64,000 nucleotides of DNA. It comes from Mobula birostris (Eukaryota). The DNA is taken from assembly GCF_030028105.1 (NCBI RefSeq), contig NC_092382.1:28809792-28873791 (forward strand). Direction: 5' to 3'. The notes below the pieces were generated by a model. That model saw only the letters and a list, made by a program, of their open reading frames with translations. It searched no databases and was not told the origin of the DNA. Of this stretch, positions 1 through 64,000 are shown piece by piece (within the stretch, counting starts at the first letter, position 1; each line of letters opens with the position of its first letter). A program made the position numbers and the translations under genes.

Positions 1-939
1 CATCTTGTAGGTGAGGGCATCGGGGACACTGGAGGTCTCCCCTCTAATTTGTAATGACTAGTGTGCGGAAAAATCTTGTGCTGTGCAATTTTTTGCCTGG
101 TGACAATGTGTGGGCACTAAATTTTATATTTTGAGCTATTCATTTTAACAGCTAGCAATCACTGTCAATAAAAACTTTGATGTCCTCTAGGTTTGATCAA
201 GTTCATCTGCACTCTCACATAACCTATGTAGCGGGCCTGTAGTGGGTAATGAAGGATTTTCTCACCACAGCTTTTGCACACTGTCCATATGTGATTTGCT
301 TGCTAAATGATGCTATAAAAAGGCAGATTTCAAATATCACTCCATTTCTTCCCACTTGCAAATTCTCCAGCAACTTTTGCATCACCACAATACACACAGG
401 TAACACCAGTTTCTGTATTGTACATAAATATTTCCCCTGAACCCTCCCCCAGGTGACTGACGGTGGTGAACTCAGTGATGGCAATGCCAATGAATATGAA
501 GGGAAGGGCAGTAGTCTGTCTCATTGGAGTCTGGCACATTTGTGATGTGAAAGCTACTTGTTGCCCAGGACAAGGTGTTTGATATCACTATGTACCCAGA
601 GAGAGTGGGACAAAACATGTTCTCACGGGTAGAAAGTCCAGAACAAGAGGGGGTGGAACAAGCAACAGACACAAAATGCTGGGGGAACTCAGCAGGCCAG
701 GCAGCATCTATGGAAAAGAGTACTAATGCTGAGTTCCTCCAGCAATTTGTGTGTGTTGCTCGGATTTCCAGCATCTGCAGATTTTCTCTTGTTTGTGACT
801 GGAGGCAGAACAAAGGTGATTTTCACAACAGCTGATGTAAAAGATTTTGTTCCCTTTCTCCGAGTTCCCGATCCTTGCATTTAGACAGCTGGAGCTCAGC
901 TCTGTCTGAGAGACCCATCGGTTCCCATTCCCTCATCAG

Positions 940-1700
940 CCGGAAGCTCCCCGGGGCCCGTGTACGGATGGTGGGGCTGAGAGAGAGGGAAGAGAGCAGG
1001 ACTGTCCCGGGATTGCGGGTCACGGAGTCCGGAGTCACAGCAACTACCCGAAGTCGGTGTTGAAAACGCCGCCCGGTGAGACCCCCAACCCGGAGATCCC
1101 TTCTCACCTCAACCGATCATCCGGGGCCTTTTGTGCCCCGCGCGCTGGTGAGCTCGAGCTTGGTCGGTTTAACGGCTGGGCTACTAATCACGTGACCAGC
1201 CCCTCCCCCACCACTGTCAACAGAGGAGTCACGCGCTGCGCTATTGCCATTGGTCCGAAGCGATGTCAATCACTGCTTCCAGCCAATAGCGGAGGTGGAC
1301 CAGCCGAGAGGGCGTTACCCCCGATGACTCCGTCTCCCGAACTTTCCGTCAGGGCGGGACAACCGTCAAAGTAAATGTCCGCTTTCTGATTTATTTCCAT
1401 TTCCCTCCGAGGGAAGTTGGGGCGTTTGTGAAGCGTCTCCTGCGGCCGGAGTCTGATGTGTCGCTGAGAGGTAGGAGGAGACCGCTCAGCCCGTCGGTTT
1501 GATGCCGGTTCCCCGGGGAGGGAGAGGATGAAGACGGTGAGAGAGGGGGCGGACAGGATGTTTGTCCCGGTGGGGACAGGAGGGGCTCATCTGTGGAAAT
1601 GTCTGAGCCCACGGTGGTGGCGATTCACCACATTGGGGGGCAAACACCGGCAGACTGTTGCCCTGCAAGCGGGGCCAATGGTCCGGGCAAAGTGACAATT
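940..1700. promoter_or_regulatory. CpG-island, probably bidirectional, promoter
   Basis: High CpG content. E-box TCACGTGA (~1188), CCAAT boxes (ATTGG ~1249, CCAAT ~1283), candidate donor GAG|GTAGGA ~1470. The left arm is an inverted paralog of 6815-7070; the right arm is an inverted paralog of 37335-37600. Confidence 0.65.
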
Positions 1701-1759
1701 ATTTGTGTTTTGTTGAGACTGTACCGGGAATATGGTGTAAAATCCCGCTCCCCACACTA

Positions 1760-2040
1760 ACACGGGTCACACAGACCAAAGAACAAACTGCCGGAGGAAC
1801 TCAGTGGGTCGGGCAGCATCTGTGGAGGGAAATGGACCGTCAACATTTCGGGCCGAGACCCTCCCTCTGGACTGAGAGTGGACGGGAAATAGTCAGAGAA
1901 AAGAGGTGAGGGGTGGGGATGGGGCAAGAGCTGGGGAGTGAGAGGTGGATCCAGGTGAGGGGGAGGTGGGAAGGTGGAAATAGTGACGGGGTGGGAGGTG
2001 AGTGGTTGGGGCAACACGGGGCTGCAGAAGATGGAAATTA
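1760..2040 (-). mobile_element. Penelope-like 3' end relic
   Basis: Pyrimidine-rich tract plus GGGTCTCGGCCCGAAA and GATGCTGCC...GAGTTCCTCC, homologous to 14920-15250. Confidence 0.6.
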
Positions 2041-2564
2041 ATTCCATAGAGGATTAACAAAGAGGTTAGAGAGTATTTGTTATAGAGAGTGCAATGAAGA
2101 TTCACCAGACTGATCCCTGGAGTGGTGGGTCATCATATGAAGAAGGATCAAATGTGATAACCCTTTCATTTAGAGAATCGAGGACTGAGAGATGAAGACA
2201 TTGAAATGCACAATATCATTACCGGTTGAACCAGGGATCCCAGTCTCTGAAAATGGGGGTGGACTGTCCGGGACTGAGATGAGGGGAAATGTCTCCACTC
2301 CGAGGGTCGTGAATGTCTGTAAATCCCCACCACAGAGGCCGATGAAGACTCAGTGATCGTCCTCACATAAAACAGAGGCCAGCAGATGTGTGGAGACCGG
2401 AGGGATCGATGAAATGAGGATCGGGCAGAAACATGTGGCTGAGATGAGAGAGCTGCCACCATTCTGTTGATGGTTAGAGGGGCTGAATGGCCACCTCCTG
2501 CTGTTTCTCACTTGGTGTTTCAGTGTTCCTGTCCAGTGAGGCAGGAGGAATGTGAATAGAAATT

Positions 2565-3705
2565 AGAAACATAGAAAAACTACAGCAGAACATAGGCCCC
2601 TCAGCCACAATGCTGTGCTGAATATATCCTTACCTCAGAAATTACCTAGGGTTACCCATAGCCCCCTATTTTTCTAACTTCCATGTCCAGGAGTCTCTTG
2701 AAAGACCCTATCATATCCACCTCCACCACCGTCACTGGAAGCCCATTCCACACACTCACCACTCTCTGCGTAAAAAAACTTGCCCAGACATCTGCTCTGT
2801 ACCTACACCCCAGTACCTTAAACCTGTGTCCTCTTGTGGCAAATATTTCAGCCCTGGGAAAAAGCCTCTGACTATCCACAAGATCAATGCCTCTCATCAT
2901 CTTATACACCTCTATCAGGTCACCGCTCATCCTCCGTCACCCCAAGGAGAAAAGGCCATGTTCACTCAACCTATTCTCATAAGGCATGCTCCCCAATCCA
3001 GGCAACATCCTTGTAAATCTCTTCTGCACTCTTTCTATGGTTTCCACGTCCTTCCTGTAGTGATGCGAACAGAACTGAGCACCGTACTCCAAGTGGGGTT
3101 GACCAGGGTCCTATTTAGCTGTAACACTACCTCTCAGCTCCTAAACTCAATCCGAGGGTTGATTAACGCCAATGCACCGTACGCCTTCTTAACCACAGAG
3201 TCAACCTGCGTAGCAGCTTTGAGTGACTTATGGACTCTGACCACAAGATGCCTCTGATCCTCCACACTGCCAAGAGTCTTACCATTAATACTATATTCTG
3301 CCATCATATTTGACCTACCAAAGTGAACCACCTCACACTTGTCTGTGTTGAATTCCATCTTCTACTTCTCAGCCCAGTTTTGCATCCTATCAATGTCTGC
3401 TGTAATCTCTGACAGCCCTCCACACTATCCACAACACCTCCAACCTTTGTGTCATCAGCAAATTTACTAACCCATCTGTCCACTTCCTCATCCAGATCAC
3501 TTATAAAAATCACGAAGAGTAGGGGTCCCAGAACAGATCCTTGAGGCACACCACTGGTCACCGACCTCCATGCAGAATATGACCTGTCTACAACCACTCT
3601 TTGCCTTCTGTGGGCAAGCCAGCTCTTGATCCACAAAGCAATCTCCCCTTGGATCCCAGGCTTCCTTACTTTCTCAATAAGCCTTGCATGGTGTACCTTA
3701 TCAAA
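2565..3705 (-). mobile_element. CR1 LINE 3' fragment
   Basis: [37 protein letters not shown]; TTCTATG-type tail. Confidence 0.9.
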
Positions 3706-4136
3706 TCAAATGTTCTTCTGATGTTCGCCTTAAACTAGACTGGTGTTTAATATTGTGGATCTGTAAAAGATAAATCAGTTCTGTTTCAAATCTCATGTCA
3801 CAGATACTTACTGTCTCTGCCGCACTCACTCTGTACACTAGAGAGGCCACTCAGTCCGTCTGGTCCCTGCCCATGTTTCTGTTCCATATCAGTATTGTAA
3901 AATCTAGCCCTGTTGTTCACTTCACCTCTCACTCTCCCCATGATGACAGGTTGCAACTCGTCACTACTCTGCAGGAGAAGAGATTTCCCTTGAATTTCAT
4001 AGAATCAGGAATCTAGAGCAGATTACAGGCCCCTCGGCTCACAATGTTGTGCCAATCATGTAACCTACTCCAGAAACTGCCTGGAATTTCCCGACCGCAT
4101 TGCCCTCTATTTTCCTAAGCTCCATATACCTGTCTA

Positions 4137-5634
4137 TTGGTAATCATTTTCCAATGTTCTATAGATTCAGGATCAGTTCCTGTGGATTGGAGGGTAGCTA
4201 ATGTTATCCCACTTTTGAAGAAAGGAGGGAGAGAGAAAACAGGCAATTATAGACCAGTTAGTCTGACATCAGTGGTGGGGAAGATGCTGGAATCAATTGT
4301 AAAAGATGTAATAGCGGCACATTTGGATAGCAGTGGCAGGATAGGTCCGAGTCAGCATGGATTTACGATGGGGAAATCATGCTTGACTAATCTTCTGGAA
4401 TTTTTTGAGAACATAACTATGAAAATGGACATGGGAAAGCCAATGGATGTAGTGTACCTGGACTTTCAGAAAGCCTTTGATAAAGTCCCACATAGGAGGT
4501 TAGTGTGCAAAATTAGAGCAAATGGTATTGGGGGTAGGGTACTGACATGGATAGAAAATTGGTTAGTAGACAGGAAACAAACAGTAGCGATTAATGGCAG
4601 AATGGCAGGCGATGACCAGTGGGGTACCGCAGGGTTCAGTGCTGGGACCACAGCCGTTTACAATATATATTAATGATTTGGATGAAGGGATTAAAACATC
4701 ACCAAGTTTTCTGATGACACAAAGCTGGGTGACAGTGTGAAATGTGAGCAGGACATATGAGAATGCAGGGTGACTTGGACAGGCTGGGTGAGTGGGCGGA
4801 TGCATAGCAGATGCAGTTTAATGTGGATAAATGTGAGGTTATCCACTTTGCTGGCAAGAACAGGAAGGCAGATTACTATCTAAATGGTGTCAAGTTAGGA
4901 AAAGGGGAAGTACAACAAGATCTAGGTGTTCTTGTACATCAGTCACTGAAAGCAAGCATGCAGGTACAGCAGACAGTGAAGCAAGCTAATGGCATGCTGG
5001 CCTTCATAACAAGAGGAATTGAGTATTAGAGCAAAGAAGTCCTTCTGCAGTTGTACAGGGCCCTGGTGAAACCACACCTGGAGTACTGTGTGCAGTTTTG
5101 GTCTCCAGATTTGAGGAAGGACATTCATGCTATTGAGGGAGTGCAGCGTAGGTTCACAAGATTAATTCCCAGGATGGCGGGACTGTCATATGTTGAAAGA
5201 TTTGAGCGATTGGGCTTGTATACTCTGGAATTTAGAGGGATGAGAGGGGATCTTATTGAAACATATAAGATTATTAAGGGATTGGACACGCTGGAGGCAG
5301 GAAGCATGTTCCCGCTGATGGGTGAGTCCAGAACCAGAGGCCACAGTTTAAGAATAAGGGGTAAGCCATTTAGAACAGAGTTGAGGAAAAACTTTTTCAC
5401 CCAGAGAGTGGTGGATATATGGAATGTTCTGCCCCAGAAGGCTGTGGAGGCCAAGTCTCTGGATGCTCTCAAGAAAGAGATGGATAGAGCTCTTAAAGAT
5501 AGAGGAATCAAAGGTTATGGGGAGAAGGCAGGAACTGGATACTGATTGTGGATGATCAGCCATGATCACAGTGAAAGGTGGTTCTGACTCAAAGGGCTGA
5601 ATGGCCTACTCCTGCACCTATTGTCGATTGTCTA
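4137..5634 (+). mobile_element. CR1 LINE ORF2 fragment nested in an older CR1
   Basis: DWRVANVIP..NYRPVSLTS..QHGF..YLDFQKAFDKVPH..GDLIETYKI. Flanked by TGTCTA and absent in the paralog at ~50895. Confidence 0.9.
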
Positions 5635-6619
5635 AGTGTCTTAAAAGACCCTATTGTATCCACGTCTACCAATGTCTCTGGCTGTGCATTCCACACACCC
5701 ACCACTCTTTGACATCTCCTGTGTGCCTGCTTCCAAGCACCTTAAAACTATGCCCCTCGTGTTAGGCATTTCAGCCCTGGGAAAAAGCCTCTGGCTATCC
5801 ACACGACCAATATCTCTCATCATCTTATACACCTGCATGAATTCCCTGCATGATTTTCTCCAGGCTGAATAAGACGATGAGCTCCCTGTGTATTTGAAGT
5901 TCTTCAGTGCTGTGAAATAATTTAGCTAAACTCCTTCTTCGCTGCTCTTTTCAACGTTTTCAGTCATTTTCACTCATTTCAAAGGACTGTGCCTCAGACA
6001 GCTGGGTTGTTGCAATGCGCCTCCAAAGTCTGACAGCAGACTAGCAAATGAATCTTCGATGGAGCAGATTCAGAAACCAATGAGATGCTGGCCTGAGTCA
6101 GGGCTTTGAGGCTCCAGAGAGCGATGGGGTCTAAAGTTTATGGAGAGGAGGAGGAATCTGACCAGCAGGATGTGCCTATAAATGAAAGATAAGAAACATT
6201 TAGAAACATTGATTGAAAAAAAAAGTGGGTTCTGCAAAATACTGGAATAAATCAGCAGATCAGGCAACGAATGTGGAGAGGAATAAATAGACAACATTCA
6301 GGCCGAACCCCTTCAGCATGCCTACGCTGTGTACTCCTCTGCTTAGTCGCTGCCTGAACTGCAGAGTTCCTCCAGCATTTTGTGTGTGTATGTCTCTGTA
6401 CTTCCAGCAACTGCAGAATCTCTTGTGTTTTATATCTACATTTGTAAGAGGATTGTACTTTGGCATTAGATACACGCTGATATTGAGTATATTGTTTATG
6501 GGAGCCGCTTTCTGCGTTAAAACAGCTGCTGAATTTTCTATACACACAAAAAAAAGCTATGGACGTGGAACTGGTGCTTGCAGAAACTTTTAATGGCACC
6601 GTGATTACCAATAAAGCCC

Positions 6620-7070
6620 TGCGATATAAAGTTCGCCGTCGCCGAAGCACCGATCAAATGCGCAAGCGTCAGGGCTGTTCCGTTGCCGAATATCACGCAT
6701 GCGCGCAGTACACGCTAAGCTTAAGGAGATCGGCTGTAGGGAGACTGTTGCGGGGTGGGGAGAAGGGAGGTTGGTGGGGTTTCAACACCGACTTCGGGAC
6801 AGTTGCTGTGAGCTCCGGACTCCGTGACCCGAAATCCTGGGACAGTCCTGCTCTCTTCCCTCTCTCTCAGCCCCACGATCCGTACACGGGCCCCGGGGAG
6901 CTTCCGGCTGATGAGGGAATGGGAACCGATGGGTCTCTCAGACAGAGCTGAGCTCCAGCTGTCTAAATGCAAGGATCGGGAACTCGGAGAAAGGGAACAA
7001 AATCTTTTACATCAGCTGTTGTGAAAATCACCTTTGTTCTGCCTCCAGTCACAACCAAGAGAAAATCAGC
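6620..7070 (+). promoter_or_regulatory. CpG promoter / 5' region of ZF-A with NRF1-like motif
   Basis: CGCATGCGCG at 6696-6705 in a CpG-rich patch. Conserved in the paralogs at 52.0 kb (+) and 49.1 kb (-). Confidence 0.6.
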
Positions 7071-7074
7071 AGAG

Positions 7075-10000
7075 AGGGCACAGTTTTAAGGTGCTTGGAA
7101 GTCGGTACGAAGGAGATGTCAGGGGTGTTGTGTTCTTTATACGTACCGTGGGTTACTAATAACAAACCATATTCTGCAGAATTGAACTTCTACTTAACAG
7201 CAGCAAAACCACGTCTTACACTGCCATGCTTCTCTATCATTCTTCATTTCTGCTCATGTTAGGAACTCTGTCCTGACACGTCCTGACACGTGATATCACC
7301 ACAAGGGGTAAGTTTTTTTTACACAGAGTGGTGAGTGCGTGGAATGGGCTGCGGCAGCTGTGATGAAGCCGGATAAAATGGGGTCTTTTAAGAGGATCCT
7401 GGATAGGTACATGGCACGTAGAAAAATACAGGGCTATGGGGAACTCTAGGGAATTTCTGAAGTAAGTAATGTCTGGCACAGCATTGTGGGCCAAAGGGCC
7501 TGTATTGTGTTGTATAAATGGGGAAGTCACTTACCCATGACCTCTGGTTGTTGTCCCACCCAACATCAGTGGAAAAAGCTGCTTGCATTTACCCTATCTA
7601 TACCCTCATAATTTTGCCTACTTCCAACAAAGCCTTTTTTTAGGTGAATAAGATGATGAGGGGCATTGATCATGTGGATAGCCAGAGGCTTTTCCCAGGG
7701 CTGAAATGGCTAACACGAGGGGCATAGTTTTAAGCTGCTTGGAAATAGATACCTAGGGGATGTCAGGGGTAAGTTTTTTTTACACAGAGAGTGGTGGGTG
7801 TGTGGAATGCACTGCCAGCAGTGGTGGCCGAGGCAGATAAAATAGGGTCTTTTAACAGCCTCTTAGATAGGTACATGGAGCTTAGAAACATAGAGGTCTA
7901 TGTGCTAGGGAAATTCCAGGCAGTTTCCAGAGTAAGTTTCATGGTTGGAACAACATTGTGGGCTGAATGGCCTGGAATATGCTGTAGATTTCTATGTTCT
8001 ATGTTGAACAGTGAAATAACTTTGGCTATCCTACAATCCTCTGATAACTCTCCCGTCACTAAGGATGAATTAATTATCTCTGCTGGGGCCCCGACGATTT
8101 CTGCACTTGCCTCCCATGGGGACCGAGGGCGCACCTTGTCATGCCCTGGAGATTTATCCACTCTCTTCTTTAATCTGTACAGGGTCCACGATTTTAATGC
8201 CGCTTTTCCACACTCTCATTGACACTGTGTCCATCTGAGTAAATAGAAATGAAAAAAATATTTAAGATCTCCCCCATCTGCTTTGGTTCCAGCCATGGAT
8301 TGCCATTCCGGTCTTCCAGAGGACCAACTTTGTGCCTTGCAATCCTTTTGCTTTTAATCTATCTCCAGAATCCCTGAGGATTATCCTTCATCTTTTCTGC
8401 AAGGGGAATCTCATGCCTTCATTCAGCCCTCCTGATTTATTTCTTATACTCCATTTCAACCTGCCTGCCTATCCCTGTTATGCAACTCCATTTTGTGCTT
8501 CATCAGGGTCTCAATATCTCTTGAAATCTAAGGTTCCCTACAGTTTCTATCTTTACCTTTTATTCTGACAAGCACATACACGCTTTGTACTTTCAAAATT
8601 TCGCTTAGAAGGCCTCAATTTACCAAGCACACCTTTGCCATAAAGCAGCCTGTCCCAGGCCACAGTTGCCAGATCCTAGTGTCATAATTCCAGGTGTTGA
8701 TCCATGCCCTGAACACATCTGCCTTTCCTACGCTGCTCCTTGTATTGAAATATACAGGGCTCAGCATATTCACTGCACCATGCTCAACTTTTTCATTCCT
8801 GACTTTGTCTGAGGACTGAACAACAACTGTCTCCGCAAACCCTGCACTATCTATTCTGTTATTCAGGCTCCCATTCCCCCTGCAACTTCAGTTTGACCCT
8901 CCCCCACCACCACTTCCCATAGCAGCTCTATCACCCCTTTGGCTTTCATCTCCCAGATCAATAAAAAGGAGGTGCATACCTGGTACAGGCAGATTGGAAC
9001 AAATGGGGTACTTGTGAGCTACAGGAAATTCAAGTGAACACTTATGAAAGACAAAGGCGGCATGAGGTTACCCCAGCAGGCAAGATGAAGGAGAATCCTC
9101 ATGGATTCTGCAGATATGTTAAGAGTGAAAAGATTGCAAGGGAAAAAATTAATCCTCTGCAAGATCAGAATGGTAATCCATATGAGGAGACAAAATAGAT
9201 GTGGGAGATTTTTTTTTACTCACGAGATGAACACAGAGTCTATAGAAGTGAGGCAAAGCAGCATCAAATTCCTAGACCCTGTACAGATTACAGAGGTGGA
9301 ATATGGGAGGTGGATCAAGAAGGTTTGGTCACTCAGCACTCAAGATGAGATACTAAATTGGATGAGACACTGTCTTTGGGAGAAGCCAGTGTGTGGTAGC
9401 AGATGGCTGCCTCTTGACTGCATCCTGTGACTAGCGGTGTGCCACAGGGATCAGTGCTGTATCTGTTATTGTTTGTCATCTATATCAGTAATCTGGATGA
9501 TAGGGTGGTTAACTGGATCAGAAAATTTGTAGCTGACACCAAGATTGGTGGTGTAGTCGTCAGCGAGGAAGAGTATCATGGTTTGCAGTATGATCTGGAC
9601 CAGCTGGGAAAATGGTTTGGGAAATGGAAAATGTAATTTAATGCAGACAAGTGTGAGGTATTGCACTTTGGTATGACCTACCAAGGGAGGTCTTTCACAG
9701 TGACTGGTCAGGCATGGAGGAGTATTGTAGTAAGAAAGGGTCCTGGGAATACAAGTCTTTAATTCACTGAAAGTGGTATCACAGTTAGATAGAGACAGAA
9801 AGAAAGATTTCAGCCCATTGGCCTTCATGAACTAGAGTAGTGACAACAATAGACGGATGTTATGTTGACTTGTAGAAGGCACTGGTGAAGCCTAATTTGG
9901 AGTATTGTGTGCGGTTTTGGTTACCAACCTACAGGAAAGATGTAAAAGAGGTTCAGAGAAAATTCACAAGGATGTTGCCAGGTCTGTAGGACTTGAGTTA

Positions 10001-10350
10001 TAAGGAAAGATCGAACAGGTCAGGACTTTATTCCTTGGAATGTAGAAGACTGAGGGGAGATTTGATTGGGGTATACCACTATTATGAGGGACATAGATAG
10101 GGATTTTACCACTGAGATGGTGTGGGACTACAACCAGAGGCCATGGGTTAAGGGGGAAAGGTAAAACGTTAAGGGGAACATGAGGGGAAACTTCTTCGCA
10201 CCGACGATCATCCGGGTGTGGAATGAGCAAAGAGCACAAGTGGTGCATGCAAGCACGATTTCAACATTTAAGAGGTTTGAGTAGGTGCCTGGATGGTAGG
10301 GGTATGGGAGTGGGCAGTTTAAATAGTTCAGCACAAACCAGATGGCCCAA
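7075..10350. mobile_element. Mosaic of decayed CR1 fragments, both strands (ZF-A intron); duplicate at 52410-56580
   Basis: [18 protein letters not shown], 3' UTR tails. Confidence 0.75.
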
Positions 10351-11224
10351 GAACCTGAAATAATACAAAAATTCACTTTAAGTCCTTTTCACAGCTGTGC
10401 AGACCAACCATTCATCTCAGCAGGAATTTTTTTATATGGCGTTAACACTGTGGCACTTTAAGTTAATCATACGTAAAAGAAAATCCCAAATGCATGTCAA
10501 GGAAGACTATTTGTGTGATACTGTTTCAGTTACTGTGGGGCCAGGCACCCATGCTGCTCAGCAGGAGCAGGGAATAATACCAATGGAGAGAGTCAGACTG
10601 AGCCAAGTCACAGATTGGAGATGGCAGAAATGCTCCATTCTTATAGAGACAGGAAGAGCATCAGGGAATTGATGGCCATTCCAGATACCAGCACTGTGCC
10701 CATGCAGAAGATGATTTCTCTGTCCATCTTGGGTTGAATCTCACTGTTACAGTGTGATACCAGATCAAACCTTGGCAACTCAAGTAATCTCATCTGAAAT
10801 GTTGTCCTACACACACTAATGGATTTTGTTATTCTTTTTACAGATTAAAAATGAGAAGGAATTTGTCCCCAGGAATCTCAAACACGACTCGCCAGTTTTG
10901 CTGTCTCTGTCTAGACATTTAAGAAAAGGAGCAAGGGATTCAATCAGCCATCCTTCCTGCTCAGAAGGTGGGGAGGGATTCACTCGTTCATTTGACCAAT
11001 TGGTACACCCATTATTTTACACAGGGGAGAGGCCGATCACGTGCTCGGACAGTGGGAATGGATTTACTCGGTCATCACAACTGAAGTTACATCAGCAAGT
11101 TCACACTGGACAAGGCCATTCATCTATTCTGTGTGTGAGGAAGGATTCAGTCGGTCTTCCCACCTGTCGACACACCAGCATCTGCTGAATTTGTGGGAAA
11201 GGATTCACTCAGTCATCTGACACA

Positions 11225-12277
11225 ATGGCTCACCAGCGTGTTTACACTGGCGAGCGGCCGTTCACCTGCTCAGACTGTGGGAAGGAATTCACTGAGTCAT
11301 CCAACCTAATGGCACATCAGCGAGTTCACACTGGGGAGAAGCCGTTCACGTGCTCAGTCTGTGGGAAGAGATTCACTTGGTTATCCACACTACAGAGTCA
11401 TCAGCGAGTTCACACTGGGGAGAAGCCATTCACCTGCTCAGTCTGTGGGAAGAGATTCACTGATTCATCCAACCTACAGAGACATCAGCGAGTTCACACT
11501 GGGGAGAAGCCGTTCACCTGCTCAGTCTGTGGGAAGAGATTCACTGATTCATCCACCGTACAGAGTCATCAGCGAGTTCACACTGGGGAGAAGCCGTTCA
11601 CCTGTTCAGAATGTGGGAAGGGATTCACTCAGTTATCCAAACTACAGATTCATCAGCGAGTTCACACTGGGGAGAAGCCATTCACCTGCTCAGAATGTGG
11701 GAAGGGATTCACTCAGTTATCCGCCCTGCAGAGACATCAGCGAGTTCACACTGGGGAGAAGCCGTTCACCTGCTCAGTCTGTGGGAAGAGATTCACTGAT
11801 TCATCCAACCTACAGAGACACCAATTAGTTCACACAGGGGAGAAGCCGTTCACCTGCTCAGTCTGTGGGAAGAGATTCACTGATTCATCCACCCTACAGA
11901 GTCATCAGCGAGTTCACACTGGGGAGAAGCCATTCACCTGCTCAGAATGTGGGAATGTATTCACTCGGTCATCCCAACTACTGGCACACCAGTCAGTTCA
12001 CACTGGGGAGTGGCCGTTTACCTGCTCAGAATGTGGGAAAGGATTCACTCAATCGTCCACCCTACTGACACATCTGCGAGTTCACACTGGGGAAAAACCG
12101 TTCACCTGCTCAGTCTGTGGGAAGAGATTCACTCAGTCATCCAACCTACAGAGACATCAGCGAGTTCACACTGGGGAGAAGCCATTCACCAGCTCAGAAC
12201 GTGGGAAAGGATTCACTCAGTCATCCAACCTACTGGCACACCAGTCAGTTCACAATGGGGAGTGGCCATTGTTATGA
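11225..12277 (+). CDS. Tandem C2H2 zinc-finger protein (ZF-A), 11 intact fingers plus 1 degenerate C-terminal finger
   Basis: 350-aa ORF of repeated CxxC-x12-HxxxH units with TGEKPF linkers. The stop TGA (12275-12277) lies inside a downstream LTR. The upstream part of the exon (acceptor AG 10842-10843) has frameshifted or stopped degenerate fingers. Confidence 0.9.
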
Positions 12278-13490
12278 ATCCCTAGATTTCGTTTCCTGTG
12301 GACTGTTATTTTGAGAGAGAGAGAGAGAGATTAAGAATGGAAATCAGTCTGACTTGCAGCTTGTTTACATCACTCACAGCTTGTTTAGTTTTAACCGAGG
12401 ACACAGACACTCAGAGTCAGACTGAGATGAAGGAGGAAAAATGGAAGGATCAAAACAAGGGAACTGGTGGCCAAGGGTCACTGTAGAGAACTTTCCTATG
12501 CCCACAAGGGTGGGTTAATTATCGATTCAGCGAACATCAAATGTGAGGTTGTCACCTCATTTGATCCATACGAGTGGATCTGATTTGGGGTATCCTGTGA
12601 AGACCACTTATGTGTTAACCCTTGCCTGGGTGTGGTGTGGGAATTCACTTGAAGACGATACCTCTTGTGACAAGTCACCTTCAGTGATAATTTGTATGTG
12701 GATTTGGAACGACGATGGATAAAATCTACAGCGACTGTTCTTTCGTTTTACCACTGTGGAATTCGACAGAATTGCCTTCTCTTGACATTTACCCTGCACT
12801 ACAAATATCTCTCTCTCATCACCTATTCTGTGGTTGAACTGAACTTTCATAGTTCACCATCTCAAGACTCCAAGCCTTGTTTCCCCTGAGCTCAATAGTT
12901 TGGGAGTTATATTTACACACAAGTACACATAACACTGTTAACTTTTGTTTATCTTGCTAATTACTATATTGTTAGTAGATACGAATAAAGGTAGTGGATG
13001 TAACATCAAAAACAGACTCTAAGGGTAGTCTATTGCGTCTGGCTCATTTCTAAAGCGTTACGGTTCATAACAAAATTTGGGCTTGCATCCGGGATATGAA
13101 CAGATTTGAGGGCGTATTGATTAATTATCGATTTCATTCGAGAAATCCCTTTTGATTTATTTGTGTGTGGAAAATCAGCAGGAATGGATGTTGATAGATT
13201 TCTGGAAGCACCAGCCTCTGAGGCGTTAGAGGACACCAGAAGGATTGAGTTGTTGAGTATTGCTAAAAGGTTAAAACTTGCTAAGGTGAAATCGACAATG
13301 AGGAGGTCACAGATGCAGAGGATAATAGCTGAACATTATGTATCTGAGGGTGTGTTTAAAGTGGAGGAGTTGGAGGTGTTTCCTGGAAGTAAACCAAGTG
13401 AGCTTAGGCTCCCGTACAAGTTAGAAAAATTAAAGATGGAGGCTGTGGAAAGGCAGAGGCAGGTTGAGGCTGGACAGGCAGGAAAACAGC
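12270..13490 (+). mobile_element. Truncated Gmr1-like element (copy 1): LTR 12270-13072, PBS and 5' gag fragment
   Basis: Perfect 9-bp inverted termini TGTTATGAA...TTCATAACA. AATAAA at 12984. PBS-like TTGGGCTTGCATCCGGGAT. The gag start (MDVDRFLEAP..., 13184) matches 59590. Cut off by a CR1 fragment at ~13490. Confidence 0.85.
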
Positions 13491-13829
13491 CATTACTATT
13501 CTGCCATCATCCATGCTAGTGTCCCTTTGCAATCAACTTTGGTGAGCTCTTCTCCCATGCCTTCGTAGTTCCCCTCACTCCACTAATAATGATGCATCTT
13601 CTTGTACCTTTCCCCTCTCAAAGTGCAGAGTGAATTCTAACATGTTATGATCACCAAGTCCACGTTTCCTTTACCATAAGCTTCGTAATCAAACCTGGTT
13701 CATTACACAACACCCAATCCAAAATTAACTTTTCCCTAATGGGCACAATTACAAGCTGTTCAAAAAGGCATCTCATTGGTATTTTCCAAATTTCCTCTCT
13801 TGAGATCAAACACCAACCTGATTTTCATA

Positions 13830-14350
13830 ATCAACCTCCACCCATCCCACTCATGGACTGTTTGTCCCACTCCCATCTGGGTAGACTACGCAGCATCCTC
13901 ACCAGGACTACCAGCCTCTGGGACAGCTACTTTCCCCAAGCAGTAAGGCTGATAAATATCTCTACCCAACTTACCCACCCTTCCACACCACCAAACACCT
14001 CGACTTTATCATTTCCTGTCTGTCATCTTATATGCAGGCATACTTTTATTTATTATTTTATCATTTATTATTATATTGTAATTTGTCCTCTACTGTGCCT
14101 ATTTTCTTGTTTATTATTTATTGTACTGCCCTGCACTGTTTTGTGCACCTCATGCAGTCCTGTGTAGGTCTGTAGTCAAGTGTAGTTTTTGTGTTATTTT
14201 ACGTAGTCTAGTGTAGCTTTGCGTTGTGTCACTTAGCCTAGTGTAGTTTTGTGTTGTTTCATGTAGCACCATGGTCCTGGAGGTATGTTGTTTTTACTGT
14301 GCACAGCAGTTTATGATCGAAATCACAATAAAAAGTGACTTGACTTGACT
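13830..14350 (+). mobile_element. Rex1/Babar-like LINE extreme 3' end
   Basis: RLRSILTRTTSLWDSYFPQAVRLIN; AATAAA and (ACTTG)n tail. Confidence 0.7.
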
Positions 14351-14699
14351 ATACCGAGCGTCACTTTATGGACATACAATCAATCCGTGCACAGTTTACA
14401 AGCTGTGGATATATGTTTTTACTATTGTGTTTTTGTGCTGCATTGAAGCCGGAGTAATAATTATTTTGATCCCATTCATATTTGTCTGCTGGAAATGGAA
14501 TTAAACTACCTTGAATCTTGAATAAACATTTCAGCAGTCTGCAGCGTCACATTTCTGTCTCTCAGTGTTACTGCGGCAGAGCGTCACCCGGTGACAATGG
14601 AGTCCACAAATCAGGGGCTCCTGTTATTGTGGCAAATCACCACCAAGTGGCAGTGTTGTCCACAAGAGGGAGAGGTTTGCAGCGATATGGAGGGGTGTA

Positions 14700-15465
14700 G
14701 GGGGCTGGAAGCCAACTCTGCAAGTGGATGAAGTGCCAGACCTGCCCCAAACCACCCTCCCCACCACCAGTCAGGGCCCCAAACAGTCCTTCCACATGAG
14801 GCAACTTTTCAACATCATCACTGTTGGGGTCATCTCCTGTTTCCAGTTTTCCAGGTGTGGCCTCCTCGACATTAGTGAGACCCGATGTAGTCTCTGCATT
14901 CTGCACTCTGTCCCAATGGGATTCTGCAGATATTGGAGATGCAAAGTCACATACACAAAATGTTGGAGGAAGTCAGGAGGTCAGGTAGCTTCTACAGAGG
15001 GGGATAAATCAAAACAGAGATTTCCTGCTGAGACCCTTCATCAGGACTGGAAGTGGGGAGAAGCCGGAATAAGATGGTGCAGGGAGTGGAAAGAGTCCAA
15101 GCTGGTAGATAATAGGTGAAGTCAGGTAAGAGTGAAGGTGAGTGGGTGGGGGAGGTGGGAGATGAAGTGAGACGCTGTGAGGTGGAAGCTGGAAAATGCA
15201 AAGGGCTGAAAAGAAGGAATCTGATAGGATCAGAGAGCGGACCATGGGGAGAAAAGGAAGTAAAAGCGGAACCAGAGGGAGACGATCCGCAGTGAAGAGA
15301 GAAGTTGGGAGACAGAATGGAGGAGACGGGCGTGTAGATTGATGAAAGGAAAAGGTGGAGGTGGAAGTTAAAGATATCGATGTTCATGCCATCGAGTTGT
15401 AAACTACCCAGATGTAGTATGTGTTGTTGCTCCTTTAACCTGAGAGTGGACTCATCGTGTTAGTG
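14700..15465. mobile_element. Penelope-like element relic with internal inversion
   Basis: Plus strand 14770-14890 GPKQSFHMRQ..VGVISC..SRCGLLDISETR (GIY-YIG remnant). Minus strand 15465-14920 RLKEQ..HLGSLQLDGMNIDIFNF plus a 3' end with a CTGATGA..GAAA motif. Confidence 0.75.
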
Positions 15466-15579
15466 AAACCGGAAGGGAGAGTGGATTAATAACTTTCCCC
15501 TGCGATCCCTATTAAATCGATCCTCTCTCACCTTAAAGTGGTGCCCACTGGTTGTTGGTTCCACAAAAGTGGGGAAAAA

Positions 15580-17880
15580 GGGAAAAAAAACCATCGAAAA
15601 CCTACATCACAATACAGGCACTTTGGCCCACAAAGTTGTGCCGAGCATGTCCCTACCTAAGAAATTACTAGGCTTACAAATAGCTCTCTATTTTTCTAAG
15701 ATCCATGTACCTATCCAAAGGTCTCTTAAAATACCATATCGTGTCTGCTTCCACCACCGTTGCCGGCAGCACATTCCACACACTCACCAATCTTTGCGTT
15801 AAAAAAAAACTTACCCCTGACATCTCCTCTGTACCTACTCCCCAGCACCTTAAACCTGTGCCCTCTTGTAGCAGCCATTTCAGCCCTGGGAAAAAAACCT
15901 CTGACTATCCACACGATCAATACCTCTCATCAACTTATACACCTCTATCAGGTCACCTCTCATCCTCCGTCGCTCCAAGGAGAAAAGGCCGAGTTCACTC
16001 ATCTGCTCATGTTCCCCATTTCTGTACCCTCAGGGTTTGGGACACCTGCATCATGTCAGCCTCAATCTCCTGCACTTCAAGGTGTGAAGTCCCAACCTGC
16101 CCAGCCTCTCTCCAGAACTCAGTCCCTCGAGTACCGGCAACATTCTCATAAATCTCCTCCGCACTTATTCCTGCTTGATGTCCTCTCTCCTACAGCAGAA
16201 TGACCAAAACTGGATACAATAATCCAGGCACGGATACCGTAACAATACCCTAACCCTAATGCAACCTCACTAGCCTCTTCTTCAGAACATGAGCCACGAG
16301 ATATGAGACAGAGGCTGCTCAGCCAATCGAGTCTGTTCCACCATTCCTTTGTGTCCAATTGATTATCTCTCTCAACCCCATTCTCCTGCCTTCTCCCCTT
16401 AATCCGTGAACATCCATTGAAAACACACTCAGTGACTTGGCCTCTGCTCCATCTGTGGCAATGAATTCCAAAGATTTACCACTCCCTGACTACAGAAATT
16501 CCTCCTCATCTCTGCTGTCAGTGGATGCTCTATACATTGAGGCCGTGGCCTCTGGTCCCAGACCCACACAGCGTAGGGTGCATCTTCTTCATAGCCACTC
16601 TGTCCAGGCCTTTCAATATTTGATAGGTTTCAATGAGATCCCCTCTCTTTCTTCTGGACCAGTGAGTACAGGGTCAAAGCCGTCTAACGCTCCTCATACG
16701 TTAACCCTGTCATTCCTGGAATCATTCTTGTGAACCTTCTCCGGACGCGCTCCAATACGAGCACATCTTTTTCTCAGATAAGGGGTCGGAAACTGGTCAC
16801 AATACACCAACAGCAATCTGACCGATGTGTTATAAAGCTACAGTGTCACATCCTTGCTCTTATATGCGAACATTACAGCTGTCATCCTTAATCAACTCAA
16901 TCTGCAAGCAAACCTTCAGGGGCTCCTGCTCACCGACTCCCAAGTACCTATTTCTGATTTTTGTACTTTCTCCCATTTATTTTTTTTCTCTCTGTCTTTA
17001 TTCTTTCTACCAATTGTACATGACCGTACACTTGCATACACTGTATTTCATCTGCTACTTCATTGTCTGTTCTCCAAACCTATCAAAGTCCTTCTGCAGA
17101 CTCCGGCTCTGCTCTAAACTACCTGTCCCGTACCTATCTTTGTATCAACTGCAAAGTTCATCACCCAGGTATCAATTCTGTCATCCATATCATTCAGATT
17201 TAATATGAAAACATGGGGTCTCAATACTGACCCCTATGGAACACCATTAGTTAGCAACAGCAAAACAGAATTCTCCACATTATTCTGACTCTTTCTCCCT
17301 TGTCAGTCAGCCGATCCAATCTTCGACCCATACAAGTATCTTTCCTGTAATTCCATGAGCTGTGATCTTGTTAAGCAGCCTCACATTTATTCCACATCTG
17401 ACTTGAGCTTCTCCTTCTCTAATGTCAGGGTGAATTTGATCATATTTAGTCACTTGCCCCTAAGGGTTCTTTGAACGTAAGTGACCTAATTAATTCCAGT
17501 TCATTACAACACCCAATCCAGAATAGCTGATCCCCAAGTGGGCTCAACCACGAGCTGCTCTAAAAAAGCATCTTGTAGGCATTCTAGGAATTCCTCCTCT
17601 TGAGAACAACACACTTAATTTTCCTTATCACCTGCATGACAATCCTCCATGACTATTGTAACATTGCCCTTTTGGCACGCATTTTTAATCTCCCATTGTC
17701 ATTTGTGGACCACATACTTACAACTGATTGGAGGTCTCTATACAATTCCCATCAGGGATCTTTGTTTTCACATTTGCTGTTCCTTAATTCTACCCACAGA
17801 TTCTACACCTTCCAACCCAATGCCACCTCTTTCTAATGATTTTAATTAATATTTTACCAACAGAGCCACACAACCCCACT
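15580..17880 (-). mobile_element. Mosaic of decayed CR1 fragments
   Basis: CR1 3' ends and ORF2 remnants on the minus strand. Confidence 0.65.
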
Positions 17881-18439
17881 ATTAGATTGTTCTTTCAACA
17901 AACATACAAGTATCTGGGAAACAAGAGGACCTGCAGATGCTAGGAATCTAGAGAACTACACACAAAGTGCTGGAGGAGCTCAGCATGTCAGGCAGCATCT
18001 ATGGATGGGAATCAACATTTCGGGCCAAGACCCTTCATCGGGACTCTTGATACCCACCTATCTGGAATATCAACAAGCAAAGAAAATAAAAAGTAGTGTG
18101 AAATAGGGAAAACCTTTGTCAAAATTTAGTTCAAGGCTTAAAAAAAACCTGCCAAACAGAGATCAATTGTTAACAAATACAACAAAGGCAATAAACACTT
18201 TCATCAATACCGACATTGACTTTTTTTTTAAAATAAAAATATCTTGGTCCCATTTCAATCAGCAAAATTTACAAAGATAACTAAGAACTGAAATGATAAC
18301 TTTAGAAAAGGCTATTTACACTCAAACCCACTTAGATTGGACAGAATGAGGAAGAGAAATAACACACATGAAAAAGAAATCACACAACAGTCAGATACAA
18401 CTTGAAAGTAAATATTTTCATCAAAAATGAACACAATTC

Positions 18440-19090
18440 AGCACTCCAGGTGTGTATATGCAATTGTGATAAGTAATACAGACCAGAAACTTAAATGAGA
18501 GGCCAACTCAGAAAAATGAATAATCACTATGGAAGAAAACATTAACCAGTGGAATGAGTACGACCCTCCATGGGAGACATCCCAACGATCTGAGCAGATG
18601 AGATGTTGACAAGGAAGCATCGAGCACCTGACTGAGAGTTGGAGACCTCTTCCCAGAAACAGAGGGGTTCCTTGCAGAAATACGGGACAAGGTGGGTAAC
18701 AAAAGGAAACAAACAAATGAAAATATATGAAATACAAACCAACAATGCAGCAAGTGCAGAAAATGCCAAGAGAAACCAGACACCATCCAACACATTCCAG
18801 GATCCTGCAGCAGTTTAACTCAATCTGATTACTTACACAGGTACAATCAAGTGGCAAATATCATTCACCAAAATCTTACTTCAAAATATAATCTCATGAA
18901 TGACCACCATAATTTCATTGAGGCACCATAGATTCACGCCTGATTCAGTTTCAGAGTCAAAATCTTACAAATTATATAATAATCACTACATTACTACTAA
19001 CAGGACAATCAATAACCATCCAGATATAATATTACAGGATAAACAAGCAGGAACAACTCCCTCAATAGATAAAACCATTCCAAACACACA
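18440..19090 (+). mobile_element. R4/Dong-like (RLE-clade) non-LTR retrotransposon C-terminal fragment
   Basis: LHGRH..GDLFPETEGFL, knuckle CRKCQEKPDTIQHIPGSC, HRYNQVA, NHPDII..IDKTIP (PD-D/E nuclease). Confidence 0.75.
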
Positions 19091-19984
19091 TGTTCCTCGA
19101 CCAGTGGAGCACCTCACCACAGGCATTGTTTGTATCATCAGTCAGACAATGGAAAGATTTTCTCTGTCAATCAGCTTCCAAATGTTGCCACTCTGTCATT
19201 CGTTGCCACATCCCGCTGCTGATTCCCTTCTCCTCATCATACATTCTTATACCGACCATCGTCCAGAGCCCCAAACTCTGCCCTGTGCGGACCAACCTCT
19301 GGTTTCTGACCCTGAGTCCATTGAACATCCAACTAATGGTTTCCCATTCTGCTTTCAGTCTTTAGAGGAGAGTAGTGTTTTCAACAACACTGTAGAAGCA
19401 GCGAAAATGGCCCATAATGTGGAAATGAGCCCTGAATAAGGAGATTAACTCCCAATGTCATTCTTTCTCAGTCCAGAGATTTGAGGGGTGAAGAACATCT
19501 CAGACAGAACTGCAGTCAGCTCAACTTCTTCAGTCTGCAGAAAATTCAAGGGAAACCTCTTCACCCACACAGTGGTGACTGGGGCCCATCCCACAGGGAG
19601 AGTGAGAGATGAACAACAGGGGAGGATTCAAAAGGGCTGTCGTGGAACTGAATCACTGGCTGGGTCCAGCAGGCCTGAGTACACTGGTTGTGTTATAAAC
19701 ACGCTAAGTACCAAAGACAGAGTTTAAAATAGAACTGATTAATTTGTCACAGATGCAGAATGTTAAACTCCAGTCCCATTAAAGGTGAATATGTAGCAGA
19801 AGAAACTCCTCCCATGCCCAGTGACCAGGGTGCAGACTGGGTGTGGTGAGCAGCAGCAATAATTGCAGAGTTCAGCACCGACAGTCACTCTCGAAATTGC
19901 ATTCAGCAACAGTGATGGACAAATATCCAGCATGCAGCTTATTGAAACTTTCTCCCCAGTGTGAACCTGGCAGTATGTCACAAG

Positions 19985-20438
19985 TGTAACATGCTGTAAG
20001 GTTTCACTGCTAATGTAATGGCCTCTCTGCAATGGTTCACTGCTGAGGTAGTGGTTTCTCTGTAGCAGTAACATTTAGGTTATGACTAGAGATAACAGGG
20101 TTTTGGAGTACGGGGCTATCCAATGGGAGAAATGTTCTTTCTTGAGAGTCTGGAAGAGAGATTTTCATGGTCTTTTGCCAAGGAGGGATCAGAAGACGTG
20201 AATGGAGAGAGTGGGCCCTTTTTCTTTATTTTGTTTTCTTTACTAACCCTGTAGTCAAAATAAGAATTATAATTCTCAATTATTTAATCACATATTGTGT
20301 ACTGCTTGTTATTTTGGGGTACTGATTTGTAACAGGGGACACATCGTGCAGCATCCACCCAAACGAGATTTCTTAAGATTGGCCGGGCCGGGAGCTATCG
20401 ACCCCCACATTAAACTGCTAGTCGAAGTGAGAGTTACA
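19985..20438. mobile_element. Solo-LTR-like insertion (454 bp) in a decayed zinc finger of ZF-B
   Basis: Inverted termini TGTAAC...GTTACA. Absent from the paralogous site in ZF-C (~46722-46740, TGTCACAAGGTTAAATG). No clean 4-6-bp TSD is visible. Confidence 0.7.
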
Positions 20439-20742
20439 AGGTTAGATGACTGAGTGAATCGCTTCCCACATTCACAGCGGTTGAACGGGTTTCCCCAGTG
20501 TGAACTCAATGATGCAAACCTGATTGATTTGGCTGAGAGATTCTCTTCCCAAAGTCCGAGCAGGAGATCTGCCTCTCCCCAGTGTGAACACACTGATGTC
20601 TCTGCAGTTGAGATGACCGAGTGAATCCCTTCCCACAGTCTGAGCAGGTGAACGGCCTCTACCCAGTGTGAGCTTGCTGGTATCTCTGTAGTTGAGATGA
20701 CCGAGTGAATCCCTTCCCACAACCAAAGCAGGTGAACAGCCT

Positions 20743-22188
20743 CTACCCAGTGTGAGCTTGCTGGTGTCTCTGTAGGTGGATTAACTGAGTGAATCCTTTC
20801 CCACACTCTGAGCAGGTGAATGGTCTTTCCCCAGTGTGAACTCGCTGATGTACCTTAAGTTGAGATGACGAAGTGAATCCTTTCCCACAGTCTGAGCAGG
20901 TGAACGGCCTCTCACCAGTGTGAACTGACTGGTGTCTCAGTAACTGAGATGATGAAGTGAATCCCTTCCCACAGTCTGAGCAGGTGAAAGGCCTCTCCCC
21001 AGTGTGAACTCGCTGATGTACCTTTAGTTGTGATGACAGAATGAATCCCTTCCCACACACTGAGCAGGAGAACGGCCACTCTCCAGTGTGAACTGACTGG
21101 TGTCTCAGTAACTGAGATGACGAAGTGAATCCCTTCCCACAATCTGAGCAGGTGAATGGCCTCTCTCCATTGTAAACTCTCTGATGCGCCTTCAAATTCG
21201 ATGACAAAGTAAATCCCTTCCCACAGTCTGAGCAGGTGAACGGCCTCTCCCCAGTGTGAACTCGCTGATGTACCTTCAGTTGAGATGATGTAGTGAATCC
21301 CTTCCCACATTCCGAGCAGGTGAACGGCCTCTCCTTTGTGTGAACTCGCTGGTGAGCCATTAGGTCAGATGACCAAGTGAATCCCTTCCCACAGTCTGAG
21401 CAGGTGAACGGCCTCTCCCCAGTGTGAACTCGCTGGTGAGCCATTAGGGGGGATGACTGAGTGAATCCCTTCCCACAGTCTGTGCAGGTGAATGGCCACT
21501 CTCCAGTGTGAACTGACTGGTGTCTCAGTAGGTGAGATGCCTGAGTGAATCCCTTCCCACAGTTTGAGCAGGTGAATGGCCTCTCTCCAGTGTGAACTTG
21601 CTGATGTACCTTCAGTTGAGATGACTGAGTGAATTCCTTCCCACACACTGAACAAGTGAACGGCCTCTCCCCAGTGTGAACTCGCTGATGTACCTTCAGT
21701 TGAGATGACGAAGTGAATCCCTTCCCACAGTCTGAGCAGGTGAACGGCCTCTCCCCGGTGTGAACTCGCTGGTGAGCCATTAGGTTAGATGACCGAGTGA
21801 ATCCCTTCCCACAGTCTGTGCAGGTGTACGGCCTCTCTCCAGTGTGAACTCGCTGATGTACCTTCAGTTGAGATGACGAAGTGAATCCTTTCCCACAGTC
21901 CGAGCAGGTGAACTGCCGCTCCCCGGTGTGAACTCGCTGGTGTGCCATTAGGTCAGATGACAGAGTGAATCCCTTCCCACAGTCTAAGCAGGTGAATGGC
22001 CTCTCTCCTGTGTAAAATGACGAGCGTGCCAGTCGGTCAGATGACCAAGTGAATCCCTCCCCACAGTCTGAGCAGGAAGGATAGTTGATTGAATCCCTTG
22101 CTCCACTTCTTAAATTTCTGGACAGAGACAGCAAAACCAGCGTATTGTGTTCGAGGTTCCCATAGACAAATTCCTTGTCATTTTTAAC
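20743..22188 (-). CDS. Tandem C2H2 zinc-finger protein (ZF-B) main exon, ~14 intact plus 2 degenerate fingers
   Basis: ORF is open from the phase-0 acceptor TTTTTACAG (AG 22190-22189): [10 protein letters not shown]...[15 protein letters not shown], then fingers with TGERPF linkers. It ends at a GAG>TAG in a linker, and decayed fingers continue to ~19950. Confidence 0.9.
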
Positions 22189-22519
22189 CTGTAAAAAGAT
22201 TTACAAAATCCATCAATGGGTGAAGGACAACATTTCAGATGAGATCACGAGTTGTCACGGTTGGTCTGGCATCACTCTGTTTCAGCGAAATTCAACCCTA
22301 GTTGGAGACAGAAGTCATCTTCTAACTGGGCACAGTGCTGGTATCTGGAATGACCATCAAATTCTCTGATGCTCTTCCTGTCTCTATGAGAATGGGGCAT
22401 TTCTGTCATCTCCAATCTGTGACCTGGCTCAGTTTGACTCTCTCCATTGGTATTATTCCCTGTTCCCATTGAATTCCATGGGTTCCTGGCCCCACAGTAA
22501 CTGAAACACGAATAGCCGG

Positions 22520-25380
22520 CAGTGCATTCCACCATTCTCTGTGTGAAAAACCTACCCCTGTCATCCGCTCGTTATCTATTTACAAGCACCTTAAAACTAT
22601 GTCCCCTCGTGTTAGCCATTTAGCCCTGGGAATAAACCTCTGGCTATCCACACAATCAATGTCCCTCATCATCTTATACATCTAAGAAAGGCTCTAAACA
22701 TGAACAAGGAAATTATACACTGCTTTGAGGATTTGTTAGAAATATACAAAATTATGAGGGTATAGATAAGGTAAATGCTAGCAGCTTTTTCCACTGAGGC
22801 TGGGTGGGATGACAACCAGAGGTCATGGGTAAGTGGGGAAGGTGAAAATTTAACGGGAACATTTGGAAAAGCTCTTTACTGAAATGGTCGTGAGCGTGTG
22901 GAATAAGATGCCAGCACGTGGTGAATATGAGCTCGGTTTCACCATTTAAAGAAGTTTGGATGGGAGCCTTGATGGTTTGGGTATGGAGAGCGATGGTCCC
23001 AGTGCTGGTAGTTGCATTAGACAGATTAAATGATTTTTCGTCATTGACTAGATGGGCCAAATAGCCTGTTTCTGTACTGAACTTCTCCATGTTACTATGA
23101 CAGAGAAGCTGGCCAAACTTGGTTGGAAGGGAAAAGGTAGGAGAGAGAATGAAGCAGCAATGGCTGGAGTTTCTGGGAGCAATTCGGGAGCTGAGTGATC
23201 GATACATCCCAAAGAAGTGGAAGCATTGGAAACGCAGGAGGACACAACTGTGGATGAAATGAGAAGCCAAAGCCAACATAAAAGCCAAAGAGAGGGCAAA
23301 CAGAAGAGCAAAAACTATTGGGAAGCTTTCAGAAACCAACAGAAGACAACAAAAAAAAAGTCGGATGAGCTTGGGGGTGGAATTATGATATTGTAGTCAT
23401 TAATGAGTCTTGGTAGCACCCAACAGTCTGAGGCATTTGGAGGAACAAAATATCCCGGGCCTCAATATCTCTTGAAAACCGAGGTTCCCTGCACCAGTTA
23501 CCTTTCAACTTTTATTTTGGCAGGCACATACAAACTCTACACCCTCAGAATTTCACTTCTGAAGGCCTCCCACTTACCAAGTACTCCTTTGTCAGAAAAC
23601 GCCTGTCCCAAACCACACTTGCCAGATCCTGTCTGATACCATCAAGATTGACCTTTCTCCAATTTAGAATCTCAACCCGCGGTCCAGACCTATCTTTTCC
23701 CATATTTACTTTGAATCTTATGGCATTATGATCACTAATTTCTGTCACCAGCCCTGGATCATCAGCTCATTGCACACTTCTACGTCAGGAATTCTACGTA
23801 CTGATTAAGGGCACATTTGACAAACTCTACCCCATCTAGTCCTTTTACAGTATGGAGGTCCCAGTCAATATATGGAAAGTTAAAATCACTCACTGAATCA
23901 ATCTTTGTTTCTTGGCATGGTCTGCGATCTCTCTACAAATTTGTTCCTCTAAATCCCTCAGACTGTTGGTTGCAACCAATTCCCAATAATGGCTACAATA
24001 TCACAATTCCCTGTCCTGAGCTCATCTGGCTTTCCTATGATGCTTCTTGCATTGTGATATACACAGCTCAGCACATTCATCGCACCATGCTCAACCATTT
24101 GATTGCCGACTCTATCTGAGGTCTGAACAACATCTGACTGGTGTCAAGAGGACAAACTCTCCCTCATTGTCACAAAAACAAAGCTGATTGTGGATGACTG
24201 ATGGAATGGAGACAGGCTAACCGCTATTGACATCAATGGATCTGGGGTTGAGAGGGTGAACAGCTTTAATTTCCTCAGCATAAACATCACCAAGGATCTC
24301 ACATGGTCTGTTCATACCGGCTGTGTTGCGAAAAGAGCACAACAGCACCTCCTTCACCTCAGACGGTTGAAGAAGGCTGGGATGGTGCCCCAAATCCTAA
24401 GAACTTTCTACAGGAACAGAATTGAGAACATCCTGACTGGCTGCATCACTGCCTGGTAAGGAAACTGTACTTCCCTTAATCGCAGGAACCTGCAGAGAGT
24501 GGTGCAGACAGCCCAATGCATCTGTAGATGTGAACTTCCCACTATTCAGGACATTTACAGAGAAAGGTGTGCAAAAAGAGCCCAAAGGATATTGGGGACC
24601 CAATTCACAACCACAAATCACAACCATTGGATGTTCCTGCGGCTACCATCCAGGAAACGGTACCACAGCAAAAGGACCAACAGGCTCCGGGACATCATCT
24701 TCCACCAGGCCATCAGACTGATTAATTCATGCTGATACAATTGCATAACTATGTTATATTGACTGACCTATGTACAAATTATTTATTATAATTTACTATA
24801 AATTACACATTGCTGATTTAGCTGGAGACATAACATAAAGATTTCTACTCCTCATGTATATGAAGGATGTATGTAATAAAAGTCAATTCAATTCAATTCA
24901 CCCTCTCCACTATCTGTTCTGTCATTCTGGCTCCCATTCCCCCAACAACTTATTTTAACCACATCACCCCCTCCCCCCACACTAGCACTAGCAAGCCTTA
25001 CCACTGGGATATTAGTCCCCTCTTGTTCTGTTCCCCTAACAAACGAATCCCCTATCACCCCTTTGACTTTCCTCTGCCAGGTAAATCCCCCCAACAGTTT
25101 CTAAAGTGGATCCACCTGTTGTTGCGTGGGATGGCCACAAGAGTACTCTGCGATGGCTATTTAACCTCATTCCCCTTCCCGACTCTCACCAAGTTTCCTG
25201 TGTCCTGCACTTCAGGTGTAACTCACCTCTCTTCATGTCATATCTATCACCCCCTCCAGCTCCTGGATGATCCGGAATTCATCCGTTTCAAGTTCCAACT
25301 CCTTAAAGTGCAGGGTTACAAGCTGCAGCTGGATGCACATCTTGTAGGTGAGGGCATCAGGGACACTGGAGGTCTCCCCA
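22520..25380. mobile_element. CR1 fragments, including an ORF1 esterase remnant (VIGDSFVRGT, ~25050 -), interrupted by Rex1
   Basis: SDHNAIRF..ILNWRKVN (endonuclease end), GDS motif. Confidence 0.6.
24135..24900 (+). mobile_element. Rex1/Babar-like LINE 3' fragment
   Basis: FLSINITKDLTWS..AQQHLLHLRRLKK..FYRNRIENILTGCITAW; (ATTCA)n tail. Confidence 0.85.
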
Positions 25381-25399
25381 CCTTCCCACCAATGTCCTC

Positions 25400-25800
25400 C
25401 CTAATTTGCAATGACCAGTGTGCACATAAATCTTGTATTGTGCTTTTTTTTACCCAGTGTGCACAGTGAATTTTATATAGAGTGGTATTCATTTTAACAG
25501 CTATCAAATCATTGTCAATAAGAACTTTGATTTCCTCTGGGTTTGATCGAGTCCCATCTGCATTCTCACACAACCTATGTAACAGGCCTGTAACGGGTAA
25601 TGAAGGATTTTCTCACCAGAGCTTTTGCACATTGTCCATATTTGGTTTGCTTGCTGAATTACGCTTCAAAAAGTCAGATTTCCAAATATCACTCCACTTC
25701 TTCCCACTTGTAAATTCTCCAGCAACTTTTGCATGGCCACAATATACACAGGTAACACCAGTTTCTGTATTGTACATAAATATTTCCCCTGAACCCTCCT
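25400..25800 (-). mobile_element. hAT-like (ZNF862/C17orf113-type) transposase N-terminal fragment; paralogs at 60-447 and 48396-48480
   Basis: GEIFMYNTETGVTCVYC..AGEF..GKKW..W..DFLKR..ASK..MDNVQKLW resembles a TTF-type zinc finger. Family assignment is by recognition only. Confidence 0.45.
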
Positions 25801-26569
25801 GAGGAATTGAGGATATTAAAAAAATCATTTTGATCCTATGTAACCTCTGGCTGCAAGGATAACTGGGACTGTATAGGAATTTTTGAACAAGTAAACTCTG
25901 TCTTCTGCGGTTAGCTAAGACAGGCTCATTACTGGTTCTCTGCGGCTTGCAGAGAGATGCACTGAGAGCTGATAACATTATACCTTGCACCCTCTTTAGC
26001 TGATAATATTATACATTGTATCCTCATTTGAGTAAAGAGAGGAGGACTCGCCGATAAGGACAGGAATGAACATCTCTCTGTAATTAAATCAGGGCCTTGC
26101 AAAGGGAATACCTGATAAGGACTGGACAATTTATCAATCTGTAATTAAAACCTTGATTTAGTGAACTCTCTTATCTAAGTAATTAAGAATGCTGACCAAT
26201 TAAATTAGCCAACATGATTAAAACTAATAATAAGGATTGGCCTGACAATGACCAAAATCAAATGCAACAAGCTTTGACATATTATTGGGACCCGGTTTTC
26301 CAAACCATATCAACCCCAACAGGAACTAATATTAAAGGTGAACATCTTAATTAACGAGAGCTGTATAACTCATCTCCTTCTACCTTAGGCTACAAATTTA
26401 TCAATCACCCCTGCTGTGGACACTTTCTGGAGGTCCAAGATCCGTATGCAGCACGACCGCTGGACTAAGTGTGTAAATGTAGGACCGGGCTATGTTGAAA
26501 AATAAATATGTGAGGTTTTCTAAAATTGACTCCTCCTACCTTAGGCCAAGAACTTATCAATCACCCCTC

Positions 26570-28845
26570 GTGCTCACCGCTCTGCAGCTACCCCGAGTTC
26601 TGGCTATTATTAAATGTGCGGCCCACAGTCACATGTCCGACCGGGTCACTAAAGGCAACGCTTTAGCAGATTAGACAGTGAAAAGTGCAGCACAATCCTC
26701 GGTAGTTGTAGTCCCCTCGGGTTCCCGTCAAGCAACCCTCTGTGACTGAAGCAGAACGGGTTTGCCAGACATGCGGGAGGTACGTACTTTTCAGGGGGAC
26801 GCCTCTGAGGAGGAGCTCAAACTGTGGTCCCAGATGGGTTGTCGGAAAGACCCCGACCCAGGTTTTCAGATCACCCCAGTGGGACAGGTTTGTGTTCCTA
26901 CACAGTTTTTACCAATATTGGTCGATTATATACATAATTGTACACACCTGGAAAAGGAGGGAATGGTCGGTAACCTGTACCCTGCACACCGGGTACGACT
27001 CCCTTGACAGGTGAATCTTTCTCGTGTCTACAAGTTGATTTTATTGTATTGCCTAGAGTATATTGCTATAGATACTCCTTAGTTATTATAGATGTGTTTA
27101 GTAGATGGATTGAAGCTATTCCAACTACCAATAATACTGGTATGACTGTTGTGAAGGTATTATTATGGGAAATAATTCCCAGGTACTGAGAAACTGAGAG
27201 ATACTGAGCTCTGACAATGGCCCATGCTTTGTGGTGAAAGTAGATAAAGAGACATGTAACAACATGTAACAACTTGGCTATCCAGCAACAATTCTACTGT
27301 GTACACAACCCACGGCCCACTGGCATTGTGGAAAGAGCCAATGGCACTCTGAAGAGTAAATTGGCCAAACTAACGGTGGAGACTGGACTCACTTGGTTGA
27401 AGGTTCTACCGTTAGCCCTGTTCCACATGAGGGTTACCCCACAGGGGAAAACAGGGTTGTCACCAGCTGAAATCATTTATGGACTGCCCATGAGGACACC
27501 CTGGGGACCAAGACCTTGGGTACCATTGTTTCCAGTAAGTCTACCAGCAAAATTCAATATGCATACCCTAGGGGAAGAGATGGGGAAATATACATGCAAA
27601 CTAACCAAAATTTTCCAAGCATTACATTCACAGGTACGACAGGCTTACAAGGAAGAGAACTACCCCGCAGAGAGGAGTTACTATCTCACCCGAGAACCTG
27701 GGGATTTTGTCCTGATTAAGAACTGGGATCGAGGGAAACTCGAACCTCGGTGGAGAGGACCATATCAGGAGTTACTGACCACTCCCACGGCTGTGAAACT
27801 GAAGGGGCAATCTCGGTGGATACATCGAACAGACTACAAACATGTTACTAAAGGAACTGAGCAGAAGGACTCTCTCGGACTAAAGGAAAATGTATTGGTT
27901 GATAGTGGCATTTGTGTTTATGTCTTTCAGAGGGCTCACCCCAGCATCCGGGGGCCCCCATGTTAACACCTTTCTGTCTCTGTGTCACACATATGCCAAA
28001 CAGGTAGAACTAGGTGTCTGCTGGGTTTGTGCTGAAACTCCACAGCATGGTAAAACTACGATTACAATGTCAGAAATCCCGCTCAACCAGAGTGAGGAAC
28101 TCTCAGCCTGGGCTTTCTCAAATAACACCCGGGGAAGAGAGGTGAGGAACTGTGGTCTAGTCAGAGATGACTGTGGCTGTCAGTGTTTTGAGGGATGGTA
28201 TCTCAGGCCTCCACCAAACAGAAGTTCCTATACTGGGAAACATGCATCCTGGCCATACTTGCAGGTGCTCAGCAGTGGAGAGGAATAACTGAGACTGAAC
28301 AACTTTGGATGATCACTTTTCTCTTCTATGGAGTAGCCAGGAATTCACCAGAGATAATCAATTTGGCTACAGCACTTGAGGAGCTGGCCACAATACTGCA
28401 GGGGCCCTGACAGAAACACAGGCCCAAGTAACAGAAATATCCACTGAAATTATTGCAATCCGGCAAACAGTCCTACAGAATCGTATGGTTTTAGATTTTA
28501 TCCTGGTTGAGAAAGGGGGAACCTGTGCTATTATTGACACAGAATGCTACACCTATATCCCTGATGAGTCTACTAACATTACATCCCTCTCCGAGCACAC
28601 TGCCGAGGAGACTGCAGCATTAAGAAAGTTGGACAGGATTTACATGGGGTCACCGAAGGGTCAAAATGGTGGTCTTCGAAGGCCTGATCGGTAATATGTG
28701 GAGCATGATATTGCATTATGGCCTAATAGTTGTAGATATCATTGTTATAATTACTGTTGTACACTGTTTTTACCCACTGATAAATCAATGCTGTACTTGG
28801 TTGCTTTCTCTGTAAAACATTACTGCTTTGATCATCATGTACTGG
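26570..28845 (+). mobile_element. Class I (gamma/epsilon-like) endogenous retrovirus relic: RNase H end, integrase, env
   Basis: LAIIKCAAH..GNALAD (RNase H). LQVDFIVLP, IIDVFSRWIEA, SDNG, GIVERANGTLK, LEPRWRGPY (integrase). env with signal peptide, CWVC motif and TM LQNRMVLDFIL..GGTCAIIDTECY (ISD plus CX6C). Many disablements. Confidence 0.85.
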
Positions 28846-29595
28846 TCAAAAGGAGATCATTGTGGACTTCAGGCATGGTGGGAGTCACACTCGCATCCCC
28901 ATCTACAACAACGGATCTATAATGGAGCGTGTATCAAGCTTCAAATTCCTTGGTGTCCACATTTCCGCGGATCTCACCTGGTCCCTGAACTCCTCCATCC
29001 TGATCAAAAAGGCGCAACTCGCCTTTATTTCCTGCACAGCATGAAGAAAGCTCACCTCTGTCCCAGGATATTGACGGACTTTTACCGCTGTACCAATGAG
29101 AGCATACTCACCAACTGCATCTCAGTGTGGTATGGCAATTGTCCCATATCTGACCGCAAAGCACTCCAGTGTGTGGTGAAAACTGCCCAGCAGATTATCA
29201 GCACCCACTTGCCCACCATTGAGAACATCTACCATAAATGCTGCCTGGGCAGGGCGAAACACATTATCAAGGATGCATCTCACCCTAACCATGGACTTTT
29301 TACTCTCCTCCCATCCAGCAGGCGCTACAGGAGCCTCCGCTCCCGCACCAGCAGGCACAGGAAGAGCTTCTTCCCTGAGGCTGTGACCCTGCTGAACCTC
29401 TCGTCACAGCGCTAAACAGTATTGCATCCGTATTGTACTGTCTCAGTACTTTCATATTTGTGTGCTGTAGCACTTTTTTAATTCACAGTTATTTTGTAAG
29501 TAACACTATTCTTTGCATTTCTGGTCAGATGCTAAATGCATTTCATTGGCTTTGTATTTGTACTCAGCACAATGACAATAAAGTTGAATCTAATG
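28846..29595 (+). mobile_element. Rex1/Babar-like LINE 3' fragment inserted in the ERV
   Basis: EIIVDFR..VSSFKFLGVHISADLTWS..FYRCTNESILTNCISVWYGN..IIKDASHPNHGLFTLLPSSRRYRS; AATAAA tail. Confidence 0.85.
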
Positions 29596-29609
29596 ATAAG
29601 ATATGTTAA

Positions 29610-30054
29610 AGGATTAACTCTTTGTTAAACAATAGCAGCCTGTTTTTCTGAAAGAAACTGCTGATTGTCAACAGATGTGCTGAGCCATGCTGAGCCATAT
29701 TTCTTCTTGAGGGTGGCTAGCTGGGGTTTCAGGATGCTTATCTCCCTGTGCACTCATGCGTAGAGATAGGACAGCTTCAGTCTGTTCTGTGTATAAGCCA
29801 TTATGACTATTTTGTAAACTGACTTTAGGGGCTGTCATGGAGTAAATAACTTTGGCTCCAGCCTGTCTTGTGTTGGGACACCTGGACGGATATATCTGTG
29901 GTGTAAGAGGAATTGTTAGTCAGTTAGTGGATTGGGCAGAACAGTCATACACTGCTCCTGTTTGAGCGGCTAAGTGAGTAAGGCCAAAGTGCGTGGAATA
30001 AAGAGTTTGTACTTACACGGTCTCTGAGAGACTTTATCTGGATTCGACTTCCAC
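29610..30054 (+). repeat. Probable 3' LTR of the ERV
   Basis: Follows env (after the Rex1 insertion). AATAAA ~29997, then a U5-like stretch ending in CA. The 5' edge is uncertain. Confidence 0.4.
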
Positions 30055-30245
30055 AGAATGGGAGTGGTTTTAAAGGGCTGGGCTGCTGGAAGCACATTAC
30101 CAGACCTGGAGTGATTGCAGCTGGGTCTGACAGAGGCATAACAGGTTCTTCTGGGCACGTTCAGTCTCACTCCAACTATTTCCTGCCTTCCTTTGTACAG
30201 GTATGCAATGTCTAAAGGACCAGTGTTTGAGTAAATGAGACTCAC

Positions 30246-30409
30246 CAAACTTTCTCCTGACTGAATCACTGGATTCTCCGAGTCAGATGGGTGCTCTCCA
30301 GTTGATGCTCTCAATCCTCGGGCTGGTTCACTTGTTGCTGTTCCCTCATCTTCAGTCGTGGTTCGCTTCCAGTTGGGGTTTTTCTTCCAATAAATCTGTC
30401 ACCGCAGGT
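30246..30409 (-). other. Candidate internal exon of the ZF-B gene
   Basis: T-rich tract plus TTAG acceptor (30411-30410; alternative CAG 30397-30396) and a strong TTG|GTGAGT donor (30245). Non-repetitive sequence between the promoter at 37.4 kb and the ZF exon at 22.2 kb. Confidence 0.45.
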
Positions 30410-31299
30410 CTAACTTTAACATGAAAGACAATGAAGCACATTAACAATAAAAAGGAAAAACAAACATTTCTGCTTAACGTTACGAAGAACAAAACTCACT
30501 GAAACTTGCCCCTCACATCTCCTCTGACCTTAAATGTATTCCACTTTTCAACCTCTTTGAATCGTCTGTCCACTCCATCTGTTCCTCTCATAATCTTATA
30601 AACGTCCATCCAGTCTCAGGCCAGCCTGTTCCGCTCTGGAGAAAACAACCCAAGTTTGTCCAGCCTCTCATTACAGCTCATGCCCTCTAACCCAGGCTAA
30701 CCTCTTCTGCGCCCTCTCCAAAGCCCCGTCATCCTTCCCAGAGTGGGGTGATCAGAACTGTATGAAACACTCCGGATGTGGCCTGACTGGAGTTTTATAA
30801 AGCTGCAACACAACTTCCTGACGTTTGAACTCAATGCATCAACTAATGAAGACAACCACGCCATTTGCCTTCTTAACCACCTGATCAATCTGTGCAGTCT
30901 CTCTCAGGGAGCAATGAACTTGGAGTCTAAGATCCCTCTGATCATCAACACTGTTCAGGGTTTTGCATTTAACAGCGTACTGTCTCAGACATTCAACCTA
31001 CCGAGCTGCCAAGGTGATCGTCACTAATCACATCTCACTGAGTTGTCTCAGGTCCTGTTGAGTTTATTGCCAAGTGCACAAGTACGGGAAGGTACAGGAA
31101 CAGAGAAACACTGACTTGCAGCAGCATCACAGGCAAGTACATTCAGATAACACACAGAACACAAATTATACGATTCTGTGTCAGTAACCATCTATAAATA
31201 TGTTTTATGCCATTAACAATAAATAAAACACATTGTGCCTTGATCAGTATTGAAATATGCATTTTGTGTCAATAACAGACTTGGAAATGTTGAATTTGG

Positions 31300-31520
31300 C
31301 CCCTATCTCCATTCCTCCTGTCGCCCACAACCAGCTCCGTTGTTTCTGTCACCGGGAGGCAGAGGTTGTTTCCTTGAGTCGGGGTGATGACTCCTTCTCT
31401 GCCGGCTGACCTATTATTATGGAGATGAGGCCGGTCAGTCAGCGGATTTAACCTGCAGATTGGAGCTGTGGGTGGCGACACGGTCATGGGTGAACACACG
31501 GAGAGTGAAGGGGACAGGGT
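31300..31520 (-). mobile_element. Decayed Rex1/Babar RT fragment contiguous with the satellite
   Basis: Minus strand reads ...FTHDRVATHSSNLQVKSAD...GLIS...NNL...TELVVGDRRNGD, matching the Rex1-type YTHDCVA..SSN..IKFADD..ELVVD.R and the copy at 24135. Confidence 0.7.
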
Positions 31521-34500
31521 GTGTGTGTGTCACGGGTGAACACACGGAGAGTGAAGGGGACAGGGTGTGTGTGTGTGTGTGTGTGTCACGGGTGAACACA
31601 CGGAGAGTGAAGGGGACAGGGTGTGTGTGTGTGTGTGTGTGTCACGGGTGAACACACGGAGAGTGAAGGGGACAGGGTGTGTGTGTGTCACGGGTGAACA
31701 CACGGAGAGTGAAGGGGACAGGGTGTGTGTGTGTGTGTCACGGGTGAACACACGGAGAGTGAAGGGGACAGGGTGTGTGTGTGTGTCACGGGTGAACACA
31801 CGGAGAGTGAAGGGGACAGGGTGTGTGTGTGTGTCACAGGTGAACACACGGAGAGTGAAGGGGACAGGGTGTGTGTGTGTGTGTGTCACGGGTGAACACA
31901 CGGAGAGTGAAGGGGACAGGGTGTGTGTGTGTGTGTCACGGGTGAACACACGGAGAGTGAAGGGGACAGGGTGTGTGTGTGTGTCACAGGTGAACACACG
32001 GAGAGTGAAGGGGACAGGGTGTGTGTGTGTGTGTGTCACGGGTGAACACACGGAGAGTGAAGGGGGCAGGGTGTGTGTGTGTGTGTGTGTGTCACGGGTG
32101 AACACATGGAGAGTGAAGAGGACGGTGTGTGTGTGTGTCACGGGTGAACACACGGAGAGTGAAGGGGACAGAGTGTGTGTGTCACGGGTGAACACACGGA
32201 GAGTGAAGGGGACAGGGTGTGTGTGTGTGTGTGTGAGACGGGTGAACACACGGAGAGTGAAGGGGACAAGGGTGTGTGTGTGTGTGTGTCTCACGGGTGA
32301 ACACACGGAGAGTGAAGGGGACAGGGTGTGTGTGTGTGTCACGGGTGAACACACGGAGAGTGAAGGGGACAGGGTGTGTGTGTGTGTCACGGGTGAACAC
32401 ACGGAGAGTGAAGGGGACAGGGTGTGTGTGTGTGTCACGGGTGAACACACGGAGAGTGAAGGGGACAGAGTGTGTGTGTGTGTGTGACGGGTGAACACAC
32501 GGAGAGTGAAGGGGACAGGGTGTGTGTGTGTCACGGGTGAACACACGGAGACTGAAGGGGACAGGGTGTGTGTGTGTGTGTGTGTCACGGGTGAACACAC
32601 GGAGAGTGAAGGGGACCGGGTGTGTGTGTGTGTCATGGGTGAACACACGGAGAGTGAAGGGGACAGGGTGTGTGTGTGTGTCACGGGTGAACACACGGAG
32701 AGTGAAGGGGACAGGGTAGGTGTGTGTGTGTCACGGGTGAACACACGGAGAGTGAAAGGGACAGGGTGTGTGTGTGTGTGTCACGGGTGAACACACGGAG
32801 AGTGAAGGGGACCGGGTGTGTGTGTGTGTCATGGGTGAACACACGGAGAGTGAAGGGGACAAGGGTGTGTGTGTGTGTGTGTCTCACGGGTGAACACACG
32901 GAGAGTGAAGGGGACAGGGTGTGTGTGTGTGTCACGGGTGAACACACGGAGAGTGAAGGGGACAGGGTGTGTGTGTGTGTCACGGGTGAACACACGGAGA
33001 GTGAAGGGGACAGGGTGTGTGTGTGTGTCACGGGTGAACACACGGAGAGTGAAGGGGACAGAGTGTGTGTGTGTGTGTGACGGGTGAACACACGGAGAGT
33101 GAAGGGGACAGGGTGTGTGTGTGTGTGTGTCACGGGTGAACACACGGAGAGTGAAGGGGGCAGGGTGTGTGTGTGTGTGTGTGTGTGTGTCACGGGTGAA
33201 CACATGGAGAGTGAAGAGGACGGTGTGTGTGTGTGTCACGGGTGAACACACGGAGAGTGAAGGGGACAGAGTGTGTGTGTCACGGGTGAACACACGGAGA
33301 GTGAAGGGGACAGGGTGTGTGTGTGTGTGTGTGTGAGACGGGTGAACACACGGAGAGTGAAGGGGACAAGGGTGTGTGTGTGTGTGTGTCTCACGGGTGA
33401 ACACACGGAGAGTGAAGGGGACAGGGTGTGTGTGTGTGTCACGGGTGAACACACGGAGAGTGAAGGGGACAGGGTGTGTGTGTGTGTCACGGGTGAACAC
33501 ACGGAGAGTGAAGGGGACAGGGTGTGTGTGTGTGTCACGGGTGAACACACGGAGAGTGAAGGGGACAGAGTGTGTGTGTGTGTGTGACGGGTGAACACAC
33601 GGAGAGTGAAGGGGACAGGGTGTGTGTGTGTGTCACGGGTGAACACACGGAGAGTGAAGGGGACAGTGTGTGTGTGTGTGTCACGGGTGAACACACGGAG
33701 AGTGAAGGGGACAGGGTGTGTGTGTGTCACGGGTGAACACACGGAGACTGAAGGGGACAGGGTGTGTGTGTGTGTGTGTGTCACGGGTGAACACACGGAG
33801 AGTGAAGGGGACCGGGTGTGTGTGTGTGTCATGGGTGAACACACGGAGAGTGAAGGGGACAGGGTGTGTGTGTGTGTCACGGGTGAACACACGGAGAGTG
33901 AAGGGGACAGGGTAGGTGTGTGTGTGTCACGGGTGAACACACGGAGAGTGAAAGGGACAGGGTGTGTGTGTGTGTGTTACGGGTGAACACACGGAGAGTG
34001 AAGGGGACCGGGTGTGTGTGTGTGTCATGGGTGAACACACGGAGAGTGAAGGGGACAAGGGTGTGTGTGTGTGTGTGTCTCACGGGTGAACACACGGAGA
34101 GTGAAGGGGACAGGGTGTGTGTGTGTGTCACGGGTGAACACACGGAGAGTGAAGGGGACAGGGTGTGTGTGTGTGTCACGGGTGAACACACGGAGAGTGA
34201 AGGGGACAGGGTGTGTGTGTGTGTCACGGGTGAACACACGGAGAGTGAAGGGGACAGGGTGTGTGTGTGTGTCACGGGTGAACACACGGAGAGTGAAGGG
34301 GACAGAGTGTGTGTGTGTGTGTGACGGGTGAACACACGGAGAGTGAAGGGGACAGGGTGTGTGTGTGTCACGGGTGAACACACGGAGACTGAAGGGGACA
34401 GGGTGTGTGTGTGTGTGTGTGTCACGGGTGAACACACGGAGAGTGAAGGGGACCGGGTGTGTGTGTGTGTCATGGGTGAACACACGGAGAGTGAAGGGGA

Positions 34501-37207
34501 CAGGGTGTGTGTGTGTGTCACGGGTGAACACACGGAGAGTGAAGGGGACAGGGTAGGTGTGTGTGTGTCACGGGTGAACACACGGAGAGTGAAAGGGACA
34601 GGGTGTGTGTGTGTGTGTCACGGGTGAACACACGGAGAGTGAAGGGGACCGGGTGTGTGTGTGTGTCATGGGTGAACACACGGAGAGTGAAGGGGACAGG
34701 GTGTGTGTGTGTGTGTGTGTCACGGGTGAACACACGGAGAGTGAAGGGGACAGGGTGTGTGTGTGTGTGTGTGTCACGGGTGAACACACGGAGAGTGAAG
34801 GGGACAGGGTGTGTGTGTGTGTCACGGGTGAACACACGGAGAGTGAAGGGGACAGGGTGTGTGTGTGTCACGGGTGAACACACGGAGAGTGAAGGGGACA
34901 GGGTGTGTGTGTGTCTCACGGGTGAACACACGGAGAGTGAAGGGGACAGGGTGTGTGTGTGTCACGGGTGAACACACGGAGAGTGAAGGGGACAGGGTGT
35001 GTGTGTGTGTGTCACGGGTGAACACACGGAGAGTGAAGGGGACAGGGTGTGTGTGTCACGGGTGAACACACGGAGAGTGAAGGGGACAGGGTGTGTGTGT
35101 GTGTGTCACGGGTGAACACACGGAGAGTGAAGGGGACAGGGTGTGTGTGTGTGTCACGGGTGAACACACGGAGAGTGAAGGGGACAGGGTGTGTGTGTCA
35201 CGGGTGAACACACGGAGAGTGAAGGGGACAGGGTGTGTGTGTGTCACGGGTGAACACACGGAGAGTGAAGGGGACAGGGTGTGTGTGTGTGTCACGGGTG
35301 AACACACGGAGAGTGAAGGCGACAGGGGGTGTGTCACGGTCACGGGTGAACACACGGAGAGTGAAGGGGACAGGGTGTGTATGTGTGTCACGGGTGAACA
35401 CACGGAGAGTAAAGGGGACAGGGTGTGTGTGTGTGTGTCACGGGTGAACACACGGAGAGTGAAGGGGACAGGGTGTGTGTGTGTGTCACGGGTGAACACA
35501 CGGAGAGTGAAGGGGACAGGGTGTGTGTGTGTCACGGGTGAACACACGGAGAGTGAAGGGGACAGGGTGTGTGTGTGTCACGGCTGAACACACGGAGAGT
35601 GAAGGCGACAGGGGGTGTGTCACGGTCACGGGTGAACACACGGAGAGTGAAGGGGACAGGGTGTGTATGTGTGTCACGGGTGAACACACGGAGAGTAAAG
35701 GGGACAGGGTGTGTGTGTGTGTGTCATGGGTGAACACACGGAGAGTGAAGGGGACAGGGTGTGTGTGTGTGTGTCACGGGTGAACACACGGAGAGGGAAG
35801 GGGACAGGCTGTGTGTGTGTGTGTCACGGGTGAACACACGGAGAGTGAAGGGGACAGGGTGTGTGTGTCACGGGTGAACACACGGAGAGTGAAGGGGACA
35901 GGGTGTGTGTGTGTCACGGGTGAACACACGGAGAGTGAAGGGGACAGGGTGTGTGTGTGTGTCACGGGTGAACACACGGAGAGTGAAGGGGACAGGGTGT
36001 GTGTGTGTGTCACGGGTGAACACACGGAGAGTGAAGGGGACAGGGTGTGTGTGTGTGTCACGGGTGAACACGGAGAGTGAAGGGGACAGGGTGTGTGTTT
36101 GTGTGTCACGGGTGAACACACGGAGAGTGAAGGGGACAGGGTGTGTGTGTGTCACGGGTGAACACACGGAGAGTGAAGAGGACAGGGTGTGTGTGTGTCA
36201 CGGGTGAACACACGGAGAGTGAAGGGGACAGGGTGTGTGTGTGTGTGTCACGGGTGAACACACGGAGAGTGAAGGGGACAGGGTGTGTGTGTGTGTGTCA
36301 CGGGTGAACACACGGAGAGTGAAGGGGACAGGGTGTGTGTGTGTGTCACGGGTGAACACACGGAGAGTGAAGGGGACAGGGTGTGTGTGTCTCACGGGTG
36401 AACACACGGAGAGTGAAGGGGACAGGGTGTGTGTGTGTGTGTCACGGGTGAACACACGGAGAGTGAAGGGGACAGGGTGTATGTGTGTCACGGGTGAACA
36501 CACGGAGAGTGAAGGGGACAGGGTGTGTGTGTGTGTCACGGGTGAACACACGGAGAGTGAAGGGGACAGGGTGTGTGTGTGTGTCACGGGTGAACACACG
36601 GAGAGTGAAGGGGACAGGGTGTGTGTGTGTGTGTCACGGGTGAACACACGGAGAGTGAAGGGGACAGGGTGTGTGTGTGTGTCACGGGTGAACACACGGA
36701 GAGTGAAGGGGACAGGGTGTGTGTGTGTGTCACGGGTGAACACACGGAGAGTGAAGGGGACAGGGTGTGTGTGTGTGTGTCACGGGTGAACACACGGAGA
36801 GTGAAGGGGACAGGGTGTGTGTGTGTGTCACGGGTGAACACACGGAGAGTGAAGGGGACAGGGTGTGTGTGTCACGGGTGAACACACGGAGAGTGAAGGG
36901 GACAGGGTGTGTGTGTGTGTCACGGGTGAACACACGGAGAGTGAAGGGGACAGGGTGTGTGTGTGTGTCACGGGTGAACACACGGAGAGTGAAGGGGACA
37001 GGGTGTGTGTGTGTGTCACGGGTGAACACACGGAGAGTGAAGGGGACAGGGTGTGTGTGTGTGTCACGGGTGAACACACGGAGAGTGAAGGGGACAGGGT
37101 GTGTGTGTGTGTCACGGGTGAACACACGGAGAGTGAAGGGGACAGGGTGTGTGTCACGGTCACGGGTGAACACACGGAGAGTGAAGGGGACAGGGTGTGT
37201 GTGTGTG
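31484..37207. repeat. ~5.7-kb tandem array, unit CACGGGTGAACACACGGAGAGTGAAGGGGACAGG(GT)n, ~44-58 bp, roughly 115 copies
   Basis: Directly visible: a constant ~34-bp core plus a variable GT tract. Confidence 0.98.
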
Positions 37208-37329
37208 CCGGGGGTCGGAGAGACAGAGGTGAGGGAGCCACTCTGACCACCTGCCGGACATCTGACAGGATCCAGACACGCAAGGCCGGGTGAAGGCCCA
37301 GGTCTCCGAGTTCACGCCTTCGTACGTCT

Positions 37330-37608
37330 CCTCCTACCTCTCGGCGATACATCAGACTCCGGCCGCAGGAGACGCTTCACAAACGCCCCCGGCTTCCCTC
37401 GGATGGAAATGGAAATAAATCAGAAAGCGGACATTTACTTTGGGGTTTGTTCCGCTTTCACGGAGAAATCGGAGCCGAAGCGGAAGACGGAACCAGCGGG
37501 GTTACCGCCCTCTCCGCTGGTCCGCTTCTGCTATTGGGTCTAACCAGTGATTGACATTCCTTTTCACCAATGGCAATAGCGCAGCTCCTGGAGCGTTGGT
37601 TTTCAGCG
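37330..37608 (-). promoter_or_regulatory. CCAAT-box CpG promoter / first exon, probably of ZF-B
   Basis: Two CCAAT boxes (~37533, ~37567). Inverted paralog of 1230-1480. ATG TAT CGC CGA GAG|GTAGGA at 37352-37338. Confidence 0.55.
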
Positions 37609-38765
37609 GTGGGGAGCTCCTGCGCCGGTGGCGCTGAGGAGGAGCTCCGACACTGGTGGCGCTGAGGGGAGCTCCGACCACTGGAGGCGCTGTGGGGAGC
37701 TCCGACCACTGGAGGCGCTGTGGGGAGCTCCGACACTGGTGGCGCTGAGGGGAGCTCCGACCACTGGAGGCGCTGTGGGGAGCTCCGACCACTGGAGGCG
37801 CTGTGGGGAGCTCCGACCACTGGAGGCGCTGTGGGGAGCTCCGACACTGGAGGCGCTATGGGGAGCTCCGACACTGGTGGCGCTGTGGGGAGCTCCGACA
37901 CTGGTGGCGCTGTGGGGAGCTCCGACCACTGGTGGCGCCGTGGGGAGCTCCGACACCGGTGGTGCTGTGGAGGAGCTCCGACACCGGTGGCGCTGTGGGG
38001 AGCTCCGACACCGGAGGCGCTGAGGAGGAGCTCCGACACCGGAGGCGCCGTGGGGAGCTCCGACCCCGGTGGCGCCGTGGGGAGCTCCGACCCCGGTGGC
38101 GCCGTGGGGAGCTCCGACCACGGGTGGTGCTGTGAGGAGCTCCGACCCCGGTGGCGCTGTGGGGAGCTCCGACCCCGGTGGCGCTGTGGGGAGCTCCGAC
38201 CCCGGTGGCGCTGTGGGGAGCTCCGACCCCGGTGGCGCTGTGGAGGAGCTCCGACCCCGGTGGCGCTGTGGAGGAGCTCCGCCACCGGAGGCGCTGTGGG
38301 GAGCTCCGACACTGGAGGCGCTGTGAGGAGCTCCGACCACTGGTGGCGCCGTGGCGAGCTCCGACCACTGGTGGCGCCGTGGGGAGCTCCGACACTGGAG
38401 GCGCTGTGGGGAGCTCCGACACCGGAGGCGCTGTGGGGAGCTCCAGCCACTGGTGGCGCTGTGGGGAGCTCCGACCCCGGTGGCGCTGAGGAGGAGCTCC
38501 GACACCGGAGGCGCTGTGGGGAGCTCCGACACCGGTGGCGCTGTGGAGGAGCTCCGACACCGGTGGCGCTGTGGAGGAGCTCCGACACCGGTGGCGCTGT
38601 GGAGGAGCTCCGACACCGGTGGCGCTGTGGAGGAGCTCCGACACCGGTGGCGCTGTGGAGGAGCTCCGACACCGGTGGCGCTGTGGAGGAGCTCCGACAC
38701 CGGTGGCGCTGTGGAGGAGCTCCGACACCGGTGGCGCTGTGGGGAGCTCCGACCACGGGTGGTGC
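37609..38765. repeat. GC-rich minisatellite, 27-28-bp unit GG(A)GGAGCTCCGACACCGGTGGCGCTGT, ~40 copies
   Basis: Directly visible. Each unit carries the palindrome GGAGCTCC and several CpGs. Confidence 0.97.
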
Positions 38766-39230
38766 TGCGGCGAACCTCCCGCTAAACGCAGTCGCTGTGC
38801 CGACCGCAGCCGTCGCCGGCGGTTCTCCTGTTCAGGCGGCGGTGAGGAAGGACCGATCCCGCTTTTGTGTAAGTTGGGGGCTGACTGCAGTGCGAAAGGG
38901 CCGGGACCGACTTCTGCTGGACGGCTGGAGGCTCCGGGCTCTCCGGTCCCGCGGCCCCGATTTTAGCTTTGCACCCGAGCCCGGGTGGTGGGATCAGTTG
39001 TTGTTCCCAGGCTGGGAGAGGGTTTGGGGCGAAGGGTATCTGTCTGTGTGTGGGTAGAGGTTATGGGTGGACTGTGGGTGTGGGGTGAGTGGAGGGAAGG
39101 GTGTGGGACCGTAGTCGGGTGGGGTTGCTGTTGTGAGGAACTGGGATGATCGGACGTTCCGTGACCCGGGTCGGTCAAATAAAGTTGTCAACGGGAGGAT
39201 CTGCTCCGTTGTATCGGACGCTCGGGCATC
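38766..39230 (+). promoter_or_regulatory. CpG-rich region with candidate short first exon (donor GTAAGT ~38868)
   Basis: CpG-dense, GCCGTCGCCGGCGG, consensus donor. Faces away from the 37.4-kb promoter. Confidence 0.45.
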
Positions 39231-39919
39231 CTTTCAATGAGCAACAATCTCTTTTCAAATTCATCACTGTCTAATCTTGCTGTTAACATCGTGTTTGTTA
39301 CAAAGCCCCAGAGTCTGGGAACAGCTGTCACAGTCATGGGCTGTTGGTGCAGACTGGGATGGCGGTGGAGCGTCAGTGACCTCTGTATCAGAGAAGGACA
39401 CGGGTTTGTACAGCCGCTTGTGAGATATAAATGTCCTTACAGTGGATTCGGATCTGGTGGGATATCTGGAGTTTGGAAGGGGAAAGGGAGAAAGGAAGGG
39501 GCTGAAGTGGGAGAGTTTTAAGCAGCGAAACATAGTCCGGGGTGGAGGAGTACAGGAGCTGTCTGAGAGATCGTTTTAATTGTTTTTTATATAATCTCAC
39601 AGATGGTGACCGAGGAGAAGCTTTTTGAGGGAGGATACCCAGAGATCAGCAGGTCACACAAGGTATTAAGAGAATGACAGTGATGTGATGTCCTGTGTCA
39701 TGAGTATAGACAGTCATCTCAAGTGAGGAGTGTGTGTGGAGATGCAGTTCCACTGGGATCAGGGAAGTGTCCATCTATCTGGCTGAGTGTACAATCTTTG
39801 GGATTCACTGCCCCGAGGGTGTGAAGGCTGGGTGCATCTGAGGTGGAGAGAGATAAGTATTTAAGAGAGTGAGGGGGATGGCCACAAAAGTACAGGTCAG
39901 AAACGGCCGTGTTAAACAA

Positions 39920-42900
39920 TCATAAGATCATGAGATACAGCAGGAGAATTCCTCCTCATTTCTGGTCTAAATTGATTTCCGTCTCATCTGAGAGTCTGCC
40001 CCCTGGTCCTGGGCTCTGCACTATGGGAAACGTCCTCTCACATCCTTTCTATCTCGGGTTTTACAGTATTCAGGAACTTCCAAACTCCTGTGGGAACAGG
40101 CACAGAAACATCAAACACCATGAGCTATGATCTTGTTAGGTAGCCTCATGTGCAGCACCTTGTTAAAGACCATCTGAAAATCCGAACAAACAGCATCCAC
40201 TGCCTCTCCTTTGTGTGTCCTGCCTGTTGTTTCATCAGAGAATTCCAACAGATCTGTCAGGCAAGATTTCTCCTGAAGAAAACCATGCCTACTTTGGCCG
40301 TACTGTATTGTGCACCTCCAAGTACCCTGAATCCTCATCGTTAATGGACTCCAACATCTCCCCACCTACTGAGGTCAGACTAACTGTCCTATAATTTTCT
40401 TTCTTATCCCTCCCTCCCCTCTTAAAGAACGGAGTGGCATTTGCAACTTTCGAGTTCGCCATAACCATTCCCAAATCTAGTGATTCTTGAAAGATCATTA
40501 CTCATTCCTTAAGAGAAACATGAGGGGGAATTTCTTCACTCAGAGGCGGTGAGGTTGTGGAATGGGGTGCCAGTGCAAGTGGCAGGTTCGATTTCAACAT
40601 CTCAGAGAAGATTGGATGGGTTCATAGATGGGAGGGGGAATATGGTCCCAGTGGAAGTTGCTGGAACTCAGCAGATTGATAGGTTGGCACAGACCAGATT
40701 GGCCGAATGGCATTATTCTGTGCTGTCGTGCTCTATGTCCTTAATGTCTGCACAAACTCTTCAGCTCCCTCTTCCTGAACCCTTGGGTTTACACCATTTG
40801 GCCGGGAGTCTTATCTACCTTCAGACCTTCCAGCTTCCAAAGCACATTTTCTCCTCTGTAATAGCACCTATTCTCACTTCTGCCCCAATATTCTTGAGGT
40901 CTTGGCATTTTTGGGGGAAAAAAAGATGCAAAGTCAGGGTAAGGGATGTAGAGGGGACAGGGGAGGAAGAAGTCCAAGGTGGGAGGTCATAGGTGAAACT
41001 GGAGATGGGGAGGGGTGAAGTAATATACCCAAGGATAAAGTTTTCCTCAACGAAACCAGGATTGAGCACTCCATGCCACCGTGTGTAAAACTAATAAGAA
41101 GTACACAATACTAAAGTTAAATGAAAGCACTATCCAGAAAAATGAAGAAATGGTCACTATGGAAGATGAAGTTATCCATTCATGTCCCTCCAGAGAGACA
41201 TCCCGCGATCTGAGTAGACAGATTCCGCGCAAACTGAGAAATGATTATGCTTTGCGATGCCTGCACCTCAAGTTTTACCAGCTGCAGCTGAAAAACAATA
41301 ATTATTATAGGTTGACAAACTCTCTATAGACGGACGATCGCTAGACATGAAGTCTTGGTTTCTAGAACTGCACGTGGCAATGAATTCCACAGATCCACCA
41401 CCCTCTGTCTAATCTCACCTTCGTTCCAGAAGGACGCCCCTCTGTTCCGAAACAGTTTCCTCTGGTCCTAGACTCTCCCACCATGGGACATACCAGTCTA
41501 CTCAGGTCTTTCAACATTCGATAAGTTTCAATTATATCACCTTTCATTCTTTTGAATTTCAGTGAATACGGGCCCAGAATCATCAAAGGGTCTTCATAGG
41601 ATAGGACATTCAATCTTTTAGACTCTCTCCAGTGTTAGCCCATCCTTTCTAAGATAAGGGGTGCAAAACTGCTTACAATAATCTAAGTGAAGCTTCACCA
41701 ATGCTTTATAAAGCCTCAACATTAAGTTCTTGCTTTTATATTCTAGTCCTCCTGAAATCGCATTTGGCCTCACTGCCACCTCAACTTATAAATTATCCTT
41801 TAGGGAATCCTGCACAAGGGCTCCTAAGTTTAGACTATTTAGAAAATAGTGTACCCCAGTATTTCTTTTCCCAACGTGCATGACTATACGCTTCCCTACA
41901 CGGTATTCCATCTGCCATATTTACACCCATTCCTTGAATCGTCAAAGTCCTTTTATAGCCTTTCTGCCTGGCCTTTTATAGCCTCTTTTATAGCCTCTCT
42001 GCCCGGTCCTCCAGCTATCTTGATATCATTGGCAAACTTTCCAATAAAGCTATCAATTCTGCCATCCAAGTCCTGTGGAACATCACTAGTCACCGGCAGC
42101 CAAACAGAAGACGTCCCCTTTGTTACTATCCTTTGCCAATCAGCCACTGTTTTATCCATACAATAATCTTTCCTGTAATGTCATGGATTCATAACTTGTT
42201 AACTAGCCTCATGTGTGGCACCTTGTCAAAGACCTTCTGAAAATGCAGATGTACATCATTAACCGATTCTCCTTTGTCTAGCTTGTCTAACGACTTCAAT
42301 AAATTCCAGGAATTTCAACACACTTTCCAGGCAAGATTTTCCTGGAGGCAAACATGCTGAGTGCCGATTTTATCACATGCCTCGAAATGCCCTGGAAACA
42401 CATCCCCAACATCCGACTTCAATATCTACCCAACCAGTGAGGTCAGACGAACTGTACTAAAATTTCCGTTCTTCAATCTCTCTCCCTTCTTGAGTAGTGG
42501 AGATACATTTCTGAATTTGCAGTCTTCCGCAACCATACCAGACTCACTCCACTGATTCTTGAAACTTCATTGCTCATCCCTCCACAATCTCTTCGGCCAC
42601 CTCTTCCAGAACTCTGGGATGTACACCATCTAGTCCAGGTGATCTATTTACCTTCAGACCTTTCTGTTTGCCAGGAACCTTCTCTCGAGTAACGACAACT
42701 TCACACACTTCTGACCACTGACATCTGGACATACAGCATCCCACTAGGTGCATCCACAATGAAGACTGGTGTGAAATACTTATTCAGTTCAGCCGCCATC
42801 TCCTTGTCACCCACCCTCCCCAGGCATCGTTTTCCCCCGGTCCGACATCCACTCTTGCCTCTTTTACACTTCATAGACCTGAAGAAACATTTGGTATCAT

Positions 42901-44245
42901 CTTGTAACTTCGTATTCCATCTTTTCTTTCTTAATTAATTTTTTAGTTGCCTCTTGTTGGTTTATAAAAACTTCCCAATCATCTAGCTTCCCACCAATTT
43001 TTGCTCTGTTATATGCCCTCTCTCTGGCTTTTATGTTGGCTTTGCCTTCTCATTAGCCGTGGTTGTATGACGCTCTCTTTAGAATAGTCGTTCCTTTTTC
43101 AATGTATATATCCTGTGTCTTCCGAATTGCTTCCCGCATTTACAGCCTTTGATGCTTTACCGTCATCCCTGCCAGTGTTTTTTGTCTGTTATCAAATTTG
43201 GCCAATTCCCCTCTCATTCCTCTGTATTTGTCCTTATTCCACGGTTATATTGATAGATCTCACTTTAGCTTCTCCTTCTCAAATTTCAGTGTGAATTCAA
43301 TTATATTAAGATCATTCTCTCCTCAGGGTTCTTTTACCTTAAGTGCTCTAATTCGGTTCATTGCACAACACCAAATCCAGAATAACTGATCCCCAGCTGG
43401 GCTCAACATGGTGAGCAGTGACCAGTGATGTGCCTCAGGGATCTGTTCTGGGACACTTACTCTTCATCATATTTATAAATGACCTGGATGAGGAAGTGGA
43501 GGGATGGGGTAGCAAGTTTGCTGATGACACAAAGGTTGGTGGTGTTGTCAATAGTGTGGAGGGCTGTCAGAGATTACAGCGGACATTGATAGGCTGCAAA
43601 ACTGGGCTGAGAAGTGGCAGATGGAGTTCAACCCAGATAAGTGTGAGATGGTTCATTTTGTTAGGTCAAGTATGATGGCAGAATGTAGTATTAATGGTAA
43701 GATCTTGGCAGTGTGGAGGATCAGAGGGATCTTGGGGTCCGAGTCCACAGGATGCTCAAAGCAGCTGCACAGGTTGACTCTGTGGTTAAGAAGGCGTACG
43801 GTGTATTGGCCTTCATCAATGGTGGAATTGAATTTAGGAGCCGAGAGGTAATGTTGCAGCTATATAGGACCCTGGTCAGACCCCACTGAAGAGTACTGTG
43901 CTGAGTTCTGGTCGCCTCACTACAGGAAGGATGTGAAAGCCATAGAAAGGGTGCAGAGGAGATTTACAAGGATGTTGCCTGGATTGGGGAGCATGCCTTA
44001 TGAGAATAGGTTGAGTGAACTTGGCCTTTTCTCCTTGGAGCTACAGAGGATGAGAGGTGACCTGATAGAGGTGTATAAGATGACAAGAGGCACTGATCAT
44101 TTAGGGCAGTCAGAGGCTTTTTCCCAGGGCTGAAATGGCTGCCACAAGAAGGCATGGGTTTAAGGTGCTTGGGAGTAGGTACAGAGGAGATGTCAGGGGT
44201 AAGTATTTTACTCAGAGAGTGGTGAGTGCATGGTATGGGCTGCCG
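39920..44245. mobile_element. Mosaic of CR1 fragments (mostly minus; plus-strand 3' piece 43410-44245)
   Basis: [42 protein letters not shown]. Confidence 0.75.
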
Positions 44246-44639
44246 ACGATATTCCAGATAACTGTGTATCAAGAGTTCCGATGAAGGGTCTTGGCCCAAA
44301 ACATTGATTCCCATCGATAGATGCTGCCTGACCTGTTGAGCTCCTCACATACATTGTCTTGTTGCTCTAAACTTCCAGCATCTGCTGTATCTCTTGTGTC
44401 CCATATACTGGTACGTTTCTGGAAAGGAGACACAGGTAGGCAGAGAGGGTGCTGTGGCTGTGTTGGTAAAAAGTCAAATCAAATCAAATCATCAGGAAGG
44501 TGGCGTAGGGTTGGAAAGCAAACATTAAAAAAAAATCACCCAACAGTCTGATAGAATTTCTAAACTATCTATTTTCATCAAAAATAAACATGATTATATG
44601 AGTATAATGAGTATATATGAAAGTCTGATAAAAAAAAAC

Positions 44640-45250
44640 ACAGGCCAGAAAACTTAATTGAGAAGCCAACTCAGAAAAATGTATTACCACTATGGAAGAA
44701 ATAACTAACCAGTGGAATGAGTATCACCCTCCTTGGGAGGCATCCCAATGATCTGAGCAGATGAAATGGTGACAAGGAAGCATCGAGCCCCTGACTGAGA
44801 GTTGGAGACCTCTTCCCTGAAACAGAGGGATTCCTCGCAGAAATACAGGCCAAGGTGGTTAACAAAGAAAATAAATCAAAAATGCATAAAATACAACAAG
44901 CAAGGTGATTAATGCAGAAAATGCCAAGAGAAACCAGACACAGTCCAACACATTCTGGGATCCTGCAGCAGTTGAACTCAATCAGATTACGTACACAGGT
45001 ACAATCAAATAGCAAATATCATTCACTAAAACCTTGCTTTAAAATATAAACTTATGAATGACCACCGTAACTTCATAAAGGCACCATAAATTCAAGCCTG
45101 ATCCGGTTTTAGAGTCAAAATCTCACAATTTATATGATAGTCAATACATTATTTCAGATAGGACAATCCATAATAACCATCCAGATATAATATTACAGGA
45201 TAAACAAGCAGGAACAACTCCCTCAATAGATAAAACCATTCCCAACACAC
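44640..45250 (+). mobile_element. R4/Dong-like fragment, duplicate of 18440-19090
   Basis: Same motifs and same right junction. A short third relic lies at ~41130-41240. Confidence 0.72.
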
Positions 45251-45549
45251 ATGTTCCTCGACCAGTGGAGCACCTCACCACAGGCATTGTTTCTGTCATC
45301 AGTCAGACAACCAAATTACTTTCTCTGTCAATCAGCTTCCAAATGTTGCTACTCTGTCATTTATTGCCACACCCCGCTGCTGATTCCCTTCTCCTCATCA
45401 TACGTTCTTACCCCGACCATCGTCCAGAGCCCCAAACTCTGCCCTGTGCAGACTCGCCTCTGGTTTCTGACCCTGCTCCGTTCAACATCCAACTAATGGC
45501 TTCTCATTCTGTTTTCAGTCTTGAGAGGACAGTGGCTTTTTCTAACAAC

Positions 45550-46125
45550 CCTGGCAGCTATGTAGGATGCTGGTCAGAACCCACTTGGAGTACTGTTGTC
45601 AGTTCTGGTTGCCTCACTACAGGAAGGATGTGGAAACCACAGAAAGGGTGCAGAGGAGATGTACAAGGATGTTGCCTGGATTGGGGGGGGGGGGGACATG
45701 CTATCTGAAGACAGGTTGAGTGAACTCGGCGTTTTCTCCTTGGAGTGAAGAAGGATGAGAGGTAACCTGACAGAGGTGTATAAGATGATGCGAGGCATTG
45801 ATCGTGTGGATAGCCAGGGGCTTTTTTGCCCCAGGGCTGCCACAAGAGGACACAGATTTAAGGTGCTTGGGAGTAGGTACAAAGGAGATGTCTGCGGTAA
45901 GTTTTTATGCAGAGAGTGGTGAGCGCCTGGAATGGGCTGCCGACGACAGTGGTGGAGGTGTATACGATCAGGTATTTGAAAAGACTTTTGGATTGGTACA
46001 TGGAGCTTAGAAAAGCAGAGGGCTATGGGTAACCCTAGTAATTTTTAAGGTAGGGGCATGTTTGGTAAAACTTTGTGGGCTGAAGGGCCTGTATTGTGCT
46101 GTAGGTTTTCTATGTTTCTTTGTTA
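45550..46125 (+). mobile_element. CR1 3' fragment inserted after the duplication
   Basis: Absent from the paralogous site ~19390; TTCTATG tail; AACCCT on both sides. Confidence 0.8.
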
Positions 46126-46689
46126 ACCCTTCAGAAGCAGGGAAAATGACCTATAATGTGGAAATAAGAAGGTGAACTACCAATGTCATTCTTCCTCAGC
46201 CCAGGGATTTGAGGGGTGAAGAACATGTCAGCTAGAACTGCAGTCAATTTGACTTCTTCAGTCTGCAGAAAATTCAAGGGGAACCCCTTCACCCACACAG
46301 TGGTGACTGTTTGGAACCCATCACCACAGGGAGAGCAAGAGGGGAACAACAGGGGAGGATTTAAAAGGACTATCGTGGAACAGAATCACTGGCAGGGTCC
46401 AGCTGGCCTGAGTTGACTCTTTACTGTACACTAGGTGCATTATAAATTCACTAAGTACCAGAGACAAGAATTCCAACAGAACTGATTTATTTGCCTCAGA
46501 TCCAGGATATTAAACAACAGTCCCATTAAAGGTGAATGTGCAGCAGAAGAAACTCCTCCCATGCCCAGTGACCAGGGCGCAGAACTGGGTGTGGTGAGCA
46601 GCAGCAATAATTGCAGAGTTCAGCACCGACAGTCACTCTCGAAACTGCATTCAGCAACGGTGATGGACAAATATCCAGCATTCAGCTTA

Positions 46690-47304
<615 letters not shown>

Positions 47305-48814
47305 CTGTAAAAAGATTTACAAAATCCATCAATGGGTGAAGGACATTTCAGATGAGATCACTCGAGTTGCCAAGGTGTGAACTGACTTCACACTGTTACA
47401 GTAAGGATCAACCCAAGTTGGAAGGAGAAATCATCTTCTAACTGGGCACAGTGTTGGTATCTGGAATCAAACTCCCTGATGCTCTTCCTGTCTCAATAAG
47501 AATGGGGCATTTCTGCCATCTCAAATCTCTGACTTGGCTCAGTTTGACTCTCTCTATTGGTATTATTCCCTGTTCCCACTGAGCTGTATGGGTGCCTGGC
47601 CCCAAAGGAACTGAAACACTCTCACACAAATAGCCTTTGTTGACCTGCAGCTGGGACCTTCTTTTATGCACTGTTAATTTAAAGTGCCGCAGTTTTAATG
47701 CCATATAAAAATTTGCTGCTGAGATGAATGGTTGGTCTGTTAAAAGGAATTAGAGTGAATATTAGTATTATTTCAGGTTCTTGTCACAGTCATAGAAAAG
47801 TACAACACAGAAACAGACCCTTTGGCCCATCTAGTTTGTGCTGAACTATTTAAATGTTTTATTCCCATATCCCTACCATCCAGGTACGTACACAAACCTC
47901 TTAAATGGTGAAACTGAGCTCACATTCACCACTTCTGCTGGCTGCTCATTCCACACCTGGATGACCATCTGTGTGAAAAAGTTTCCCCTCATGTTCCCCT
48001 TAACGTTTCACCTTTCACCCTTAACCCATGGCCTCTGGTTGTAGTCCCACACCATCTCAGTGGTTAAAGCCAGCTTGCATTTACCCTATCTATAACCCTC
48101 ATAATTTTGGTACAATTCCATCAAATCTTCCCTTAATCTTTTACATTCCAAGGAATAAAGTCCTGACCTGTTCAATCTTTCCTTATAACCAAGTCCTCCA
48201 GACGTAGCAATATCCTTCTGAATTTTCTCTGAACTCTTTCAACCTCTTTTACTTCTTTCCTCTAGGTAGGTGACCAAAACTGCACACAATAGTCCCAAGT
48301 TAGGCATCACCAATTTCTCATACAGAGTCAACATAGCATCCATCTCCTGTACTCAGTACATTGGCTTATGAAGGCCAATGTGCCAAAATCCTTCTTTCTC
48401 CAGCAACTTTTGCGTCACCACAGTACACACAGGTAACACCAGTTTCTGTATTGTACATAAATATTTCCCCTGAACCCTCCCCCAGGTGACTGACGGTGGT
48501 GAACTCAGTGATGGCAATGCCAATGAATATGAAGGGAAGGGCAGTAGTCTGTCTCATTGGAGTCTGGCACATTTGCGATGTGAAAGCTACTTGTTGCCCA
48601 GGACAATGTGTTGGATATCATTATGGATCCAGAGAGAGTGGGTCAAAACATGTTCTCACGGGTAGAAAAGTCCAGAACAAGAGGAGGTGGAACAAGCAAC
48701 AGACACAAAATGCTGGAGGAACTCAGCAGGCCAGGCAGCATCTATGGAAAAGAGTACTAATGCTGAGTTCCTCCAGCAATTTGTGTGTGTTGCTCGGATT
48801 TCCAGCATCTGCAG

Positions 48815-49200
48815 ATTTTCTCTTGTTTGTGACTGGAGGCAGAACAAAGGTGATTTTCACAACAGCTGATGTGAAAGATTTTGTTCCCTTTCTCCGAGTT
48901 CCCGATCCTTGCATTTAGACAGCTGGAGCTCAGCTCTGTCTGAGAGACCCATCGGTTCCCATTCCCTCATCAGCCGGAAGCCCCCTGGGGCCCTTATAGT
49001 GATCGAGAGAGAAAGGGAAGAATCGGTGTTGGAAAAAGTCCGACCAGAGAATCGTTCTTACCTGCAATCGGATGCACACGAGGCCGGTTGTGTACTGTGC
49101 GCATGCGTGATATTCGGGAACATCGGCAACCCTGACACCAGCGCATTCAATCGGTGAGTCAGCGACTGCGTAATTTAAACGCTAGGCGTTCTGGGTAATC
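48815..49200 (-). promoter_or_regulatory. NRF1-motif promoter / first exon of ZF-C
   Basis: TGCGCATGCG 49098-49107 followed (minus strand) by the donor CAG|GTAAGA at 49061. Inverted paralog of 52.0-52.4 kb. Confidence 0.6.
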
Positions 49201-49608
49201 ACGATGCCATTAAAAGTGTCTGCAAGCACCGGTTCCATGCCCATGGATCAGTGTTTGTATGTACAAAAAACTCAGCACCTGTTTTAATGCAGACAGCAGC
49301 TCCCATAAACAATATACTGAATATCAACAGGCATTCCCTGTGTTTCATGCCAAAGTAAAACCCTCTTACAATGCAGATATAAAAAACAAGAGATTCTGCA
49401 GTTGCTTGACATGTGCACACACAAACACACACACGCAAAATGCTGGAGCAACATCCTGGACCGAAGTGACTGTAATGTGCTGTAGATTCCTGTGATTCTA
49501 TGTAATTCAGCGGCAGTCTCTTCTCCCAGGGAGTGGTGACTTGTTCCAACCTGTCATCACAGGGAGAGTGAGAGCTGAACGGCAGGGATAGATTTTAAAA
49601 TACCTGTG

Positions 49609-49800
49609 CACCAACAGTTTCGCACTGGGATCCGGCCGTTCATCTGCTCCGTGTGTGCGAAATGACTCATTCACTTAATCCACTTTATGATGCTCCGGTG
49701 AGTTTACAATAAAATAGAGGCCACATTTCTGTCCGGAGTGAGCAAAAAGGTTTACTCAATCATCCCAGCTGGTGCAACGCCAGCAACTTCACATCAGGGA
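49609..49800 (+). pseudogene. Highly decayed C2H2 zinc-finger relic (~2 fingers)
   Basis: Translates as HQQFRTGIRPFICSVCAK*...RPHFCPE*AKRFTQSSQLVQRQQLH. Confidence 0.6.
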
Positions 49801-51939
49801 GGAACTTCAAATCAGCTCTATGTTAAATATTTAACCATCAAGGTAACTGAGGGACTGTTAGAAACATAGAAAATAGGTGCAGGAGTAGCCATTCGGCCCT
49901 TTGAGCCTGCACCGCCATTCAGTATGATCATGGCTGATCATCCAACTCAGGACCCTGAACCTGCCTTCTCTCCATACCCCCTGATCCCTTTAGCCACCAG
50001 GGCCATATCAATCCCCCTCTCCATTATATAATCAGTTCAACATGACTTGCCTTTCATAAGTCTATTTTTTCTGTTATTGTCACACTTTGTTGAAGTGTTA
50101 GTTCTGAGACTGATTATCATTTGCAAGGCTTTCCTACACTGAGGTTAATCTGCCTGATCTAGGATCGCTAGATTTATCTTTGCATCTCTTTTGAGCAAAA
50201 ATACTGTATATCCTATTCTCTAGTCCTCAGATGCACCCCAAAGCTGTAGATGTTGGAAGATTCTGACCACAACTTCACAGTTTCCTCACATACAATCTAT
50301 CTGTACCAGATGATTTATCCACATTCAGTTCAGCTGGCATTTATGGCAAATCCTCTTTTTCAACATCTCCCCAGAACAGAGCCTCATCTTCCTTTTCTGT
50401 TACTGTCAAAATCTGCAGTTCTTGCGGCTGCTCATCCCACCCAGGACCGAACCCTAGTCACTGAGCATTGGAGGAGTCAGTTCTGCTGATGTTAGCCCTA
50501 AACTAGAGTGGTGTTTAATATTATGGATCTGTGAAAGACAAATTAGTTCTGTATCAAATCCCGTGTCTCAGGTACTTACTGTCTCTACCACACTCACGAT
50601 GTACAGTAGAGAGGCCACTCGGCCCATTTAGTTCCTGCCCATGTTTCTGTTCCATATCAGTATATCACAATCTATCCCTGCCATTTCCCTCTCACTCTCC
50701 CTGTGATGACAGGTTACAACATGTCACCACTCCGTGGGATAGGAGATTTCCCTTGAATGTCATAGAATCATAGAAATCTACAGCACATTACAGACCCTTC
50801 GGCCCACAATGTTGTGCCGACCATGTAACCTACTCTAGAAACTGCTTAGAGTTACCCAACCGTATAGCCCTCTATTTTCATAAGCTCCATGTACCTTTCT
50901 AAGATTCTCTTACAAGACTTCATTGTATCCACCTCCACCACCGTCGCTGGCAGTGCATTCCACACAAACACCACTCTTTGTTTAAAAAAACTTAGCTCTG
51001 ACATCTCCTCTGTACCTATTTCCAAGCAGCTTAAACCTATGCCCCCTCGTGTTATCCGTTTCAACCCTGGGAAAAAGCCTTTGGCTATTCACACGACCAA
51101 TGCCTCTCATCATCTTATTCACCTGCAAGAAATTTTCTGCATGCTTTTCTCCAGGCTGAATAAGACAATGAGCTCACTGTGGTTTTAACGTTCTTCAGGG
51201 CTCTGGACTAAGGTGCTGAAGCTCCTTCTTCCCTGCTCTTTTCAACGTTTTGGGTCATTTTCACTAATTTCAAAGGACTGTGTCTCAGACAGCTGGGTTG
51301 TTGTAATGTGCCTCTAAAGTCTGACAGTAGACGAGCGAGTGAATCTTTGATGGAGCAGAGTCAGAAAACAAAGAGTTGTCAGCCTGATTCAAGGCTTTGG
51401 GGCTCCAGAAAGAGAGGGGACTTAAAGTTTACAAGGAGGAGGAGGAAGAGAAATCAGGCCGGCAGGATATGGCTACAAATGAAAGATCAGAAACATTTTG
51501 AAACAGTTTGATTGGAAGAAAAAGGTGGTTAATTTCTGCAAATTAGTGGTGGAAATCAACAGATCAGGCAGCAAATGTGGAGTGGAATAAATAGACAACG
51601 TTTAGGACGAGCCCCTTCAGCATACCTAGACTGTGTACTCCTCTGCTTAGTTGCTGCCTGAACTGCAGAGTTCCTCTAGCATTTTGTGTGTGTGTGTGTG
51701 TGTATGTGTCTCTGTACTGTATTTCCAGCAACTGCAGAATCTCTTGAGTTTTATATCTACATTTGTAAGAGGATTGTACTTTGGCATTAGATACACGGTG
51801 ATATTGAGTATATTTTTTTACGGGAGCCGCTTTCTGCATTAAAACAGCTGCTGAATTTTCTATATGCACAAAAAAAACTGAGCTATGGACGTGGAACTGG
51901 TGTATGCAGAAACTTTTAATGGCACCATGATTAGCCATA

Positions 51940-52410
51940 AAGCCGTGCGACAGAAATTTCGCCCTTGCCGAAGCACCGATCAAATGCGCAGGCGTCGGCG
52001 TTGTGACGTTGCCGAATATCACGCATGCGCGCAGTATACGGAAGGCCTCAAAAGACCGACAGCAGGTAAGAGCGCGTCCCCGGGGATGAGGGAGAAGGTG
52101 AGGGGAGACATGGAAAGGGGAGAGCGGAGGGGGAGGGACAATTGCTGTGATCTCCGGGCACCATGACCCGCAATCCCGGGACAGTCCTGCTCTCTTCCCT
52201 CTCTCTCAGCCCCACCATCCGTACACGGGCCCCGGGGAGCTTCCGGCTGATGAGGGAATGGGAACCGATGGGTCTCTCAGACAGAGCTGAGCTCCAGCTG
52301 TCTAAATGCAAGGATCGGGAACTCGGAGAAAGGGAACAAAATGTTTTACATCAGCTGTTGTGAAAATCACCTTTGTTCTGCCTCCAGTCACAAACAAGAG
52401 AAAATCTGCA
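51940..52410 (+). promoter_or_regulatory. NRF1-motif promoter / first exon of ZF-D
   Basis: TGCGCAGGCG and CGCATGCGC (52022-52030); donor CAG|GTAAGA at 52066. Confidence 0.62.
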
Positions 52411-55400
52411 GAGAGGGCACAGTTTTAAGGTGCTCGGAAGCAGGTACGAAGGAGATGTCAGGGGTGTTGTGTTCTTTGTACGTACCGTGGGTTACTAATA
52501 ACAAACCATATTCTGCAGAATTGATCTTTTATTTAACAGCAGAAAAAAACAAGTTTTACACTGCCATGCTTCTTGATAATTCTTCATTTCTGCGCATGCT
52601 GGGAACTCTGCCCAGTCACGTCCTGACACGTGATATCACCACAAGGGGTGAGTTTTTTACACAGAGTGGTGAGTGCGTGGAATGGGCTGCCAGCGACTGT
52701 AATGAAGCCGGATACAATAGGGTCTTTTAAGAGGCTCATGGATAGGTACATGGTGCGTAGAAAAATAGAGGGCTATGGGGAACTCTAGGTAATTTTTAAA
52801 GTAAGTAATGTCTGGCACAGCATTGTGGGCCGAAGGGCCTGTATTGTATTTGTTGTATAAATGGGGAAGTCACTTACCCATGACCTCTGGTTGTCGTCCC
52901 GCCCAACATCAGTGGAAAAAGCTGCTTGCATTTACCCTATCTATACCCTCATACCTTTTTAAACTTCCAACAAATCATCAAAGCAATGTATAATATCCTT
53001 GTTTATGCTTAGAGCCTTTTTTAGATGTATAAAATGATGAGGGGCATTGATCGTGTGGATAGCCAGAGGTTTTTCCCCAGGGCTGAAATGGCTAACACGA
53101 GGGGCATAGTTTTAAGGTGCTTGGAAATAGGTACCGAGGGGATGTCAGGGGTAAGTTTTTTTTACACAGAGAGTGATGGGTGTGTGGAATGCACTGCCAG
53201 CAGTGGTGGTCGAGGCAGATACAATAGGGTCTTTTAACAGCCTCTTAGGTAGGTACATGGAGCTTAGAAAAATAGAGGTCTATGTGTTAGGGAAATTCTA
53301 GGCAGTTTCTAGAGTAAGTTTCATGGTTGGCACAACATTGTGGGCTGAATGGCCTGGAATATGCTGTAGATTTCTATGTTCTATGTTGAACAGCAAAATA
53401 ACTTTGGCTACCCTACAATGCTCTGATAACTCTCCCATTACTAAGGATGATTTAATTATCTCTGCTAGGGCCCCAACTATTTCTGCACTTGCCTCCCGTA
53501 GGGTCCGAGGGAGCACCTTGTCATGCCCCGGAGATTTATCCACCCTAATCTGCCTCAGGATAGCAAACATCTCCTCTTCTTTAATCTGTATAGGGTCCAC
53601 AATTTTAATGCTGCTTTTCCACACTCTCATTGACACTCTGTCCATCTCCTGAGTAAATGAGATAAAAAAAAATTAAGATCTCACCCATCTGCTTTCGTTC
53701 CACACATGGATTGCCATTCCGGTCTTCCAGAGGACCAACTTTATGCCTTGCAATCCGTTTGTTCTTAATCTATTTCTAGAATCCACGACAATTATCCTTT
53801 ATCTTTTTTACGAGGGCAATCTCATGCTTTCTTTTAGCCATCCTGATTTATTTCTTATGTTTTCTCTTGAATTTCTTATACTCCATAAGAACCTACCTGC
53901 CTATCTCTGTTATGCAACTCCATTTTGTGCTTCACCAGGTTCTCAATATCTCTTGAAAACCAAGAGATACAGTTTCTATCTTTATCTTTTATTCTGACAA
54001 GCACATACCCACTTTGTGCTTACAAAATTTTGCTTTGAAGGCCTCAATTTACCAAGCACACCTTTGCCACAAAGCAGCCTGTCCCAGGCCACAGTTGCCA
54101 GATCCTAGTATCTAAATTCCAGGTGTTGATCCATGCTCTGAACACATCCGCCTTTCCTACGCTGCTCCCTGTATTGAAATATACAGGGCTCAGCATATTC
54201 ACTGCACCATGCTTAACTTTTTCATTCCTGTCTTTGTCTGAGGACTGAACAACAACTGTCTCCACAACGTCTCCAGTATCTGTTCTGTTATTCAGGCTCC
54301 CATTCCCCCTGCAACTTTAGTTTAACCTTCCCCCACCCCCACCTCCCACCATGCAGCTCTATCAGCCCTTTGTGCTTCATCTGCCAGATCAATAAAAAGG
54401 AGGTGCATACCAGGTACAGGCAGATAGGAACAAATGGGGTACGTATGAAGTACAGGAAATTCAAGTGAACACTTATGAAAGACAAAGAAGGCATGAGGTT
54501 GCCCCAACAGACATGGTGAAGGAGAATCCTCATGGATTTTGCAGATATGTTAAGAGCAAAAAGGATTGCAAGGGGGGAAAAAAAAATAATCCTATGCAAG
54601 ATCAGAACAGTAGTTCTGATCTGAGACAAAATAGATGTGGGAGATTTTTTTTTGCATCCGTATTTACACAGGAGATGGTCACAGAGTCTATAGAAGTGAG
54701 GCAAAGCAGCATCAACTTCATGGACCCTGTACAGATTACAGAGGTGGAGGTGTTTGCTGTCTTAAGGCAAATTAGCGTGGATAAATACCCAGGGCCTGAC
54801 AAGTTGTTCCCTGGGACTCTGCGGCAGACAAGTGCAGAAATTGTCGGGGCACAAGGACAGATATTTAAATGATCTTTAGAGACAGGTGAGGTACTGGAGG
54901 ATTGGAGGACAGCCAATGTTGTTCCGCTGTTCAAGAAAGGCTCTAAAAATAAACTAAGAAATTGTACATTGGTGAGCTTGACATCAGTAGTGGGAAAGTT
55001 ATTGGAACGTGTGTGCAGGAACTGGAGATATGCTGTAAGTATTTGGATAGGTGTGGACTGATTAAGGATAGACATCAGGGCTTTGAGCATGGTAGGTCAT
55101 GTCTAACCAATCTTGTAGAGTCTCTCGAGGAAGTTATCAGGCAAGGCAGTGGATGTTATCCACATGGACTTGAGCAAGGCACTGGACAAAGTCTCATATG
55201 GGAGGTTGGTCAAGAAGGTTCAGTCACTCAGCATTCAAGATGAGTTAGTAAATTGGATGAGACACTGTCTTTGGGAGAAGCCAGTGTGTGGTAGCATATG
55301 GTTGCCTCTCTGACCGGAGGCCTGTGACTAGTGGTGTGCCACAGGGATCAGTGCTGGATCTGTTATTGTTTGTCATCTATATCAGTAATCTGGATGATCA

Positions 55401-57457
55401 GCAAATTTGCGGATGACACCAAGATTGGTGGTGTAGTGAACAGTGAGGAAGACTATCATGGCTGCTGTTGCGATCTGGACCAACTGGGAAAATGGTTTGA
55501 GAAATGGAAAATGGAATTTAATGCAGACAAGTGTGAGGTGTTGCACTTTGGTAGGACCTACCAAGAGAGGTCTTTCACTGTGACTGGTAGGGCACTGAGG
55601 AGTTTTGTAGAAGAAAGGGATCTGGGAATACAAGTCTTTAATTCACTGATGTTGGGGGAGTCCAGAACCAGAGGCCACAATTTGAGAATAAGGGGTAGGT
55701 CATTTAGCATGGAGTTGAGGAAAAACTTTTTCAGCCAGAGAGTTGTGGATCTGTGGAATGCAGTGGAGGCCAATTCTCTGAATGCTTTCAAGAAAGAGAG
55801 AGATCTCTTAATGATAGCAGAGTCAAGGGATATGGGGAGAAGGCAGGAACGGGGTACTGATTGTGGATGATCAGCCATGATCACAGTGAATGGCAGTACT
55901 GGCTTGAAGGGCCAAATGGCCTACTCCTGCACCTATTGTCTATTGAAAATGGTGTCATGGATGTGACGGAAAGAAAGACTTTGGCCCATTGGCCTTCATG
56001 AACCAAAGTACTGACAACAATAGATAGACGTTATGTTGACTTGTGGAAGACATTGGTGAGGCCTAATTTGGAGTATTGTGTACAGTTTTGGTCACCTACC
56101 TACATGAAGGTTGTAAAAGAGGTTGAAAGAGTTCAGAGAAAATTCACAAGGATGTTGCCAGGTCTGGAGGACTTGGGTTATTAGGAAAGATTGAACAGGT
56201 CAGGACTTTATTCCTTGGAACATAAAAGATTGAGGGGAGATTTGATGGAGGTATACCACTATTATGAGGGGTATAGATAGGGTAAATGCAAGCTGGCTTT
56301 TACCACTGAGATGGGGTGGAACGACAACCAGAGACCATGGGTTATGGGTAAAAGGTGAAACGTTAAGGGGAACATGAGGGGAAACTTCTTCATACAGACC
56401 GTCATCCGGGTGTGGAATGAGCAGCCAGCACAAGTGGTGCATGCGAGCTCAATTTCAACATTTAAGAGGTTTGTATAGGTACCTGGATGGTAGGGGTATG
56501 GGAGTGGGCAGATTAAATAGTTCAGCACAAACCAGATGGTCCAAAGGGCCTGTTTCTGTGTTGTAATTTTCTGTGACTGTGACAAGAACCTGGAATAATA
56601 CAAAAATTCACTCTAAGTTCTTTTAACAGCTGTGCAGACCAACCATTCATCTCAGCAGGAATTTTTTATATAGCGTTAAAACTGTGGCACTTTTAAGTTA
56701 ATAATACATAAAAGAAAATCCCAGATGCATGACAAGAAAGACAACTTGCCTGATACTCTTTCAGTTACTGTGGGGCCAGGCATCCATGCTGCTCAGCAAT
56801 GGAGAGAGTCAAACTGAGCCAAGGAGCAAATCGGAGACGGCAGAAATGCCCCATTCTGATAGAGACAGGAAGAGCATCAAGGAATTGATGGTCATTCCAG
56901 ATACCAGCACTGTGCCCAGTTAGAAGATGATTTCTCTCTCCAACTTGGGTTGAACCTCACTGTAACAGTGTGATGCCAGATCAAACCTTGAAAACTCAAG
57001 TAATCTCATCTGAAATGTTGTCCTAACCCAGTGATGGATTTTGTAAATCTTTTTACAGGTTAAAAACGAGATGGAATTTAGCTCCTAGGATCTCAAACAC
57101 AGTTTTGCTGTCTCTGTCCAGATGTTTGAGAAGTGGAGCAAGGGATTCAATCGACCACCCTTCCAGCTCAGACTCTGGGGAGGGATTCACTTGGTCATCT
57201 GACTGACTGGCATGCCCGTCATTTTACACAGGGGAAAGGCCATTCACCTGCTCAGACAGTGGGAGTGGATTCAGTCGGTTATCTCAATTGAAGGTACATC
57301 AGCAAGTTCACACTGGACAAGGCCATTCATCTGATCTGTGTGTGAGAAGGGATTCAGTCGGTCATCCCACCTGTGGACAAACCAGGCAATTCACACTGGG
57401 CAGAGGCTGGTCATCTGCTGAATTTGTGGGGAAGGATTCACTCGGTCATCTGACCTA

Positions 57458-58678
57458 ATGGCTCACCAGCGGGTTCACACTGGGGAGAAGCCGTTCACCT
57501 GCTCAGTCTGTGGGAAGAGTTTCACTAATTCATCCACCCTACAGGGACATCAGCGAGTTCACACTGGGGAGAAGCCATTCACCTGCTTAGTCTGTGGGAA
57601 GAGATTCACTCAGTCATCCAACCTACAGAGTCATCAGCGAGTTCACACTGGGGAGAAGCCGTTCACCTGCTCAGAATGTGGGAAGGGATTTACTCAGTCA
57701 TCCAACCTTCAGAGTCATCAGCGAGTTCACACTGGGGAGAAGCCGTTTACCTGCTCAGAATGTGGGAAGGGATTCACTAAGTTATGCAGCCTACAGATTC
57801 ATCAGCGAGTTCACACTGGGGAGAAGCCGTTCACCTGCTCGGTCTGTGGGAAGGGATTCACTAATTCATCTTCCCTACAGAGTCATGAGCGAGTTCACAC
57901 TGGGGAGAAGCCATTCACCTGCTCAGAATGTGGGAAGAGATTCACTCAGTCATCCCACCTACAGAGTCATCAGCGAGTTCACACTGGGGAGAAGCCATTC
58001 ACCTGCTTAGAATGTGGGAAAGGATTCACTCAGTCATCCAGACTGCTGGTACACCAGTCAGTTCACAGTGGGGAGTGGCCGTTCACCTGCTCAGACTGTG
58101 GGAAGGGATTCACTTGCTCATCTAAGCTAATGGCTCACCAGCGAGTTCACACTGGAGAGATGCTGTTCACCTGCTCAGTCTCTGAGAAGAGATTCACTGA
58201 GTCATCCAACCTAGTGGCACACCAGCAAGGTCACACTGGGGAGAAGCCGTTCACCTGCTCAGTCTGTGGGAAGAGATTCACTCAGTCGTCCCCCCTGCAG
58301 AGCCATGAGCGAGTTCACACTGGGGAGAGGCCGTTCACCTGCTCAATCTGTGGGAAGAGATTCACTCACCCATCCACCCTACAGAATCATCAGCGAGTTC
58401 ACACTGGGGAGAAGCCATTCACCTGCATAGTCTGTGGAAAAAGATTCACCCAATCATCCACCCTACAGAAACATCAGCGAGTTCACACTGGGGAGAAGCC
58501 GTTCACCTGCTCAGTCTGTGGGAAGAGATTCACTCAGTCATCTAACCTACAGAGTCATCAGCGAGTTCACACTGGGGAGAAGCCATTCACCAGCTCAGAA
58601 TGTGGGAAAGGATTCGCTCAGTCATCCCACCTACTGGCACACCAGTCAGTTCACAATGGGGAGTGGCCATTGTTATGA
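57458..58678 (+). CDS. Tandem C2H2 zinc-finger protein (ZF-D), 12 intact plus 2 degenerate fingers; paralog of ZF-A
   Basis: 406-aa ORF with TGEKPF linkers and the same HNGEWPLL* end as ZF-A. Acceptor AG 57057-57058, with upstream in-frame stops before the first ATG. Confidence 0.9.
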
Positions 58679-59478
58679 ATCCCCAGATTTCGTTTGCTGT
58701 GGACTGTCATTTTGAGAGAGAGAGGGAGATTAAGAATGGAAATCAGTCTGACTTGCATCTTGTTTGCATCGCTCACAGCTTGTTTAGTTTTAACCAAGAA
58801 CACAGATACTCAGTCAGACGGAGATGAAGGAGGAAAAATGGAAGGTTCAAAACAAGGGAACCAGTGGCCAAGGGTCACTGTTTCGAACTTTCCTCTGCCC
58901 ACAAAGGTGGGTTAATTATCAATTCAGCGAACATTCGATGTGTGGTTGTCACCTCATTTGATCCATAGGAGTGGATCGGATTTGGGGTATCCTGTGAAGA
59001 CCACTTATGTGTTAACCCTTGCCTGGGTGTGGTGTGGAAATTCACTTGAAGGCGATATCCCTTGTGACAAGTCACTTTTGGTGATAATTTGTATGTGGAT
59101 TTGGAACAACGACGGATGAAATCTACAGCGACTGTTCTCTCGTTTTACCACCATGGATGCTGTGGAATTCAACGTTATTGCCTTCTCTCGACATTTACCC
59201 TGGATTACAAATATCTCTCTCTCCTCAACTATTCTGTGGTTGAACTGAACTTTCATAGTTCACCATCTCAAGACTCCAAGCCTGGTTTCCCCTGAGCTCA
59301 ATAGTTTGGGAGTTATATTTACCCACATATATACACATAACACTGTTAACTTTTGTTTATCTTGCTTAAGTTACTATATTGTTAGTAAGTACTAATAAAG
59401 ATAGTGGACTTAACATCAAAAACAGACTCTAGGTGTAGTCTATTGCTGCTGACTCATTTCTAAAGTGTTACGGGGACA
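58671..59478 (+). repeat. 5' LTR of the Gmr1-like element (copy 2)
   Basis: Starts TGTTATGAA, ends ...GACA, AATAAA at 59394. Aligns along its length with 12270-13072. Confidence 0.85.
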
Positions 59479-62095
59479 AAATTGGGGCCTGCATCCGATA
59501 TAGGAAAAGATTTGGAGGCGTATTGATCAGTTATCGGTTTCATTGGAGAAATCCCTTTTGATTTATTTGTGTATGGAAAATCAGCAGCAATGGATGTTGA
59601 TAGATGTCTGGAAGCACCAACCTCTAAGGCACTGAAGGATACCAGAAGGATTGAGTTGTTGAGTATTGCTAAGTGGTTAAAACTTGCTAAGGTGAAATTG
59701 ACAATGAGGAGGTCACAGATGCAGAGGATAATAGCTGAACATTATGTATCTGAGGGTGTGTTTAAAGTGGAGGATTTGGAGGTGTTTCCTGAAAGTAAAC
59801 CTAGTAAGCTTGGCCTCCTGTACAAGTTAGAAAAATTCAAGATGGAGGCTGTGGAAAGGCAGAGGCAGGTTGAGGCTAGAGAGGCAGGAAAACAGAGAGA
59901 AGAGGCAGAAAAACAGGGAGGAAGCAGAAAGACAGTGGCTGTTCAAGCTGGAAAAGATAGAGAGATTGCAGCAAAGGGGTCTAGCGTTAGACTCTGGTGA
60001 TAAGTTTGAGGCCAGTCGGGAAGTTAAATTGGTACCTCCATTTGACGAGGCAGAGGTTGATAAATACTTTCAGCATTTTGAGAAGGTTGCTCAGGGTTCA
60101 AAATGGCCAAAAGAGGGTTGGCCTATTCTCTTACAAAGTGTAATTAAGGGGAAGGCTCAGCAAGCCTATTCTGCTTTGACAGTTGATGAAGCAGCTGATT
60201 ATGAGATGGTCAAACAGGCTGTGCTCAAAGCTTACGAGTTGGTCCCAGAAGCATACAGGCAAAAGTTTAGAAGTTTGAGGAAATCTGTGAACCGGACTTA
60301 TATGGAATTTGCTTATGAGAAGTTTGTGTGTTTTGACCGCTGGTGCACATATAAAAATGTAAATGATGATTTTAACAGCTTGAAAGAGTTGGTTTTAATT
60401 GAAGAATTCAAAATGTGCGTCCCTGATGACATAAAGATGTAATTAAATGAAAAGGATGCTGCCACTTTGCAGGAGTCTGCTAGATTAGCAGATAAGTTTG
60501 CTTTAACTCATAAGGTTAAGTTCACCCAGAATAAGAGCTTCCAAAAGAGTAGCAGGGATAACCAGGGTAAACCAGAAATTAAAGCTGGGACTAGTGACGA
60601 GACTAAGGATGAAGGGAAGCAGTTGAAGGAGAAATATTCCGGTCTCTCTTGTTACTATTGTGAGAAAGCTGGTCATATGGTGGCTAATTGTCCTGTCCTG
60701 AAGAAGAAAAAGGAAAAGGAGGCAGTCCCACATGCCTGTGATCAGTATGTTGAAGCACCTATAAACCCACAGGGTTCTGAACATTCTGCTGAGGCTCAGT
60801 TAAGGACTGAGAGGTCTGACTGAGTTAAGAAGGGATTCGATCATTTTATGTCAAATGGGTTTGTATTAGTAATGGAAGGGTCAACCCCGCTACCAGTGAA
60901 AATTCTTCGAGATACTGGGGCTTCTCAGTCACTTATATTAGTTCGGTGATGAGACTGACACTGGTGAGGTAAATCTTATTAAAGGCATTGGGGGCAGCAT
61001 TGTTTCTGTTCCATTGCACAAGGTAACTTTACAGTCAGGGTTGGTTTCGGGACCTGTTAGGATTGGATTATGCTCCAGTTTACCAGTGGAAGGTGTTACT
61101 TTGCTGTTAGGGAATGACCTGGCAGATGGTAAAGTTGTTCCTGCAGTGCAGTTGACAACTAAGCCAACCACTGACGACCCACAGATGGATTTTAACATTT
61201 ATCGCAATAACTCGAAGTATGGCTAAAAAGTCTGCCAATGCAGACAGTTCTGTGCAGCATGATTCTGATACCCATGATAGCCAAAATTGGGATTCGGGTT
61301 ATGATGACTTGTCAGGGACCTTTCAGCCTTCATTGTTTCAACAGGATTCAGGTAGTAAGTCTGATGAGAAAGATTTATCCCTGTCTAGGAAGGAGTTTAC
61401 AGAAGAACAGAACTGAGACCCTGAGATTGAAGCTTTATAAGAAACATCTTTCTCAGATGATGAGATTAAGAAAATGACAGTAGGGTATTATCTCAAGGAT
61501 GGAGTGTTAATGAGGAAGTGGAGGCCACCTGCTATACCTGCGAGTGAGGAATGGGCAATTGTTCCTAAAGTTTATAGGACTGAAATTTTAACTTCGGCCC
61601 ACAGTATGCCCGTAGGTGGCCATTTTGGCATGAATAAAACTCTAAACAGGATTATGAAAGAATTTTACTGGCCGAATTTGAGGAAGGATATTGTGACCTT
61701 TTGCAGAACCTGTCACAGTTGTCAAGTTGTGGGTAAACCTAATCAGGTCACCCTAGTGGCCCCACTCCGGCCTATACCTGCATTCGGTGAACCCTTTTTC
61801 AAATTTTATTAAAGCTAAATATTAAAGCAATATTAAAGCTAAAACTGTGGCAAAGGCTCCTAACAAGTTTTTTAACTTTATTTGGTTTGCCTAAAGAAAT
61901 CCAGTCTGACCAAGGAAGTAATTTTACATCTGGATTATTCCAGCAGGTAGTTTATGAACTGGGAGCTAAACAAATTACATCGTCTACGTACCATCCGGAA
62001 TCACAAGAGGCTTTAGAAAGATTTCATTCTACCCTCAAAACAATGATTAAGACGTACTGTGTTGAAAATGGACAAGACTGGGATGAAGGAATACA

Positions 62096-62173
62096 ACAGG
62101 AATTCTGCAGATGCTGGAAATTCAAGTAACACACATCAACGTTGCTGGTGAACGCAGCAGGCGAGGCAGCATC
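62096..62173. mobile_element. 78-bp Penelope-terminus-like insertion in the Gmr1 integrase
   Basis: Flanked by the 12-bp direct repeat TGAAGGAATACA (62084-62095 and 62174-62185). Sequence CTGCAGATGCTGG...GCAGCATC matches the PLE-end repeats elsewhere in the window. Confidence 0.75.
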
Positions 62174-62205
62174 TGAAGGAATACATTTGCTTTTGTTCAC
62201 CGTAA

Positions 62206-62681
62206 AGGCTGATTTATACTTGTGCGTTCGGGATACGCCATATCCTACACCGTAGGCCCGATTTAATTTTTGCGTAGCCCTACGCCATAGCGAGCATGCG
62301 TAGTTGTGTCTGCATCGCTCTGCACTTCACCAGCAAAATGCAAGTTGGTGGTGGGGTTTCTCTGACACTGTTGAGCTTCTTCGTGAGAGACATGGACAAG
62401 GAAATGCATTTCAAATATTTTCAGATGTTGGCAGGTAGATTGGACGATTTGGTTCATTGTCTCCAAGCATTTATTTCGCATCAGTGTACAGACATGGCGG
62501 AGAAAAGCAACCAGAAATGTGTAGGAGGAAATGCGATGCTACCAAGCGGACCAATCACAGTGGTTGCGGTCTGCGTCACCGCGACGCGTGAGTTACTTTT
62601 TTGAGGAGATGCCTGTCACCCTACGGCGTAGGGTACAGCGAGGGTACGGCGTACACTTGATGCATTAGTATAAATCAGGCT
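62206..62681. mobile_element. Non-autonomous PIF/Harbinger DNA transposon nested in the Gmr1 integrase
   Basis: 15-bp TIRs AGGCTGATTTATACT / AGTATAAATCAGGCT (14/15) and TAA TSD on both sides. Removing it restores integrase FTVKESVQESLGFCPFELVFG. Internal MHFKYFQM...LDDLV resembles a Harbinger transposase N-terminus. Confidence 0.85.
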
Positions 62682-64000
62682 TAAAAGAGTCGGTACAGGA
62701 GTCACTGGGCTTTTGTCCATTTGAACTTGTATTTGGTCATAGAGTGAGGGGACCTTTGACCTTGTTAAAGGAACAGTGGATTGATGGGGAGGTATATGTT
62801 AACTTGTTAGACTATGTTTTGAATTTCAAAAATAAACTACACCAAGCCTGTAGTCTAGCCAGACGAATCTTAAAGATTTCTCAAAACAAAATGAAGTGTT
62901 GGTTTGATAAGCGGACTAAAACAAAAGAAAATACTAGGTGGGGGATAATGTGCTTGCCTTATCTCCAATGTTGATGGATCCACTTCAAGCGAAATTCAAT
63001 GGACCGTATGAAATAGTCTCGCAAATTAATGATGTGAATTATGTTATTAAAACACACGACCGACGTAAGCTAACACAGGTGGTACACATCAATATGATAA
63101 AGCCTTATTCTGACAAGCAGGCACCATCGGTGAGTGTTGTCAAACATATCAATCTGGCAACCCTGAGAATGAAACAATTGACTTGTCTGAGACTTTACAC
63201 AAGCCAAACATGGTCCCAGTTAGGCTAATGAACACTGTTGTTCTCGAAAACATTGACAACAAGTTGGCTCATCTGCAGCCAAAGCAACAACAACAGCTGA
63301 AGGAATTAATTCTGAAGTTTAAAGATTTATTTCCCGATGTTCCCAAGCAAACCACGGTCGCAGTACATGACATAGATATTGGTCAAGCCAAACCTATTAA
63401 ACAACACCCATATTGCATGAATGTAGAAAGGTGTAAATTGGCTGAGCAGGAAATTGAATATATGCTGGAAAATAGTATTATTAGGCCTTCAACATCAGAT
63501 TGGAGCTCACCCTGCGTTATTGTGCCCAAACCTGATGGTAGTGTTAGATTTTGCACTGATTATAGGAAGGTAAATGCAGTAATAAAAACAGATGCCTATC
63601 CTATCCCTAGGGTGGATGATTGCATCAATAAGATTGGAAAAGGTAATTTCTTACAAAGATTGATCTGTTGAAAGGGTATTGGTGTGTTCCATTGACGGAC
63701 TGAGGTAGAGAAATTTCTGCATTTGTGACACCTTCTGGGTTGTATAAATACAATGTTTCGCCATTTGAAATGAAATATGCTCCAGGAACATTCCAGAGAA
63801 TGACTGCTCCTGTAATTCAAGAGTTAGGACACACAGATGCCTATATTGATGACTTCGTCACAGGGAGTGACACTTGGGAAGAGCATATCTCTGTAGTAGA
63901 AAAGCTGTTTGACAGGCTTTCCAGGGCCAACCTTACAGCTGACTCAGCTAAGAGTGAATTTGGCCATGCCACTGTGATCTGTCTTGGCTGTGTTGTAGGT

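What the first reader, a model, noticed from the sequence alone, without database searches (positions are those of the whole stretch)
58600..64000. Gmr1-like (SCAN-donor family) Gypsy element inserted in-sense inside a tandem zinc-finger array
Seen: the element has integrase upstream of RT and a capsid with ELVPEAYRQKFR. Its LTR begins exactly within a finger linker (GAG TGG CCA T|TGTTATGAA), in the same orientation as the ZF gene. Established: PR-IN-RT order defines Gmr1-like Gypsy elements, and the tetrapod SCAN domain of ZF genes derives from Gmr1-like capsid. Inference: this physically juxtaposes SCAN-like gag and C2H2 fingers in a lineage whose ZF genes here show no KRAB or SCAN. If the rest of the array lies beyond the 3' LTR, an LTR-driven gag-to-finger splice would recreate a SCAN-ZF-like fusion independently. 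The gag here is disabled by a frameshift and a stop, so this copy may be only a fossil.
Basis: partly seen in the sequence, partly recalled or inferred. Interest (0 to 1): 0.8.

Follow-up and report, generated by a model that had tools for sequence, protein, structure and literature searches.

The report
Dead retrotransposon ending 230 zinc-finger genes
In a ray genome, one old, broken retrotransposon landed in a zinc-finger gene, now supplies its stop codon, and was copied along with that gene into more than 200 relatives; no capsid-finger fusion gene was found.

Summary
The anatomy is real. A Gmr1-like Gypsy element (SCAN-like capsid, integrase before RT) starts at 58,671, in sense, in a C2H2 linker. 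It is not a unique insertion splitting an array. Beyond the window it is cut inside pol by a LINE piece, with no 3' LTR, TSD or resumed fingers. The same ZF|LTR junction occurs 231 times in the genome (97 of the first 100 listed on contig C17), against 426 native ZF 3' ends. Copies share later damage, so one insertion was multiplied by segmental duplication. Dispersed relatives show no ZF targeting (0 of 28). The LTR supplies two codons and the stop. The finger frames stay open (78 of 92) and avoid CpG-derived stops (1 TGA vs 31 CAA), while gag is broken in 87 of 89. Best reading: a passenger fossil that became the coding end, and probably the 3' end, of a large ZF subfamily. Use of its poly(A) signal is inferred; no RNA was examined. 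No SCAN-ZF fusion was found: the order is reversed, and stops block the ZF frame after the acceptor. The closest known case is ERV co-duplication in mouse KZFP clusters.

The parts
51990..52067 (+). Putative short non-coding first exon and GT donor (52,066-67) in a CpG-rich segment
   Evidence: Sequence; the same motif recurs before other ZF units. Exon status is inferred, no RNA.
57059..57457 (+). 5' part of the ZF exon after an AG acceptor (57,057-58): degenerate fingers with stops in all three frames
   Evidence: translation; acceptor inferred from the motif shared by paralogues
57458..58678 (+). C2H2 finger coding frame from the first Met (12-14 fingers), ending GEWP-LL-stop; the last two codons and the stop overlap the LTR start
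58671..59478 (+). 5' LTR (TGT...ACA, 808 bp); TGA at 58,676-78; AATAAA at 59,394-99
59483..59501 (+). Decayed primer-binding-site-like stretch (likeness to the tRNA-Pro 3' end is recalled, not tested)
   Evidence: same position in paralogues
59590..60823 (+). Broken gag: frameshift in the coiled-coil repeat near 59,900, SCAN-like capsid 60,245-60,436, stop at 60,440-42, CCHC knuckle 60,650-60,694
60880..61200 (+). Broken protease region (D-T-G motif read by eye; no Pfam hit)
61561..63105 (+). Broken integrase (H2C2, rve, p58_C/SH3), interrupted by an insert at about 62,095-62,685 that copy L073 lacks
63300..64000 (+). Broken RT. Past the window it holds a nested 775-bp solo LTR with a 5-bp TSD and is then cut by a LINE piece about 1 kb beyond the window end
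12270..13489 (+). Second copy of the same ZF|LTR junction in this window (90% identical), cut in gag

Best explanation
(1, shown) A Gmr1-like LTR retrotransposon sits in sense in a finger linker of a finger-only C2H2 gene, and the first LTR bases give two codons and an in-frame stop. (2, shown by absence; mechanism inferred) The downstream half of the array was lost, by deletion or by recombination with a related element lying in a LINE. (3, shown) The gene-plus-element unit was copied by segmental duplication at least 231 times, mostly along 90 Mb of one ZF-rich contig, and sub-lineages picked up shared nested inserts and truncations. (4, shown) The finger frames are kept free of stops while gag and pol decayed. 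(5, inferred) Having lost the native 3' UTR, these genes most likely end their transcripts at the LTR poly(A) signal. The element is a passenger that became the 3' end of roughly a third of the ZF genes counted by these two end motifs.
For: Same junction register in 30 of 30 top LTR hits, 20 of 20 further copies, and 26 of 30 loci found with a 3' LTR query. 231 junction matches, control 0, vs 426 native 3'-end motifs. 16 of 20 copies share the nested solo LTR, the LINE cut and the downstream flank at 92-99%; retrotransposition would not copy these. 0 of 28 dispersed relatives on 18 other contigs hold a ZF motif. At least 8 fingers are open up to the LTR stop in 78 of 92 copies, and in 15 of 20 taken in list order. 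At the CpG arginine codon, 1 TGA vs 31 CAA in 25 representatives. The first 215 gag codons are free of stops and frameshifts in only 2 of 89. In the two copies with both LTRs, 5'/3' identity (82-86%) is lower than between-copy identity (87-90%), as expected if insertion came before duplication.
Against: No RNA was examined, so expression and poly(A) use are untested. The hexamer is AATAAA or ATTAAA in 88 of 93 copies, but is no more conserved than the rest of the LTR among representatives (share 0.76 vs LTR median 0.76). Gag differences show a third-position excess (113 vs 84 and 85 extra alleles, permutation p 0.007), and pairwise dN/dS is 0.57, the same as the fingers' 0.58; pure neutral decay does not predict this. 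Only 98 junction copies were read, against 231 matches, and most were chosen by LTR similarity. Copies are not independent, and finger homogenisation can inflate the CAA count.
Confidence: 0.82

Rival explanations
1. Site-specific targeting: an active Gmr1-like family repeatedly inserted at the same linker position of different ZF genes.
For: Identical register in all copies read. Third-position excess in gag could reflect divergence among active elements. Three different LTR insertions lie at ZF array ends within 93 kb.
Against: Copies share post-insertion damage and flanks. No 3' LTR+TSD+finger junction genome-wide: 3 pattern hits, none ZF, none on C17. 0 of 28 dispersed relatives in ZF. The left flank usually carries the same rare last finger.
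Confidence: 0.05
2. One reading: LTR-driven gag (SCAN-like) spliced to fingers gives an independent SCAN-ZF-like protein.
For: The capsid passes the SCAN cut-off in two copies with an open gag frame (30.5 and 37 bits). In 3 copies read over 10 kb (5 share this LTR type and breakpoint) the element is cut after gag and the next same-strand ZF exon lacks its CpG-rich upstream segment.
Against: In those 3 copies gag stops after 129 codons, before the capsid, and the ZF frame has stops after the acceptor. The two open-gag copies are followed by the next gene's promoter-like segment. 0 of 120 listed gag homologues carry a C2H2 domain (353-1124 aa only). 0 of the top 30 genomic SCAN loci hold a ZF motif within 1.5 kb. 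A vertebrate survey found one origin of host SCAN (10.1101/2025.03.03.638093, passages).
Confidence: 0.04
3. Pure hitch-hiking: the LTR gives the stop, but has no role in 3' end formation. Transcripts end at other signals, or many copies are recent pseudogenes.
For: The poly(A) hexamer is not specially conserved. 5 of 98 copies lack the 3' part of the LTR. 14 of 92 have fewer than 8 open fingers.
Against: The native 3' end is gone in these genes, and the LTR holds the nearest sense-strand AATAAA, about 715 bases after the stop. Stops are strongly avoided in the fingers.
Confidence: 0.3

Closest known systems
ERV co-duplication in young mouse KRAB-ZF clusters (PMC12575710; review PMC13709654)
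   Same: LTR elements gain copies by segmental duplication with ZF genes, giving groups of near-identical copies in the cluster (section 12 read; the review passages cite 13 MMTV copies).
   Different: Here the host is a ray, the genes lack an in-frame N-terminal domain, the element is a Gypsy, the copy number is at least 231, and the LTR forms the end of the coding frame. The parts I read do not describe that.
Gmr1-like Ty3/Gypsy retrotransposons (PMC8220671 and 10.1101/2025.03.03.638093, passages)
   Same: SCAN-like capsid, then PR, IN, RT, RNase H; abundant in fish genomes.
   Different: This copy is non-autonomous and broken. Its capsid is a weak SCAN match (26.5-37 bits) while other elements in this genome score 52-92 bits, so it is not the SCAN-nearest lineage present.
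SCAN-ZF genes of amniotes (Emerson and Thomas 2011, not held; seen only as cited in PMC4592553, PMC3424704 and the 2025 preprint)
   Same: A Gmr1-like capsid physically next to a tandem C2H2 array.
   Different: SCAN-ZF has the capsid N-terminal and in frame, captured from an upstream element. Here the capsid is downstream of the stop, broken, and under no clear constraint.
Transposon-derived terminators and 3' ends (PMC3517506, search listing only; otherwise recalled)
   Same: A sense-oriented LTR ends a host gene.
   Different: The known cases I recall concern single loci. Here one event was inherited by a whole subfamily, and poly(A) use is not yet shown.

Membership tests
Gmr1-like Ty3/Gypsy | Integrase upstream of RT (PR-IN-RT-RH) | tested here: met
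   Pfam coordinates; RT_RNaseH after RT in copy L073, E 9e-15
Gmr1-like Ty3/Gypsy | Gypsy-type enzymes (RVT_1, integrase C-terminal p58/SH3) rather than Copia | tested here: met
   RVT_1 E 1e-10, Integrase_p58_C E 3e-13, SH3_Tf2-1 at its cut-off
Gmr1-like Ty3/Gypsy | Capsid matching SCAN PF02023 | tested here: met
   26.5 bits in the stop-truncated window frame (cut-off 27); 30.5, 37 and 26.6 bits in three paralogues
Gmr1-like Ty3/Gypsy | RT/IN phylogeny grouping with named Gmr1 | not tested
   No sequence named Gmr1 was returned by any search
Intact LTR element insertion | Two LTRs flanked by a target-site duplication | tested here: not met
   No 3' LTR here or in 20 of 20 close copies; two distant copies have a 3' LTR followed by LINE-like sequence, not ZF
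SCAN-ZF (SZFP) gene | SCAN N-terminal to and in frame with the fingers | tested here: not met
   Order reversed, with a stop at 58,676; stops after the ZF acceptor
SCAN-ZF (SZFP) gene | Capsid frame intact and conserved | tested here: not met
   2 of 89 copies unbroken over 215 codons; only a modest third-position excess
SCAN-ZF (SZFP) gene | Spliced capsid-finger transcript | not tested
   No RNA data were examined
Co-duplicated LTR element in a ZF cluster | Copies share both flanks and later damage, and cluster with the ZF genes | tested here: met
   (88 of 89 on C17)
LTR-derived terminator | Transcripts polyadenylated in the LTR | not tested
   Hexamer present; no RNA examined

The most novel reading that the evidence does not exclude
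This ZF chromosome is a staging ground for a second, independent capsid capture. Two different Gmr1-like elements sit in sense at ZF exon ends and were amplified (at least 231 and at least 27 junctions). Two copies keep an open gag frame, and a five-copy lineage places LTR and gag upstream of a ZF exon that lost its own first exon. Among the junction copies not read here (more than half), or through a cryptic acceptor, an LTR-driven in-frame capsid-finger transcript could exist, which would be a SCAN-ZF-like gene outside amniotes.
Probability: 0.05. Interest if true: 0.85.

Novelty: new variant of a known kind. Interest (0 to 1): 0.45.

Why it matters
It extends the co-duplication model of ZF genes and LTR elements from mouse KRAB-ZF clusters to a cartilaginous fish. 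It also goes a step further: the element defines where the protein ends in a large share of the family. The shared junction and nested inserts are clean lineage markers for dating how a roughly 90-Mb ZF cluster grew. It is a caution too: apparent enrichment of an LTR family in ZF exons can be a single event. If poly(A) use is shown, one insertion set the 3' UTR of hundreds of transcription-factor genes.

Tried and rejected
Sequencing-run search: no RNA holder listed; no reads were laid, so expression stays open. PDB sequence search with an open gag-protease frame: 0 hits. Protein search with the last 203 aa of a ZF paralogue returned generic ZF proteins at 46-63% identity, none ending in the junction peptide, so the age of the junction in other species is unknown. 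The first family-B junction pattern was mis-designed and found 0; it was redone. The base-contact dN/dS split was mis-indexed and is not used. Pairwise dN/dS did not separate gag from fingers (0.57 vs 0.58). A test for extra conservation of the poly(A) hexamer was negative. Weak Pfam hits below cut-off (Ran_BP1, CHASE9, TcdB_N, UcrQ) were treated as noise. Earlier scan notes: none for this genome. Literature searches listed no title or abstract on this ray ZF-LTR cassette; this covers only the held library. Emerson and Thomas 2011 and PMC12952962 were not held. Supplements of the 2025 preprint, which may list the 68 genomes surveyed, were not seen and may bear on whether cartilaginous fish were checked for SCAN-ZF genes.

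Full report
Setting. The window lies at 28.81-28.87 Mb of contig C17 (112 Mb) in a 4.0-Gb genome. The closest named relatives of the gag-protease are from Hypanus sabinus and Mobula hypostoma, so the host is inferred to be a myliobatiform ray. The window holds four tandem C2H2 arrays among LINE-like fragments.

Observation. The finger frame 57,422-58,678 runs into the LTR at 58,671. The LTR's first bases complete two leucine codons and a TGA. The LTR is 808 bp, TGT...ACA, with one AATAAA at 59,394. Pfam finds SCAN (26.5 bits, cut-off 27), a CCHC knuckle, three integrase parts and then RVT_1. RNase H follows RT in a distant copy. This matches the Gmr1-like order stated in PMC8220671 and 10.1101/2025.03.03.638093 (passages read). 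A tree with named Gmr1 was not made.

What lies to the right. RT is interrupted by a 775-bp solo LTR with a 5-bp TSD, resumes for about 170 bases, and is cut by a LINE-like piece (the LINE label is read by eye). No full 3' LTR and no resumed finger occur in 29 kb. A genome-wide pattern for LTR end + target repeat + finger gave 3 hits, none ZF and none on C17. Two copies near 89-90 Mb keep a 3' LTR, and both are followed by the same LINE-like interior sequence. Their 3' LTRs carry a U3 segment that the 5' LTRs lack. Recombination between two insertions, or a deletion, would explain this; I cannot tell which.

One event, many copies. All 40 scored LTR hits were on C17, and all 30 fetched had the same linker junction and an LTR-supplied stop. 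An LTR-terminus pattern gave 89 hits, 88 on C17. The 19 hits beyond 36 Mb and the one on C4 were fetched, and 20 of 20 were again ZF|LTR. A junction pattern gave 231 matches with control 0; of the first 100 listed, 97 are on C17, 2 on C5 and 1 on C4 (this pattern requires the stop). A native ZF 3'-end motif gave 426. Both counts are lower bounds. Of 20 copies read over 10 kb, 16 share the nested LTR, the LINE cut and the flank beyond it, 4 are cut earlier, and none has a 3' LTR.

No targeting. An RNase H/PPT query returned 30 loci: 2 cassette copies and 28 elements on 18 other contigs, with LTR blocks mostly 71-86% identical to the window's. None of the 28 holds a ZF motif; the 17 whose LTR end was printed have unrelated flanks. 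So the family is dispersed and the ZF link is inherited, not targeted.

Which part is maintained. I read 98 distinct junction places (104 hits, 6 duplicates dropped; most chosen by LTR similarity, 20 in list order). At least 8 fingers are open up to the LTR stop in 78 of 92 with 1 kb or more upstream, and in 15 of the 20 list-order copies. Each finger has a CGA codon whose CpG decay should give TGA (stop) and CAA (Gln) equally. Observed were 1 and 31 in 25 representatives, and 5 and 142 in all 98 (copies are not independent). There are 37 distinct eight-finger fingerprints among 78 copies. In contrast, the first 215 gag codons are unbroken in 2 of 89 alignable copies. Against a purely neutral gag: third positions carry more alleles (p 0.007), and pairwise dN/dS is 0.57. 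Overall gag diversity (0.076-0.103 by position) brackets the LTR's 0.094. Mutation bias or conversion from dispersed relatives may explain this; it is untested. The poly(A) hexamer is AATAAA in 77 and ATTAAA in 11 of 93 copies, but no better kept than the LTR median.

The SCAN-ZF idea. The capsid is downstream of the stop, not upstream of the fingers. Between the ZF exon's acceptor and the finger frame there are stops, in the window gene and in three downstream genes checked, so splicing to that acceptor cannot give an in-frame fusion. In the three read over 10 kb, the next same-strand ZF exon lacks its CpG-rich upstream segment. There gag stops after 129 codons, so at most the LTR could serve as a promoter (inference). 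A genome search with PF02023 scored 150 matches at 52-92 bits, 1 on C17; 0 of the top 30 have a ZF motif within 1.5 kb. None of 120 listed gag homologues carries PF00096. The 2025 preprint reports one origin of host SCAN among 68 vertebrate genomes (passages).

A second cassette. About 11 kb right of the window a different Gmr1-like LTR (73% identical) sits in sense in the degenerate last finger of another ZF gene. Its junction occurs 27 times, all on C17. Its shortened gag is 91% identical to a 397-aa M. hypostoma RefSeq protein. All 41 close matches here (84-92%, all on C17, of 124 matches) contain at least one stop.

Comparison and verdict. PMC12575710 (abstract and section 12 read) and PMC13709654 (abstract passage and other passages) describe ERVs multiplying by segmental duplication inside mouse KZFP clusters. 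This finding works the same way, in a distant lineage, at larger copy number, and with the element forming the end of the coding frame. It is a member of the Gmr1-like group by domain order and capsid, it is not a SCAN-ZF gene, and it is a likely but unproven LTR-derived terminator. Novelty: new variant of a known kind. Interest 0.45.

Noticed in passing
L032:2190-4540 (about 11-13.5 kb right of the window): Second Gmr1-like element in sense at the end of another ZF array; 27 junction matches, all on C17. Its internally deleted gag is open (397 aa) in a Mobula hypostoma RefSeq model but has stops in all 41 close matches here.
   Followed up: partly
window 19985-20438: A 454-bp solo LTR (TGT...ACA), antisense to the ZF gene, in the degenerate last finger of the minus-strand array; also present in L050, L051 and L053. 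It is the third LTR insertion at a ZF exon end within 93 kb.
   Followed up: partly
L031:1064-1838: Nested 775-bp solo LTR with a 5-bp TSD inside RT; it matches LTRs beside the high-scoring SCAN-capsid elements L139-L162, so it belongs to another Gmr1-like family.
   Followed up: partly
C17 0.4-90 Mb: C17 looks like a ZF chromosome: 91 of the first 100 listed native ZF 3'-end motifs and nearly all listed junctions lie on it. It recalls zebrafish 4q (recalled; FiNZ genes on 4q are mentioned passages).
   Followed up: no
L045:1349-3322 and L049:1349-3274: Two cassette copies hold an open gag-protease frame (658 and 642 aa) while their integrase core is deleted.
   Followed up: partly
C17 near 0.43, 1.38, 12.56 and 18.95 Mb: Four second-family junctions have the native ZF 3'-end motif 1.9-2.1 kb downstream, suggesting short or solo-LTR forms with the gene end resumed (20 of 27 junctions against 7 hand-picked motif positions; not read).
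   Followed up: no
window 31483-37207 and 37609-38767: Two long G-rich minisatellites: a 48-bp unit with 117 copies and a 28-bp unit with 42 copies.
   Followed up: no
window about 62,200-62,685: Insert in the integrase with inverted ends, read by eye as MITE-like, preceded by a short interspersed repeat.
   Followed up: no
proteins P0009, P0011: M. hypostoma RefSeq isoforms named after host genes (MACC1, PISD) consist largely or wholly of Gmr1-like gag(-pol) sequence, which may be LTR-driven chimeric models or annotation artefacts.
   Followed up: no
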